A DNA stretch of 64,000 nucleotides from an uncultured Planctomycetaceae bacterium. GTDB lineage: Bacteria > Planctomycetota > Planctomycetia > Planctomycetales > Planctomycetaceae. Shown here piece by piece: positions 1-64,000 of the stretch. The notes below the pieces were generated by a model. It was not told the origin of the DNA. It saw only the letters and a list, made by a program, of their open reading frames with translations, and did no database searches. Made by a program: the position numbers and the translations under genes. Each line of letters begins with the position of its first letter. The stretch's first letter is position 1. The stretch lies in assembly GCA_963815195.1 (NCBI GenBank), contig CAWFGE010000008.1, positions 96,001 to 160,000 on the forward strand, written 5' to 3'.

Positions 1-2
1 TG

Positions 3-302
3 GAAGACGGCCGAATCGTCATCGCCGGGCAAAGGCAACTTCTCGCCGGTTCGGGCGTGGAGACCGACACCTGCGTGGCGACGGCCATCGAGTTCGCAGG
101 GCTCTCGCTCCAGGAAGCCTGCGACCTCGCGGCCCGAAACCCGGCGATTCTGCTGGGCTTTGAAGAAATCCGTCTCCGCCGCGGTGCGCGGGCCGACTTG
201 ATGCTGTTCCACTACGAACGCCCCGGCGACCCGCTGGAGATCACCGCAACCATCGCCGCGGGCGTGCTGCAACACGGCGAACTCGGCGTGCCCGCGGCTT
301 GA
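3..302 (+). CDS. nagA: N-acetylglucosamine-6-phosphate deacetylase, C-terminal part (5' end outside window)
   Basis: Frame reads EDGRIVIAGQRQLLAGS...A..NPA.LLG...GARADL, a typical amidohydrolase/NagA C-terminus. Confidence 0.7.
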   Translation, partial: EDGRIVIAGQRQLLAGSGVETDTCVATAIEFAGLSLQEACDLAARNPAILLGFEEIRLRRGARADLMLFHYERPGDPLEITATIAAGVLQHGELGVPAA

Positions 303-350
303 TCCCTCCCCGCACGGCCGCGCTGAGGCGAAAGAGATTCTTCGTGGCAA

Positions 351-1421
351 TCACGAACGCTCTTGAGCCGATCGGCGTTCGTGGCTCAACCGAAGTTGGC
401 CGCAGGCGGCGTCGATGTCGGCGCCTTTGCGTTTGCGGACCGTCGCGGCAACGCCCCGGCTCTCCAGAATCTTTAGGAACTCTTCCGTCCGCGGGGCGGC
501 GGGGTCGTGGTAAGACAGCTCCGCCACAGGGTTCATGGGGATCAAATTCACATGCGCGTTCCGGCCGGCTAGAAGCTTTGCCAACTGATGCGCATGCGCG
601 GGGGCATCGTTGATTTCGCCTAACAGCACATACTCGTAAGTCACCCGCCGGCCGGTTTTCTCAAAATAATCCTCGGCGGCGGCGAGCACCTGATCGATGC
701 CGATGTTCGCATTCACCGGGACGAGTTCGTTTCGCAAGCGGTCGTTGGGAGCATGCAGCGACACGGCGAGGTTGTAGGGTTTGCCCAGGGCCGCGAGTTC
801 GCGGATTTTTTCAGGCAGGCCCACGGTGGAAATCGTAATTCGCCGGGCCCCCAAGCCCATTTCCCGGGGATTGTTCAAAGCCTCGAGCGCGGGCAGCAGG
901 GACTTGAGGTTCGCGAGAGGTTCGCCGATCCCCATCACGACCACGTTGGTCAATCGCTCGTCTTGTTTGAGCAAGCGGTCCACGCGCAAGACCTGCTCGA
1001 GGATTTCGCCCGTCGACAGGTTCCGCTTGAGGCCTTCCAACCCGCTCGCGCAGAACACGCAGCCCATCGCGCAGCCCACCTGCGTGCTGATGCACACCGT
1101 CCGGCGTTTGGTTTCCCGCATCAACACGCACTCGACGACCTGGCCGTCCTGGAGTTCGAGCAGCAGCTTTTCCGTGCGGTCCTTGGCGATTTGATGTCCG
1201 ACGATGCGCGACGCGAAGAGATCGAACGACTCCGTCAAAGTTTCGCGAAACCGCTCGGGGAGATCGCGCATGTCCAAGAACGACTCCGCCCGCTTGCCGA
1301 ACACCCACCGGCGAATCTGATCCGCGCGGAACGCCCGCTCGCCCCGCGACTGGCACCATTCGGCCAACTCCTCGCGGGAGAGATCGTTCAAGCAGGGCTT
1401 GGAATCCAAGCGGACGGGCAT
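351..1421 (-). CDS. rlmN: 23S rRNA m2A2503 methyltransferase (radical SAM)
   Basis: CISTQVGCAMGCVFCAS, MGIGEP, ISLH-like VSLHAP and DIDAACGQL motifs; start placed at ATG 1421. Confidence 0.95.
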   Translation of the reverse strand: MPVRLDSKPCLNDLSREELAEWCQSRGERAFRADQIRRWVFGKRAESFLDMRDLPERFRETLTESFDLFASRIVGHQIAKDRTEKLLLELQDGQVVECVLMRETKRRTVCISTQVGCAMGCVFCASGLEGLKRNLSTGEILEQVLRVDRLLKQDERLTNVVVMGIGEPLANLKSLLPALEALNNPREMGLGARRITISTVGLPEKIRELAALGKPYNLAVSLHAPNDRLRNELVPVNANIGIDQVLAAAEDYFEKTGRRVTYEYVLLGEINDAPAHAHQLAKLLAGRNAHVNLIPMNPVAELSYHDPAAPRTEEFLKILESRGVAATVRKRKGADIDAACGQLRLSHERRSAQERS

Positions 1422-1497
1422 GTTTTTTAGCTCCAACTGGCCACGAAACGTTGACTTTCCAGAAGGCCTTCCCTGAAAAGACCCGCATTTTGAGGGA

Positions 1498-1625
1498 CAA
1501 AGGCCACAAAGGAGCAAAGGCCACAAAGCAGAAGCCTTGGCTCGGCCGGTGGTCTTTAGGGTCGCCACGCCCTTCGCTGCGCGCCACCTGTCTTTCCCTT
1601 TGCTCCTCTGGGGCCTTTGTGGCCT
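1498..1625. repeat. Intergenic REP-like inverted repeat (AGGCCACAAAGG ... CCTTTGTGGCCT)
   Basis: aggccacaaag occurs twice near 1501-1528, with complementary ctttgctcct and cctttgtggcct near 1598-1625. Confidence 0.5.
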
Positions 1626-1631
1626 CAACAA

Positions 1632-3743
1632 TTAATCGGTGTGCACAAAGATGTCGAGAAACAGCACGAAGAGCATCAAGGCCACGACAAACAAGAGGCC
1701 CGCCGCCTGCGCGGCCCGCAGGACCCGTTCGCTCGGTTTGCTGCGGGTCACGCCTTCCCAGATCAGAAACACCATGTGGCCGCCGTCCAAAACCGGGATC
1801 GGCAAGAAGTTCAACACCGCCAGGTTCACGCTGAGAAAGCCCAGGAACATCAAGAGTTCCGGGAGTCCGTGGGCCGCGATTTTATAAGCGGCCTTGGCAA
1901 TCCCCCACGGCCCGTGCAGTTCCGTAAACGAAATGTTTCCGCTGAAGAGGTTGCGGAGGGTGAGATAAATATCGTAGGCGGAGTTCTTCACGTGGTCGTA
2001 GCCCATGTGCATCGCGGCCAGAAAATTGGGCACGACTTGGGTTTCCGTCAGGCCCAAGAGGCGAATCCCCCGATTGTCCGGCAGGTACCAATCTTTGACC
2101 GGTTCGGGCTTCATGCGGACCTCCCGCGTCTCCTCCTTGTCGTTGGTCACGGTCAGGATCACCTCGCGGTCGGGCGTCATCTGCATGACCCGGAATGCGA
2201 ACGCCCAGTTCTGTTTGCCTTCGGATTCCTTCTCGCCGAACTTGATCTCCCGCTGCTCCGAGCCGAGCATATCCTGCTCGTCGTCGGGCGGCGGCAGGAA
2301 CACGATTTTATTCAGGCGTTCTCCCTTTTTGATTTTCGCTTTGGCGGCGGGAGAATCCGGCTCGACGCCGAGCACGAACGAGGGAATCATGTGATAGGCG
2401 AGTCCGATCGCGGGCACATCGAGCGGCACGTTTTCGCCGAAGGGCAAAAATGTCCAGCCCGGGCGGTCCACGGGCGCGACCCGCAGCGTGAGGATTTTGT
2501 CTTCGCCCTCGTCCTGCCGGCGGGCGACCCGCACCACCACCTCTTTTTCGGGCTGGCCGTCCACTTCGACGACTTCCCGCTCGCCGCCGGTCCGGCGGGA
2601 ATAAAAGTAATCGGGCAGCCGCAGCGGATCCATGTCCGTGCCCACGGCGACGCCGTCGATATGTGTGATTTTATCGCCCACCCGCAACCCCGCGCGGGCC
2701 GCGGGCGAGTTGTCCGCGATCGCGGTGATCTTGCTGATGTCCATCCGCAATCCCAGCCGGCGGAAATGCGCGGGCGGCACGGTGATCGGCTTTTGCAGCA
2801 ATTTCCCGTCCCGCTCGACATAGAAATCCACGGGGGAGCGGCGGACATCGGTCAAGCCCAACCAGCGGTTTAGCTGCGGGTAGGTGGAAAACGCCTGAAC
2901 TTTCCCGCCGTGGATGGCGGCTTTTTTGATGATGTCCCCCTTCTCGAAACCTTGCCCCTCTTTGAGCGTGCTCGCGGGCGAGGCGGGTTCGGCGATGGGC
3001 ACATCCACTTCGGGCGGAATGATCTCGAGGCTGTCGGTCATCGGAGCGGCCCCGATGATCCGCCGGGTTCCGGATTTGTCGGGGATCACGTCGCGCTCGA
3101 ACTCTTTGCCGTCGGGATGCACGCCTTCAATGTGCAAAGGCCCGGAAGTCAACGCGACGCCCCGCATGAGGTCCGAGAACGTGGACACGTCCCGGTCGTT
3201 GATCCGCGTGATGCGGTCGCCCGTGTCGAGCCCCGCTTTCCACGCGGGCATCCCAGGCTGCGTGCCGCCGATCTCCGAGGGCGACATTTCGACGCCGATG
3301 TTGAAGGCGATCGCAAAAAACAGCATCCCGGTGATGATGTTCATAATCACGCCGGCGGAGATGATCGCCATCCGCTGCGGCACGGACTTGGCGGAATAGG
3401 ACCTGGGATCCTGGGCGATTTCCTCGTTGGTCATCTGGGTGGCGTCCATGTCGTCCTGGCCCAGCATTTTCACGTAGCCGCCGAAGGGAATCAACGAGAG
3501 GGCATATTCCGTCTCCCCGCGTTTCACGCTCCACAAGATCGGCCCGAACCCGATGCTGAACCGCTCCACGTTCACGTTGCACCACTTGGCGACGGCAAAG
3601 TGGCCGAGCTCGTGAAAGAAAATCACAAACCCCAGCCCGATGGCGACATAGAGAATGTTGAGGCCCATGCCGATAATCGACGCGGCCCACAGCGGGGTCA
3701 ACAATTGCGAAGAGGCGAACAGACTGAACATCAAGGTTGCCAC
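1632..3743 (-). CDS. rseP: Site-2 protease RseP (M50) with multiple PDZ domains
   Basis: HELGH, GGYVKM and [12 protein letters not shown] motifs; follows dxr. Confidence 0.93.
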
Positions 3744-4879
3744 CGGGTTGTCTCCTTTCGAGCCCAGCCGTCAAGCCGCAGCAAATCCGTCAAAGTCGGC
3801 GACGGGTCAAACTCGTGTGCTTCCAAAACCGCCTTGCAGGCGCGGGGAATTTCGATAAAGGGAAGTTCGTGATTCAAAAACCGTTCCACCGCCACCTCTT
3901 TGGCGGCGTTGAGGACCGCCCCGCTGCTGCCGCCCCGGCGGGCTACCTCGAATCCTAACGCCAAACCCGGAAAGGCGTCCAGGTCAGGCGGGGACAGCTC
4001 GAGGGCATAAGCCTGGCGCCAATCCATCGCGGGACTGATCCCTGGAACCCGTTCCGGCCAGGTCAGGGCATATTGAATTGGTAGCTTCATATCCGGCGGA
4101 GACAACTGCGCAATCACCGAACCGTCCACAAATTCCACAAAAGAATGGATGATCGACTGCGGATGCACCACGACCTCGATCTGGTCCGCCTCCAGCCCGA
4201 ACAGCCATTTGGCCTCGATGATCTCCAGGGCTTTGTTCAGCATCGTGGCCGAGTCGATCGTGATCTTGGGCCCCATGTTCCAGGTGGGATGATCTAACGC
4301 CATCTCCGGCGTGACAGAGCGCATTTGTTCACGAGTCCAGCCGCGAAACGGACCGCCGCTCGCCGTCAGCACGACCCGGCGGACTTCGCAGGGCCGGCCC
4401 GCTTGGAGGGCCTGGAACACCGCGCTATGCTCGCTATCGACCGGGATCAGCGTGGCCCCGGTCTCTAAGGCTTTGGCCATCACCAAAGGCCCCGCGACGA
4501 CCAGCGTTTCCTTGTTGGCGACGGCCACGGTCTTTCCCGCCTCGATCGCCGCCCAGGTGCCTTTCAGTCCCGCCGCTCCCACGATGCCCGAGACGACAAT
4601 ATCCACCTCCGGCATCGCCGCGACCTCTTCGATCGCCTCCGGACCAAACATCAAATTCGTGTTTGGGGGAAATTGGCTCCGGTCGCAGTGATTCTTCGCC
4701 TCGGCATCGCCCAAGACGGCATAGCGGGGCGAAAAATCCGCCGCCTGCGCGGCCAAGGGCTCCCATTGACGATGGGCCGTCATCGCAAACACCGCCAGGC
4801 GGTCTTCGAGCGAACGCACCACCTCCAGGCAACTTTTGCCAATCGAGCCGGTCGCTCCCAAAACGGCAATCTGCTTCAT
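3731..4879 (-). CDS. dxr: 1-deoxy-D-xylulose-5-phosphate reductoisomerase
   Basis: [28 protein letters not shown] and [17 protein letters not shown] motifs. Confidence 0.97.
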
Positions 4880-5009
4880 CAGGCGTTCGCGGTTCGGGTG
4901 ATGAAGGGGGGAAGAAAGGAAGCCGAGCGGCGTCAGCCACCGGGTCAAATCGCACCCAGTCGCCGACGCGACCCGGCTCGCCGGTGTTCGCGTTCTCTGG
5001 CTGTTGCTG

Positions 5010-5279
5010 TTACCAACTGGCTTTTTTCATGCCGGGAATCAGGCCGTCCAAAGCCATGTCGCGGAGCATGATCCGGGAAATCTGGAACTTCCGGTACACG
5101 CCGCGGGACCGCCCCGTCAATTTGCAGATGCGGCGCAGCCGGGTGGCGCTCGAGTTTCGCGGCAATTTGGCGAGGGCGGCGTAGTCGCCTTCTTTTTTCA
5201 GCTGCTCGCGCCTCGCGGCGTATTTTTCCACGAGTTTCGCGTTCCGCTTCATCTTTTCAATTTTGGATTTGGACGCCAT
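5010..5279 (-). CDS. rpsN: 30S ribosomal protein S14, 89-aa type lacking the zinc ribbon
   Basis: [30 protein letters not shown]...[10 protein letters not shown]; only one Cys. Confidence 0.95.
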
Positions 5280-5639
5280 GTGTGTTGTCTGGTTGAAATC
5301 TTTGAAGTTGAAAGGAAAAAACCGAAACCGACCGGTGTTTGATATTACCACAAAGAGCGGGGAAACTATACCAAGTTGCCCCCGGCTCGAAAAGCAATCC
5401 GCGACGTTTTCTTCCCGGTGCCGACGGTTTTTTGGGTCGTTTGGACAGAAGCATGCGAAGAATCGTCCGAAAAATCCCGAAATCGCGGCAATTTTGGCAA
5501 TTTTTTCGGACGTAACCCATCAGAAACCGGGAATGCAATGTGCAAACCAAAACGACAGGAGTACAATAGACGATGGATGTCTCCTCTTACGGATTGACGT
5601 TGTAACTTTGTCAATTACGGCAAAAAAGGATGGTTTGGG

Positions 5640-6130
5640 ATGTCTCACCCTTACACCCCCGGTGATCCGGTTATCTTTCACAAAACCAAATACAGCCAAA
5701 GCCCCGGTCCGCGCACCGGGAGGTCACGCCCACGCCTCATGGGGACGACTACGCCTATGTCGTGGACAAATACTGGCTCGTGAAAGAATGCCGGGACGAC
5801 GGCACCGTCCTGCTCGTCACCCGCCGGGGCAAAGAGCATCTCGTCCGGGAAGACAGTCCCAACCTCCGGCACGCCAACTGGTGGGAGCGATTTGTCCATC
5901 GCAACCGCTTTCCCGAAATCGACCCCGCCACGGGAAATGTCGTGGTTGAGGAACCGGCGGGAATTCAACTCCAGTTGGCACGCCGCCAGTTAATCGCTTC
6001 CGTAGCGGCGGCTCTTACGGCCGAAACCCGCCTTAGGATCATTCGAGAAATAACTGAGCGGAATGGCGCTAGCCACCAGTTGGTGGAACGCGAACAGCCG
6101 GCGGCGAGCGCCGTGCCCCTCAAAGAATAG
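5640..6130 (+). CDS. Small hypothetical protein with probable frameshift near 5715; true 3' end uncertain
   Basis: MSHPYTPGDPVIFHKTKYSQSPGPR continues in another frame as REVTPTPHGDDYAYVVDKYWLV; the ORF runs into the MITE. Confidence 0.5.
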
Positions 6131-6155
6131 AGGACACTTATTTCTCGAACGATCC
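6036..6155. mobile_element. 120-bp MITE, copy 1
   Basis: TIRs GGATCATTCGAGAAATAA / TTATTTCTCGAACGATCC, flanked by TTA on both sides; second copy at 55861-55980. Confidence 0.85.
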
Positions 6156-6569
6156 TTAGTGGAGCGGATGGCTCGAGGCCGGCGGGACGGGGGCCTCTTC
6201 GCGCGGCGGATTGCCGGCCAATTGGATCGATCCGCAGATAAACATAATGCAGATGAGGCCCGTCACATACACCGTCTTGCCGACGAAGTTGCTCAATTCC
6301 AGCCCCAAAATGGAGTGGGTGTCGCCGGCGGGCGGGGCGATGCAGCCCCACACCAAAATCGCCAGGCCCGCAATCAAGACGAGGCCCGTCCAACCGCCTT
6401 CGAGCAGAATTTTCCGCAGGCGGACCCAATTCACCGCCCCGACCCAAAACGCAATCCAGAGAATAAGCGCGATATACAACCCCGCGTGCGGCTCGAACAG
6501 GCCGAAGAAGGACACAATCACGTCCACGCCGGCCCGGAGGAATTGCCCAAGACTTTCTAAGAATTGCAT
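6156..6569 (-). CDS. Hypothetical membrane protein
   Basis: 3-4 hydrophobic segments; ATG at 6569. Confidence 0.7.
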   Translation of the reverse strand: MQFLESLGQFLRAGVDVIVSFFGLFEPHAGLYIALILWIAFWVGAVNWVRLRKILLEGGWTGLVLIAGLAILVWGCIAPPAGDTHSILGLELSNFVGKTVYVTGLICIMFICGSIQLAGNPPREEAPVPPASSHPLH

Positions 6570-7238
6570 GGAAACTGCCGTCCGAAATAAATGTGGGAGA
6601 ACCGTGCCGACAGAATGTCTTAGCAAATCCACGGCCGAAAAACCAGCGACCGGCTTCGCAGAAACCGTTCACCGTTCTTCATTAGCCGCAGGCCGCTGGC
6701 GGGTCTGGCCATAAGTCTTGCAAGAAATTGGGAAACGTTTAATTCAAACTTCGACGTGAATCGGGATGCCCCAACGGGGCAAAACAAGTCAGCCTCGGTG
6801 GAGCAACACGGCGACAGCCGCAGGCGAAGCCCCAGGTCCAGGGAACAAAATCCATCAGAGGCCCCAAGACTCCGGGCGATTTCTTGACGAACTCAGCGAC
6901 CGATTCGACAAGACGTCTGTTTGGGTGAGCGTGGCTGCCCGGTGGCTACTTGGCTGATCTTAACGGCTCCCCAAAACATGCTTCAAACCACTTGTTTTGT
7001 AGATTCGGGACGACAAGAGGGCTATTGAACTTTTTCTGGCCGGCGTCCGGGGCTGGGAGGCCGGAATCCGGCGGAGGATTGATGATAGAACGGCTTGTCG
7101 AGATTGATTTTTCTGCCCTTGCTGCGAGAGAACGTCGTGCAGCATTGGCAAGTACAACTTGGTGCTGAGTGGACATCCGGAGGAATTGAAATGCGTCCAC
7201 GGTGAGTTGGCGATGTGGCGTACGTCCGGGCATTTGGT

Positions 7239-8339
7239 TTACCGTGCGCCGCCAGGAAGTGGCTGGTCGTCGATTTCACGTAGGACGCGGAAGCCCAGGT
7301 AGCACGCACCATCGGTGGCGTCGAAGAAGCCGCGTGCGGCAGAGCGGCAGAGGATAGGGCCGTTTGCCCAACTGCCTCCGCGGATGACCCGCCAGTCGCC
7401 GTCGTCTGCCGCATCCTCGTCGTTCCGAGGGTTTACGCTCGGTGCGCTTCGGGCGTTGGCCACCAGCGCGCGGTAACAGGTGTCGAGATACCGATCCTCG
7501 CACCACTCCCAAACGTTGCCGTGCAGATCGTAGAGGCCCCAAGGATTGGGCCGGTAGCTGCCGGTTGGGGCCGTGTAGATCGAGTCGTCGGCAGGATCCA
7601 GGCGGGGATCGAGAAGCCATTGCCGCGTTGCCATTCCAGGGTGACGCTCTTCGAGCTCGATGCCAGCAACATTGGCATGCCGGTGAATCTCGCCACGAAA
7701 CGTGTCGCCAAAGGAGAACCAGCCGCTCGTCCCGGCGCGACAAGCATATTCCCACTCCGCCTCCGTGGGCAACCGGTAACGAGCCCCGTCCTCCTTACTG
7801 AGCCATCGGCAAAATGCCTGCGCGTCCTGCCAACTTACGCCGACCACGGGATGCGAGTCTTGTTGCGTGAAGCCGGGCTGCCTCCACAGGAATTCGCGCC
7901 GCCGTTCGAACAGACGCCGTAGACCCGTGCGCTCGATCTCCTCGTGGGAGCGGGGAGCGAAACCCACGATTCCCTCGGCAGAAGTTTCGCCGCTCGTGCG
8001 ATAACCGGTGGCCTTGACGAACTTGCGAAATTGGCCGACCGTGACCTCATGGGTTGCACAGTAAAACGGCCGGCTGATCTGTACCCGGTGTCGCGGCCGC
8101 TCATCCTGGGCGAAGCCGCGCGGCGTAATCGAACGGGGAAACGCGGCGACCAGTTCCTCGCATTGGCCACTGTGGTCGTGACCACGGTCGTATTGGCCGG
8201 CCGGAATGAGGCGGAAGTCGATTCCCAAGGGACTCGTCAGCTTGTCAGCCGGTGCGACAGGAGCATCTGGACCTTCGGGGCCGGCCCAAGCTTCAGCCGC
8301 GGTGACCGCGAGCGCGAGTAGAATGGCGTACTGGTGCAT
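7239..8339 (-). CDS. Formylglycine-generating enzyme (SUMF1/FGE-sulfatase) family protein, secreted
   Basis: Signal peptide MHQYAILLALAVTAA; RLPTEAEWEYACRAG, NPWGLYDLHGNVWEWC, RGGSW and GFRV motifs. Its fusion to upstream sequence in the ORF track reflects a frameshift. Confidence 0.9.
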   Translation of the reverse strand: MHQYAILLALAVTAAEAWAGPEGPDAPVAPADKLTSPLGIDFRLIPAGQYDRGHDHSGQCEELVAAFPRSITPRGFAQDERPRHRVQISRPFYCATHEVTVGQFRKFVKATGYRTSGETSAEGIVGFAPRSHEEIERTGLRRLFERRREFLWRQPGFTQQDSHPVVGVSWQDAQAFCRWLSKEDGARYRLPTEAEWEYACRAGTSGWFSFGDTFRGEIHRHANVAGIELEERHPGMATRQWLLDPRLDPADDSIYTAPTGSYRPNPWGLYDLHGNVWEWCEDRYLDTCYRALVANARSAPSVNPRNDEDAADDGDWRVIRGGSWANGPILCRSAARGFFDATDGACYLGFRVLREIDDQPLPGGAR

Positions 8340-8401
8340 TGGACGAGCTTTCTCGGTTGGCGCCTTATCTATTCGATCCGTAACCTGGTGCTGCGGACGG
8401 C

Positions 8402-9743
8402 TCACCCGATGAGCTGCCGAATCGGTCCCGTGCTGTCCTGAAACGTCTCGCCGACGTTCACGCCCATGCGGTCGAGCAGTGTGTGCCAGATGCTGGAGAG
8501 CGGAGTACGCTCGGGAAGCCGGAGGTGCCCTTGATGTTTGATCCCCAGTGCCCGCCCACCGAACAGAGCCGTGGGGAGCCGGTCGGGCGAATGGTTCATG
8601 CCCATGCCACTGGAAAACGCCAAGAGGGTGTGGTCGAGTACGCGCACTGCCGTCGACATGGCGGATCGATTTCAGCCGGTCGAGCAGGTGGGCAAAGTGT
8701 CGAATGTAGATCGTGTCAACCTGGGCCAACTCTTCCAGATTCCTGGGGTCGTGGTTGTGGTGGCTCAGTTCGTGATATCCCTTCGACACGCCGAACTCGG
8801 GATAGACGCCGCCGCGGAGTTCTTGCCGCACGACGTACGTGATAATTCGGGTTGAGTCGGTCTCAAAGGCCAGCACCATCAGGTCGTACATGAGCCGCGA
8901 ATAGGTCTCGTAGTGGAAGTCGCGAGTCAACTCGGGATCGTAGGATCGCTCGAACGCGCCGCGCGGTCACGCGCGTACAGGTGGCTTAGGGCGTTCCGAC
9001 CATTGGATATCGCGTTGCAATTGGCGTTCCACCGCGCGGACCGAGGCGAGGTAGTCGTCGATTCGTCGTTGATCGTCGCGGCTGACGCGGCGCTCCAGCC
9101 GCCGGGTTTGCTCGCCGATTGCGTCGAGGATGCTGCCACGGCGGGCGAACGAGCGCTGCTGCTGCGAATGCTGCTTGGCGTCGCTCGTGCGAAACAGGCG
9201 ATCGAAGATCGCCCGCGGGTTGCTCTCGGCCGCGAGAGGAACGCCGTTGCGATTCCAGGCCAGCGTCTTCATGCTGCCGCCGAAGCCGGTGCCGCGGCGG
9301 ACGGAAAGTTCCAACGAGGGGAAGCGGGACTCGCGGCCGACTTGCTCCGCCGCGAACTGGTCGGCCGAGACGGTATTCTTGATCCCTTGCGACGTGTGGG
9401 CTTTGGCCCCGGTGAGGAACGTGTAATCGCCGGTGTGGGCTCCGCCGTGGCGAAGCCACGTTCCGCTGACCACCGTCATATCGCCGCGAAATGGTTCAAG
9501 CGGCCTGAGAGTCCGGCTCGGTGTAAAGCCGAGGCCATCGTTAGAAGGCGTGAATTGATCCATGTTCATCCCCGTGCCGAAGTAGCACACGGCCAGCCGC
9601 GACGGGGCAGCGTGTGGATCGACGGCATTTCGCCCCGCCCAATTGGCCGTCGTTCGGACAGGCACCATCGCTTCGAGCAACGGAAGGGCTACAGCGACGC
9701 CGGCGCCGCGAAGCATGGTGCGTCGGTCGATGGAAGGTGTCAT
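8402..9743 (-). pseudogene. DUF1552 family protein split by two frameshifts (~8960, ~8640); possibly sequencing errors
   Basis: RRTMLRGAGVAVALPLLEAM, SADQFAA, LAFETDSTR and HELSHH are spread over three frames. Confidence 0.8.
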
Positions 9744-9770
9744 GGAAAGGGTCTCCTGCGAATGTGGCGA

Positions 9771-12471
9771 TTAGTGACGTCGGAAGGCGTTGCTGGCGAC
9801 GATGGCGCGCACAAAGAGGCGCAGCGTGTCGCCCTGGCGTTCAGTTTGCGTGACGATGCCGTCGATCGTCGCTCGGTCGGCGGGTGTCAGGCGACGACCG
9901 AGAGCATAGGCAAGTAACTTCTCGGCCAAGGCCCGGCGAAAGCGATCGGGGCGTTCCAGAGGCGCACGCTTGAACTCGGCGAAACCGGCGAACCGCCGGC
10001 CATCGGGCAAGACGCCGCTGGCGTTGATTCGAGGAGGGCCGCCGCGAGCGAACCAGTTGCGGACTTCGCCGTCTTGCGCCTTGCGCCAAAGACCGATCGC
10101 GTTGAAGTTCTCCAGCGCCAACCCGTAGGGATCGATGCCGTCGTGGCAGGCGGCGCAGGCGGCGATCGTCCGGTGCTTAGCGAGCCGCTCGCGAACCGAG
10201 ACGTTCTTCCCTTCGACGTTCGGCTCGACCTCGCCGACGTTCGGCGGAGGCGTGTCGGGCGGATTGTTAAACAGAACGTCGAGCACGTACGCGCCCCGCT
10301 GTACCGGCCTGGTGCGGTTGCCGTCGCTTCCCCAGCGGTGAACGCCAGCCATACCCAACAGCCCGCCACGGCGCGACTCGGGTGGTAGGGCAACTCGCCG
10401 GAACTCGTCGCCTGCGATCGGCGGCAGGCCGTAGAATCGTGCCAGCCGCTCGTTAGCCATCGTCCAATCCGAGTCGAGAAAGGCGAACACGGTCTGGTCG
10501 TTGCGGAGGAGTTCGCGGAAAAAGTGCAGGGGTTCGGCCTTGAGGTCGCCGTCCAGTCCGGCCAGGTCAGGCCGATGGAATCCGGAATACAGCTCACGGT
10601 CGGGCACGAAGCGATCAAACTCGTCCACCTTGAGCCATTGGGCGGCGAAGTCGCGGGCCAGCGCATCGGATTTTGGGTCAGCCAGCAGGCGGTCGGTCTC
10701 GGTGATTAGCATTGCCGCATTGTTCAACTTCCCACGAGCCGCCGTCTGAAGCAGTGCGTCGTCCGGCAGAGAACTCCACAGAAAGTACGACAGTCGCTCG
10801 GCGAGTTGGAAATCGTCGAACAACTCCGCATCGCGCTGGTTGGCGTCGCTGGCCGATTCGCCCACGTACAAGAAACTCGGCGAGCAAAGCATCGTCGCTA
10901 ATCCCGCGCGAACCGACGCCTCGAATGTCTCGCCCGCGTCCAACTCGTCGGCCACCACGCGGATGATGGTTTCAATCTCCTCGGCGGCGACATTGCGGCG
11001 ATAGGCTCGCGGCAATAGACGGACAAAAATGCGACGTGCGTAATCGACGTCCTTGACGGCGGCAGGCCCCTCGAACAGCACGGTGGTGTGGCTCTGCGGC
11101 GGCCAGCGATCGTACAGTGGCCCCTCGATCTCGATGTAGTCGAGAAGCAATCGGGGCAACTCCTCGGTGTGCAGTGTCGCAGGATTGGGACGGTTCATCC
11201 ACACCGCGCCTTCGGTGCGCATTTGGGCGCGCAGCCGGCCGGCGTTCCGGGCATCGCCGGCCGCCAGAGCCCGTTCGACCTCGCCTTGCATTTGATGGGC
11301 CAGCTCGTTGGCGACCGAAAAGTTCACGCCTCCTTCGAGGAACACGTTCAACTCATCGCTGCCTTCCGGATTGAGCCAAAGGGTCTGCTCGTTTTCCTGC
11401 GGGTTGTCGAGGGTTGCCGTGACCTCACGCCGGAATAAAGTCTGGCCGACGCCGCCACGCCAGACATACATCGCTACCGGCTTTCGGTCGGGGCCCGGAC
11501 TTGCTCCTGCCCGCACGCGAAGCGTGTATTGACCGCGGACGGGGACCAACTTGCCGCCGTGGGAGTGCCGCAGACCGTCTTTCGATCCGGCCGCGCCGTG
11601 CATGATGACGAGGCCGTCGGGGCGGACAATAGTCCAAGGCCGCATCGTGATTTCATAGGGATGGATCGGCGTGCGCTCATATTCAAACCGATGCCGCTCG
11701 GTTGGCACCGGCGGCCTCGACACGTCGCCGATAAGGACCGCCTTTTCGGCGATTTGGACGGCCACGTCGAGATATGCCTCCAGGAGGGACGGATCGACCG
11801 AAAGCCCTCCGGCGAGTTTGTCGAAGCCGTCCAGCTTGCCATCGGGTGGGAGCCGCTCCGTCGGATCTTCGCCAGGCGCGAAGACGACGTGCAGCAGGTC
11901 GCGAACCGAATTTGCGTACTCGGTGCGAGTTAGCCGGCGGATCGTCGCCCGGTGAGCGCCCCCAGAATCGGCAATTGGCGCAGAGCGGAGTCGGAGGGCA
12001 ATCCAACTCGCAACCTGTCGTTGCTCGGCAGCGTCGGGGCGCGGCTCGTCGGTCGGCGGCATTTCACCACGATTCAGACGGTTCATCACTTCAGTCCAAT
12101 TCGTGGAGGACTGAAGGTCGTTGAAGTCGTCGGCAATCGCATCGAGCCTTAATTCGGCTTCGTGTTTTTCGTCCCCGTGACAACGGACGCAGTGGAGATC
12201 GAGGAAGCGGCGCACGCGAGCGAATGACGAATGCGCCGTAGATACGGCGGCCTTAGCGTCGCCCACGGCGGCGAGTTGCGCCAGCGCGTTTCTCGCTGCC
12301 CGGCATGGCGGCAGCGTTGCGTTCGCTTGCGGATCGCTCGTCGACGACAGCGGCCGTGGGCTGCTCCGCCGACGTCCGCTCGGGAGCGGTCGGCCGTCCG
12401 CAGCCGACGAGCCCTGCGGCCAACAGGACGAGCGGCCACGTGCCCCTGGGAATTTGCCGTCCCCGCATCAC
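9771..12471 (-). CDS. DUF1592/DUF1588/DUF1585/DUF1587 planctomycete cytochrome-domain protein; frameshift near 12260
   Basis: CVRCH, RRLTRTEY, RLSYFLWSS.PD, RGGLLG and CAACH; lipoprotein-like N-terminus in ORF 12253-12471. Confidence 0.85.
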
Positions 12472-13652
12472 TCGCCTCCCGAAACCTGGAAGATGCCCGG
12501 CCCACCCCGCGTGACCCAGATTCGGTCAATCACCAGACTTAGATTGTTGTCCTTCGAAGTAAACAAAATCTCGAACGGCAGTTCTTCAGGCGAGGGAGGT
12601 TCCTCACTCCAATCGGAGACCCGGCCGAACGCTGCCAGCGGCACGGTCGCCGTCCGCCACTCACCGGGCTTCATCGGCCACCAGAATCGTTCGTCCTTGA
12701 AGCGATACGTCGCCGTCGATGGAGGCCCTGAATCCCGCGAGCGGGTACTGAGAAAGACCTGAAACCAGTCGGGCTTGGCCAACTTGTAGGTGACGTGAAG
12801 GTGCGTGTCGGAATGGATCGCGAACAGGCCCTGGCTCCATGCCTTGGGAGTGCCAATGTGATAGTACACGCCGTCGCGCTGCCGCACTTCCTGCACGCGA
12901 ACGGCTCCGCGGGAACCAGGCGGCAAATCGTCGCGAGTCAGCTCTGCACGAGTCCAATCTGCGGGCAGTCCCGACTCGAAGTCCTCCTGCCATGTGTCGC
13001 CTGGCCCGGTAGCGACGTTCGTGGCGAGCGGCCCACCCGTTGAGGAAGCCACCAATCGCTGGCCTCCGGCCACTTCAACGCTGGCTCCATCGGCAATGCG
13101 GGTCAGCCGCACGCGACCTGCGGTGACCGACAATTCGGTTACGTCGTGCCGGGCATCCAGTAGAAACTCGGTCCCCAGCACTTCCAGCCGGGCGTTTGCC
13201 GTGGCGACCAGCATCGGTTGCCCCTGGGGCTGCGGAGCCACCGTCGCAGCCACGTTGCCGTGAGCGACGACGAGTCGCTTCTGGCCCGTTCGCTCCTGGT
13301 GGAAACCGATCGAAGTGTCGCCAGCGAGCACTAGGCGAGTGCCTTCGGCAAACACCACCGTCGCGGCGCTTTGGCCATCGTCGGTTGTTAGCCGGTCGCG
13401 TGATCGCAACTCCTCCACCCCCGTAACCACGGAGGTCGATCCATCTTCGCGCACGATGCGAATGCGGCCGTGGAACGCTTCGACCGTGGCCAGCGGCGCA
13501 TCGGTCGTCTCAAACGCCTGCATGAGAATTGCCACAGCGATGACCACGATGGTCGTCAGAGCGACGATCGCCGCTCCGCCGAGCCAGCGTCGTCGGCCAA
13601 ACGGCCTCATGGTTTCAAGTTGCACAGGTTGACCCAATCGATGTCGAACCAA
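12468..13652 (-). CDS. FecR-domain protein, apparently N-terminally truncated
   Basis: TM helix followed by FecR motifs (T.NARLEVLGTEF, LSVTAGRV); no upstream sigma gene. Confidence 0.75.
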   Translation of the reverse strand: MVRHRLGQPVQLETMRPFGRRRWLGGAAIVALTTIVVIAVAILMQAFETTDAPLATVEAFHGRIRIVREDGSTSVVTGVEELRSRDRLTTDDGQSAATVVFAEGTRLVLAGDTSIGFHQERTGQKRLVVAHGNVAATVAPQPQGQPMLVATANARLEVLGTEFLLDARHDVTELSVTAGRVRLTRIADGASVEVAGGQRLVASSTGGPLATNVATGPGDTWQEDFESGLPADWTRAELTRDDLPPGSRGAVRVQEVRQRDGVYYHIGTPKAWSQGLFAIHSDTHLHVTYKLAKPDWFQVFLSTRSRDSGPPSTATYRFKDERFWWPMKPGEWRTATVPLAAFGRVSDWSEEPPSPEELPFEILFTSKDNNLSLVIDRIWVTRGGPGIFQVSGGE

Positions 13653-13675
13653 TTCCTGATGAAAGGTCCTCAGCC

Positions 13676-14161
13676 ATGAAACACATGATTCACCTTGCTT
13701 GCCTTACCGTCGCATTGTGTCTGCTCGCCCAGAACGCCTTCGCCGGCGGTCCGCCGCCGAATTGGAAAGTGTTCGCCGCGGGCAGCACGGATGGGCCGGG
13801 CGACGAGTCGATTGGTCCCGACGTGGATGAGTTCGCCGGGTTCTCGACCCATTTGGGGAGATTCACCGGCGAGGGAGAACATTTCTTGAACCCGAAGGCC
13901 GGCACGTTCGTGGGCTATGCCACCTACACGGCCTCGAACGGCGACCAACTCTTCGTGGAATATGCCGGAGGCATCGTGGGCGTCGATCCCGATCCCGAAG
14001 CGGCCTACCCTTTCCTCGTAGCAGCCGAATTTGAAGTCGTCGGCGGCACCGGCCGGTTGGCCAACGCCCAGGGCAGCGCCCACATGACGGGCGGCTTCAC
14101 CGGCATACCGGGCGATTTGTACTTCGGACTCAAGGGCACTTTGCATCCGCAAGGGAAGTGA
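13676..14161 (+). CDS. Secreted hypothetical protein
   Basis: Signal peptide; beta-rich with GGTGRLANAQG motif; aaagg RBS. Confidence 0.75.
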   Translation: MKHMIHLACLTVALCLLAQNAFAGGPPPNWKVFAAGSTDGPGDESIGPDVDEFAGFSTHLGRFTGEGEHFLNPKAGTFVGYATYTASNGDQLFVEYAGGIVGVDPDPEAAYPFLVAAEFEVVGGTGRLANAQGSAHMTGGFTGIPGDLYFGLKGTLHPQGK

Positions 14162-14371
14162 GAACCTTAGACGTTCTGCGATCGGCTCGGGAAAACGCGC
14201 TCCTGCACCCTTGTCGGATTAGTGAAAAACACATAAATCATAGGTTCGATGTCCGGTTCGCTCCCCGAGCCAAACAGTACCATTTCGACTCACCCGGGCA
14301 GTTTCAAAATCGAACTTTCGAGGTTATGACCTCTCTTTGGAATTTCGAAGAGGGCCCGGTTCCCTCCACTG

Positions 14372-14410
14372 AACCCCTGGATCGCAACCCCGCGACCCAG
14401 GGGTTTTCTC
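14372..14410 (+). terminator. Hairpin, probable intrinsic terminator
   Basis: aacccctggatcgc / gcgacccaggggtt followed by ttctctt. Confidence 0.5.
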
Positions 14411-15101
14411 TTGCGCGGGCCGAGACAATTGCAAAATCGGCCAACTTATCCCAAGTTGCGGCAACAACTTACACCGTGAGCCAGCCGTGGCTTGTCTCAC
14501 GTGTTTGCGAATGGAGACACACGATTCGGCGTCGAATGGGATCGCCCGAAAGCTCTCGACGCTTTCGCCGAGAGCCGACCCTGGGGTTATGGCTTTTTGT
14601 CTCCATGTCTCTACGCTCATTACCCAGGAAAAAGTGCGAAACTGGCGACCCGGAGGTTATGAAGGCGAGATATTCTGCCGGGTAATGAGGTCGAGACATT
14701 TTACGGTCGCAAGAAGCGGGATTCGCGGCGGGAACATCATCGAGCGGACTCGCGTTTTTCAGTGTCCCATCAATGCCTTTGAAGCCGGTCGGGTTGCCGA
14801 CGGGGAGCACGGCGGCCGCGGCTTGGGGCCGTTGTCCGCCTCAGCCACGCCGGACCGCGATGGTTGCGTGCGAAATGGGACCGTCTATGGGCATCGCGAG
14901 TCATCAACGAGTCCCAGCGACGCAGCATCCTTTCAGAATATCACCCGCTCCCATCGCGTCTTGGAAATGAATTCGTGCCTGGGAGGATTTTTTGGCAAAA
15001 TCCTTGAATTCCCGAAAAAAATCGTTGGTCGATATTTGCCAAACGACTATTATGACTAATGTTCATGTTGCGCGGCCGACACATCCCCCAAATGGAATTC
15101 C

Positions 15102-16424
15102 ATGATGGCCGACCTCATCAAAACGCTCGAAGAGTTGGCGGAGCTTCCCCCAAACGCATTGGAGAAGTGCGACGTCGCCTTGCTCAATCTCTGGGCCGCC
15201 CACGGATTGCCGGGAACGGAAGATCTCAACATCGCCACGATTTTGAATACGCTCGACGAATGGGCGGAGAAGGTCCAATGGGAAATCTGGCGGCACATCT
15301 ATCGCCTTGACCCTCGGACCGTGGTACCGCCAACGGAATTCAGTTACGGGAATTCCTTGGGGCGTTTTTTCTGTTGGTACTTGCTGCAAGTGCTCCAAGA
15401 GGATTGCGGCGTCGCTTATCACCCCGACCGCAAATTCAATCCCGATTTCTGCCAACCCGAAGATGTGTTTATTCATGGGATGATTGTCGAAGGCGGTCGA
15501 GGCGGAACTTGTGCCTCCATGCCCGTGTTGTATGTCGCTGTCGGGCGGCGGATTGGGTTGCCGCTTTATCTTGTCGGAACGCGGGGCCACCTCTTCTTCC
15601 GTTGGGACGATCCCAAAGGCACAACAATCGACTGGGATCGACAAGGCTTGCACCTCTGGATTCCACCGGATCGGTTCAATGTGGAAGGTTCCGGCGAGGG
15701 CATCGCATATCGTGCCGATTCGCACTACATCCAATGGCCGGAGTTGTGGACGGAGGTGGACTTCAACCACGGTCGTTATCTGCGTTCCCAGAGCGCTGCC
15801 GAAGACGTGGCGGATTTTCTGATGCAACGCAGCGAATGCTTCTACGAACTGGGGAACTGCGAAGAGTGCCTGAAGGCCATCTATTACGCCAGCAAGTTCT
15901 CGCCGGACGATCCGCGGCTCAAAGGAACTCACGCCAAGCGGACAAAAGAGTTTCAGGAGAAAATCCGGCGAGCCGAGTCGATTCAGGAAATCGACGCTTG
16001 GAGCCGCGAACAACGAGCCAAAGCGAAACCCGCGATTCCAGGACACGATCTTCAATGCCGTTGCGAACGCTGCCGGAAGGTGCGGTTGATCGAACAATCG
16101 CGGCCCACGGATCACGGCGGTTCTTGCAATTGCTGGCACTGTCGGCAAATCCGCACGATTCAAGAAGCTGAACCCCAAGGCATCCCAAATCACCACCCAA
16201 CGTGCCAGTGCCTTCGCTGCCAAAACGCCCGGAAAAATGTCGATGCTCACACGGGCTTGCCTGGGCATCCGGCGTCGTGTTCCTGTTTCGATTGTCAACA
16301 ACAACGCCGAATGCCATCGCCGATCTACGCGAAACCGCCTCTACCAGCAACGCCTCGCCTTCCCGGCGTGCCCCATCAACCAATCGTCAATCGCCACCAC
16401 CCGCCTGGATTGCCGGGAACGTGA
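15102..16424 (+). CDS. Transglutaminase-like (SirB1/Transglut_core2-like) protein with four Cys/His repeats and a Pro-rich tail
   Basis: GGTCASMPVLYVAVGRRIGLPL..V...GHLFFRW...NVE; four H-x3-CxC-x2-C motifs. Confidence 0.75.
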   Translation: MMADLIKTLEELAELPPNALEKCDVALLNLWAAHGLPGTEDLNIATILNTLDEWAEKVQWEIWRHIYRLDPRTVVPPTEFSYGNSLGRFFCWYLLQVLQEDCGVAYHPDRKFNPDFCQPEDVFIHGMIVEGGRGGTCASMPVLYVAVGRRIGLPLYLVGTRGHLFFRWDDPKGTTIDWDRQGLHLWIPPDRFNVEGSGEGIAYRADSHYIQWPELWTEVDFNHGRYLRSQSAAEDVADFLMQRSECFYELGNCEECLKAIYYASKFSPDDPRLKGTHAKRTKEFQEKIRRAESIQEIDAWSREQRAKAKPAIPGHDLQCRCERCRKVRLIEQSRPTDHGGSCNCWHCRQIRTIQEAEPQGIPNHHPTCQCLRCQNARKNVDAHTGLPGHPASCSCFDCQQQRRMPSPIYAKPPLPATPRLPGVPHQPIVNRHHPPGLPGT

Positions 16425-16446
16425 TCTTCAACCAAGGAGACTCAAA

Positions 16447-17190
16447 ATGTATCAGCCGACACTTGGCAGATTCACCGCGCGTGACCCGATGCCTGAAAAC
16501 GGTGTACTCGTAGGGGGGATTCCACAAAGTTCTTATTGGTATGCGAATAATAATCCCGTAAACTTCGTTGATCCCAGTGGTCTTCAGAGCAAGAACCCGT
16601 ATTCGGTAGCTTATCCCGAGGGGCCAGGTTTTGTATTTCCAACAACGACGGACGAACCCGAATTCCCGGCGGTACCAACTTTTCCAGAAGCAGGTAAAGA
16701 AGGAAAGGCGTTCAAGAACGCAAGGACTCTGCTGGGCATCAATTGTCTAGAGTATCTGAGTTGTCCATCAAGAAAAGATGCTCGCCAAAAGCCAATTCCA
16801 AACATCGGCCCGCCTCCAAAACCCATTCCAGTTGGCCCAACTGGTGGATACTCAAAGTTCTATGGAAAGCCATCGAAGGAGCCGATCGGTGGTGGGGGAG
16901 CTGATCCGTGCGCGGTCGTCGTCTTGCGTTGCAAGCGAGGGGCGGCCGTTTTTCACTTTACCCCCGGAGACGATCCGTTCGAGACATTAGGGTGGAGCAG
17001 CTTAATCGGAAGAACCATAGATTGGAAGGGATGCGAGGCGATTGTTTGCGGGGGAGATGATACAACTCAGTCTAACTGCCTCCACGACGATGTTTTGGCT
17101 GCGTTGAAGTCAGTCGGAATCAAGGTTCTAGGCGTTTCTCCTTTTTCCAGCTGTGGACTGAATCCCGATGGAACATGGTATCAAACCTAG
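16447..17190 (+). CDS. Mini-Rhs protein 1: Rhs core terminal motif plus CheD/CNF1-like C-terminal domain
   Basis: AAGGAG RBS; MYQPTLGRFTARDP...YWYANNNPVNFVDPSGL; DPCAVVVL..AAVFHF..EAIVCGG. Confidence 0.8.
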   Translation: MYQPTLGRFTARDPMPENGVLVGGIPQSSYWYANNNPVNFVDPSGLQSKNPYSVAYPEGPGFVFPTTTDEPEFPAVPTFPEAGKEGKAFKNARTLLGINCLEYLSCPSRKDARQKPIPNIGPPPKPIPVGPTGGYSKFYGKPSKEPIGGGGADPCAVVVLRCKRGAAVFHFTPGDDPFETLGWSSLIGRTIDWKGCEAIVCGGDDTTQSNCLHDDVLAALKSVGIKVLGVSPFSSCGLNPDGTWYQT

Positions 17191-17812
17191 AACGGCTGCA
17201 AGACTCCGTTGGGTCTTTATGGTGATTGTTTTCATTGCTCCTTTCATCGGGATTTGGATCCGTCAAATACGAGTTGAGCAAATCAAGGTGGAAGGTGCGC
17301 GGATGAGGGGTCAGCTTGCGCAGATTCATTTAGCGTTAAATAACTTTGAAACGGTGAATGGTCATCCATTGCCGAGATTGATGCAATCGAAGGATGGAAC
17401 AACCGTAAGTTGGCGGGAGCGACTCATCCCCTACCTCTATGATATCTATGACAAAAAAGAACATCCTGAATTGCTCACCGAAAATGCTCCAATTTGGTAT
17501 CGTAGCCGATCGGATTCGAGCGATCCCACCTTCACAAGCATCGTAGCCGTTTATGACCCCGACAACAACGGCGACAATTCGCAAAGAAACTTCGCTGTCG
17601 TGGCTATGGCGGAGACTGGTATTCGCTGGAGGTCTCCGCAGGATTTCACGTTGGCTGACTTTGCAAAGCTTTTGTCTCAAAGAGATTCGTCGAGTCAAAA
17701 CCCGATCACCGTAATAAGCGCATCTGGAAAGTCATTGTCTTTTGTCGATGGCGGGTTAGTCACATATAATCTTGAGCATCAAGAAGAATTAAGCGAGTTG
17801 TTGTTTCGCTAA
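17168..17812 (+). CDS. DUF1559-like membrane-anchored protein, candidate immunity/partner
   Basis: N-terminal TM helix; QLAQIHLALNNFE, SWRERLIPYL and W.SP.D motifs; overlaps the upstream stop. Confidence 0.65.
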   Translation: MEHGIKPRTAARLRWVFMVIVFIAPFIGIWIRQIRVEQIKVEGARMRGQLAQIHLALNNFETVNGHPLPRLMQSKDGTTVSWRERLIPYLYDIYDKKEHPELLTENAPIWYRSRSDSSDPTFTSIVAVYDPDNNGDNSQRNFAVVAMAETGIRWRSPQDFTLADFAKLLSQRDSSSQNPITVISASGKSLSFVDGGLVTYNLEHQEELSELLFR

Positions 17813-17895
17813 AGCCTTACTCAACGAACAGAAGTAAAGTGACGTGTAATTCATGGTTTGGGCCTCGTTTACTTGGGTGCGAGTCGTAGAGTGAA

Positions 17896-19672
17896 CCCGG
17901 ATTATTCACCTAAAAAGCTGAAGAAAGAAGGAACCATCGCGTAACCCTCTGCGTCTTTAGTGGTATATGCAATCCCGATTCCATACGGAGGTATCACGCG
18001 ATGGGTGAAGCTCAGACTAGCGTTTTCGATCCCGATTTCAATCGTTCCATCAAGGTCAAAGCCGTCGATCAGCGGCTCACGTCACACGCCGGTGCCGTTC
18101 TGCTGCGGGACTTCGATCATCAACTCGGACTGACCGAATCGCTCGCCGATCGATTGATCGATCCCCGCCGGCAAGACCGCATCCGCTATCAGGGCGTCGA
18201 ACTGCTGCGGGAAAGAATCTATGCCATGGCCATGGGGGACGCTCATCAGGATGATCTTGACCGGCTCGCCCATGATCCCGCCATCAAGATGGCCGCCTGG
18301 GACCGTCCCGGCGAAGAGGTCCTCAACCAACGCATGGCCAGCCAACCCACGCAATCCCGCCTCATCGATTGGTTGGCCGACTGCAAAACGAATCTCGAGG
18401 CCGTGCGGAGCGCCTTGTTCGACTGGACCCATCGGCATATCAAGAGCACCGACCACAGCGATCGCCGCGTCCGCTACGCCACCATCGACATCGACAGCTT
18501 CCCGATCCAGGTTTACGGCCATCAGGCGGGGGCCAGCTACAACGGCTACTACAAAGAAATCGTCTATCATCCGATGGTCGCCAGTTTCTCGGTCGGCGGC
18601 GATTACGACAGCACGCGGGAAGGATAGCGGCTGGGAAACGGATTCATTCATGCGGTCTTGCGGCAAGGCAACGTGCATACGGCCAATGGCATCCGGCGGT
18701 TTATTCGCAACGTCGTCGAAAAGGCCCGGCAACTGGCGTGGAGCTTCGACCTGCGGCTCGATGCGGGTTACATCGCCGGCCCGGTGCTGGATGAGTTGAC
18801 CGACGAAAACATCCGTTTTTGCGGGAGAATCAAGAAGAACAACGTCCTGGAAACGTTGGCCGAGCCGCATTTGAAGCGTCCGGTCGGACGGCCGCCGAAA
18901 GGTGGATACGAGGACGTAATCGAACTCGGAAAGTACCAGGCCGAAGGCTGGCGTCATGCCCAGCGGGTGATTCTGGTGATCGTCGACAAGCCGGATGCGA
19001 AGACGGGCCAATTGGAATTGTTTCCGCGTTACTTCTTCCTGATCACGAACTGGACGAGGAGAACGCTCGGGGGATGAGGTGCTGTCGCACTACCGCAAGC
19101 GCGGCACGTTCGAGGACCGGCTGGGCGAATTCAACGAGGCGATCGGCTGCCGTCTTTCGTCGTCGGAGTTTGCGGAGAACGAGGTCACGTTGCTGTTGGG
19201 CCTGCTGGCTTTCAACCTGTCGTCGATGATGCGATCGAGTTCGAAGACGAGTTAGGCGGTTGCTGGGATCTGCGTCGTTTCCAGCAGTCGGTGCTGCGGA
19301 CAGGCAGCGCGGGTGGCGAAGCGTTCCCGCCGGCTGGTGATCTACATTGAGCAAAGCGTGCGACCATTTTGGGCAGCGATGGCTTCCCGCATCCGTTCGC
19401 TTCGTCTGGCCGACCTCTGGCCGCGTCCCCGCGGCGTTCGCCCGCGGGCCTACACACCTCTCCCACGTCACGCCCATGAGCAACTGGTTCTTCGGGACTG
19501 AGCTGTTCGCCGTCGTGGCATCCGCCTTTCTATTTCTTTCCTTCACTCACCCAACCATCGCCAGGCCCCTGGGGGAAAGGGGGCGGTCCGCCCATCCTCC
19601 GCTCCCCAACCACCCTGTGCACTTTCCGCCACGGAAATACTCACCACGCACGGACCTGATGAATAATCCGGG
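17896..19672 (+). mobile_element. IS1380-family insertion sequence, 1777 bp
   Basis: Perfect 13-bp TIR CCCGGATTATTCA / TGAATAATCCGGG; 5-bp TSD GTGAA at 17891-17895 and 19673-19677. Confidence 0.92.
18001..19501 (+). pseudogene. IS1380 transposase with in-frame TAG (18625-18627) and frameshifts after ~19070
   Basis: LTSHAGAVLL, ASQPTQSR, IDIDS, YNGYY, RLDAGY and Y..RG..E motifs in broken frames. Confidence 0.88.
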
Positions 19673-19768
19673 GTGAAGCAGAGGGCCATCGGATTTAACC
19701 AGTTATCAATCGCCATCAGCCGCCCGGATTGCCGGGCACTTAATCCTCTATCGCGCAGGAGAATTAAA

Positions 19769-20561
19769 ATGTACATGCCGGAACTTGGCCGATTCACCGC
19801 CCGCGACCCGATGCCGGAGGATGGCGTGTTGGTCGGAGGCTTGCCGCAAAACTCGTATTGGTATGCTAATAATAATCCTTTGAACATGGCCGACCCATCC
19901 GGATTGGCAGCTGAACCAGTATTTGACAACTCATGTTCGCTCCAGGAGCAGGCGTGCATTATAGAAGCGTGGGAGTTGGCTGATAAGATTTTAACGCAAA
20001 ATGAACAATCAGTAAAAGCGAACTGCCCCGACAATAAGCCGATGTCATGTGATCTAAAGCAACTTGTGGCTTGCATTAGAAATGCACTAACGTCCGTCAA
20101 GATTGCTTGTGCTAACCGTGGAGAGGGCGGCTGCCACAAAGGTCAGAAAAATCTGGGCCATACGGACACTCCCTGTGGTCGGATTAAGGGACTTGCGTCC
20201 ATTGGGATTCTCTGTTCCGTCGCCACCAAGCCCACTTTTCCCATGGTTACCAAACATTCTATGCAGTCCCTGTAAACACTTCTTGCCTTATGCTAACGAT
20301 TGTTCCTCCTGTCCCGATGAAGCTCTCACAGGTGCAAAAACATACCTTTGCCGTGACCAAGCACCAGGCGGAAAAAGCATCGCTGGATCGTGCGGTAACC
20401 AGAAAGGCACAAAATGTCTTGCTGCATTATTGGTTCACGAAGCATCACACAATTGCGTAGGGGGGCATGGTACGACCGGTGGAGAAGGCAAATGTGATAA
20501 GTGTGGGAGGCCAGATTCATCCAGTATCGGTGAACGCTTTAAGAAGGCGGTAGGCTGTTAA
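19769..20561 (+). CDS. Mini-Rhs protein 2: Rhs core terminal motif plus Cys-rich HExxH peptidase-like domain; frameshift ~20180-20230
   Basis: AGGAG RBS; MYMPELGRFTARDP...NNNPLNMADPSGL; LAALLVHEASHNC in the +1 frame. Confidence 0.72.
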
Positions 20562-20597
20562 CACCATGTGAATTGGAGCCAAAGTTTGGGGTATGGC

Positions 20598-21629
20598 ATG
20601 AGTTTTAATACAATAATAACTGCTTTAGGTTTATTGCTCGAAGTTAGCACCTCATTACAACCGATGTCATTCGGTGACGAAAAACGGATTGCTAGCAAGC
20701 CGACGCTTACGGCCGCATTTCCAGGAGCCGAAGGACGGGACTTTAGCGTCAAGTGCGTCACATTCTCACCGAATGGAAAAATGCTCGCGATGGGTTCGGG
20801 CGACAACAAGCGAGGTGTCATCGACTTGTGGGACGTGAAGACAAGAGATCGGATTCTCCGTCTTAATGGGCACGCCGGATATATCTATTCCGTCGCTTTC
20901 TCAGCCAACGGGAAGATGTTAGCTTCATCAAGCTTCGATGGAACGGTTCGGCTTTGGCAGATCCCTAGTGGAAAAGAATTGCACGTTTTGAAGGGGCATC
21001 TGAAATTCGTCCCCTGGGTCGTTTTCTCACCTGACGGTAAGTTAGTTGTGTCAGGCGATGATGAAAATATTTACTACTGGAATGCGATAACAGGGAAAAA
21101 GAAGGCAAGCGTCAAAGCCCACAACGGAGGAACTGATGCCTTGGCATTCTCCCCGGATGGAAAAACCCTGGCATCCGGAGGATTTGATAAAAGCATTAAG
21201 CTCTGGGACGTTGGGACAACGAAATTGAAAAGCACATTATTCAAACATAAGGGGCCGTTGCAATGCGTGGCATTTTCTCCCGATGGAAAAACGATGGCCG
21301 CATCGCCGAGGAGCTATAATACGGTCACTTTATATGATATCCAAACAGGCCGCCTCAAAAATCTGGAAACCGATAAAGCAATTTGGGGAACCATCTCATT
21401 TTCTCCTGATGGGCGAACGCTCGCGGTCGGAGAGCAAAAAAGCGTCCTCTTTTTTGACGTGGCCTCGGGCAAGAGAATCTGCAATTTCAAAGCCCATGAT
21501 TACTCAATCTATCAAGTTGCCTTTTCTCCCGATGGAAAGTTTCTCGCAACAGCAAGCTCGGACAATAGTGTGAAGCTTTGGAATGTCGAGTTTCTTAAAG
21601 ACAGGTGCGCCAATTCGCCTTGGCCATGA
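20598..21629 (+). CDS. WD40-repeat protein, candidate immunity/partner
   Basis: About 7 repeats of FSPDGK.LAS...D..V.LW; hydrophobic N-terminus. Confidence 0.88.
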   Translation: MSFNTIITALGLLLEVSTSLQPMSFGDEKRIASKPTLTAAFPGAEGRDFSVKCVTFSPNGKMLAMGSGDNKRGVIDLWDVKTRDRILRLNGHAGYIYSVAFSANGKMLASSSFDGTVRLWQIPSGKELHVLKGHLKFVPWVVFSPDGKLVVSGDDENIYYWNAITGKKKASVKAHNGGTDALAFSPDGKTLASGGFDKSIKLWDVGTTKLKSTLFKHKGPLQCVAFSPDGKTMAASPRSYNTVTLYDIQTGRLKNLETDKAIWGTISFSPDGRTLAVGEQKSVLFFDVASGKRICNFKAHDYSIYQVAFSPDGKFLATASSDNSVKLWNVEFLKDRCANSPWP

Positions 21630-21639
21630 CTTCGGCAAC

Positions 21640-21932
21640 CAAACGATGTATTCGTCGGGAACATCTCGATGCACAAGATCGCTCATCGAGTTCACGAACA
21701 CCATCTGCGGCTTAGGCCAAAGGAACGGCTCGGTCAGTTTCTCCGGGACCAGACGCAGATCGAATCCCTGCTCGTAGGGATGGCCCGGCACGCCGCGAAA
21801 ACGTTCCGCGAACGTTTCGGCGTAACAGTGGGCACAACCTGGGCTGATTTTGGTGCATCCTCGGACGGGATTCCAGGTCGTGTCGGTTTTGGTGTTTGTA
21901 CTCAACGGTGGTTCCTCCGAATTGAAAGTCAA
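21640..21932 (-). pseudogene. DUF5131 (phage Gp37/Gp68) radical-SAM-like fragment
   Basis: TWNPVRGCTKISPGCAHCYAE...FVNSMSDL.H; truncated against the WD40 gene end. Confidence 0.8.
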
Positions 21933-21995
21933 ACCTCGAAATTGCGATAAAAAATGGGGCGAATTGCAAGCGGCGACGGTTGAAGCAGATCCATT

Positions 21996-22397
21996 TCATT
22001 CCGTTTGCAAACGCTCCTCCATTCGACGCCACATTTCCCTTTGCCTTCCCCAATCCACCTCGGCCGCAATCGGCCTCAGCATTTTCTCATGAACCGGATC
22101 CTTACCTTCCATCACCCGCGGCAAAAACAGCAACTCCTCTTGAATCTCCGGTGCCAAATACAACAGATTCAAAATCTGCGTCATGCGAGGCTGCGTAACG
22201 TGGGCCAGTTTTGCCAATTCCGTTTGGTCGCGGACGACGCCATCCCGCAAAAAACCATCGTACCGAATGGCCAACGCCATCAGACGCGAAATTCGCGGAA
22301 TCCGTCCTTCCGCCACGGCCACGGGTTTTTCGGTCGCAATCTTCTGTTGGCCACGTTGGACTTTGCCGAAATGCAGTTTCTGTTTGACGCGGATCAT
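21996..22397 (-). CDS. Recombinase-associated small protein (HTH-like)
   Basis: ELAKLAHVTQPRMTQILNLLYLAPEIQE; overlaps the recombinase stop. Confidence 0.75.
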   Translation of the reverse strand: MIRVKQKLHFGKVQRGQQKIATEKPVAVAEGRIPRISRLMALAIRYDGFLRDGVVRDQTELAKLAHVTQPRMTQILNLLYLAPEIQEELLFLPRVMEGKDPVHEKMLRPIAAEVDWGRQREMWRRMEERLQTE

Positions 22398-23959
22398 ACC
22401 GTCACCCCCATTTGCTGGGCCAATTTCTTAATCGCGGTCGGATGGAATTCCATTTCGATGCTGCTGTCTTTGGGATCGAATCCGACCTGGGAAATCAGCA
22501 AGCCAACCAGTTGGCATTGTTCGCGGGGACTCAGCGCATCCCACAGACCGTCGAAATCGCCGAACGCGGCGTCCACGTCTTCCCGCGTCAATTGGTCGTT
22601 TTCCGCGGCGGCGATTTCTTCCGCCAATTCCGGCATCCGGCGTTCCGCCTCCGAAATTCGATTCTGCAAATCGGCGATCAACGTCGTCGCGGCGGCATCC
22701 AGGTTCGTCACCGCCTGGCGGATTTCCCGATGATGGCGGGACAGTTCCCGTTCCAATTGCGTGCGTTCCAATCGCAGGCGGGCCAGTACTTCTTTCGCGT
22801 ACAATTCCGCCTGTCGCAAGACTTCGGCCTTCAGTTTGCGGTCCGTGGCAATACAGCGGATCTGGTCCACCACGACGCCTTCGATTTCCGGTGCCCGCAA
22901 GGACGGCGACGGGCAGGTTTGGTAGCCGCTTTGGATCGCCCGGGAACACGTATAGTAGCGGTAGCGTTTGCGCCCGCGTGCCGTGAAAGTATGCACCATC
23001 GCCCGCTGGCAGGCCTTGCAAACCAGCCGGCCTTTCAGCAGCGCGGCGTGCTTATTCCGCACCTCCGCCCCGCCCGCGCGGTTGTTCTGTTTCAGCCGGG
23101 CTTGGACCTCGCGAAACACTTCCTTCGGGATGATGGCTTCGTGCTCGCCCTCGAAGAATTCCGTGTTGTGTTTGACGCGGCCGGCATAGATCGGATTCGT
23201 CAGCAGCGCATGCAGGCTGGACTTCTCGAACGGCCGGCCCCCACGCCGGTGGCCTTTCTTTGTCAGCCATTCTTTGTTGGTCCACCCCCGCCGTTCCAAT
23301 TCTTCGACCACGGCCAACAGCGAACCGTGCTTCTGGTACAAATCGAAGATTTCGCGAACGCGGGCGGCTTCCGTGGCGTTGATGACCAATTTGGGGCTGT
23401 GGCCGGAACGGTCGACGTCGTAGCCCAGAACGGGGATCCCGCCCGCCCATTTGCCTTTCCGCCGCTGGGCCGCGATCTTGTCGCGGATGCGTTCGCCGAT
23501 GATCTCGCGTTCGAATTGGGCAAACGACAACAGGATATTCAACATCAGCCGGCCCATCGACGTGGCCGTGTTAAATTGCTGCGTCACGGAAACGAACGAC
23601 ACCTCGTGTTGGTCGAAGACCTCCATGATGCGGGCGAAATCCAACAGCGACCGGCTCAGCCGGTCCAGTTTGTAGATCACGACGCAATCGACTTTCCCGG
23701 CTTGGATGTCTTCCAGCAGCCGCTGAAGCGCCGGCCGTTCCATATCGCCGCCGGAATAGCCGCCATCGTCATAGCGGGTTTGCAAGCAGACCCACCCCTC
23801 ATGTTGCTGGCTGGCAATATACGCCTCCCCGGTTTCGCGTTGGGCGTCCAGCGAATTGAATTCCAGTTCCAAGCCTTCTTCATGGGACTTGCGGGTATAA
23901 ATTGCACAGCGGATTTTCTGCGTCGTTTTTTGTTTGGGTTTGGATTTCTTGCGCGGCAT
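22394..23959 (-). CDS. Large serine recombinase
   Basis: AIYTRKS, DDGGYSGG..ERPAL, YKLDRLSRS, FAQFERE, zinc ribbon C..C...C and coiled coil. Confidence 0.95.
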   Translation of the reverse strand: MPRKKSKPKQKTTQKIRCAIYTRKSHEEGLELEFNSLDAQRETGEAYIASQQHEGWVCLQTRYDDGGYSGGDMERPALQRLLEDIQAGKVDCVVIYKLDRLSRSLLDFARIMEVFDQHEVSFVSVTQQFNTATSMGRLMLNILLSFAQFEREIIGERIRDKIAAQRRKGKWAGGIPVLGYDVDRSGHSPKLVINATEAARVREIFDLYQKHGSLLAVVEELERRGWTNKEWLTKKGHRRGGRPFEKSSLHALLTNPIYAGRVKHNTEFFEGEHEAIIPKEVFREVQARLKQNNRAGGAEVRNKHAALLKGRLVCKACQRAMVHTFTARGRKRYRYYTCSRAIQSGYQTCPSPSLRAPEIEGVVVDQIRCIATDRKLKAEVLRQAELYAKEVLARLRLERTQLERELSRHHREIRQAVTNLDAAATTLIADLQNRISEAERRMPELAEEIAAAENDQLTREDVDAAFGDFDGLWDALSPREQCQLVGLLISQVGFDPKDSSIEMEFHPTAIKKLAQQMGVTV

Positions 23960-24696
23960 TATTTCGCCTCCAGGTTAAAGAAGCGGAATCCGTTGCAGTG
24001 CGATCCGGTGACGGCCTTGGCAACGGCGGACAGGGATTGGTAGCGGTCGCCCTCCCATTCAAAGCCGTTCTTCAAAACGCGGACTTCAATTTCGCGACCT
24101 TTGTACTGGCGGACGATGGAAGTGCCGGGTGTCGGCAGCCGGGGATCGTGGGAAACGGCTTTGGGAATCGGGCTGGCGGTGAAATCTTTGGGCGGCGTGG
24201 TGCGGACCTCGGCGTCGACGGCCAGTTCCGCCGCCGACTCCGATCTGGGCAACGGAATGTCAGTCGGAAGCTCCCACTCCCACACCAGCCCGTCCTCGGG
24301 ATGATCGACCGTGCGCATCATTTGGAAGCCGAGTTTCTTCAGGATGCTCGTCGAAGCGTTCTCTTCGGGCAGCGTCTGGGCAAAGACCGCGAGACTGGCG
24401 TTCTCTCCACGGGCGAGCTTCACGAGTTCGCTTGCAAGCGCCGTGGCCACTCCCTTTCCCTCGTGGGCGGGTGCAGTGCCGTAGGCGATCTCGACCCGTC
24501 CATCAACTGGTTTTGACTTGTACCCGCACACACCGACCGGAACTCCATCATCCAAGCCGACGTAGCCGGTCCACGGCGGCACAAAGCCCGTCCGCCGATA
24601 GTGGCCAACCGTCGCCTGGATCACTTCTCGCAAGAAATCGTTCCGTTCGACATCTTCCGACAGCTTGCCGTTGTCGCCGATTTCGATGAGCCTCAT
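23959..24696 (-). CDS. GNAT acetyltransferase fused to a DUF2924 C-terminal half
   Basis: VEIAYGT.P.HEGKGVAT and N.AS..IL.KLGF, then DPRLP.PGT.IVRQYKG...YQSLSAVAKAVTGSHCNGFRFF. Confidence 0.75.
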   Translation of the reverse strand: MRLIEIGDNGKLSEDVERNDFLREVIQATVGHYRRTGFVPPWTGYVGLDDGVPVGVCGYKSKPVDGRVEIAYGTAPAHEGKGVATALASELVKLARGENASLAVFAQTLPEENASTSILKKLGFQMMRTVDHPEDGLVWEWELPTDIPLPRSESAAELAVDAEVRTTPPKDFTASPIPKAVSHDPRLPTPGTSIVRQYKGREIEVRVLKNGFEWEGDRYQSLSAVAKAVTGSHCNGFRFFNLEAK

Positions 24697-24711
24697 TCGT
24701 CGTTCCTTACA

Positions 24712-24797
24712 GCTTGCAATGAGCCGGTGATCTCGTCGATCTTCTCGGCGTCGTCCGGGCCGATGGCGAGGCAGGTCCGAGTCGGCACACCGTGGAG
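24712..24797 (-). pseudogene. Peptidyl-tRNA hydrolase 2 (PTH2) C-terminal fragment
   Basis: Hand translation HGVPTRTCLAIGPDDAEKIDEITGSL. Confidence 0.65.
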
Positions 24798-24938
24798 TCA
24801 CCCTCCCCAGTGCAAAAGTTGGATTGAATCCAAATCATCACCACCGTAATTCGTGGATGTCATTGTCGCATAAGAACTGAGCGTGCAGAATGAAGGTAGC
24901 GCCAAATCCCGACTCCCAAATGCAGAGGAAAGTTCCCT

Positions 24939-25874
24939 TTGACGACCAATGCTCCTCGATCCTCGCCGTACCGGGAAGTCACCCAAGCAGCGATGCTGGG
25001 GCTGGGCATCAATCTCGTGCTGGGCGTGGTCAAACTCGTGGGCGGGATCGTCGGCAGTTCCTTTGCACTGATCTCGGATGCCGTCAATTCGCTCGGCGAC
25101 GTGTTCATGTCGCTGGTCGTGCTGTTTGCCCTGCGGATCGCCCAGCGCCCGCCCGATGCCGAGCATCCCTACGGCCACACTCGGGCCGAGGCCATCGCCG
25201 GTTCCAACGTGGCCCTCCTCGTCATCGTCTCGGCTGTGCTGGTTGGCTGGGAGGCCATCCAGAGGATCAGCGTCCAGCACGAACTGCCTCCCGTCTGGAC
25301 GCTTTGGATCGCCACAGCCAACATCCTGATTAAAGAGGCCCTGTATCGGTACAACCTGCGGATCGGCAAACGTACCAAATCGAGCGTCGTGATTGCCTCA
25401 GCGTGGGATCACCGCAGCGATGCGCTCTGCTCGCTGGCTGTGTTGATCGGACTGGCGGTCGTCCGCTGGGCTGGACCGGAATGGATCGGGGCGGACGAAG
25501 TGGCGGCCCTCGTGGTCGTCGGCATCATCATCTGGTCGGGTGCCGGGGTGTTCCGCAGGAGCGCCAGCGAGTTGATGGACGTGCAGGCGGACGACGAATT
25601 CGTTCGGCAAGTACGAGCGGCGGCAGAATCAGTTCCCGACATAAAGGCCGTGGAGACACTCTGGGTGCGGAAGTCGGGCTTGGAGTATTTCGCTGACATC
25701 CACATCGAAGTCGATCAGAACCTTACCGTGGCCGAGGGGCACCTCATCGGTCATCGGGTCAAGGATCATCTGCTGGAAGTGTTCCCAACGTTGCGTGACG
25801 TGCTGGTGCATCTGGAGCCGTACCCGCATCACCACGAACCGCCCGAGGGAGAAAGTGGCAACGATGGCAAGTAG
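24939..25874 (+). CDS. Cation diffusion facilitator family transporter
   Basis: ALISDAVNSLGD, PPDAEHPYGHTRAE, DHRSD and VLVHLEP motifs. Confidence 0.93.
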   Translation: MTTNAPRSSPYREVTQAAMLGLGINLVLGVVKLVGGIVGSSFALISDAVNSLGDVFMSLVVLFALRIAQRPPDAEHPYGHTRAEAIAGSNVALLVIVSAVLVGWEAIQRISVQHELPPVWTLWIATANILIKEALYRYNLRIGKRTKSSVVIASAWDHRSDALCSLAVLIGLAVVRWAGPEWIGADEVAALVVVGIIIWSGAGVFRRSASELMDVQADDEFVRQVRAAAESVPDIKAVETLWVRKSGLEYFADIHIEVDQNLTVAEGHLIGHRVKDHLLEVFPTLRDVLVHLEPYPHHHEPPEGESGNDGK

Positions 25875-26166
25875 CCCGATCACGTTCACCTGCAAAGCCA
25901 CGCTTCCTCAGAAACCCGAAGAGATCGCCAGCCAGATTCTCGATCTGAGCAAGTGGCCCGAGTTCAATGGCTCCGTGTTTCTCATGGCGGTGGATGATCC
26001 GGCCACACGTGAGGACGAACGGACGATTCTCGATGACGGCGAAAGCGATGTGCTCACCGGTTCGGCGGGTCTGGACTGGTTCTTTTTCGACCTGAGCCTG
26101 GATCGGGCGACGGACCGGAAAGATGAGATCTTCGCCAACGAGCTCGAGTGGATCCTGTCCGAGTGA
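25863..26166 (+). pseudogene. Chimeric ORF: SRPBCC-like N-terminus joined to an RTX/Ca-binding-protein-type C-terminal tail
   Basis: ITFTCKATLPQKPEEIASQILDLSKWPEFNG followed by ILDDGESDVLTGSAGLDWFF. Confidence 0.5.
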
Positions 26167-26221
26167 TCGGAATGGGATCTCATCTGGAATTGCGAGCCGC
26201 GGGACCATTGCCTTCCGGCGG

Positions 26222-26350
26222 CTTCGCCTCGGGACATCGTTTTTCCGCGGAGCGAAACATCCTCCTCGGCCACCCGCCCCAGAAACGGGACGGGGCTGTC
26301 GTACCGCAAAAACTCCTCAACGGCGTTGGGCGTCCGCGACGGCGTGCGGG
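26222..26350 (-). pseudogene. Cytochrome P450 internal fragment (K helix)
   Basis: Hand translation PNAVEEFLRYDSPVPFLGRVAEEDVSLRGKTMSRGE with ExxR motif. Confidence 0.7.
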
Positions 26351-26351
26351 A

Positions 26352-26783
26352 TCAATCTTCCACGAGCAGATCTTCTCGTGTGATTCGGACCCGGGCGATC
26401 ACGTCGGTCCGCACGTTTTTGGCAGCGAGCCGAACCCCGGCGGGCAAACCGCACGCGACCATCCATAGCCCCCCCGCATCAGTGCCTCGGTAGTTCCAGA
26501 CATAACCCAGAAAGCCTTGGGCGGTTTCATAGAAATCGTCCAAATCGGTGGCGGAGAGTTCGGTGCCGAGTTGGAAGGCAATCCTCCGGGCAAAATCCCG
26601 CGGAAATCGTTCGGACGCCTGAAACTGCATCCCTTCGACGCCGGCCAGCCATGTGGAATTGCGACCGGCCAATTCGCCGACGCTGGGAAGATCGTCGTCC
26701 GACAATTGCAAAGTCGGAGAGACTTCGCCCCGCCCCGATGCCAACCTGTGAGGTACATCAACTGGTGTGACACGGTTCGTCAT
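26352..26783 (-). CDS. Hypothetical protein or fragment
   Basis: ORF starting MTNRVTP after an A/G-rich RBS-like sequence; no recognised motif. Confidence 0.35.
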   Translation of the reverse strand: MTNRVTPVDVPHRLASGRGEVSPTLQLSDDDLPSVGELAGRNSTWLAGVEGMQFQASERFPRDFARRIAFQLGTELSATDLDDFYETAQGFLGYVWNYRGTDAGGLWMVACGLPAGVRLAAKNVRTDVIARVRITREDLLVED

Positions 26784-26980
26784 TGCTGTTTTGTCTTTCT
26801 TTTTAGGGGAATTCCTGGGCGGATTGCCGGCACGCACCGTCCCCATTCGAGAAACGGGAATTCATTTGACAGCCCTTACCGTTCAATGCAAAATTGGGAG
26901 AGAGATTGGCTCATCAAAATCCACCAAAATTCCATCTTTCGAAAAATATCTCTGGCTGAGGATTCGGGAGGGCGGTTCGT

Positions 26981-27553
26981 TTGTCCGAATCTGTGCGCAG
27001 TCAAATCACTCTCCTCCTGCAGAATGCCCAAACCTCGGAGGGGACGACGGATGAATTGCTTCCGCTGGTTTACGAGGAACTGCGCGAGCTCGCCGTCGCC
27101 CAAATGATGGAAGAGAAACCGGGGCACACGCTTCAGCCGACCGCCCTGGTTCACGAAGCGTATCTCCGGCTTGTCGGCGACAACGAGTTAGGCTGGGATT
27201 GCCGGGGCCACTTCTTCGCGGCCGCCGCGAGATCGATGCGGCAAATCCTCATCAATCGCGCGAAGCAGAAGAAAACCGAAAAGCACGGCGGCCAATTCAT
27301 TCGCAACCATCTCGACGAGGCCCTGATCGCCGAGGAACCGCCCCCCGAACGGTTGCTGGCCCTCGACTTGGCTTTGGAACGGCTGGAACAGTTGGACGCC
27401 CGCAAGGGCAAAATTGTGATGCTGCGATATTTTGCGGGGCTGAGCATCGAGGAAGCCGCCAAGGCCCTGGACCTGTCCCCCGCGACGGTCAAACGGGAAT
27501 GGCATTTTGCTCGCACTTGGCTCCACCGGGAGATGAGCAATAGCGAACATTGA
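26981..27553 (+). CDS. ECF sigma factor, TIGR02999/ECF43-like
   Basis: LLPLVYEELRELA, HTLQPTALVHEAYLRL, HFFAAAARSMRQIL and LRYFAGLS motifs. Confidence 0.93.
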   Translation: MSESVRSQITLLLQNAQTSEGTTDELLPLVYEELRELAVAQMMEEKPGHTLQPTALVHEAYLRLVGDNELGWDCRGHFFAAAARSMRQILINRAKQKKTEKHGGQFIRNHLDEALIAEEPPPERLLALDLALERLEQLDARKGKIVMLRYFAGLSIEEAAKALDLSPATVKREWHFARTWLHREMSNSEH

Positions 27554-27566
27554 TTCCGATGCCTGG

Positions 27567-41827: not shown

Positions 41828-42577
41828 TCAGGCCGTCGGCTTGGTTTGGGACGGGGATCGGGCGATGCCCCGCTCGGCGAGGTTTTCCATCAGTTCGATC
41901 TGGAGCTGCTGGATTTCCAGGAGCCTTTGCCATTGGTGCGTCAGCAATTGATCGACCTTGGCATGCAGCAGGCGGATTTCCAGCTCGGCTTTGAGGTTCA
42001 CGCGGTAATCGTATTCGGACCGCAGCCGATCTTTGGATTCCTGGCGGTTCTGGCTCATCATAATGATCGGAGCCTGAATCGCCGCCAGGCAGGACAGCAC
42101 CAGGTTGAGCAGAATGAACGGGTACGGATCGAACGGCTGGCGGAAGAGCAGGACCGTATTCATCACGATCCATCCCAACATCACACAGGCAAACAGAATA
42201 ATAAAGCTCCAACTGCCCCCAAATTCCGCCAGGTGATCCGAAAGGCGTTCCCCGACGGTGAGCCGGCGGTCGAACTGGGCGTCGACGTTCTGGGAGATGG
42301 ATTCCTGCTCCTCGAGGCTGCGGACGACGTCTTCTTCGAGGGCGGATAGTTCGCCTTTCTCATCCTCCAAAAGTTGCCGGAGGTGCGCGGTGCGGAAACG
42401 GTTGAGGCAAGGCAGGCAAATCGAGGCGTCCGCGGGCAGGTCGGGATGATCCTTCGAAACCTCGGACATCACCGCGCTGCGGACGGCTTCCAGAGGCACG
42501 AGTTCGGATCGAGACCGCGACTGGCCGCACACGGGGCAGTTTTCGCGCGGGGCGGGTTGTCGCTGTCGCTTGCTCAT
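41828..42577 (-). CDS. DUF1003 domain membrane protein
   Basis: FGGSW.FI, PFDPYPFILLNLVLSCLAAIQAPIIMMSQNRQ and NLKAELEI motifs. Confidence 0.92.
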   Translation of the reverse strand: MSKRQRQPAPRENCPVCGQSRSRSELVPLEAVRSAVMSEVSKDHPDLPADASICLPCLNRFRTAHLRQLLEDEKGELSALEEDVVRSLEEQESISQNVDAQFDRRLTVGERLSDHLAEFGGSWSFIILFACVMLGWIVMNTVLLFRQPFDPYPFILLNLVLSCLAAIQAPIIMMSQNRQESKDRLRSEYDYRVNLKAELEIRLLHAKVDQLLTHQWQRLLEIQQLQIELMENLAERGIARSPSQTKPTA

Positions 42578-42672
42578 AACCGCGCAAAACCGCCGCCTCT
42601 CGGGACACAGGAACCGAAGTCATTACTTCGCCGCTGACGCGGCCAGACCCGCCAAACCTGAAACTTAAAACC

Positions 42673-45105
42673 CTACCGCCGTAGGCTTTCCATCAATGTG
42701 TTGATCGCCGCGAAGGCTTTGTTGAGTGCGTCCGTGTCGGGCATGGGCACTTTCAAATAGGTTTGGCCCGTGCGTTCGTCGGTGGCGGTTTCAAATGACG
42801 ATTTGCGTTGGCTGGGTGCTTGCCCGTTTTTCTTGCCGTTGCCGTTTTGAGAACTCGAGGCGGCGAGTTGTTCCAAGAGAGCCAGGCCGTTTTGCAAGAG
42901 ACCCGCAAGCGGATTGTCCATGCGGGAGGCCGGCGGTTCTCCAGGGCCGGCGGTCTCTTTGTCTTCTTCCGGTTCTGCTTCGGCTTGCGGCGGTGTTTGG
43001 GGGATGTCGGAGGTGACTTTCTCCACGCTCTCCATAAACCGTTTGAGCCGGCTTTCGCCGAGGAAGACTTCTTTCTCGCCCCCGTCCAAAATCCCTGCGA
43101 ACAGGGATTTTTTGAACGCGAGCGTCGAGAGCATGCCCTGCTCGATTGTGCCCTCGGCGATAAAGTTGATCACCTGCACCGGCCGGGTCTGCCCCAAGCG
43201 ATGCACCCGCCCAATCCGCTGCTCCAAGACGGCCGGGTTCCAGGGGAGATCCATGTTGACGACGACGTTGGCGTGCTGCAGATTCAGGCCCACGCCGCCC
43301 GCATCGGTGGAAAGGAACAAGCGGCAGTTGGGGTCTTCGCGGAATTGCTCGATCAGGGTTTTCCGCTTGCGGCTGGGCACGCCGCCGTGGAAGAACACGT
43401 GCCCCCAACCGTGGCCGTTCACCCGGCGGGTGATCAGTTCGTGCGTGCGGGTCCACTGGCTGAAGATCACGACTTTGTTCTCTTCGGATTCCAGCACATC
43501 CGTCAGCGTCGCCAGGAGTTCGTCGGGCTTGGTGCTGTGGTCGGTTTCGTGATCGACGAGGAAGGTGCTGTTGCAGCTCATCCGCATCATCTGCAGGGCG
43601 ATCATCAGCCGCCGCTGGTCGGTTTCCGTGAGAAATCCATACCGCCGCCATTTCTGGGCGATGCGGGCCACGATCTCGCGGTGCTCTTCGTGCAGGTGCA
43701 TTTGGGCTTCGGTCATGGGCACGAAGAGATTTTTCTCCAACCGCTGGGGAAGTTCGTCGAGCACATCTTTTTTCTGCCGGCGAATGAGCAGCGGTTTTAA
43801 GGTCTCGCCAACCTTGTCGAGGTTTTTGTATCCGATGACCCGCCCGGTCTCGCCGTCCAATTCCTGATGCTCGTGCAAAAACCGATACGTCGGCCCCAGC
43901 CGGTGCCGATCCACGAATTGCACAATCGAGACCAATTCCTCCAAGCGGTTCTCCAAAGGCGTGCCGGTGAGCACGATGGCATAAGGCGTGTCGATTTGCT
44001 TGACGCTCCGTGCGGTGCGGGTTTCCCAATTCTTGATCCGCTGGGCTTCATCGAGGATCACGAGGTCGGGGCTGAGCTTGGCGAGAAAATCCAGATCGCG
44101 ATAGACGATGTCGTAATTGACGATCTTGTAGAACGAATCCTCGCGGTAGCATTCCATCCGCTGAGGGCGGAGTCCTTCGACGACCGTGGCGGCGCGGCGG
44201 GTGAATTTTTCGATTTCGCGTTTCCATTGATGCTTGAGCGAAGTCGGGCAGACGATGAGCACCTGCTCGACGCCGAACTCCTGCCCCATGATCTCCGCGG
44301 CCGCGAGAGCCTGGACCGTTTTGCCGAGGCCCATCTCATCGCCGATCAAGCACCGCCCCGCCCGCGCTGCAAACAAGGCGCCTTCGCGCTGGTATTTGTA
44401 CATCGGCACGCGGAGCAGGTTTTTGAAATGGGCGCTTCGCGGGCCGACGGGGAACACATCGTCGAGGTGCTTCTTGCGTTTCTCGTCGTCCCGGACTTCC
44501 GCGATAAAGGTCAAGGCATCGTCGTAGCAGCGGAGGTCGTGGTCGATTTCGGAGGCCTTCGACAGAAACGTCTGGAACTTGGCATACGAGCCCGGCAGCA
44601 AGAGGCCGTCCTCGCCAAAATACTTGCCGGCGAGGTCCGCAAGCTTCTGCGGGCATTCGGTTCCCGCGCGGAAGTTCACCCGCCGCTCGGCTCCATATTG
44701 CAGGAAGACTTCGGTGTATTCGGGACGAAAGCCCTCGGCCAGGGCTTTTTTGCTGCCGCGTTTTTTCTCGAGCTGGGCGAGCGTAAATTCCAGATGCTTG
44801 CAGGTGCCCAGATGATTGGTGGCGAAGTCGGGGCAGGAGCAGAAGTTTTCGCCGAGCCCCGTGCCGCGGATGGCGACGCGGTAGGTGTTGCCGGATTCCG
44901 GATTCCGCACGAGGAATTCCGAAAAGATTTTCTCGTCGCCGATGTTCTTGAGCGAAAAGTTCTGGTCGCGTCCGAACTGCCGGCGGAGTGCGACCTGCCA
45001 ATCTTCGAGCGACATGCCTTCGGGTTTTTTGGTGCGGGAGACGCGTTTGGCGCGGGCGGCTTTCTTTTTGCCGGATTTCGATTTGCGGGTCCGTGTCGTC
45101 GCCAT
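42673..45105 (-). CDS. SWIM zinc finger SNF2-family helicase
   Basis: CSCPDF...CKH, DEMGLGKT, DEAQRIKN, LTGTPLEN, GGVGLNL and QRIGRVHR motifs. Confidence 0.93.
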   Translation of the reverse strand: MATTRTRKSKSGKKKAARAKRVSRTKKPEGMSLEDWQVALRRQFGRDQNFSLKNIGDEKIFSEFLVRNPESGNTYRVAIRGTGLGENFCSCPDFATNHLGTCKHLEFTLAQLEKKRGSKKALAEGFRPEYTEVFLQYGAERRVNFRAGTECPQKLADLAGKYFGEDGLLLPGSYAKFQTFLSKASEIDHDLRCYDDALTFIAEVRDDEKRKKHLDDVFPVGPRSAHFKNLLRVPMYKYQREGALFAARAGRCLIGDEMGLGKTVQALAAAEIMGQEFGVEQVLIVCPTSLKHQWKREIEKFTRRAATVVEGLRPQRMECYREDSFYKIVNYDIVYRDLDFLAKLSPDLVILDEAQRIKNWETRTARSVKQIDTPYAIVLTGTPLENRLEELVSIVQFVDRHRLGPTYRFLHEHQELDGETGRVIGYKNLDKVGETLKPLLIRRQKKDVLDELPQRLEKNLFVPMTEAQMHLHEEHREIVARIAQKWRRYGFLTETDQRRLMIALQMMRMSCNSTFLVDHETDHSTKPDELLATLTDVLESEENKVVIFSQWTRTHELITRRVNGHGWGHVFFHGGVPSRKRKTLIEQFREDPNCRLFLSTDAGGVGLNLQHANVVVNMDLPWNPAVLEQRIGRVHRLGQTRPVQVINFIAEGTIEQGMLSTLAFKKSLFAGILDGGEKEVFLGESRLKRFMESVEKVTSDIPQTPPQAEAEPEEDKETAGPGEPPASRMDNPLAGLLQNGLALLEQLAASSSQNGNGKKNGQAPSQRKSSFETATDERTGQTYLKVPMPDTDALNKAFAAINTLMESLRR

Positions 45106-45259
45106 GGGATCCATCTCGAAAAAATGTCCTGCGGTTGGGTTCAATGAATGAGGGGTTATTATAACGAACCCCGAACCCCAAGCGAACCAGCGGATGAATT
45201 TGCCCAATCCTCCAGCGACTCGAAGGGCGCGGAATGTGCCGCTGGCTCCCCGCCCCAGA

Positions 45260-45283
45260 GGCACTGACAAAGCCAGTGGCACA
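45260..45283. repeat. REP-like palindrome GGCACTG-N5-GCCAGTGGCACAC
   Basis: Same family at 56738-56797 and 56918-56942. Confidence 0.65.
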
Positions 45284-45337
45284 CTTTGCCTTATCGGCTT
45301 TTGAAGTCGCATGCGGATTGGATCAAATCAGCCGCGC

Positions 45338-45367
45338 TTGACCGTGTGATCCAGAGACTTCTATCAT
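45338..45367 (+). promoter_or_regulatory. Possible sigma70 promoter of gltX
   Basis: TTGACC-N18-TATCAT. Confidence 0.4.
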
Positions 45368-45414
45368 CCAGCTCTGACATTTCCCCTGCCCCTGTTTCAA
45401 ATTGAATCCCTTTA

Positions 45415-47103
45415 ATGATGACGGTTCGCACGCGGTTTGCCCCCAGCCCCACCGGTTACATGCACATCGGCGGCATGCGGACGGCGTTCTTCAACTGGCT
45501 CTGGGCCCGGCACAGCGGCGGGCGATTCATTTTGCGGATTGACGACACCGACCAGGGCCGGCACGTCGAGGAAGCCCTCGCCCCCATTTTGGAAGCCTTT
45601 CGCTGGCTGGGCTTGGATTGGGATGAAGGCCCGGAAGTCGGCGGGCCGCACGGTCCTTATTATCAATCGGAACGGAGCGGCCTCTATACGGCCGCCATCG
45701 AAAAGCTGCTGGCCGAGGGCAAAGCCTTTCGCTGTTACAACACCCCGGAGCAAAACCAGGCGGACCGCGAGGCCGCCGAGAAAGCCGGCGGTGCGCGGCT
45801 TAACGTCCGCCGGTCGCTGGAACTTTCCAAAGCGGAATTGGATCAATACCAAGCCGAGGGCCGGCCGTTTGTGGTGAGACTGCTGGTGCCGCGGGACCGG
45901 AAGTTGAAAATCCAGGATGTGGTTCGCGGCGAAGTGGAATGGGATCTCGGCGGACTCGCGGACCCGGCGATCGCGCGGGGCGACGGTTCCGCGCTGTATA
46001 ATCTGGCTTGTGTTGTGGATGACGCGGCGATGGAGATCACGCATATCATCCGTGCCGAGGAACATCTCTCCAATACGCCGGCTCAATGTTTGATCCACGA
46101 AGCCTTGGGCCACGAACCGCCCGTGTTTGCGCACATTCCCTTCGTGACCGCGCCGGGAACCAACAAGAAACTCAGCAAGCGGGACGTCGGAAAATACCGC
46201 AACAATCCGCAGTTTCGCAAGATGTTCGACGCGGGCGACCGCGTTTTCGGCCGGCTGGGATTGGGCGATGCCGACGCTTTGAACCCCGTAATGGTTTCCT
46301 ATTACGAAACCATTGGCTACCTGCCGGCGGGCGTGCTCAATGCGCTGGCGCGGTTGGGCTGGTCGCTGGACGACAAGACCGAATACCTCTCCCGCGAGAC
46401 GTTGATTTCCCATTTCACCTTGGAGCGGGTCATCAAAGGCTCGGCCGGGTTCGATCCCGACAAGCTGCAAAGCTACCAGGCGCATTGGATGGGCGAGTTG
46501 TCGCTCGAAGAAAAAATCGCCGGCTGCCTGCCGTTTTTGATCCGGGCGAATTTGATCGCCGATCCGCCCGGCGACGAGACGCGGGAATACGTGGGCCGGG
46601 TGATGGAAATCCTCGGCGAGCGGTTGGTGATCTTCGGGGACATTCTGAACGCGGAGGATTTCTTCCTGCCGGATCGCGAATTGCCTTATGATGAGAAAGC
46701 CTTTGAGAAACGAATCACCAAACCGCCCGAAGCTCAGGGGCATCTGAAAGCGTTCCGCGAAAAACTCGCCGAGACCGAAGCCTTTGACGCGGTTTCCTTG
46801 GAGGCGCTCCTCAAAGCCTATTGCGATGCCACCGACATCAAGCTGGGCGACGTGATCCACGCCGTCCGCGTGGCCGCCACGGGCAAAGCCCAGGGACCGG
46901 GCTTGTTCGACACGCTGGCGGTGCTGGGCCGGGAACGGTGTCTGGCTCGCATCGACCGCGCTTTGGATCGCGCAGGCTTAGAACCGGCGACGAGCCACCC
47001 ACAGGGTCCCCGGCCGTTCACAGGCTGCCTTTGGACGAGGGGACGCCCGGTTGCCGGGGGTCGATGGCGACGGCCTGGCGGAGGGCCCGCGCGGTGGCTT
47101 TGA
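45415..47103 (+). CDS. gltX: Glutamate--tRNA ligase; true stop probably near 46980
   Basis: [23 protein letters not shown] and KLSKR motifs; tail overlaps hisB. Confidence 0.95.
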
Positions 47104-47605
47104 AGACCGCCTCGGCAATGTGGTGGCTGTTCTGGCCGTGGTGCAGAACCAGATGCAGATTCAACAACGCGTTGCTCGAGACCGCTTGCCAGAACTCCCG
47201 CACCAACTCCGCATCGAACTCGCCGATTTTTTCGGTGGGAAGCTCCACGCGATAAACGAACCACATCCGCCCGCTGAAATCGAGGGCCGACGTCACGAGC
47301 GTTTCCTCCATCGGCAGCGTCATCGAGCCGTACCGCGTCAAGCCGCGCTTGTCGCCGACCGCTTCCAGAAGGGCTTTGCCCAGGCAAATGCCCACATCTT
47401 CCACGGTGTGGTGCTGATCGACGTCGAGGTCGCCGTCGGCTTCGATGGTCAAATCGAACAACGCGTGCTTGGCCAGGAGCGTGAGCATGTGGTCGAAAAA
47501 GCCGACGCCCGTGCGGATTTCCGCCTGTCCGCTGCCGTCCAGGTCGAGTTCCAGCCGGATTTTCGTTTCCGCGGTTTCGCGGTGAATGCTTGCCGTGCGT
47601 GCCAT
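47018..47605 (-). CDS. hisB: Imidazoleglycerol-phosphate dehydratase
   Basis: [29 protein letters not shown] and PSSKGSL motifs. Confidence 0.97.
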
Positions 47606-47653
47606 GCGTGTGAGAGTTTCGATTCGAGAAGGAAGATGAAGTTGCGAAGCGCG

Positions 47654-48751
47654 CTACGTTTTGAGGACCGACACGATGTTCGCCAGACTCTTCAGACAGG
47701 CGTCGGCTTCCTCGTCGGTGCCGATGGTGATTCTGAGCCCGTCGTTCGCTCGGCCGGGCTGTTCGGGAACATGAGGAAAATTCATGTAGCGGATCAAGAT
47801 CTTCTGTTTTTTGAGTTCTTCAAAGATCTCGGCGTGGGGGATGGCGGAATGCGTGGCCCACACAAAGTTGGCCTGGCTGTCCACGACCTGAAATCCGAGG
47901 TTTCGCAGTTCTTCCGTCATGCGGGCGCGGGTCTGGCGGATTTTCGCGACGTTGCTTTGCATCCAGGTTTGATCCGCGAGCGCCGCCGTCGCCGCGGCCA
48001 GCGACAGCGTGTCGCAGTTGTAGCTGTCTTTGACCTTCCGCATTCCGAGGATCAATTCGGGATGCGCGATCGCCAATCCGAACCGCACGCCGGCGAGGCT
48101 GTAGGATTTGCTCAAGGTGCGGGTGATGATGATCCGCTTCGCCGCGGGATCGGTGGCATGCAGCAATTCCGCGCGGTGGGGCTTGTCGCAAAAATCTCCG
48201 TAGGCTTCATCGAGCACCAACACGCCCCTGGGTGGCACCAGGGACAGGATCTCCTCATCGCTCCAGCGGTTGCCCGACGGGGAATTGGGATTGGGCACGA
48301 ACACCAGCTTGGCCCGCTCGACAATCGGGCGGGCGGTTTCCATGTCCCAAGACCAATCCGGATTTAAGAGCATCCGCTCGCACCCGGCCCCCTGGATTTC
48401 CGCCAGCGTTTCGTAGAGCACATAACTGGGATAGGGATACGCAATGAAGTCCGCCGAGTCCACAAACGAGCGAGTGAGAATGGTCAGGTTCTCGTCGCTG
48501 CCGTTGGCGGGCAGGATCCAATCCGGTTCGACATGAAAGACCGCCGCGGCTTCTTCGCAAAATTTGCGGGCGAGCGGATCGGGATAGATGTTCAACCGCC
48601 CGCGGGCCGCCGCCTCGATCGCCGCCACGACCTGGGGCGACGGCGGATAGGGGTTCTCGTTGGTATTCAGCTTGACCCACCCCGGTTCTTGGGGCTGCTG
48701 GCCGGGCACATAACCGGCCAGGCGGTCGACATCGGGACGAAACAGGCTCAT
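47654..48751 (-). CDS. hisC: Histidinol-phosphate aminotransferase
   Basis: KLNTNENPYPP, NPNSPSG, DEAY and RTLSKSYSLAGVRFG motifs. Confidence 0.96.
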   Translation of the reverse strand: MSLFRPDVDRLAGYVPGQQPQEPGWVKLNTNENPYPPSPQVVAAIEAAARGRLNIYPDPLARKFCEEAAAVFHVEPDWILPANGSDENLTILTRSFVDSADFIAYPYPSYVLYETLAEIQGAGCERMLLNPDWSWDMETARPIVERAKLVFVPNPNSPSGNRWSDEEILSLVPPRGVLVLDEAYGDFCDKPHRAELLHATDPAAKRIIITRTLSKSYSLAGVRFGLAIAHPELILGMRKVKDSYNCDTLSLAAATAALADQTWMQSNVAKIRQTRARMTEELRNLGFQVVDSQANFVWATHSAIPHAEIFEELKKQKILIRYMNFPHVPEQPGRANDGLRITIGTDEEADACLKSLANIVSVLKT

Positions 48752-48901
48752 GGAGGAATCGGCGTCTCGGAACAGGTTGATGGAAAAAGATTATTGTCCG
48801 CACTTCACCAAGCGGGGTCAACGTTCATTGATTGATCGCAGATCGTTTTCCCGGCGAAGCCGTTGCTTCGTTCTCCATTCCCGACATGCTATAACCGCAT
48901 C

Positions 48902-50341
48902 ATGGCAAAACACAGGCAAATCCGGCGGGGTCAACCACCGCGACCGAAGACGGAGATTTCCCCGTCCGCACCGCCGAATTCGGCCCGGCAGGTTGTGTTT
49001 GTCGTGCTCGAGCAATACCGGCGGACCGGAGAGTTTGTGGCCGAGTTGCTCCAAGCGGAAATCGCGCGGGCCGGGCTCGGTTCGCAGGATCGCCGGTTGG
49101 CGCGGGAAATGGTTTCGGGAATCGTTCGCCGGCAGGCGACTTTGGACGCCCTCGTCACGCCGCACATCCGCCGAGCACGGGAGAACGTCGAAGATCCCCT
49201 CTGGCGGCTGCTGCAGATGGGCGTTTATGAGTTGGCGTTCCTCGCGGGCATCCCGCCGCGGGCCAGCGTGAACGAAACGACCGAACTGGCCCGGTTCCTC
49301 AATCGGCCGCGCTGGACGGGATTTTTGAACGGCACGCTGCGGTCAATCTCGCAAAGCCTGCTCGAAGAAACCACGGACTCGCCCGCGGCCGACGCTTTCC
49401 CCGTGGAGGCGGGGCGGTATCGAAAGTCTAGGGTGCCTTGTTTTCCCGATCCCCAAACCGACCCCGAGGGCTATTTCGCGGCGGCCTTTAGTTTTCCAAG
49501 TTGGCTTGTCGAACGCTGGGAGGCCCGGCACTCTTTTGAGGAACTGGTGGAGTGGGGGTTCTGGTTCAACGCGCCCCCGCCTCTGGTGCTGCGGGTCAAT
49601 CCGCTCAAAACCACGCGGGCTGAGATCCTGGAGCGGTTTCGCGAACAAAACATCCCGGCGGACGCGGGGCCTTTGCCGAACGCAATACGTTTGCCGGAAT
49701 CGCGAAACGTCGCGGAACTCGCGGGCTTTGCCGAGGGCTGGTTCAGCGTGCAGGATTTGACCGCCATGAAAGCCGTGGAGTTATTGAATCCCCGCCCCGG
49801 CGAGACGGTGTGGGACGTGTGTGCGGCTCCCGGCACCAAGACCGGGGCCATCGCCGAGCACATGCAAAACCAGGGCCGCGTTGTTGCCACCGACATCCAC
49901 GCCCGCCGGTTGGCTCGGATCGAAGACAACAAACAACGCCTGGGATTGGACATCATCGATGTCGAGGCCATTTCCCCGGACGGAGAGATTTTGCCCGCCG
50001 GTCCGTTTGATGCAGCGCTCGTGGATGTGCCCTGCTCCAACACCGGCGTTTTGGGAAAGCGAGTCGAAGCCCGCTGGCGATTGCGGCCGGCGGACCTTGC
50101 AGAGCTTCCCGGCATTCAACGCCGACTGCTCGACGCGGGCGCGGATCGGATCCGGCCCGGCGGGCGATTGGTGTATTCCACCTGCAGCATCGAACCTGAA
50201 GAAAACGAGAACGTGGTCGAATCATTTTTGAAAGAGCGAACCGCTTGGCAATTGGTCGAACAGCACACGCATTGGCCCGGAAAGCCGGCCGACGGCGGTT
50301 TTGCAGCGCTCCTTCAACACGCGGGCGGAAGCGTGTTATGA
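48902..50341 (+). CDS. rsmB: 16S rRNA m5C967 methyltransferase
   Basis: NusB-like N-terminus; DVCAAPGTK, DVPCSNTG and YSTCS motifs. Confidence 0.92.
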   Translation: MAKHRQIRRGQPPRPKTEISPSAPPNSARQVVFVVLEQYRRTGEFVAELLQAEIARAGLGSQDRRLAREMVSGIVRRQATLDALVTPHIRRARENVEDPLWRLLQMGVYELAFLAGIPPRASVNETTELARFLNRPRWTGFLNGTLRSISQSLLEETTDSPAADAFPVEAGRYRKSRVPCFPDPQTDPEGYFAAAFSFPSWLVERWEARHSFEELVEWGFWFNAPPPLVLRVNPLKTTRAEILERFREQNIPADAGPLPNAIRLPESRNVAELAGFAEGWFSVQDLTAMKAVELLNPRPGETVWDVCAAPGTKTGAIAEHMQNQGRVVATDIHARRLARIEDNKQRLGLDIIDVEAISPDGEILPAGPFDAALVDVPCSNTGVLGKRVEARWRLRPADLAELPGIQRRLLDAGADRIRPGGRLVYSTCSIEPEENENVVESFLKERTAWQLVEQHTHWPGKPADGGFAALLQHAGGSVL

Positions 50342-50427
50342 TCTCGTCAGTGCACCCGAGTTGACGGCGGCTGGAAACCGTCGCGAACGGCCATCCCACC
50401 CACGAAACTGCCAAACGAACAACGTCC

Positions 50428-50997
50428 ATGACCGAATCTCCCTCGACAATCGAAAACCTGGTCGATTTGATCCGCCAACGGCGGACGGTGCATACATTCC
50501 AGCCGGAGACGCCGCCGCAGGAAGCCATCCTGCGGGCGGTGGAAGTGGCCCGCTGGGCGCCGAACCATCACCACACCGAACCCTGGCGGTTTTTGCTCTT
50601 GGGGCCGGAAGCCGCTTCGCGGATCGTGGATCTCAACGCGGAACTCGTCACCGCCCGCAAGGGACCGGAGCACGGGGAACACAAACGCCAGCGGTGGAGC
50701 ACCGTCCCCGGTTGGCTCGCAGTGACCTGCCCCTATTCCGAGGACCCGCAGCGCCAGCAGGAAGACTACGCGGCCTGCTGCTGCGCCGTCCACAACTTTT
50801 CGCTCGCCCTGTGGAGCGAAGGCATCGGCGTCAAATGGACCACCGGCGATGTCACCCGGCATCCGCGGTTCTTCGAGATGCTCGACATCGATCCCGCCAC
50901 GCATTTTGTCGTGGGGCTGATGTGGTACGGTTATCCCGCGGAAATCCCCACCGCCCGCCGAAAGCCCGTCGAAGAGATCTTTACCGAATTGCCGTGA
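50428..50997 (+). CDS. Nitroreductase family protein
   Basis: IRQRRTV..F, WAPNHHHTEPWRF, GIGVKWTTG and GYP motifs. Confidence 0.9.
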   Translation: MTESPSTIENLVDLIRQRRTVHTFQPETPPQEAILRAVEVARWAPNHHHTEPWRFLLLGPEAASRIVDLNAELVTARKGPEHGEHKRQRWSTVPGWLAVTCPYSEDPQRQQEDYAACCCAVHNFSLALWSEGIGVKWTTGDVTRHPRFFEMLDIDPATHFVVGLMWYGYPAEIPTARRKPVEEIFTELP

Positions 50998-51383
50998 GCC
51001 GCAACAAAAAGGGAGCGGTGCGAGAAAGAGATCGGCGCTCCTGCCAAGCAGGATTGTTGCATAAAAGCAAATCGACGCCCCGGGCCAAAGATCTCAAACC
51101 CGGCATTTCGATCAGGTCGTCACCGCTCCATCGATCACCCTACCGCGCGGGTCAACGCGAATCAAGACGCAGTTGAGAGAATCTCGGCGTCACCGCGATG
51201 CCATAGAATTGATTCAAGCATTCCGCTTGTCCCATCTTGCTCAAATCGTCGCTTTCTCCTAAGATTACATGAATGTGCATTTTGGTGCATGGTCTTCGTG
51301 ACCCTGGATTCCGCGTTTCCGATCAGGTGTTTGGCTTGGCGGAACGGACGAAGACAAAACCGCATTGCTTCAAGGGGAATTAG

Positions 51384-52826
51384 ATGGGAAGATTCGTTGT
51401 AAGTCCTGTGCGGATGGCGATTTGTGTGTTCTTGCTGGGGGCCTCGGCCAATCTGGTGTTTGCCGGGCCCGCCCAAGCAGAGGAACGAACCAAGGACGCC
51501 GAGTATTACGAGCTGATGCAGGTGTTCGTGGACACCTACGAGCAAATCGACCGGAACTACGTCAAAGGCGTGGACCGCCGGAAGCTAATGGAAGCGGCGA
51601 TCCGGGGCATGCTCGAAGAGCTCGACCCCTATTCCTCCTACATCGATCCCGATGAGCTGACGAAGTTCAACCAGACCGTGGAACAGGAGTTCGGCGGGAT
51701 CGGCATCCAGGTGCAGATCGACCCGGACACGCACCTCATCACGGTGATTTCGCCGTTGCCCGGGACGCCCGCGTACAAGGCGGGCGTCAAGGCCGGGGAT
51801 GTGCTCATGGAGATCGAAGGTCAATCGACCAAGGGATTTCAGATCGACGATGCGGTGAAGCTCCTCAAGGGGAAAGCGGGCGAGGAAGTCAGCATTGGCG
51901 TCTTGCATTCCGGCGAAAAGGAAATTACCACCCTCAAAATGAAGCGGGACATCATCCAGGTCGCGACCGTGCTCGGCGACAAGTATAAAAAGAACAATGA
52001 TTGGGATTTCCTGATCGATCCCAAGGACAAAATCGGCTACATCCGCCTCACGCATTTCAGCCGCCGGAGCGCCGATGAGCTTTTGGAAGCCCTCCGCGAA
52101 TTGCAGCGCGAAGATATGAAAGGCCTCATTTTGGATTTGCGGTTCAACCCCGGCGGGCTGTTGACGCAGGCGATTCGGATTTGCGACATGTTCGTCGAAG
52201 AAGGCCGGATCGTCAGCACCAAAGGCCGCAACACCGACGAACGGGTTTGGGACGCTCACAAAGGCGGCACCTTCACCGGCTTCCCGATGGTGATTCTTGT
52301 GAACCGCTTTAGCGCCTCGGCCAGCGAAATCGTCAGCGCCTGCCTCCAGGACCACAAGCGGGCCACGATCATCGGCGAACGCACCTGGGGCAAAGGCAGC
52401 GTGCAAAACGTGATCGAACTCGAAGGCGGAGCGAGCGCCCTCAAGCTCACCACCGCCAGCTACCATCGGCCCAGCGGGAAAAATATCCACCGCTTCCCCA
52501 AGGCCAAGGAATCCGACGAATGGGGCGTCATGCCCGACGAGGACTACAAAGTCCAATTCTCGACCGAGCAGCTTCGGGACTATTTGAATTACCGCCACGA
52601 CCGCGATGTCCTTGACGGCGACGGCCCCCCCAAATCGGGCTTCAAAGATACCCAGCTCTCAAAGGCCTTGGACTACCTGAAAAAAGAACTGGGCACACCC
52701 AAACCCCAAGCCGCCGACAAAGGCGACACGCCCAAAGAGGAAAAAGCCAAACCCGCCGAAGCCTCCAAAGCCGCCGCCCATTTGGAACGCAAACCCCTGC
52801 GGATCCCGCGGCAAGTGGCATTGTAA
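51384..52826 (+). CDS. ctpA: C-terminal processing peptidase (S41)
   Basis: [29 protein letters not shown] and GKGSVQ motifs. Confidence 0.92.
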
Positions 52827-52886
52827 ACGAACGGGAGTTGTCAATGGCCAGAGGGAGAAAAATCCCAATGACCAGGCGGCTTTCAA

Positions 52887-53004
52887 GAGCCGCGCACGAA
52901 GTAAGCGGTTTTCAGGAATCCAGACAACGCAAGACCGCTTACTTCGTGCGCGGCTCAGGGTTTTTTGCAAGACCGCTTACTTCGTGCGCGGCTCAGGGTT
53001 TTTT
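52887..53004. repeat. REP-like cluster: GAGCCGCGCACGAAGTAAGCGGT plus two inverted copies in a 38-bp tandem
   Basis: Forward copy 52887-52909; tandem units 52929-52966 and 52967-53004. Confidence 0.85.
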
Positions 53005-53079
53005 GGAACGACTGAATCTGTGAAATCCCATCAACCCGGCTCATTTCGAGTCGGGTTTTCCTTGCGCGACTCTGCAATC

Positions 53080-54123
53080 ATGTCGAAACCCAACCCCGAA
53101 CTTCTCCTGGCAATCGAATCTTCCTGCGATGAGACCGCGGCGGCGGTGATCGATCGCGAGCGGAAGGTGCTCTCCAATGTGGTCGCATCACAATCGGAAC
53201 TGCATGAAAAGTTCGGGGGCGTGGTGCCGGAAATTGCGTCCCGGGCCCATGTGCAGCGGATTTTGCCGGTGATTGACGAGGCCTTGGGACAAGCGGGCGT
53301 GGCTTTAAAAGATCTCGATGCCGTCGCAGTCGCGGTGGAGCCGGGGTTGGTGGGGTCGCTGTTGGTCGGACTCACGGCCGCGAAGACATTGGCTCTGACG
53401 CTCGACATTCCGCTGGTCGCGGTCAATCACATCGAAGCCCACATCTACGCCTGCCAAATGGCGAGTGAGCGCGACATCTTTCCTGCGGTGGGCCTGGTCG
53501 TCAGTGGCGGGCATTCCAATTTGTACGATTGCCGATCCCCGGTGGAGTTCGAACTGTTGGGGGCGACGATCGACGATGCCGCGGGCGAAGCCTTCGACAA
53601 GGTCGCGCAGATTCTGGGACTGCCATATCCGGGCGGGCCGTCGGTGCAGAAAGCCGCCGAGGCCGGCAATCCGAAGGCCTTCGCGTTTCCGCGGACCTTC
53701 TTGAAGGACGACCGGCTCCAGTTCAGCTTCAGTGGCATCAAGACCGCGGTGCTTTATGAAGTCACCGGCGTCCCCGGTTCGCATGCTCCGCCGGCCCCGC
53801 CTTTGACGGAACAGCGGGTGGCGGACATCGCGGCGAGTTTTCAGGAAGCGGTCGCGGACGTGCTCGTCGCCAAATGCCGGCAGGCGCTTCGGCAACGAGA
53901 TCGCAAAACGCTCTGCGTGGGCGGAGGCGTCGCGGCCAACGCCCGGCTGCGGGAAAAGCTCAACGAGCTCGCGGCCGAGGAGCAGATCGATCTGATCGTG
54001 GCCCCCTTGGCCTATTGCACCGACAACGCCGCGATGGGCGCGATCGCCTGGGAACGCCTGGAGGCCGGGCTCATCGCCGATTTGATGCTGGACGTCACCC
54101 CGGGACTGGTGCGGATGCCCTGA
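53080..54123 (+). CDS. tsaD: tRNA N6-adenosine threonylcarbamoyltransferase
   Basis: [41 protein letters not shown] and CTDNAAM motifs. Confidence 0.97.
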
Positions 54124-54135
54124 CGTCGAGCGGAA

Positions 54136-54825
54136 TCAATCGTCCCGCAAGAAACCGCTCAGGCGGAAGATGTAATACAGCAGCGTGAGCAACGATTGCA
54201 GCGTCGCGGCCACGTAGGTCCAGCCCGCCGCGTTCAGCACGTTGCGAACCGCGGCGGCTCCTTGCTCATCGACGATCTGATACTCCGAAAGTATTCGCTT
54301 GGCCCGGTTGCTCGCATCAAACTCCACCGGCAGGTTGATGACCTGAAACACGACCAGGCAGCCATACGCGATCAGCCCCAGAACGATCAATTTCGGGCTG
54401 GAGAAGAGGAAGCCCAAAATCACCAACACGAAAAACGCCATCGGGCCGAACTGCGCCGCGGGCACTGCCAGGTTGCGGGCGACGAGCGGGGCGTAATGTT
54501 TCGCGTGCTGAATCGCGTGTCCCGCTTCGTGGGCGGCAATTCCCACCGCCGCCGCCGAGCGGTTGTGATAGACCTCGCTGCTGAGCCTGAGCACCCGGTG
54601 CCGCGGGTCATAATGGTCGCTGAGCATCCCGTGCGTTTCCTCGATCTCCACGTCCTGGAGTCCCGCCTGATCGAGGATGTACCGAGCCGCCGCCGCTCCG
54701 GAGAGCCGGGCGTCGATCCGCTGCCCCTGGGCGTACGCGCGGCGGATTCGCCATTGCGCCCAGCCCATCAACAGCAGCGCCGGCGCGATGAACACGAAAT
54801 ACATCGGATCCCACCAAAGAAACAT
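54136..54825 (-). CDS. Neutral zinc metallopeptidase (YugP-like)
   Basis: LSDHYDP, AAHEAGHAIQ, LPVEFDASNRA and TYVAA motifs. Confidence 0.92.
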   Translation of the reverse strand: MFLWWDPMYFVFIAPALLLMGWAQWRIRRAYAQGQRIDARLSGAAAARYILDQAGLQDVEIEETHGMLSDHYDPRHRVLRLSSEVYHNRSAAAVGIAAHEAGHAIQHAKHYAPLVARNLAVPAAQFGPMAFFVLVILGFLFSSPKLIVLGLIAYGCLVVFQVINLPVEFDASNRAKRILSEYQIVDEQGAAAVRNVLNAAGWTYVAATLQSLLTLLYYIFRLSGFLRDD

Positions 54826-55137
54826 CGTCGCTCGTCCTTATCCAAATGCAAAAGTGAGGAACTAATGAATCCTACGCCAAATTCGTGAAAGCTGTTGGGA
54901 CGGGGAGTCCCGGCGCGTTCCATTTTAGCAAACGACCCGGCAAGGGAATCGGATCATAGCATTTTGGAAAGAAGGCCGGGAACGGTTTTCGGAAATAGTC
55001 GGGAAGAAACGGGTGTTTTTTATCGCCGGGGGACTTAGAATAACCGGGAGAGCAAAACTCAGGCCGGAGGACTCTTTTGCTGCGGGAATTGTCCGGTGGA
55101 TTCTGAGGGGCAGCAACATATTGGGGGGAACCATTTG

Positions 55138-55860
55138 ATGAGTCAGGCCGCCCGCGGTCTCAAACAAATCCACGAGCTCAACATTCAACTGCGGAGCGTG
55201 GAGGAACGCCTGGAGCGCGGCCCGAAACGCATCCAGACGCGCGAACAACTGGTCGAAAGGAAAACGCAGGAAGTCCAGGCCGCCGAAAAAAAACTGACCG
55301 ATTTGAAGCTCGTCGCCAAGGAAAAGAACTCAGAGCTTCAGGCCAAGGAGGGGAAGATTGCCGATTTGACCGCCAAGCTGAACGCCGCGACGACGAACAT
55401 CGAATACGACACGCTCCGCCGGCAGATCGAAGCCGACACCGCCGCCAACGAAGTCCTGGAGATGGAAATCCTCGAATCGCTGGAGCGGGTCGATCAGCAA
55501 CAGATCGCCATCAAGAACATCAAGCAGGAATTGGAGCGGACCAAGAAGGAACTGGAAAAGGTGCAGGCTGAGGTCGCCGCCGAGGAACCGGGCCTCACCA
55601 CTCGGGCCGAGGAACTGGGCGGCCGCTTGAACGTGGCCGAGCGGGAGCTGCCCGGCGAAGTTCTGGAGCGCTACCGCCGGCTGGTGAAAAATCACGGAGC
55701 CGACGCGTTGGCGGTCGTGGAGAACAAATCGTGCGCCGCCTGCCACACCAAGCTCTCGCCGCAGGATGTGGTCAACGTCAACACCGGCAAGTTCTTCTTC
55801 TGCCGCGCCTGCGGCCGCCTGCTTTACCGGGCCGGCGGGGAAGTCGCTGATGATGACTAA
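55138..55860 (+). CDS. Coiled-coil protein with C4 zinc ribbon (DUF164/zf-RING_7)
   Basis: Long coiled coil; CAACH...CRACGRLLY. Confidence 0.88.
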   Translation: MSQAARGLKQIHELNIQLRSVEERLERGPKRIQTREQLVERKTQEVQAAEKKLTDLKLVAKEKNSELQAKEGKIADLTAKLNAATTNIEYDTLRRQIEADTAANEVLEMEILESLERVDQQQIAIKNIKQELERTKKELEKVQAEVAAEEPGLTTRAEELGGRLNVAERELPGEVLERYRRLVKNHGADALAVVENKSCAACHTKLSPQDVVNVNTGKFFFCRACGRLLYRAGGEVADDD

Positions 55861-55980
55861 GGATCGTTCGAGAAATAAGTGTCCTCTATTTTGTGAGCGG
55901 CACGGCGCTAGCCGCCGGCTTTTCACGTTCCACCAACCGGTGGCTAGCGCCATTCCGCTCAGTTATTTCTCGAATGATCC
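55861..55980. mobile_element. 120-bp MITE, copy 2 (inverted relative to copy 1)
   Basis: Same TIRs; flanks TAA / TGA. Confidence 0.85.
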
Positions 55981-56068
55981 TGATCCCAATGACCGACCGA
56001 AGTAGGGGACATCGGGAGAAGGGGAGGTCGGTGCGACTCGCTGATAAAGCCCAGCCAAAGGAACACCC

Positions 56069-56719
56069 ATGCCGCATGTGACCGAGATCGGGCATCCGTT
56101 GGTTCGGCATCATTTGAGCCGGCTGCGGGACGCCGGCACCCCGACGGCGGAGTTTCGCCAACTCGTCGGCCGGCTGGCGGTGCTGTTGGCGTATGAGGCG
56201 ACCGAGGATCTGGAACTGGGAAACGTCTCGGTGCAGACGCCGCTGACCGTGACCGAGGGCCGGCAATTGACGCAGCGAATCGGCCTGGTGCCCATCCTGC
56301 GGGCGGGCCTGGGCATGGTCGATCCGGTCTTAAACCTCCTGCCGGGGGCGGAAGTCTGGCACCTGGGCCTCTACCGCGATGAGGCCACCGCCCGGCCGGT
56401 CGAATACTACAGCAAACTCCCGCCGCGAAACCCCGTGGACGTGGCGTTCGTTCTGGACCCGATGCTCGCCACCGGCGGCTCGATCTCCGCGGCCCTCGAA
56501 ACCCTCCACATCTGGGGCGTCCCGCAAACAAAAGTCCTCAGCCTGATCGCCGCCCCCGAAGGCATCAAAGCCGTCCAATCCCGCTTCCCCAAAACGCAAA
56601 TCTTCGTGTGCTCGATCGACGAGAAGCTCAACAGCAAAAAATTCATCGTCCCCGGCCTGGGGGACGCGGGGGATCGGATTTTCAACACGCATCCGCCCGC
56701 AGATCATCCGGCCGAATAG
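56069..56719 (+). CDS. upp: Uracil phosphoribosyltransferase
   Basis: VPILRAGLGM, DPMLATGGS and IVPGLGDAGDR motifs. Confidence 0.97.
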   Translation: MPHVTEIGHPLVRHHLSRLRDAGTPTAEFRQLVGRLAVLLAYEATEDLELGNVSVQTPLTVTEGRQLTQRIGLVPILRAGLGMVDPVLNLLPGAEVWHLGLYRDEATARPVEYYSKLPPRNPVDVAFVLDPMLATGGSISAALETLHIWGVPQTKVLSLIAAPEGIKAVQSRFPKTQIFVCSIDEKLNSKKFIVPGLGDAGDRIFNTHPPADHPAE

Positions 56720-56737
56720 ACGTAGGATGCGGCGGGG

Positions 56738-56942
56738 TGGCACTGGCAAAAAGGCGTGAAACGGATGGACTGTGTGTGCCACTGGCGCTGCCAGTGCGTT
56801 TTTGAGACAATCGTTGAGACGAAGCTCGGCTGGGATCGTGTTCTGCCTCGGAGACAACGTCTGCTGTTGTTGGGAACAAGAAATCAACAAGCCTTACTCG
56901 CACGAACACTTCACCGAGGCACTGCCAGAGCCAGTGGCACAC
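56738..56942. repeat. REP-like palindromes (GTGGCACTGGC / GCCAGTGGCACAC family)
   Basis: Copies near 56738, 56773 and 56918. Confidence 0.65.
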
Positions 56943-57057
56943 AAGCGACCTCGAGATGACCCCGAATTCCCCGTTGCCAAGAACTTTCAAAAGGTGATGA
57001 TCAAGCAGGAAGGGAATGCGCGAATTGCCATCTCCAAAAAGATTCGATCGTTGTTGA

Positions 57058-57870
57058 ATGAATCAAAGTCTGAAGACGAGAAATGTTGAGGAAGTAGCAT
57101 CTATGAAAATCCCCTGTGACAAGCAACTCTTAAAGTTGTTGCGACGTGTGAGTGCGAGCCACTTGCGGTCTTGCGTGTTGTCGTCATCCGTGGCAAAACT
57201 CAAGCATCCAGACGATGTGCCCGACTCTTGGAAGGCCGCGCTGGAACGGCAGGCGGAGGGGGTGGAGCCAGAATGGCGCTGCATATGGAGAGATTTCCTC
57301 GACCTCGTTCCGTCGATTGCCACCTTCCTCAAAACGATGTGCCTAGGAGTCCGGGTCCTGGAATGTCCCAAAAAAAGCCCGTCTTTGATCTATCTACGAG
57401 CCTTTGAGACGGATGGCCAAGTCGAGTTCAGTTTCATGTTAGGCGGTGCTCCGATGCCGATTACGCAACTCACCCACACAGCCCGAGAGCGATTCGAGTT
57501 GTTACCCGATGAACTGCAGGACTTCTACTTAAACGTGCACGACGGTTTTGGTTCGGCACGATGGATGGATGGGATCTCCCAAGTCGAGTCGCTTCAATTC
57601 CTCAGTGATGAACTCAACGAGGACGAGTGGGCTGGCCCCGGTAAGAAGCCGTTTCGACTACAAGATGTTTTGATGGTTGCATCGACGTCGGATGGCGACG
57701 GAATCGGGTTGAACGTCGCCAAGCGATCGGGACGGCAAGACCCCTTGGCGGTTTATTGGAAACACGACTATCGCCCGCTGTGCCGTGCCGGGCTGAATCT
57801 CTGGGAGGAACTCGACAAGCGTTTCACCTTCGAAGGGTATATCACGCGATCCGGTGACTCTTTTCCCTAA
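57058..57870 (+). CDS. Hypothetical protein, SMI1/KNR4 (SUKH)-like
   Basis: LPDELQDFY...DGFG and DGDGIGL...VYWKHD resemble the SUKH core. Confidence 0.55.
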   Translation: MNQSLKTRNVEEVASMKIPCDKQLLKLLRRVSASHLRSCVLSSSVAKLKHPDDVPDSWKAALERQAEGVEPEWRCIWRDFLDLVPSIATFLKTMCLGVRVLECPKKSPSLIYLRAFETDGQVEFSFMLGGAPMPITQLTHTARERFELLPDELQDFYLNVHDGFGSARWMDGISQVESLQFLSDELNEDEWAGPGKKPFRLQDVLMVASTSDGDGIGLNVAKRSGRQDPLAVYWKHDYRPLCRAGLNLWEELDKRFTFEGYITRSGDSFP

Positions 57871-58243
57871 ATATCGGCGGCGGGGTGGCTGGGGTCAGTT
57901 TGTCGCGAATGGCTTGGAATGGAGAAAACGTTGATTCGACAAACTGCCCCCAGTGGCGGGGGGTTTGCTCGTCTGGGGGCAGCCTGCCGATGCCGGTGCC
58001 TCGGGATTGAATGCGGCTTGCGGCAGCCTGACCCCAGCCACCGCGGCCGCAGTCCGGAATCGCGGGAATATACTTGGCCCAGCTTGCACGAACAGGAGAG
58101 GATTGCATTGGTCATTGGGATTTGGTCATGGGTCATTCGGATTTCCCCGGCCCTTGACCCTGTTGGTCGCGGCGTGGGTATAATTGAATGAAACCAACTG
58201 CCGTTTGCCTCGTCTTGATGCCCCAACGATTGGCCTCTTGTTG

Positions 58244-60084
58244 ATGACCGTCCCGCCTGGTTACCACGGCCGCTATTTGCGGATCGATCTTACGACCGAA
58301 ACGCACGCCGCCGTTCCTATTCCCCCGGAGGTGCTGCGGGCGTTCCTCGGCGGCAGCGGGTTGGGGACTTGGATTCTGCACCGGGAATCGGAGGACCATC
58401 AGGATCCGTTTTCGCCCGCGGTCCCCTTGGTGTTCGTGTTCAGCCCGCTGGTGGGCAGCGCATTGACGACCTCCGCGAAGTTCGCGGTGCTGGGGCAGTC
58501 GCCGCTCACGGGGCGGATCAACGATTCGCTGTCCTCGTCGCATTTCGCGATCGCCGGGAAGAAGACCGGCTACGATGCGCTGGTCATCGTCGGCCAATCC
58601 GCGCAGCCGACGTGTTTGGTTGTGGAACCGGAATGTGTCGCGTTTCCCGAAGCGAACGGGCTCTGGGGCCAAACGATCCCGGCCGCACAACAGGAATTGG
58701 CCCGGCGGTTGGGGGCGGATTTTCGCTCGGCGGTGATCGGGCCGGCGGGGGAGAATCGGGTGCGGTTCGCGACGATCTCCCACGAAGGCCGGCACGCCGG
58801 GAGAGGCGGACTCGGCGCGGTGATGGGATCCAAACGGCTCAAAGCGGTCGCGGTGCGGGGCGATCGGCTGCCGAGGTTCGCTCATCCCGCACGGTTGGCG
58901 GAGTACAGCAAGCAGCTTTCGCGGAGATCCTTGGGGCTGGCGACGGCGAAGTACCGGGAACTGGGCACGGTCGCGAACTTGCTCGTCTTCAACCGCCTGG
59001 GCACGCTACCCACGCGGAATTTCCAAAGCGGCACCTTCGCCGAGGCCCAGGCCATCGCCCCCGAAACGCTCAATCAAACTTTGACGAAAACTCGCTCCTC
59101 GTGTGCCGCGTGCACCATCGGCTGCGAGCACATCTATCAAGTGTCCAAAAGAAATGGCGAAACCGCACCGCGGGTGCGGATGGAATACGAAAATCTGTTC
59201 GCGCTGGGGCCCACTCTGCGGGATCGGTGATCCGGAGGTCGTGCTCAGGGCGTCGAGCTCTTTGCGATGAGTTGGGGCTGGACACGATCAGCACGGGAGC
59301 CACGATCGCCTTCGCGATGGAATGTGCCGAGCGCGGTTTGATCGACGCCCCGGAGCTGCGGTTCGGGAATGCGGACGTGCTCTTGCCGATGTTGCACGAC
59401 ATCAGCGCGAAACGCGGCTGGGGGGAATTGCTCTCGCAGGGCAGCCGGATCGCCGCCGAGGAAATCGGCCAGGGATCCGGCGATTTCGCCCCGCACGTCA
59501 AGGGCTTGGAAATCCCCGGCTACGAGCCGCGGGCTTTGCAGACGATGGCCCTCGGTCTGGCGGTCAGCACCCGCGGGGCGGACCACAACCGCTCCGGGGC
59601 TTATGAAGCGGATTTTTCGGAGCGGGTCGATCGGCTCAACCTGGGGCCGGGCGCGGTCTCGGCGGCGATCGCCAGCGAAAACGAAGCCGCGATCATGGAT
59701 TCGTTGATCCTCTGCAAATTCCTCCGCGGCGTGTTCGACGACCGATTGGCGGGCATGGCGGAGATGCTCGAACTCGTCACCGGCTGGCCGACGGACCGGG
59801 ACGATCTGGTTCGCACCGCGGAGCGAATCGTCGCCGCGAAGAAGTGGTACAACATTCGCCAGGGCTGGTCGCCGGACGAAGACACGCTGCCCCGGCGGTT
59901 TCTCTCGGAACACCTGCCGGACGGGGCCAGCCGGGGCGCGGCATTGACGGGCGAAACGCTCCACGCCATGATTGAACTGTACAACAAACAGCGCGGCTGG
60001 ACGGCCGAGGGCTGGTTGCCGGGTGATCTGTTGGAGGAATTGGAACAATGGCTTGCAGTGACGTGCGAGGTCGCCGCGAATTGA
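58244..60084 (+). CDS. Aldehyde:ferredoxin oxidoreductase, with two frameshifts at ~59210-59260
   Basis: SPLTG, IGPAGEN, GRGGLGAVMGSKRLKA, CAACTIGC, EYE, CDELGLDTIS and RGADH motifs. Confidence 0.88.
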
Positions 60085-60201
60085 GATTTGGCTCAAGTTT
60101 TTTTCCGAAATTTCGTTAGATTTTGATGGGACTCGCGTCTCTATGGATGGCGAGTCGGAGGGAAACTCACCATCCCCACTCCCAGCTTGAGATCGTCTTC
60201 C

Positions 60202-61020
60202 ATGAACATGACATCGCAACCTCTTTTCACGAAGCAACTTGCGCGGGCATCTGTCTTTTGGATCGGTTTGGTCCTCGTGGCGGGCTGCCAGTCCCAAACG
60301 CCCGATGAGACGGCCTACAAGTCGGCGAGTCCGCCGAAAAAGTCGGCCGTGAAACCGGCCCCGCCCAAAAAACCGAAACCGGCCGAGACGGTCAAGATCG
60401 AAAAACCCGGCCCCACCAAGCCGGAACCTGAATTGCCCCCGACCCCGCCTTCGACGCAAGAGCTTGCTGTCAAAGAGCTTGAGAAGCGCGGCGGGAAGGC
60501 GGAGTTCAACAGGAACGGGGACGTGGACAAAGTGATTTGGCAGTTTGCCGAGATCACTGACGACGATTTGATCATCCTGCAGAAGTTCGAATTCCTCGAT
60601 ACGTTGGATTTGACCGGAACTCCCATTACCGATGCGGGTTTAAAGCATTTACGGGGCCTCAATTGGCTCCGCTATCTGCATTTGGCGGGAACCGCCGTGA
60701 CGGATGCGGGGATGGAGGAATTGAAGTCCCAAGGCCATCACCGGTTGGAATGGCTGTGTGTGGATGACACCAAAGTCACCGATAAAGGCGTGAAACCTTT
60801 AGAAGCCTTCGAGCGGCTGGTGATGCTGCACCTGGCAACGCAGGGTGGCATCACGGATGCTTGCATCGATTCGCTCGTCAAACTCCCCGAATTGCGGGAA
60901 GTCAAGCTGGAAGGCACGAAAGTCACCGAAGACGGCATCGCCCGGCTCAAGAAAGCCAATCCTCAAATTGAATTGATCGGCGGACCGGACGCCGGCATCC
61001 CGCCCGATGCCGGCAATTAA
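60202..61020 (+). CDS. Leucine-rich-repeat lipoprotein
   Basis: Lipobox LVAGC, Pro/Lys linker and LDLTGTPITDAGL repeats. Confidence 0.88.
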   Translation: MNMTSQPLFTKQLARASVFWIGLVLVAGCQSQTPDETAYKSASPPKKSAVKPAPPKKPKPAETVKIEKPGPTKPEPELPPTPPSTQELAVKELEKRGGKAEFNRNGDVDKVIWQFAEITDDDLIILQKFEFLDTLDLTGTPITDAGLKHLRGLNWLRYLHLAGTAVTDAGMEELKSQGHHRLEWLCVDDTKVTDKGVKPLEAFERLVMLHLATQGGITDACIDSLVKLPELREVKLEGTKVTEDGIARLKKANPQIELIGGPDAGIPPDAGN

Positions 61021-61292
61021 AAATCCGCTGATATGTGCTGGCAATCGGCACATAAGTTGCTTAGAATGGTTGTAGGGATCGATGCGTCCATGCTCCCTCG
61101 GAACTTTTGAGAAGGAACAGGCGTCAAACCAATACGAGAAGCCATGTTAAGTTGAACGATCCAGAACCCGCGTTGCCCAAAGAAAAGGCAGGGTGCGGGC
61201 GAATTGAGCTTGACGAATCGGAACATAAGGGTACTTTTATAGTGTTCCCGCGTGTGAACCAGTTTTAACACTTTTGACGGAGGCCATGACGG

Positions 61293-62333
61293 ATGCAAAA
61301 ACGAACCCCCCTGTTGCTGTTAGGGTGTGCGGTGTGGCTCACCATGACCTCCGGCTTGTTGGCGGGAGATGAGAAATTCATCGCCCCATCGTTTGAAAAG
61401 GTCCGCGATCAATCCCTCGCTTTTGCCGGCCAGAAGAATCTCCCGGCCGAGTCGCAGACCGCGATCAAAGAGGTGTGGAGCACGGTCGATGAAACCGCCA
61501 CCTCCCAGGAACTTCTGGATGCCGCGGTTCAGACCTTCTCCCTCGCGGATGCGGATATTCAGGCTTTCGTCGATGCCTGCCAGCTTAGCCTGACGCCTGC
61601 GCTGCTCCCCGAAACCAAGGTCCTCGATTCGCGGGAGAACGAGTTCGTCAACTCCAACCTGCGGCTGTACTTCGCCCGCTATCTCGCCCGGGGGCGGATG
61701 TATGACGAAGCCCTCGAGCAGTTCGGCCAGATCGATCCCCGCACCGTGATCGACCCGGCGACCTGCCTGTTCTATACCGCGGTCGCCCAGCAGCAGCTTC
61801 TCATGAAGACCGAAGGCCTGGCGACCTTGGACAATCTGATGAACAAAACCGAAGACGTGCCCGTGCGGTATTCTTCGGTGGCCAAGCTGATGCAATACGA
61901 ACTGCAAAGCCTCCGCCAGGATTCGCTCGACGAAATCGCCGCCAAGATGAAAGACGTGGAACGCCGGCTGGATTTGGGCCGGGGCGGCCGCAAGGTGCAA
62001 AAGAAAGAAGCCGAGATCATCGCCTCGTTGGACTACCTCATCGAAAAGCTCGAGCAGCAAAACTGCAATTGCAGCGGAAGCTGCCCCTGCAACGGCAACG
62101 GGAACTCCCGCACCAATCAGTCCAACAGCCCGGCGAAAGACAGCTCCATCAAAGGGGCGACCGCTCCCGGCAACTCCGACCACAAACGAGTCGCGAACCG
62201 CGGCGGATGGGGCTCGCTTCCCGACAAAGCCCAAGCCGAGGCCAAGCAGTACGTTGACAAGAACTTCCCGCCGCACTATCGCAAAATCATCGATGAATAC
62301 TACAAACGCCAGGCCGAGCGAAAAAAGAACTGA
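61293..62333 (+). CDS. Secreted hypothetical protein (TPR-like and coiled-coil)
   Basis: GGAGG RBS, signal peptide and WGSLP...FPPHYR tail. Confidence 0.8.
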   Translation: MQKRTPLLLLGCAVWLTMTSGLLAGDEKFIAPSFEKVRDQSLAFAGQKNLPAESQTAIKEVWSTVDETATSQELLDAAVQTFSLADADIQAFVDACQLSLTPALLPETKVLDSRENEFVNSNLRLYFARYLARGRMYDEALEQFGQIDPRTVIDPATCLFYTAVAQQQLLMKTEGLATLDNLMNKTEDVPVRYSSVAKLMQYELQSLRQDSLDEIAAKMKDVERRLDLGRGGRKVQKKEAEIIASLDYLIEKLEQQNCNCSGSCPCNGNGNSRTNQSNSPAKDSSIKGATAPGNSDHKRVANRGGWGSLPDKAQAEAKQYVDKNFPPHYRKIIDEYYKRQAERKKN

Positions 62334-62354
62334 TTCGGCTGAAAACACAAACAC

Positions 62355-62390
62355 AAAAAAGCCCGGCTTCCTTGGAAGCCGGGCTTTTTT
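62355..62390. terminator. Bidirectional intrinsic terminator
   Basis: aaaaaagcccggcttcc tt ggaagccgggctttttt between convergent genes. Confidence 0.9.
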
Positions 62391-62453
62391 CGGTTTGACA
62401 GACATTGTGCCCGCGCTGGGCGTTACCTCACCGAGTGATGCCCGCCAAAGTTT

Positions 62454-63047
62454 CTAAAAGCCTGCGCCGAAGCCGCCGCCTAGGCCGCCGAAGCCGCCGA
62501 AGCCTCCGAAGCCGCCCAGGCCGTTGCCGAACTGGCTGAAGCCGCGGTTGTAGGCGTGCTCGGCCTCGAAGCCTTCGAAGCCGGCGGCGAGGGCCGGGGC
62601 GACGAACACCCGCTCCTGGGCTTCTTTATAGCCCATGCCCGCGAGAGCGTCCACGATCGCTTGCCGGCGCTCTATGTCGAGGGCGTGATTGCCGTTGACC
62701 GGGTAACGGTATTTGGTGTTGGGATCGACGGCCATGTTCGACGGCTCGACGAGCACGGGGAACGGCACCTGGGGCAGCCGCTCCAGAATCCGCTTGAGGT
62801 GCTCGAGGCCCCGGTCGTTCATCGACGTGGTCTCGCCGTTCCATTCGTGCTGATAGATCACGAAGTCCGAGGCTTCGGCGTTCATTTCCATGTCCTGAAA
62901 CGCCGGGTCCACATAGGTCCCCATCGGTTTTGGATGGAAGTCGCCCATGCCCAGCATGGTCACGGACCGCGAACACCCCAGCGAGGTGCCCGCCAACAAA
63001 GCCGCCGCGGACCAGGCCGCCCACTTGGCATGCACGAAATGTTTCAT
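62454..63047 (-). CDS. Hypothetical lipoprotein with Gly/Phe-rich tail
   Basis: Lipobox SLGC and (GGF)n tail; downstream of the secretin. Confidence 0.75.
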   Translation of the reverse strand: MKHFVHAKWAAWSAAALLAGTSLGCSRSVTMLGMGDFHPKPMGTYVDPAFQDMEMNAEASDFVIYQHEWNGETTSMNDRGLEHLKRILERLPQVPFPVLVEPSNMAVDPNTKYRYPVNGNHALDIERRQAIVDALAGMGYKEAQERVFVAPALAAGFEGFEAEHAYNRGFSQFGNGLGGFGGFGGFGGLGGGFGAGF

Positions 63048-63112
63048 GGAACAAACCTTTTTTGTGAAAGGGTCAGTGGCCGGGGGTTAGAAGTTAGAAG
63101 TTTAAGGTTTGA

Positions 63113-63185
63113 AAACATTAGCCGCAGGGCGCTAGCCCCGGTTCTTCGCAAACATTAGCCGCAGGGGCTAGCCCCGGTTCTTCGC
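63113..63185. repeat. Tandem 37/36-bp REP-like repeat
   Basis: aaacattagccgcaggg(c)gctagccccggttcttcgc occurs twice. Confidence 0.8.
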
Positions 63186-63346
63186 AAATGCAAATCGGAC
63201 ACCACATATATGCTAGATTGAGTTGTGAGTCTATTTCTGGATCTATAGATAGCTCTAGGTCGATTTCATTATTTCTGTCTATATATATATAGCTCTAGGT
63301 CTATTACTTATTTGAGTGGATCATGGGGCTTACGCCCCACGCTCGC

Positions 63347-64000
63347 CTAGTTACTGAAGCCGTGGTCGCCTTCGACGTAGTAGCAGTCGGTCGAACGCAG
63401 GACTTCCACGCCGCCGGCGCGCTTCAGGCGGCTGCGGTACAGCGGCCAGACCGTGCTGCGGTGATAGAAGTCGGGCCGGCCTTCGATGTCGCCGTAGATA
63501 TAGAAGTCCAAGTCGTTGGGTTCGGTGACTTGCATGCCCGGCAGGATCGGCGGGGCTTGCTCCGGTTCCAAGGGGTGCACCAGTTCCGGGCTGACCAGAA
63601 TGATCAGTTCCGTCTCGTCCTTGGAGATCGTGCGGTTCGCGGTGAGGAAGTTCAAGAACGGAATGTTCCCCACCAAGGGCAGGCGGGCGATGTCGCCGCG
63701 CTGCTGCGACTGGATCAAGCCGGCGATGGCCAGCACCTGGCCTTCCCGCAGATCGACGGTGGTCGCCGCCGTGCGGGTGTCCAGACCGAAGATGCCGTTG
63801 ACCGAGTTGTTGCGGTTGATCGTGCTGAAGGTCGGGGCGACTTGCAGGCGGATGCGGTCCTTGTCGAGCACTGTCGGCGAGAACGAGACCTGCGTGCCGA
63901 AGCCTTTGAAGGTCGTCGTCGCCGCTTGCGCTCCGCCCACGCCGACGACCGTCGGGACCGCGAACTGGCCGCCTGAAAGAAAGTTCGCCGTCCGCCCGCT
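63347..64000 (-). CDS. Secretin (CpaC/RcpA-like), C-terminal part
   Basis: FLSGGQFAVP, T.VDLREGQVLAIAGL, LPLVGNIPFL and ETELIILVSPELV motifs. Confidence 0.88.
   Translation of the reverse strand, partial: SGRTANFLSGGQFAVPTVVGVGGAQAATTTFKGFGTQVSFSPTVLDKDRIRLQVAPTFSTINRNNSVNGIFGLDTRTAATTVDLREGQVLAIAGLIQSQQRGDIARLPLVGNIPFLNFLTANRTISKDETELIILVSPELVHPLEPEQAPPILPGMQVTEPNDLDFYIYGDIEGRPDFYHRSTVWPLYRSRLKRAGGVEVLRSTDCYYVEGDHGFSN

What the first reader, a model, noticed from the sequence alone, without database searches (positions are those of the whole stretch)
15102..21629. Candidate undescribed polymorphic system: transglutaminase-like enzyme plus cage-less mini-Rhs cassettes
Seen: a SirB1/transglutaminase-like gene is followed 22 bp later by a 247-aa ORF with its own AAGGAG RBS and ATG. 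Its first 46 aa are only the terminal Rhs core (Y.P.LGRF...DP...Y.Y..NNP....DPSG), then a variable domain and an overlapping partner gene. A second cassette repeats this design: 38/46 aa identical head, same RBS/ATG position, abrupt divergence after DPSGL and a different partner. Cargo regions are visibly AT-richer than the flanks. No YD repeats, PAAR, VgrG or signal peptide are present. Established: this Rhs segment carries the two aspartates of the autoprotease that releases the C-terminal toxin. Inference: these are translated mini-effectors rather than ordinary Rhs orphans, because the homology arm points to the transglutaminase gene and not to an Rhs core. That enzyme may be their carrier, activator or anchoring factor.
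Basis: partly seen in the sequence, partly recalled or inferred. Interest (0 to 1): 0.85.

Follow-up and report, generated by a model that had tools for sequence, protein, structure and literature searches.

The report
Enzyme-paired cage-less Rhs toxin system
In Planctomycete bacteria, an enzyme of a family with no known function is almost always followed by a small toxin-like gene that keeps only the tip of the usual Rhs toxin shell, plus a likely antidote gene, which points to an undescribed way of arming bacterial toxins.

Summary
Real and conserved. A SirB1/menin-like transglutaminase-fold gene (TG, intact Cys-His-Glu) is followed by an ATG-initiated ORF made of only the last ~46 aa of the Rhs core plus a variable toxin-like domain, then a partner gene. 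Of 122 non-redundant intact TG loci, found by TG alone, 117 have such a head directly downstream or fused; TG occurs in 45 of 401 Planctomycetia genomes. So TG stands where the YD cage stands. Best guess: TG binds the head and cuts the toxin free in trans (0.45); rivals are cage-substitute chaperone, ligase, or toxin-antitoxin module. Corrections: cassette 2 is frameshifted as assembled, a broken IS1380-like element separates the cassettes, and self-cleavage is doubtful. No binding, cleavage, expression or toxicity was shown; the delivery route of the cytoplasmic class is unknown. Not found in the papers searched.

The parts
14332..15101 (+). Upstream leader shared (about 83-86% identical, in two blocks) with the second TG locus on contig C17; likely part of the mobile unit; no Rfam match
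15102..16424 (+). TG: SirB1/menin-like transglutaminase-fold enzyme (Cys137, His163, Asn193-x-Glu195), TPR-like helices about 230-305, His/Cys3 repeats about 315-405, Pro-rich tail; no signal peptide or TM helix
16434..16439 (+). Ribosome-binding site AAGGAG of cassette 1
16447..16584 (+). Cassette 1 head: 46 aa, terminal Rhs core only (Asp13, Asp42); starts one residue after the conserved Rhs Arg
16585..17190 (+). Cassette 1 variable domain, 201 aa, recurring family (9 of 65 CTs) with conserved Cys/His; weak, unproven likeness to CheD/NTAN1 deamidases
17168..17812 (+). Partner 1, probable immunity protein: N-terminal TM helix, DUF1559-like (E=0.02); homologues follow homologous CTs at L014, L056, L087
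17897..19676 (+). Degenerate IS1380-type element (DDE_Tnp_1_4 transposase in pieces); an intruder, not part of the system
19697..19768 (+). Homology arm: copy of the last 47 nt of the TG gene plus spacer and RBS (AGGAG 19757-19761)
19769..19906 (+). Cassette 2 head, 38/46 identical to head 1
19907..20561 (+). Cassette 2 variable domain, Cys-rich with HExxH (metallopeptidase-like lead); split over two frames, break near 20200-20240
20568..21629 (+). Partner 2, probable immunity protein: WD40 propeller with hydrophobic N-terminus

Best explanation
A three-gene polymorphic toxin-immunity module of Planctomycetota in which an active transglutaminase-fold cysteine enzyme (TG) takes the place of the Rhs YD cage. 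The effector keeps only the terminal Rhs motif as a constant tag in front of an exchangeable toxin domain. Shown: conserved gene order, translation signals, exchangeable C-termini, TG-pointing homology arms, matched localisation, natural fusions, intact catalytic motif. Inferred: TG binds the head in the pocket between its enzyme and TPR parts and, as a trans-acting protease, cuts at or near DPxG to release the toxin, because the head alone lacks the machinery for self-cleavage; the partner neutralises the toxin; silent cassettes such as cassette 2 replace the active one by recombination through the TG-end/RBS/head arm, or are translated in tandem. That TG and head are one functional unit is about 0.9; the protease step is the 0.45 given here. 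How the cytoplasmic class leaves the cell is unexplained.
For: Linkage 117 of 122 and 42 of 45; 0 of 22 distant SirB1-like loci had a head. Cys, His, Asn invariant and Glu at least 90% in 30 TGs of all subtypes; 144 of 150 top representatives keep the Cys motif. Arg missing in 96 of 103 long heads, and this Arg is needed for Rhs autoproteolysis (PMC13018210 passages; register). 13 short heads keep only the Y-x-Y..N-x-P....DPxG end, most without the first Asp by eye, so the smallest conserved unit is the cleavage-site motif. Seven cluster representatives are TG-linker-head-toxin fusions with the catalytic motif intact, five in clusters of 2-5 members; L284 is an eighth. Signal-peptide heads go with TM-anchored TG in 17 of 18, non-signal heads in 2 of 98. 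Best fold match menin, Z 13.9, rmsd 4.1, 226 aligned. Some C-termini hit known toxin families (CDI EC869-like nuclease twice, PLA2, TGL twice; weak AHH, WHH, Tox-PL-2). Papain-like processing peptidases are known in other polymorphic toxins (PMC3482391 abstract).
Against: No biochemical or structural evidence of contact or cleavage. The first Asp is still at least 90% conserved in long heads and fusions keep Arg and both Asp, which fits self-cleavage better than cutting by TG. The exact N-terminal register is not required by a protease model. Four standalone heads lie in genomes where no TG was found. Two intact TGs have no head nearby (L254, L291) and three have one only upstream. Most C-termini match no Pfam family (44 of 48), so toxicity is inferred. 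The head profile used for counting was built from 62 of these loci.
Confidence: 0.45

Rival explanations
1. TG is a cage substitute: it binds and folds the head, so that the Rhs aspartyl site works with the positive charge supplied by TG or by the head's free N-terminal amine; TG's own catalysis serves another substrate.
For: Both Asp conserved in long heads; N-terminus fixed at 12 residues before the first Asp by Met start (95), by Met-Ser start one codon earlier (7 of 7 such starts have Ser; Met removal before Ser is recalled knowledge) and by predicted signal cleavage (11 of 13 long signal heads); menin-like peptide pocket; invariant TG Arg167.
Against: Short heads lack the first Asp yet their TGs keep the catalytic motif; no second substrate gene is conserved nearby.
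Confidence: 0.22
2. TG is a ligase (transpeptidase or transglutaminase) that joins the effector's free N-terminal amine to a carrier, such as a cell-surface protein or a full-length Rhs cage encoded elsewhere, giving the effector a delivery vehicle after translation.
For: The fixed free N-terminus reached by three routes; kept aspartates; enzyme fold of acyl-transfer families; matched localisation; YD-cage genes in the own genome (3 on C15) and next to some TG loci (L103, L050, L126).
Against: Cytoplasmic short heads have ragged N-termini; fusions keep the catalytic Cys although already joined; Met at this position is common inside ordinary Planctomycete Rhs, which gives a simple origin for the start site; signal-peptide heads may share one origin; Rhs cores occur in 192 of 301 genomes, so co-occurrence says little.
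Confidence: 0.18
3. A cell-internal toxin-antitoxin or abortive-infection module on mobile DNA: the toxin is never delivered to other cells, and TG is a trigger-sensing activator.
For: No secretion genes conserved nearby; no VipB or VgrG found in the own genome, 94.6% complete; recombinase or integrase context at both own loci and one phage contig (L206); Salmonella Rhs tips are expressed internally as type II TA modules (PMC7043789 passages).
Against: An exported class with signal peptides exists; 41 of 58 partners have a hydrophobic N-terminus and 50 of 69 C-termini have 4 or more Cys, which points outside the cytoplasm; arrays of spare cassettes are typical of inter-cell conflict; no PADLOC hit for TG or cassettes.
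Confidence: 0.12
4. Ordinary decayed Rhs orphans that happen to lie beside an unrelated TG gene.
For: Cassette 2 is frameshifted and an IS lies in the locus; many TG copies are broken (19 of 65 broken or partial); a few TG loci sit in ordinary Rhs arrays.
Against: 117 of 122 linkage over TGs as little as 20-35% identical, own RBS, synonymous bias, signal-peptide versions and fusions.
Confidence: 0.03

Closest known systems
Rhs/YD-repeat polymorphic toxins (T6SS Rhs such as RhsA and Tse5, TcC-type cores, bacterial teneurin-like proteins)
   Same: Terminal Rhs-associated core with DP...DPxG, variable C-terminal domain after DPxG, downstream immunity gene, spare cassettes.
   Different: No YD cage, PAAR or VgrG; only profile positions 37-76 of the core; conserved Arg absent in most; loop between the motifs varies freely in length; own start codon or signal peptide; constant partner is a separate enzyme.
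Orphan rhs-CT/rhsI cassettes, including the internally expressed Salmonella Rhs TA modules (PMC7043789, passages seen)
   Same: Cage-less, translated Rhs tip with an immunity gene.
   Different: Those start inside an rhs gene and recombine onto a cage gene; here the arm points to the TG gene, and a dedicated enzyme is co-encoded.
Polymorphic toxins with an inactive N-terminal transglutaminase domain (PMC3482391, section 19 read)
   Same: Transglutaminase-fold domain ahead of an Rhs-type toxin, sometimes after a TM helix or signal peptide.
   Different: Those are catalytically dead and always followed by RHS repeats in one chain; here the triad motif is intact, there are no repeats, and TG is usually a separate gene.
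SirB1/YchA-like Transglut_core2 (PF13369) plus TPR proteins; menin
   Same: Fold and domain order; menin is the best structural match.
   Different: A distinct subfamily (profile scores above 140 bits against below 100 for others) with a fixed neighbour; PF13369 has no known bacterial function (PMC10318531 passage).
Toxin-processing peptidases of polymorphic toxins (HINT, ZU5, caspase-like, papain-like, PVC metallopeptidase; PMC3482391 abstract)
   Same: Proposed job: release of the toxin domain.
   Different: Those are described as autoproteolytic domains within the toxin chain; here the enzyme would act mostly in trans on an Rhs motif.

Membership tests
Rhs/YD-repeat toxins | YD-repeat cage in the same chain | tested here: not met
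   247-aa ORF starts at the core; no Pfam repeat hit
Rhs/YD-repeat toxins | Rhs-associated core TIGR03696 | tested here: met
   40.7 bits over cut-off 32.5, but only positions 37-76 of 76
Rhs/YD-repeat toxins | Two catalytic Asp (DP...DPxG) | tested here: met
   Asp13 at least 90% and Asp42 invariant in 62 heads; first Asp missing in most short heads
Rhs/YD-repeat toxins | Conserved Arg 13 residues before the first Asp | tested here: not met
   Head position 2 aligns to BiTLP 2105, so R2103 falls before Met1; absent in 96 of 103 long heads
Rhs/YD-repeat toxins | Autoproteolysis after DPxG | not testable with these tools
   needs protein work
Polymorphic toxin systems | Constant N-terminal part with exchangeable C-terminal domains | tested here: met
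   49 clusters among 65 C-termini; same C-terminus on different heads
Polymorphic toxin systems | Toxin-immunity gene order and spare cassettes with homology arms | tested here: met
Polymorphic toxin systems | Toxic activity neutralised by the partner | not testable with these tools
   family hits only
Polymorphic toxin systems | Identified export route | tested here: inconclusive
   Sec signal by eye in 18 heads; none in the window's class; no VipB or VgrG found in the own genome
Ordinary rhs orphan cassettes | Homology arm to a cage gene; no dedicated start | tested here: not met
   arm lies in the TG 3' end; heads only about 43% identical to own cage cores; RBS in 69 of 69
Inactive-transglutaminase Rhs toxins (Zhang 2012) | Lost catalytic triad and following RHS repeats | tested here: not met
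Transglut_core2/SirB1-like (PF13369) | Profile match and papain-like Cys-His-acid motif with TPR helices | tested here: met
   24.7 bits against cut-off 23.5; fold matches; triad geometry in the model could not be inspected
CheD-like deamidase (cassette 1 C-terminus) | Profile homology with aligned Cys and His | tested here: inconclusive
   hhalign probability 13%, E=0.002, Cys and His align; no Pfam hit

The most novel reading that the evidence does not exclude
TG is a dedicated ligase that grafts small cage-less effectors, through their precisely placed free N-terminus, onto a delivery carrier after translation, so that toxin domains are exchanged at the protein level rather than by DNA recombination.
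Probability: 0.18. Interest if true: 0.95.

Novelty: new variant of a known kind. Interest (0 to 1): 0.8.

Why it matters
Rhs toxins are understood as caged toxins that cut themselves free. Here the cage is gone across a large family (1,446 clusters at 50% identity score E<=1e-30), in cytoplasmic, exported and fused forms, and an enzyme stands in its place. It gives the first testable substrate for a bacterial PF13369/SirB1/menin-like enzyme, a family described as of unknown function (PMC10318531), a new handle on how Planctomycetes compete, and a large pool of unannotated toxin and immunity domains (44 of 48 and most of a further 68 proteins' C-termini have no Pfam family). A sequence-specific protease or ligase with a short tag would also be a useful tool.

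Tried and rejected
Co-folding TG with the head: the tool's queue was full and it was not available; no verdict. Single-sequence fold of natural fusion P0151: mean pLDDT 34.6, uninformative. Foldseek of the TG model: no match at E<=0.001. Expression: no RNA holder listed. Reads: no cover at 20114-20350, so the cassette 2 break is unchecked; the apparent joint 16397 to 19717 in run X1 is the contig of the C17 paralogue, not a recombinant. Idea that exported TGs end in Arg and so supply the missing residue: rejected, 11 of 63 TM-type representatives end in Arg and several cases follow from stop/start overlap. Conserved upstream or secretion genes: none. Programmed read-through from TG into the head: rejected, the gap varies from -47 to 54 nt in all frames. 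Promoter and terminator scans at chance level; no Rfam match; no PADLOC match for TG or cassettes. CheD assignment of cassette 1 stays weak. TG-head distance correlation (rho 0.65, 62 pairs) shows co-descent only. First regex counts missed heads and were replaced by profile counts. L068 and L141 (Pseudomonas-type hits to the Cys-rich tail only) were dropped before counting. Earlier findings of the scan: none. Literature: 10 searches found no description of this pairing; the library lacks most subscription papers, and the large supplement of PMC3482391 was not held.
Full report
What is in the window. The genome (G000, 8.9 Mb, 94.6% complete) is a Planctomycete by its nearest homologues. The + strand carries TG (15102-16424), a 247-aa ORF from ATG 16447 with its own AAGGAG, an overlapping partner (17168-17812), a degenerate IS1380-type element (about 17897-19676), a second cassette from ATG 19769 and a WD40 partner (20568-21629). 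Both heads match only positions 37-76 of TIGR03696 and are 38/46 identical. The DNA shared by the two cassettes begins 47 nt inside the TG gene. Cassette 2 is split over two frames; four intact natural homologues (P0291-P0294), all Met-start mini-Rhs proteins, cover both parts. A second TG copy on contig C17 (88% identical) is followed by the same kind of head with another C-terminus and partner. Head differences among the three own copies are mostly synonymous. Downstream lie a serine recombinase and DUF2924 gene; the C17 copy lies near an integrase-like gene (the integrase label is by eye).

The linkage is conserved. Loci were collected by TG alone: 68 from genomes, 73 from metagenomes, 10 from viral contigs, and by whole-genome profile searches. 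In the first set (139 loci plus the two own copies) 96 had a head within 60 nt of the TG stop, 15 within 1.2 kb, 15 none and 15 were cut by the contig end; the 'none' cases were mostly broken TG genes. TG was found in 45 of 401 Planctomycetia genomes; of 65 loci examined there, 45 were intact with room downstream and 42 had a head. Pooled and made non-redundant, 117 of 122 intact TG loci have a head directly downstream or fused; three of the five others have one upstream. Control: 22 distant SirB1-like loci had no head, with only about 1.5 kb of flank. Reverse test: a DNA pattern for the Met-start head occurred in 28 of 401 genomes, 20 of the 45 with TG and 8 of the 356 without; four of those eight are internal to ordinary Rhs genes and four are standalone, three of them near contig ends. 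Related genomes are not independent, so these are tallies, not tests. No other neighbour is conserved.

Four forms. (1) Cytoplasmic long heads, as in the window: 84 start with Met. (2) Exported: TG has an N-terminal TM helix and the head a signal peptide; 17 of 18 signal heads go with a TM-type TG, against 2 of 98 non-signal heads (hydrophobicity calls, no SignalP). (3) Short heads, exported or cytoplasmic, keeping only the Y-x-Y..N-x-P....DPxG end (13). (4) Single-chain fusions TG-linker-head-toxin: seven among the best 150 representatives and L284. TG therefore occupies the place of the cage.

The head is not a complete autoprotease. Rhs self-cleavage needs two Asp (PMC10684867 and bioRxiv 2021.09.14.460138, passages) and an Arg 13 residues before the first Asp (PMC13018210, passages). 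Head position 2 aligns with BiTLP 2105 and YenC2 652, so Met1 sits one residue after that Arg. 96 of 103 long heads lack it; 7 keep it. The N-terminus is fixed at this position: among 122 distinct long heads, 95 have a start codon with RBS there, 7 start one codon earlier and all 7 have Ser second, none start two or three codons earlier, 20 have no such start. Removal of Met before Ser is recalled knowledge. Against over-reading: Met is common at this position inside ordinary Planctomycete Rhs genes, and the signal-peptide heads may have one origin.

The enzyme. The model (pLDDT 87) matches menin best (Z 13.9, rmsd 4.1, 226 residues), then bacterial transglutaminases (Z 8.9, 8.8); helical proteins can reach such Z by chance, and Foldseek gave only weak menin rows. 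Cys, His and Asn are invariant and the following Glu at least 90% across all forms, including fusions. PF13369 is described as of unknown function in bacteria (PMC10318531, passage).

The cargo. 65 C-termini fall into 49 clusters; 50 of 69 have four or more Cys; 41 of 58 partners have a hydrophobic N-terminus; cargo is AT-richer than TG in 61 of 69. Known families among 116 proteins scanned include CDI EC869-like nuclease (2), phospholipase A2, TGL (2), DUF6973, AMOP and weak HNH-type hits; most have none. Cassette 1 is at best weakly CheD-like; cassette 2 has an HExxH motif with an M35 lead. The own genome has three YD-cage genes, partly broken, and no VipB or VgrG match, so export of the cytoplasmic class is unexplained.

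Mechanism. Shown: a co-inherited unit of enzyme, tagged effector and partner with exchangeable cargo. Inferred: TG recognises the tag. I favour trans cleavage near DPxG (0.45) because the smallest conserved unit is the cleavage-site motif, the self-cleavage residues are incomplete, and catalysis is kept even in fusions. Kept aspartates and the fixed N-terminus keep the chaperone (0.22) and ligase (0.18) models alive; a TA-like role gets 0.12, decay 0.03. Co-folding was not available, and nothing on expression or activity was obtained.

Relation to what is known. It works like a polymorphic toxin system but fails membership of Rhs proper (no cage, no Arg), of ordinary orphans (arm points to TG, own start) and of the inactive-transglutaminase toxins of PMC3482391 (section 19 read). 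The nearest precedent for cage-less expression is the Salmonella Rhs TA finding (PMC7043789, passages), which has no dedicated enzyme. Passages of PMC3495828 and bioRxiv 2026.07.13.738213 did not mention this pairing. Ten full-text searches found no description; supplements of PMC3482391 could not be seen in full. Verdict: new variant of a known kind, interest 0.8.

Noticed in passing
window 21504-24801 (- strand): Truncated DUF5131 gene, 133-aa ORF, large serine recombinase and a GNAT-DUF2924 fusion: the edge of an integrative element next to the module.
   Followed up: no
window 14343-14748: Non-coding block upstream of TG with copies at C8:438607-439010 (93%) and C17 (86%); no Rfam match; could be an element end or regulatory region.
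   Followed up: partly
window 16040-16320 (TG residues about 315-405): Four His-x3-Cys-x-Cys-x2-Cys repeats, probably zinc-binding, present only in part of the family; role unknown.
   Followed up: no
G000:C15:326050-333184, 544610-547852, 299000-305641: Three YD-cage Rhs genes in the own genome, frameshifted or IS-interrupted as assembled, with no T6SS found; one has a long Ser/Glu-rich N-terminus and an LRR partner.
   Followed up: partly
L206:3814-6439: The module, with a cassette-1-like C-terminus and DUF1559-like partner, inside a phage contig with terminase- and portal-like genes (by eye).
   Followed up: no
L031:1-6750: TM-anchored TG and a signal-peptide head embedded among type II secretion-like genes (by eye); a possible export route for the exported class.
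   Followed up: no
L050, L121, L123, L127: Heads that keep the Arg and carry a basic 40-50-aa N-terminal extension; the L050 spare cassette also has a TG-end arm.
   Followed up: partly
P0128, P0129, P0130: Proteins with two tandem TG domains, the first apparently degenerate in P0129 and P0130.
   Followed up: no
L335 (G578:C177): Two tandem Met-start mini-Rhs cassettes with no adjacent TG in a genome that has TG elsewhere, consistent with action in trans.
   Followed up: partly
L191 (G049:C4:83463-86100): A very divergent TM-anchored TG followed by a signal-peptide head with a longer, Arg-containing core; a possible intermediate form.
   Followed up: no
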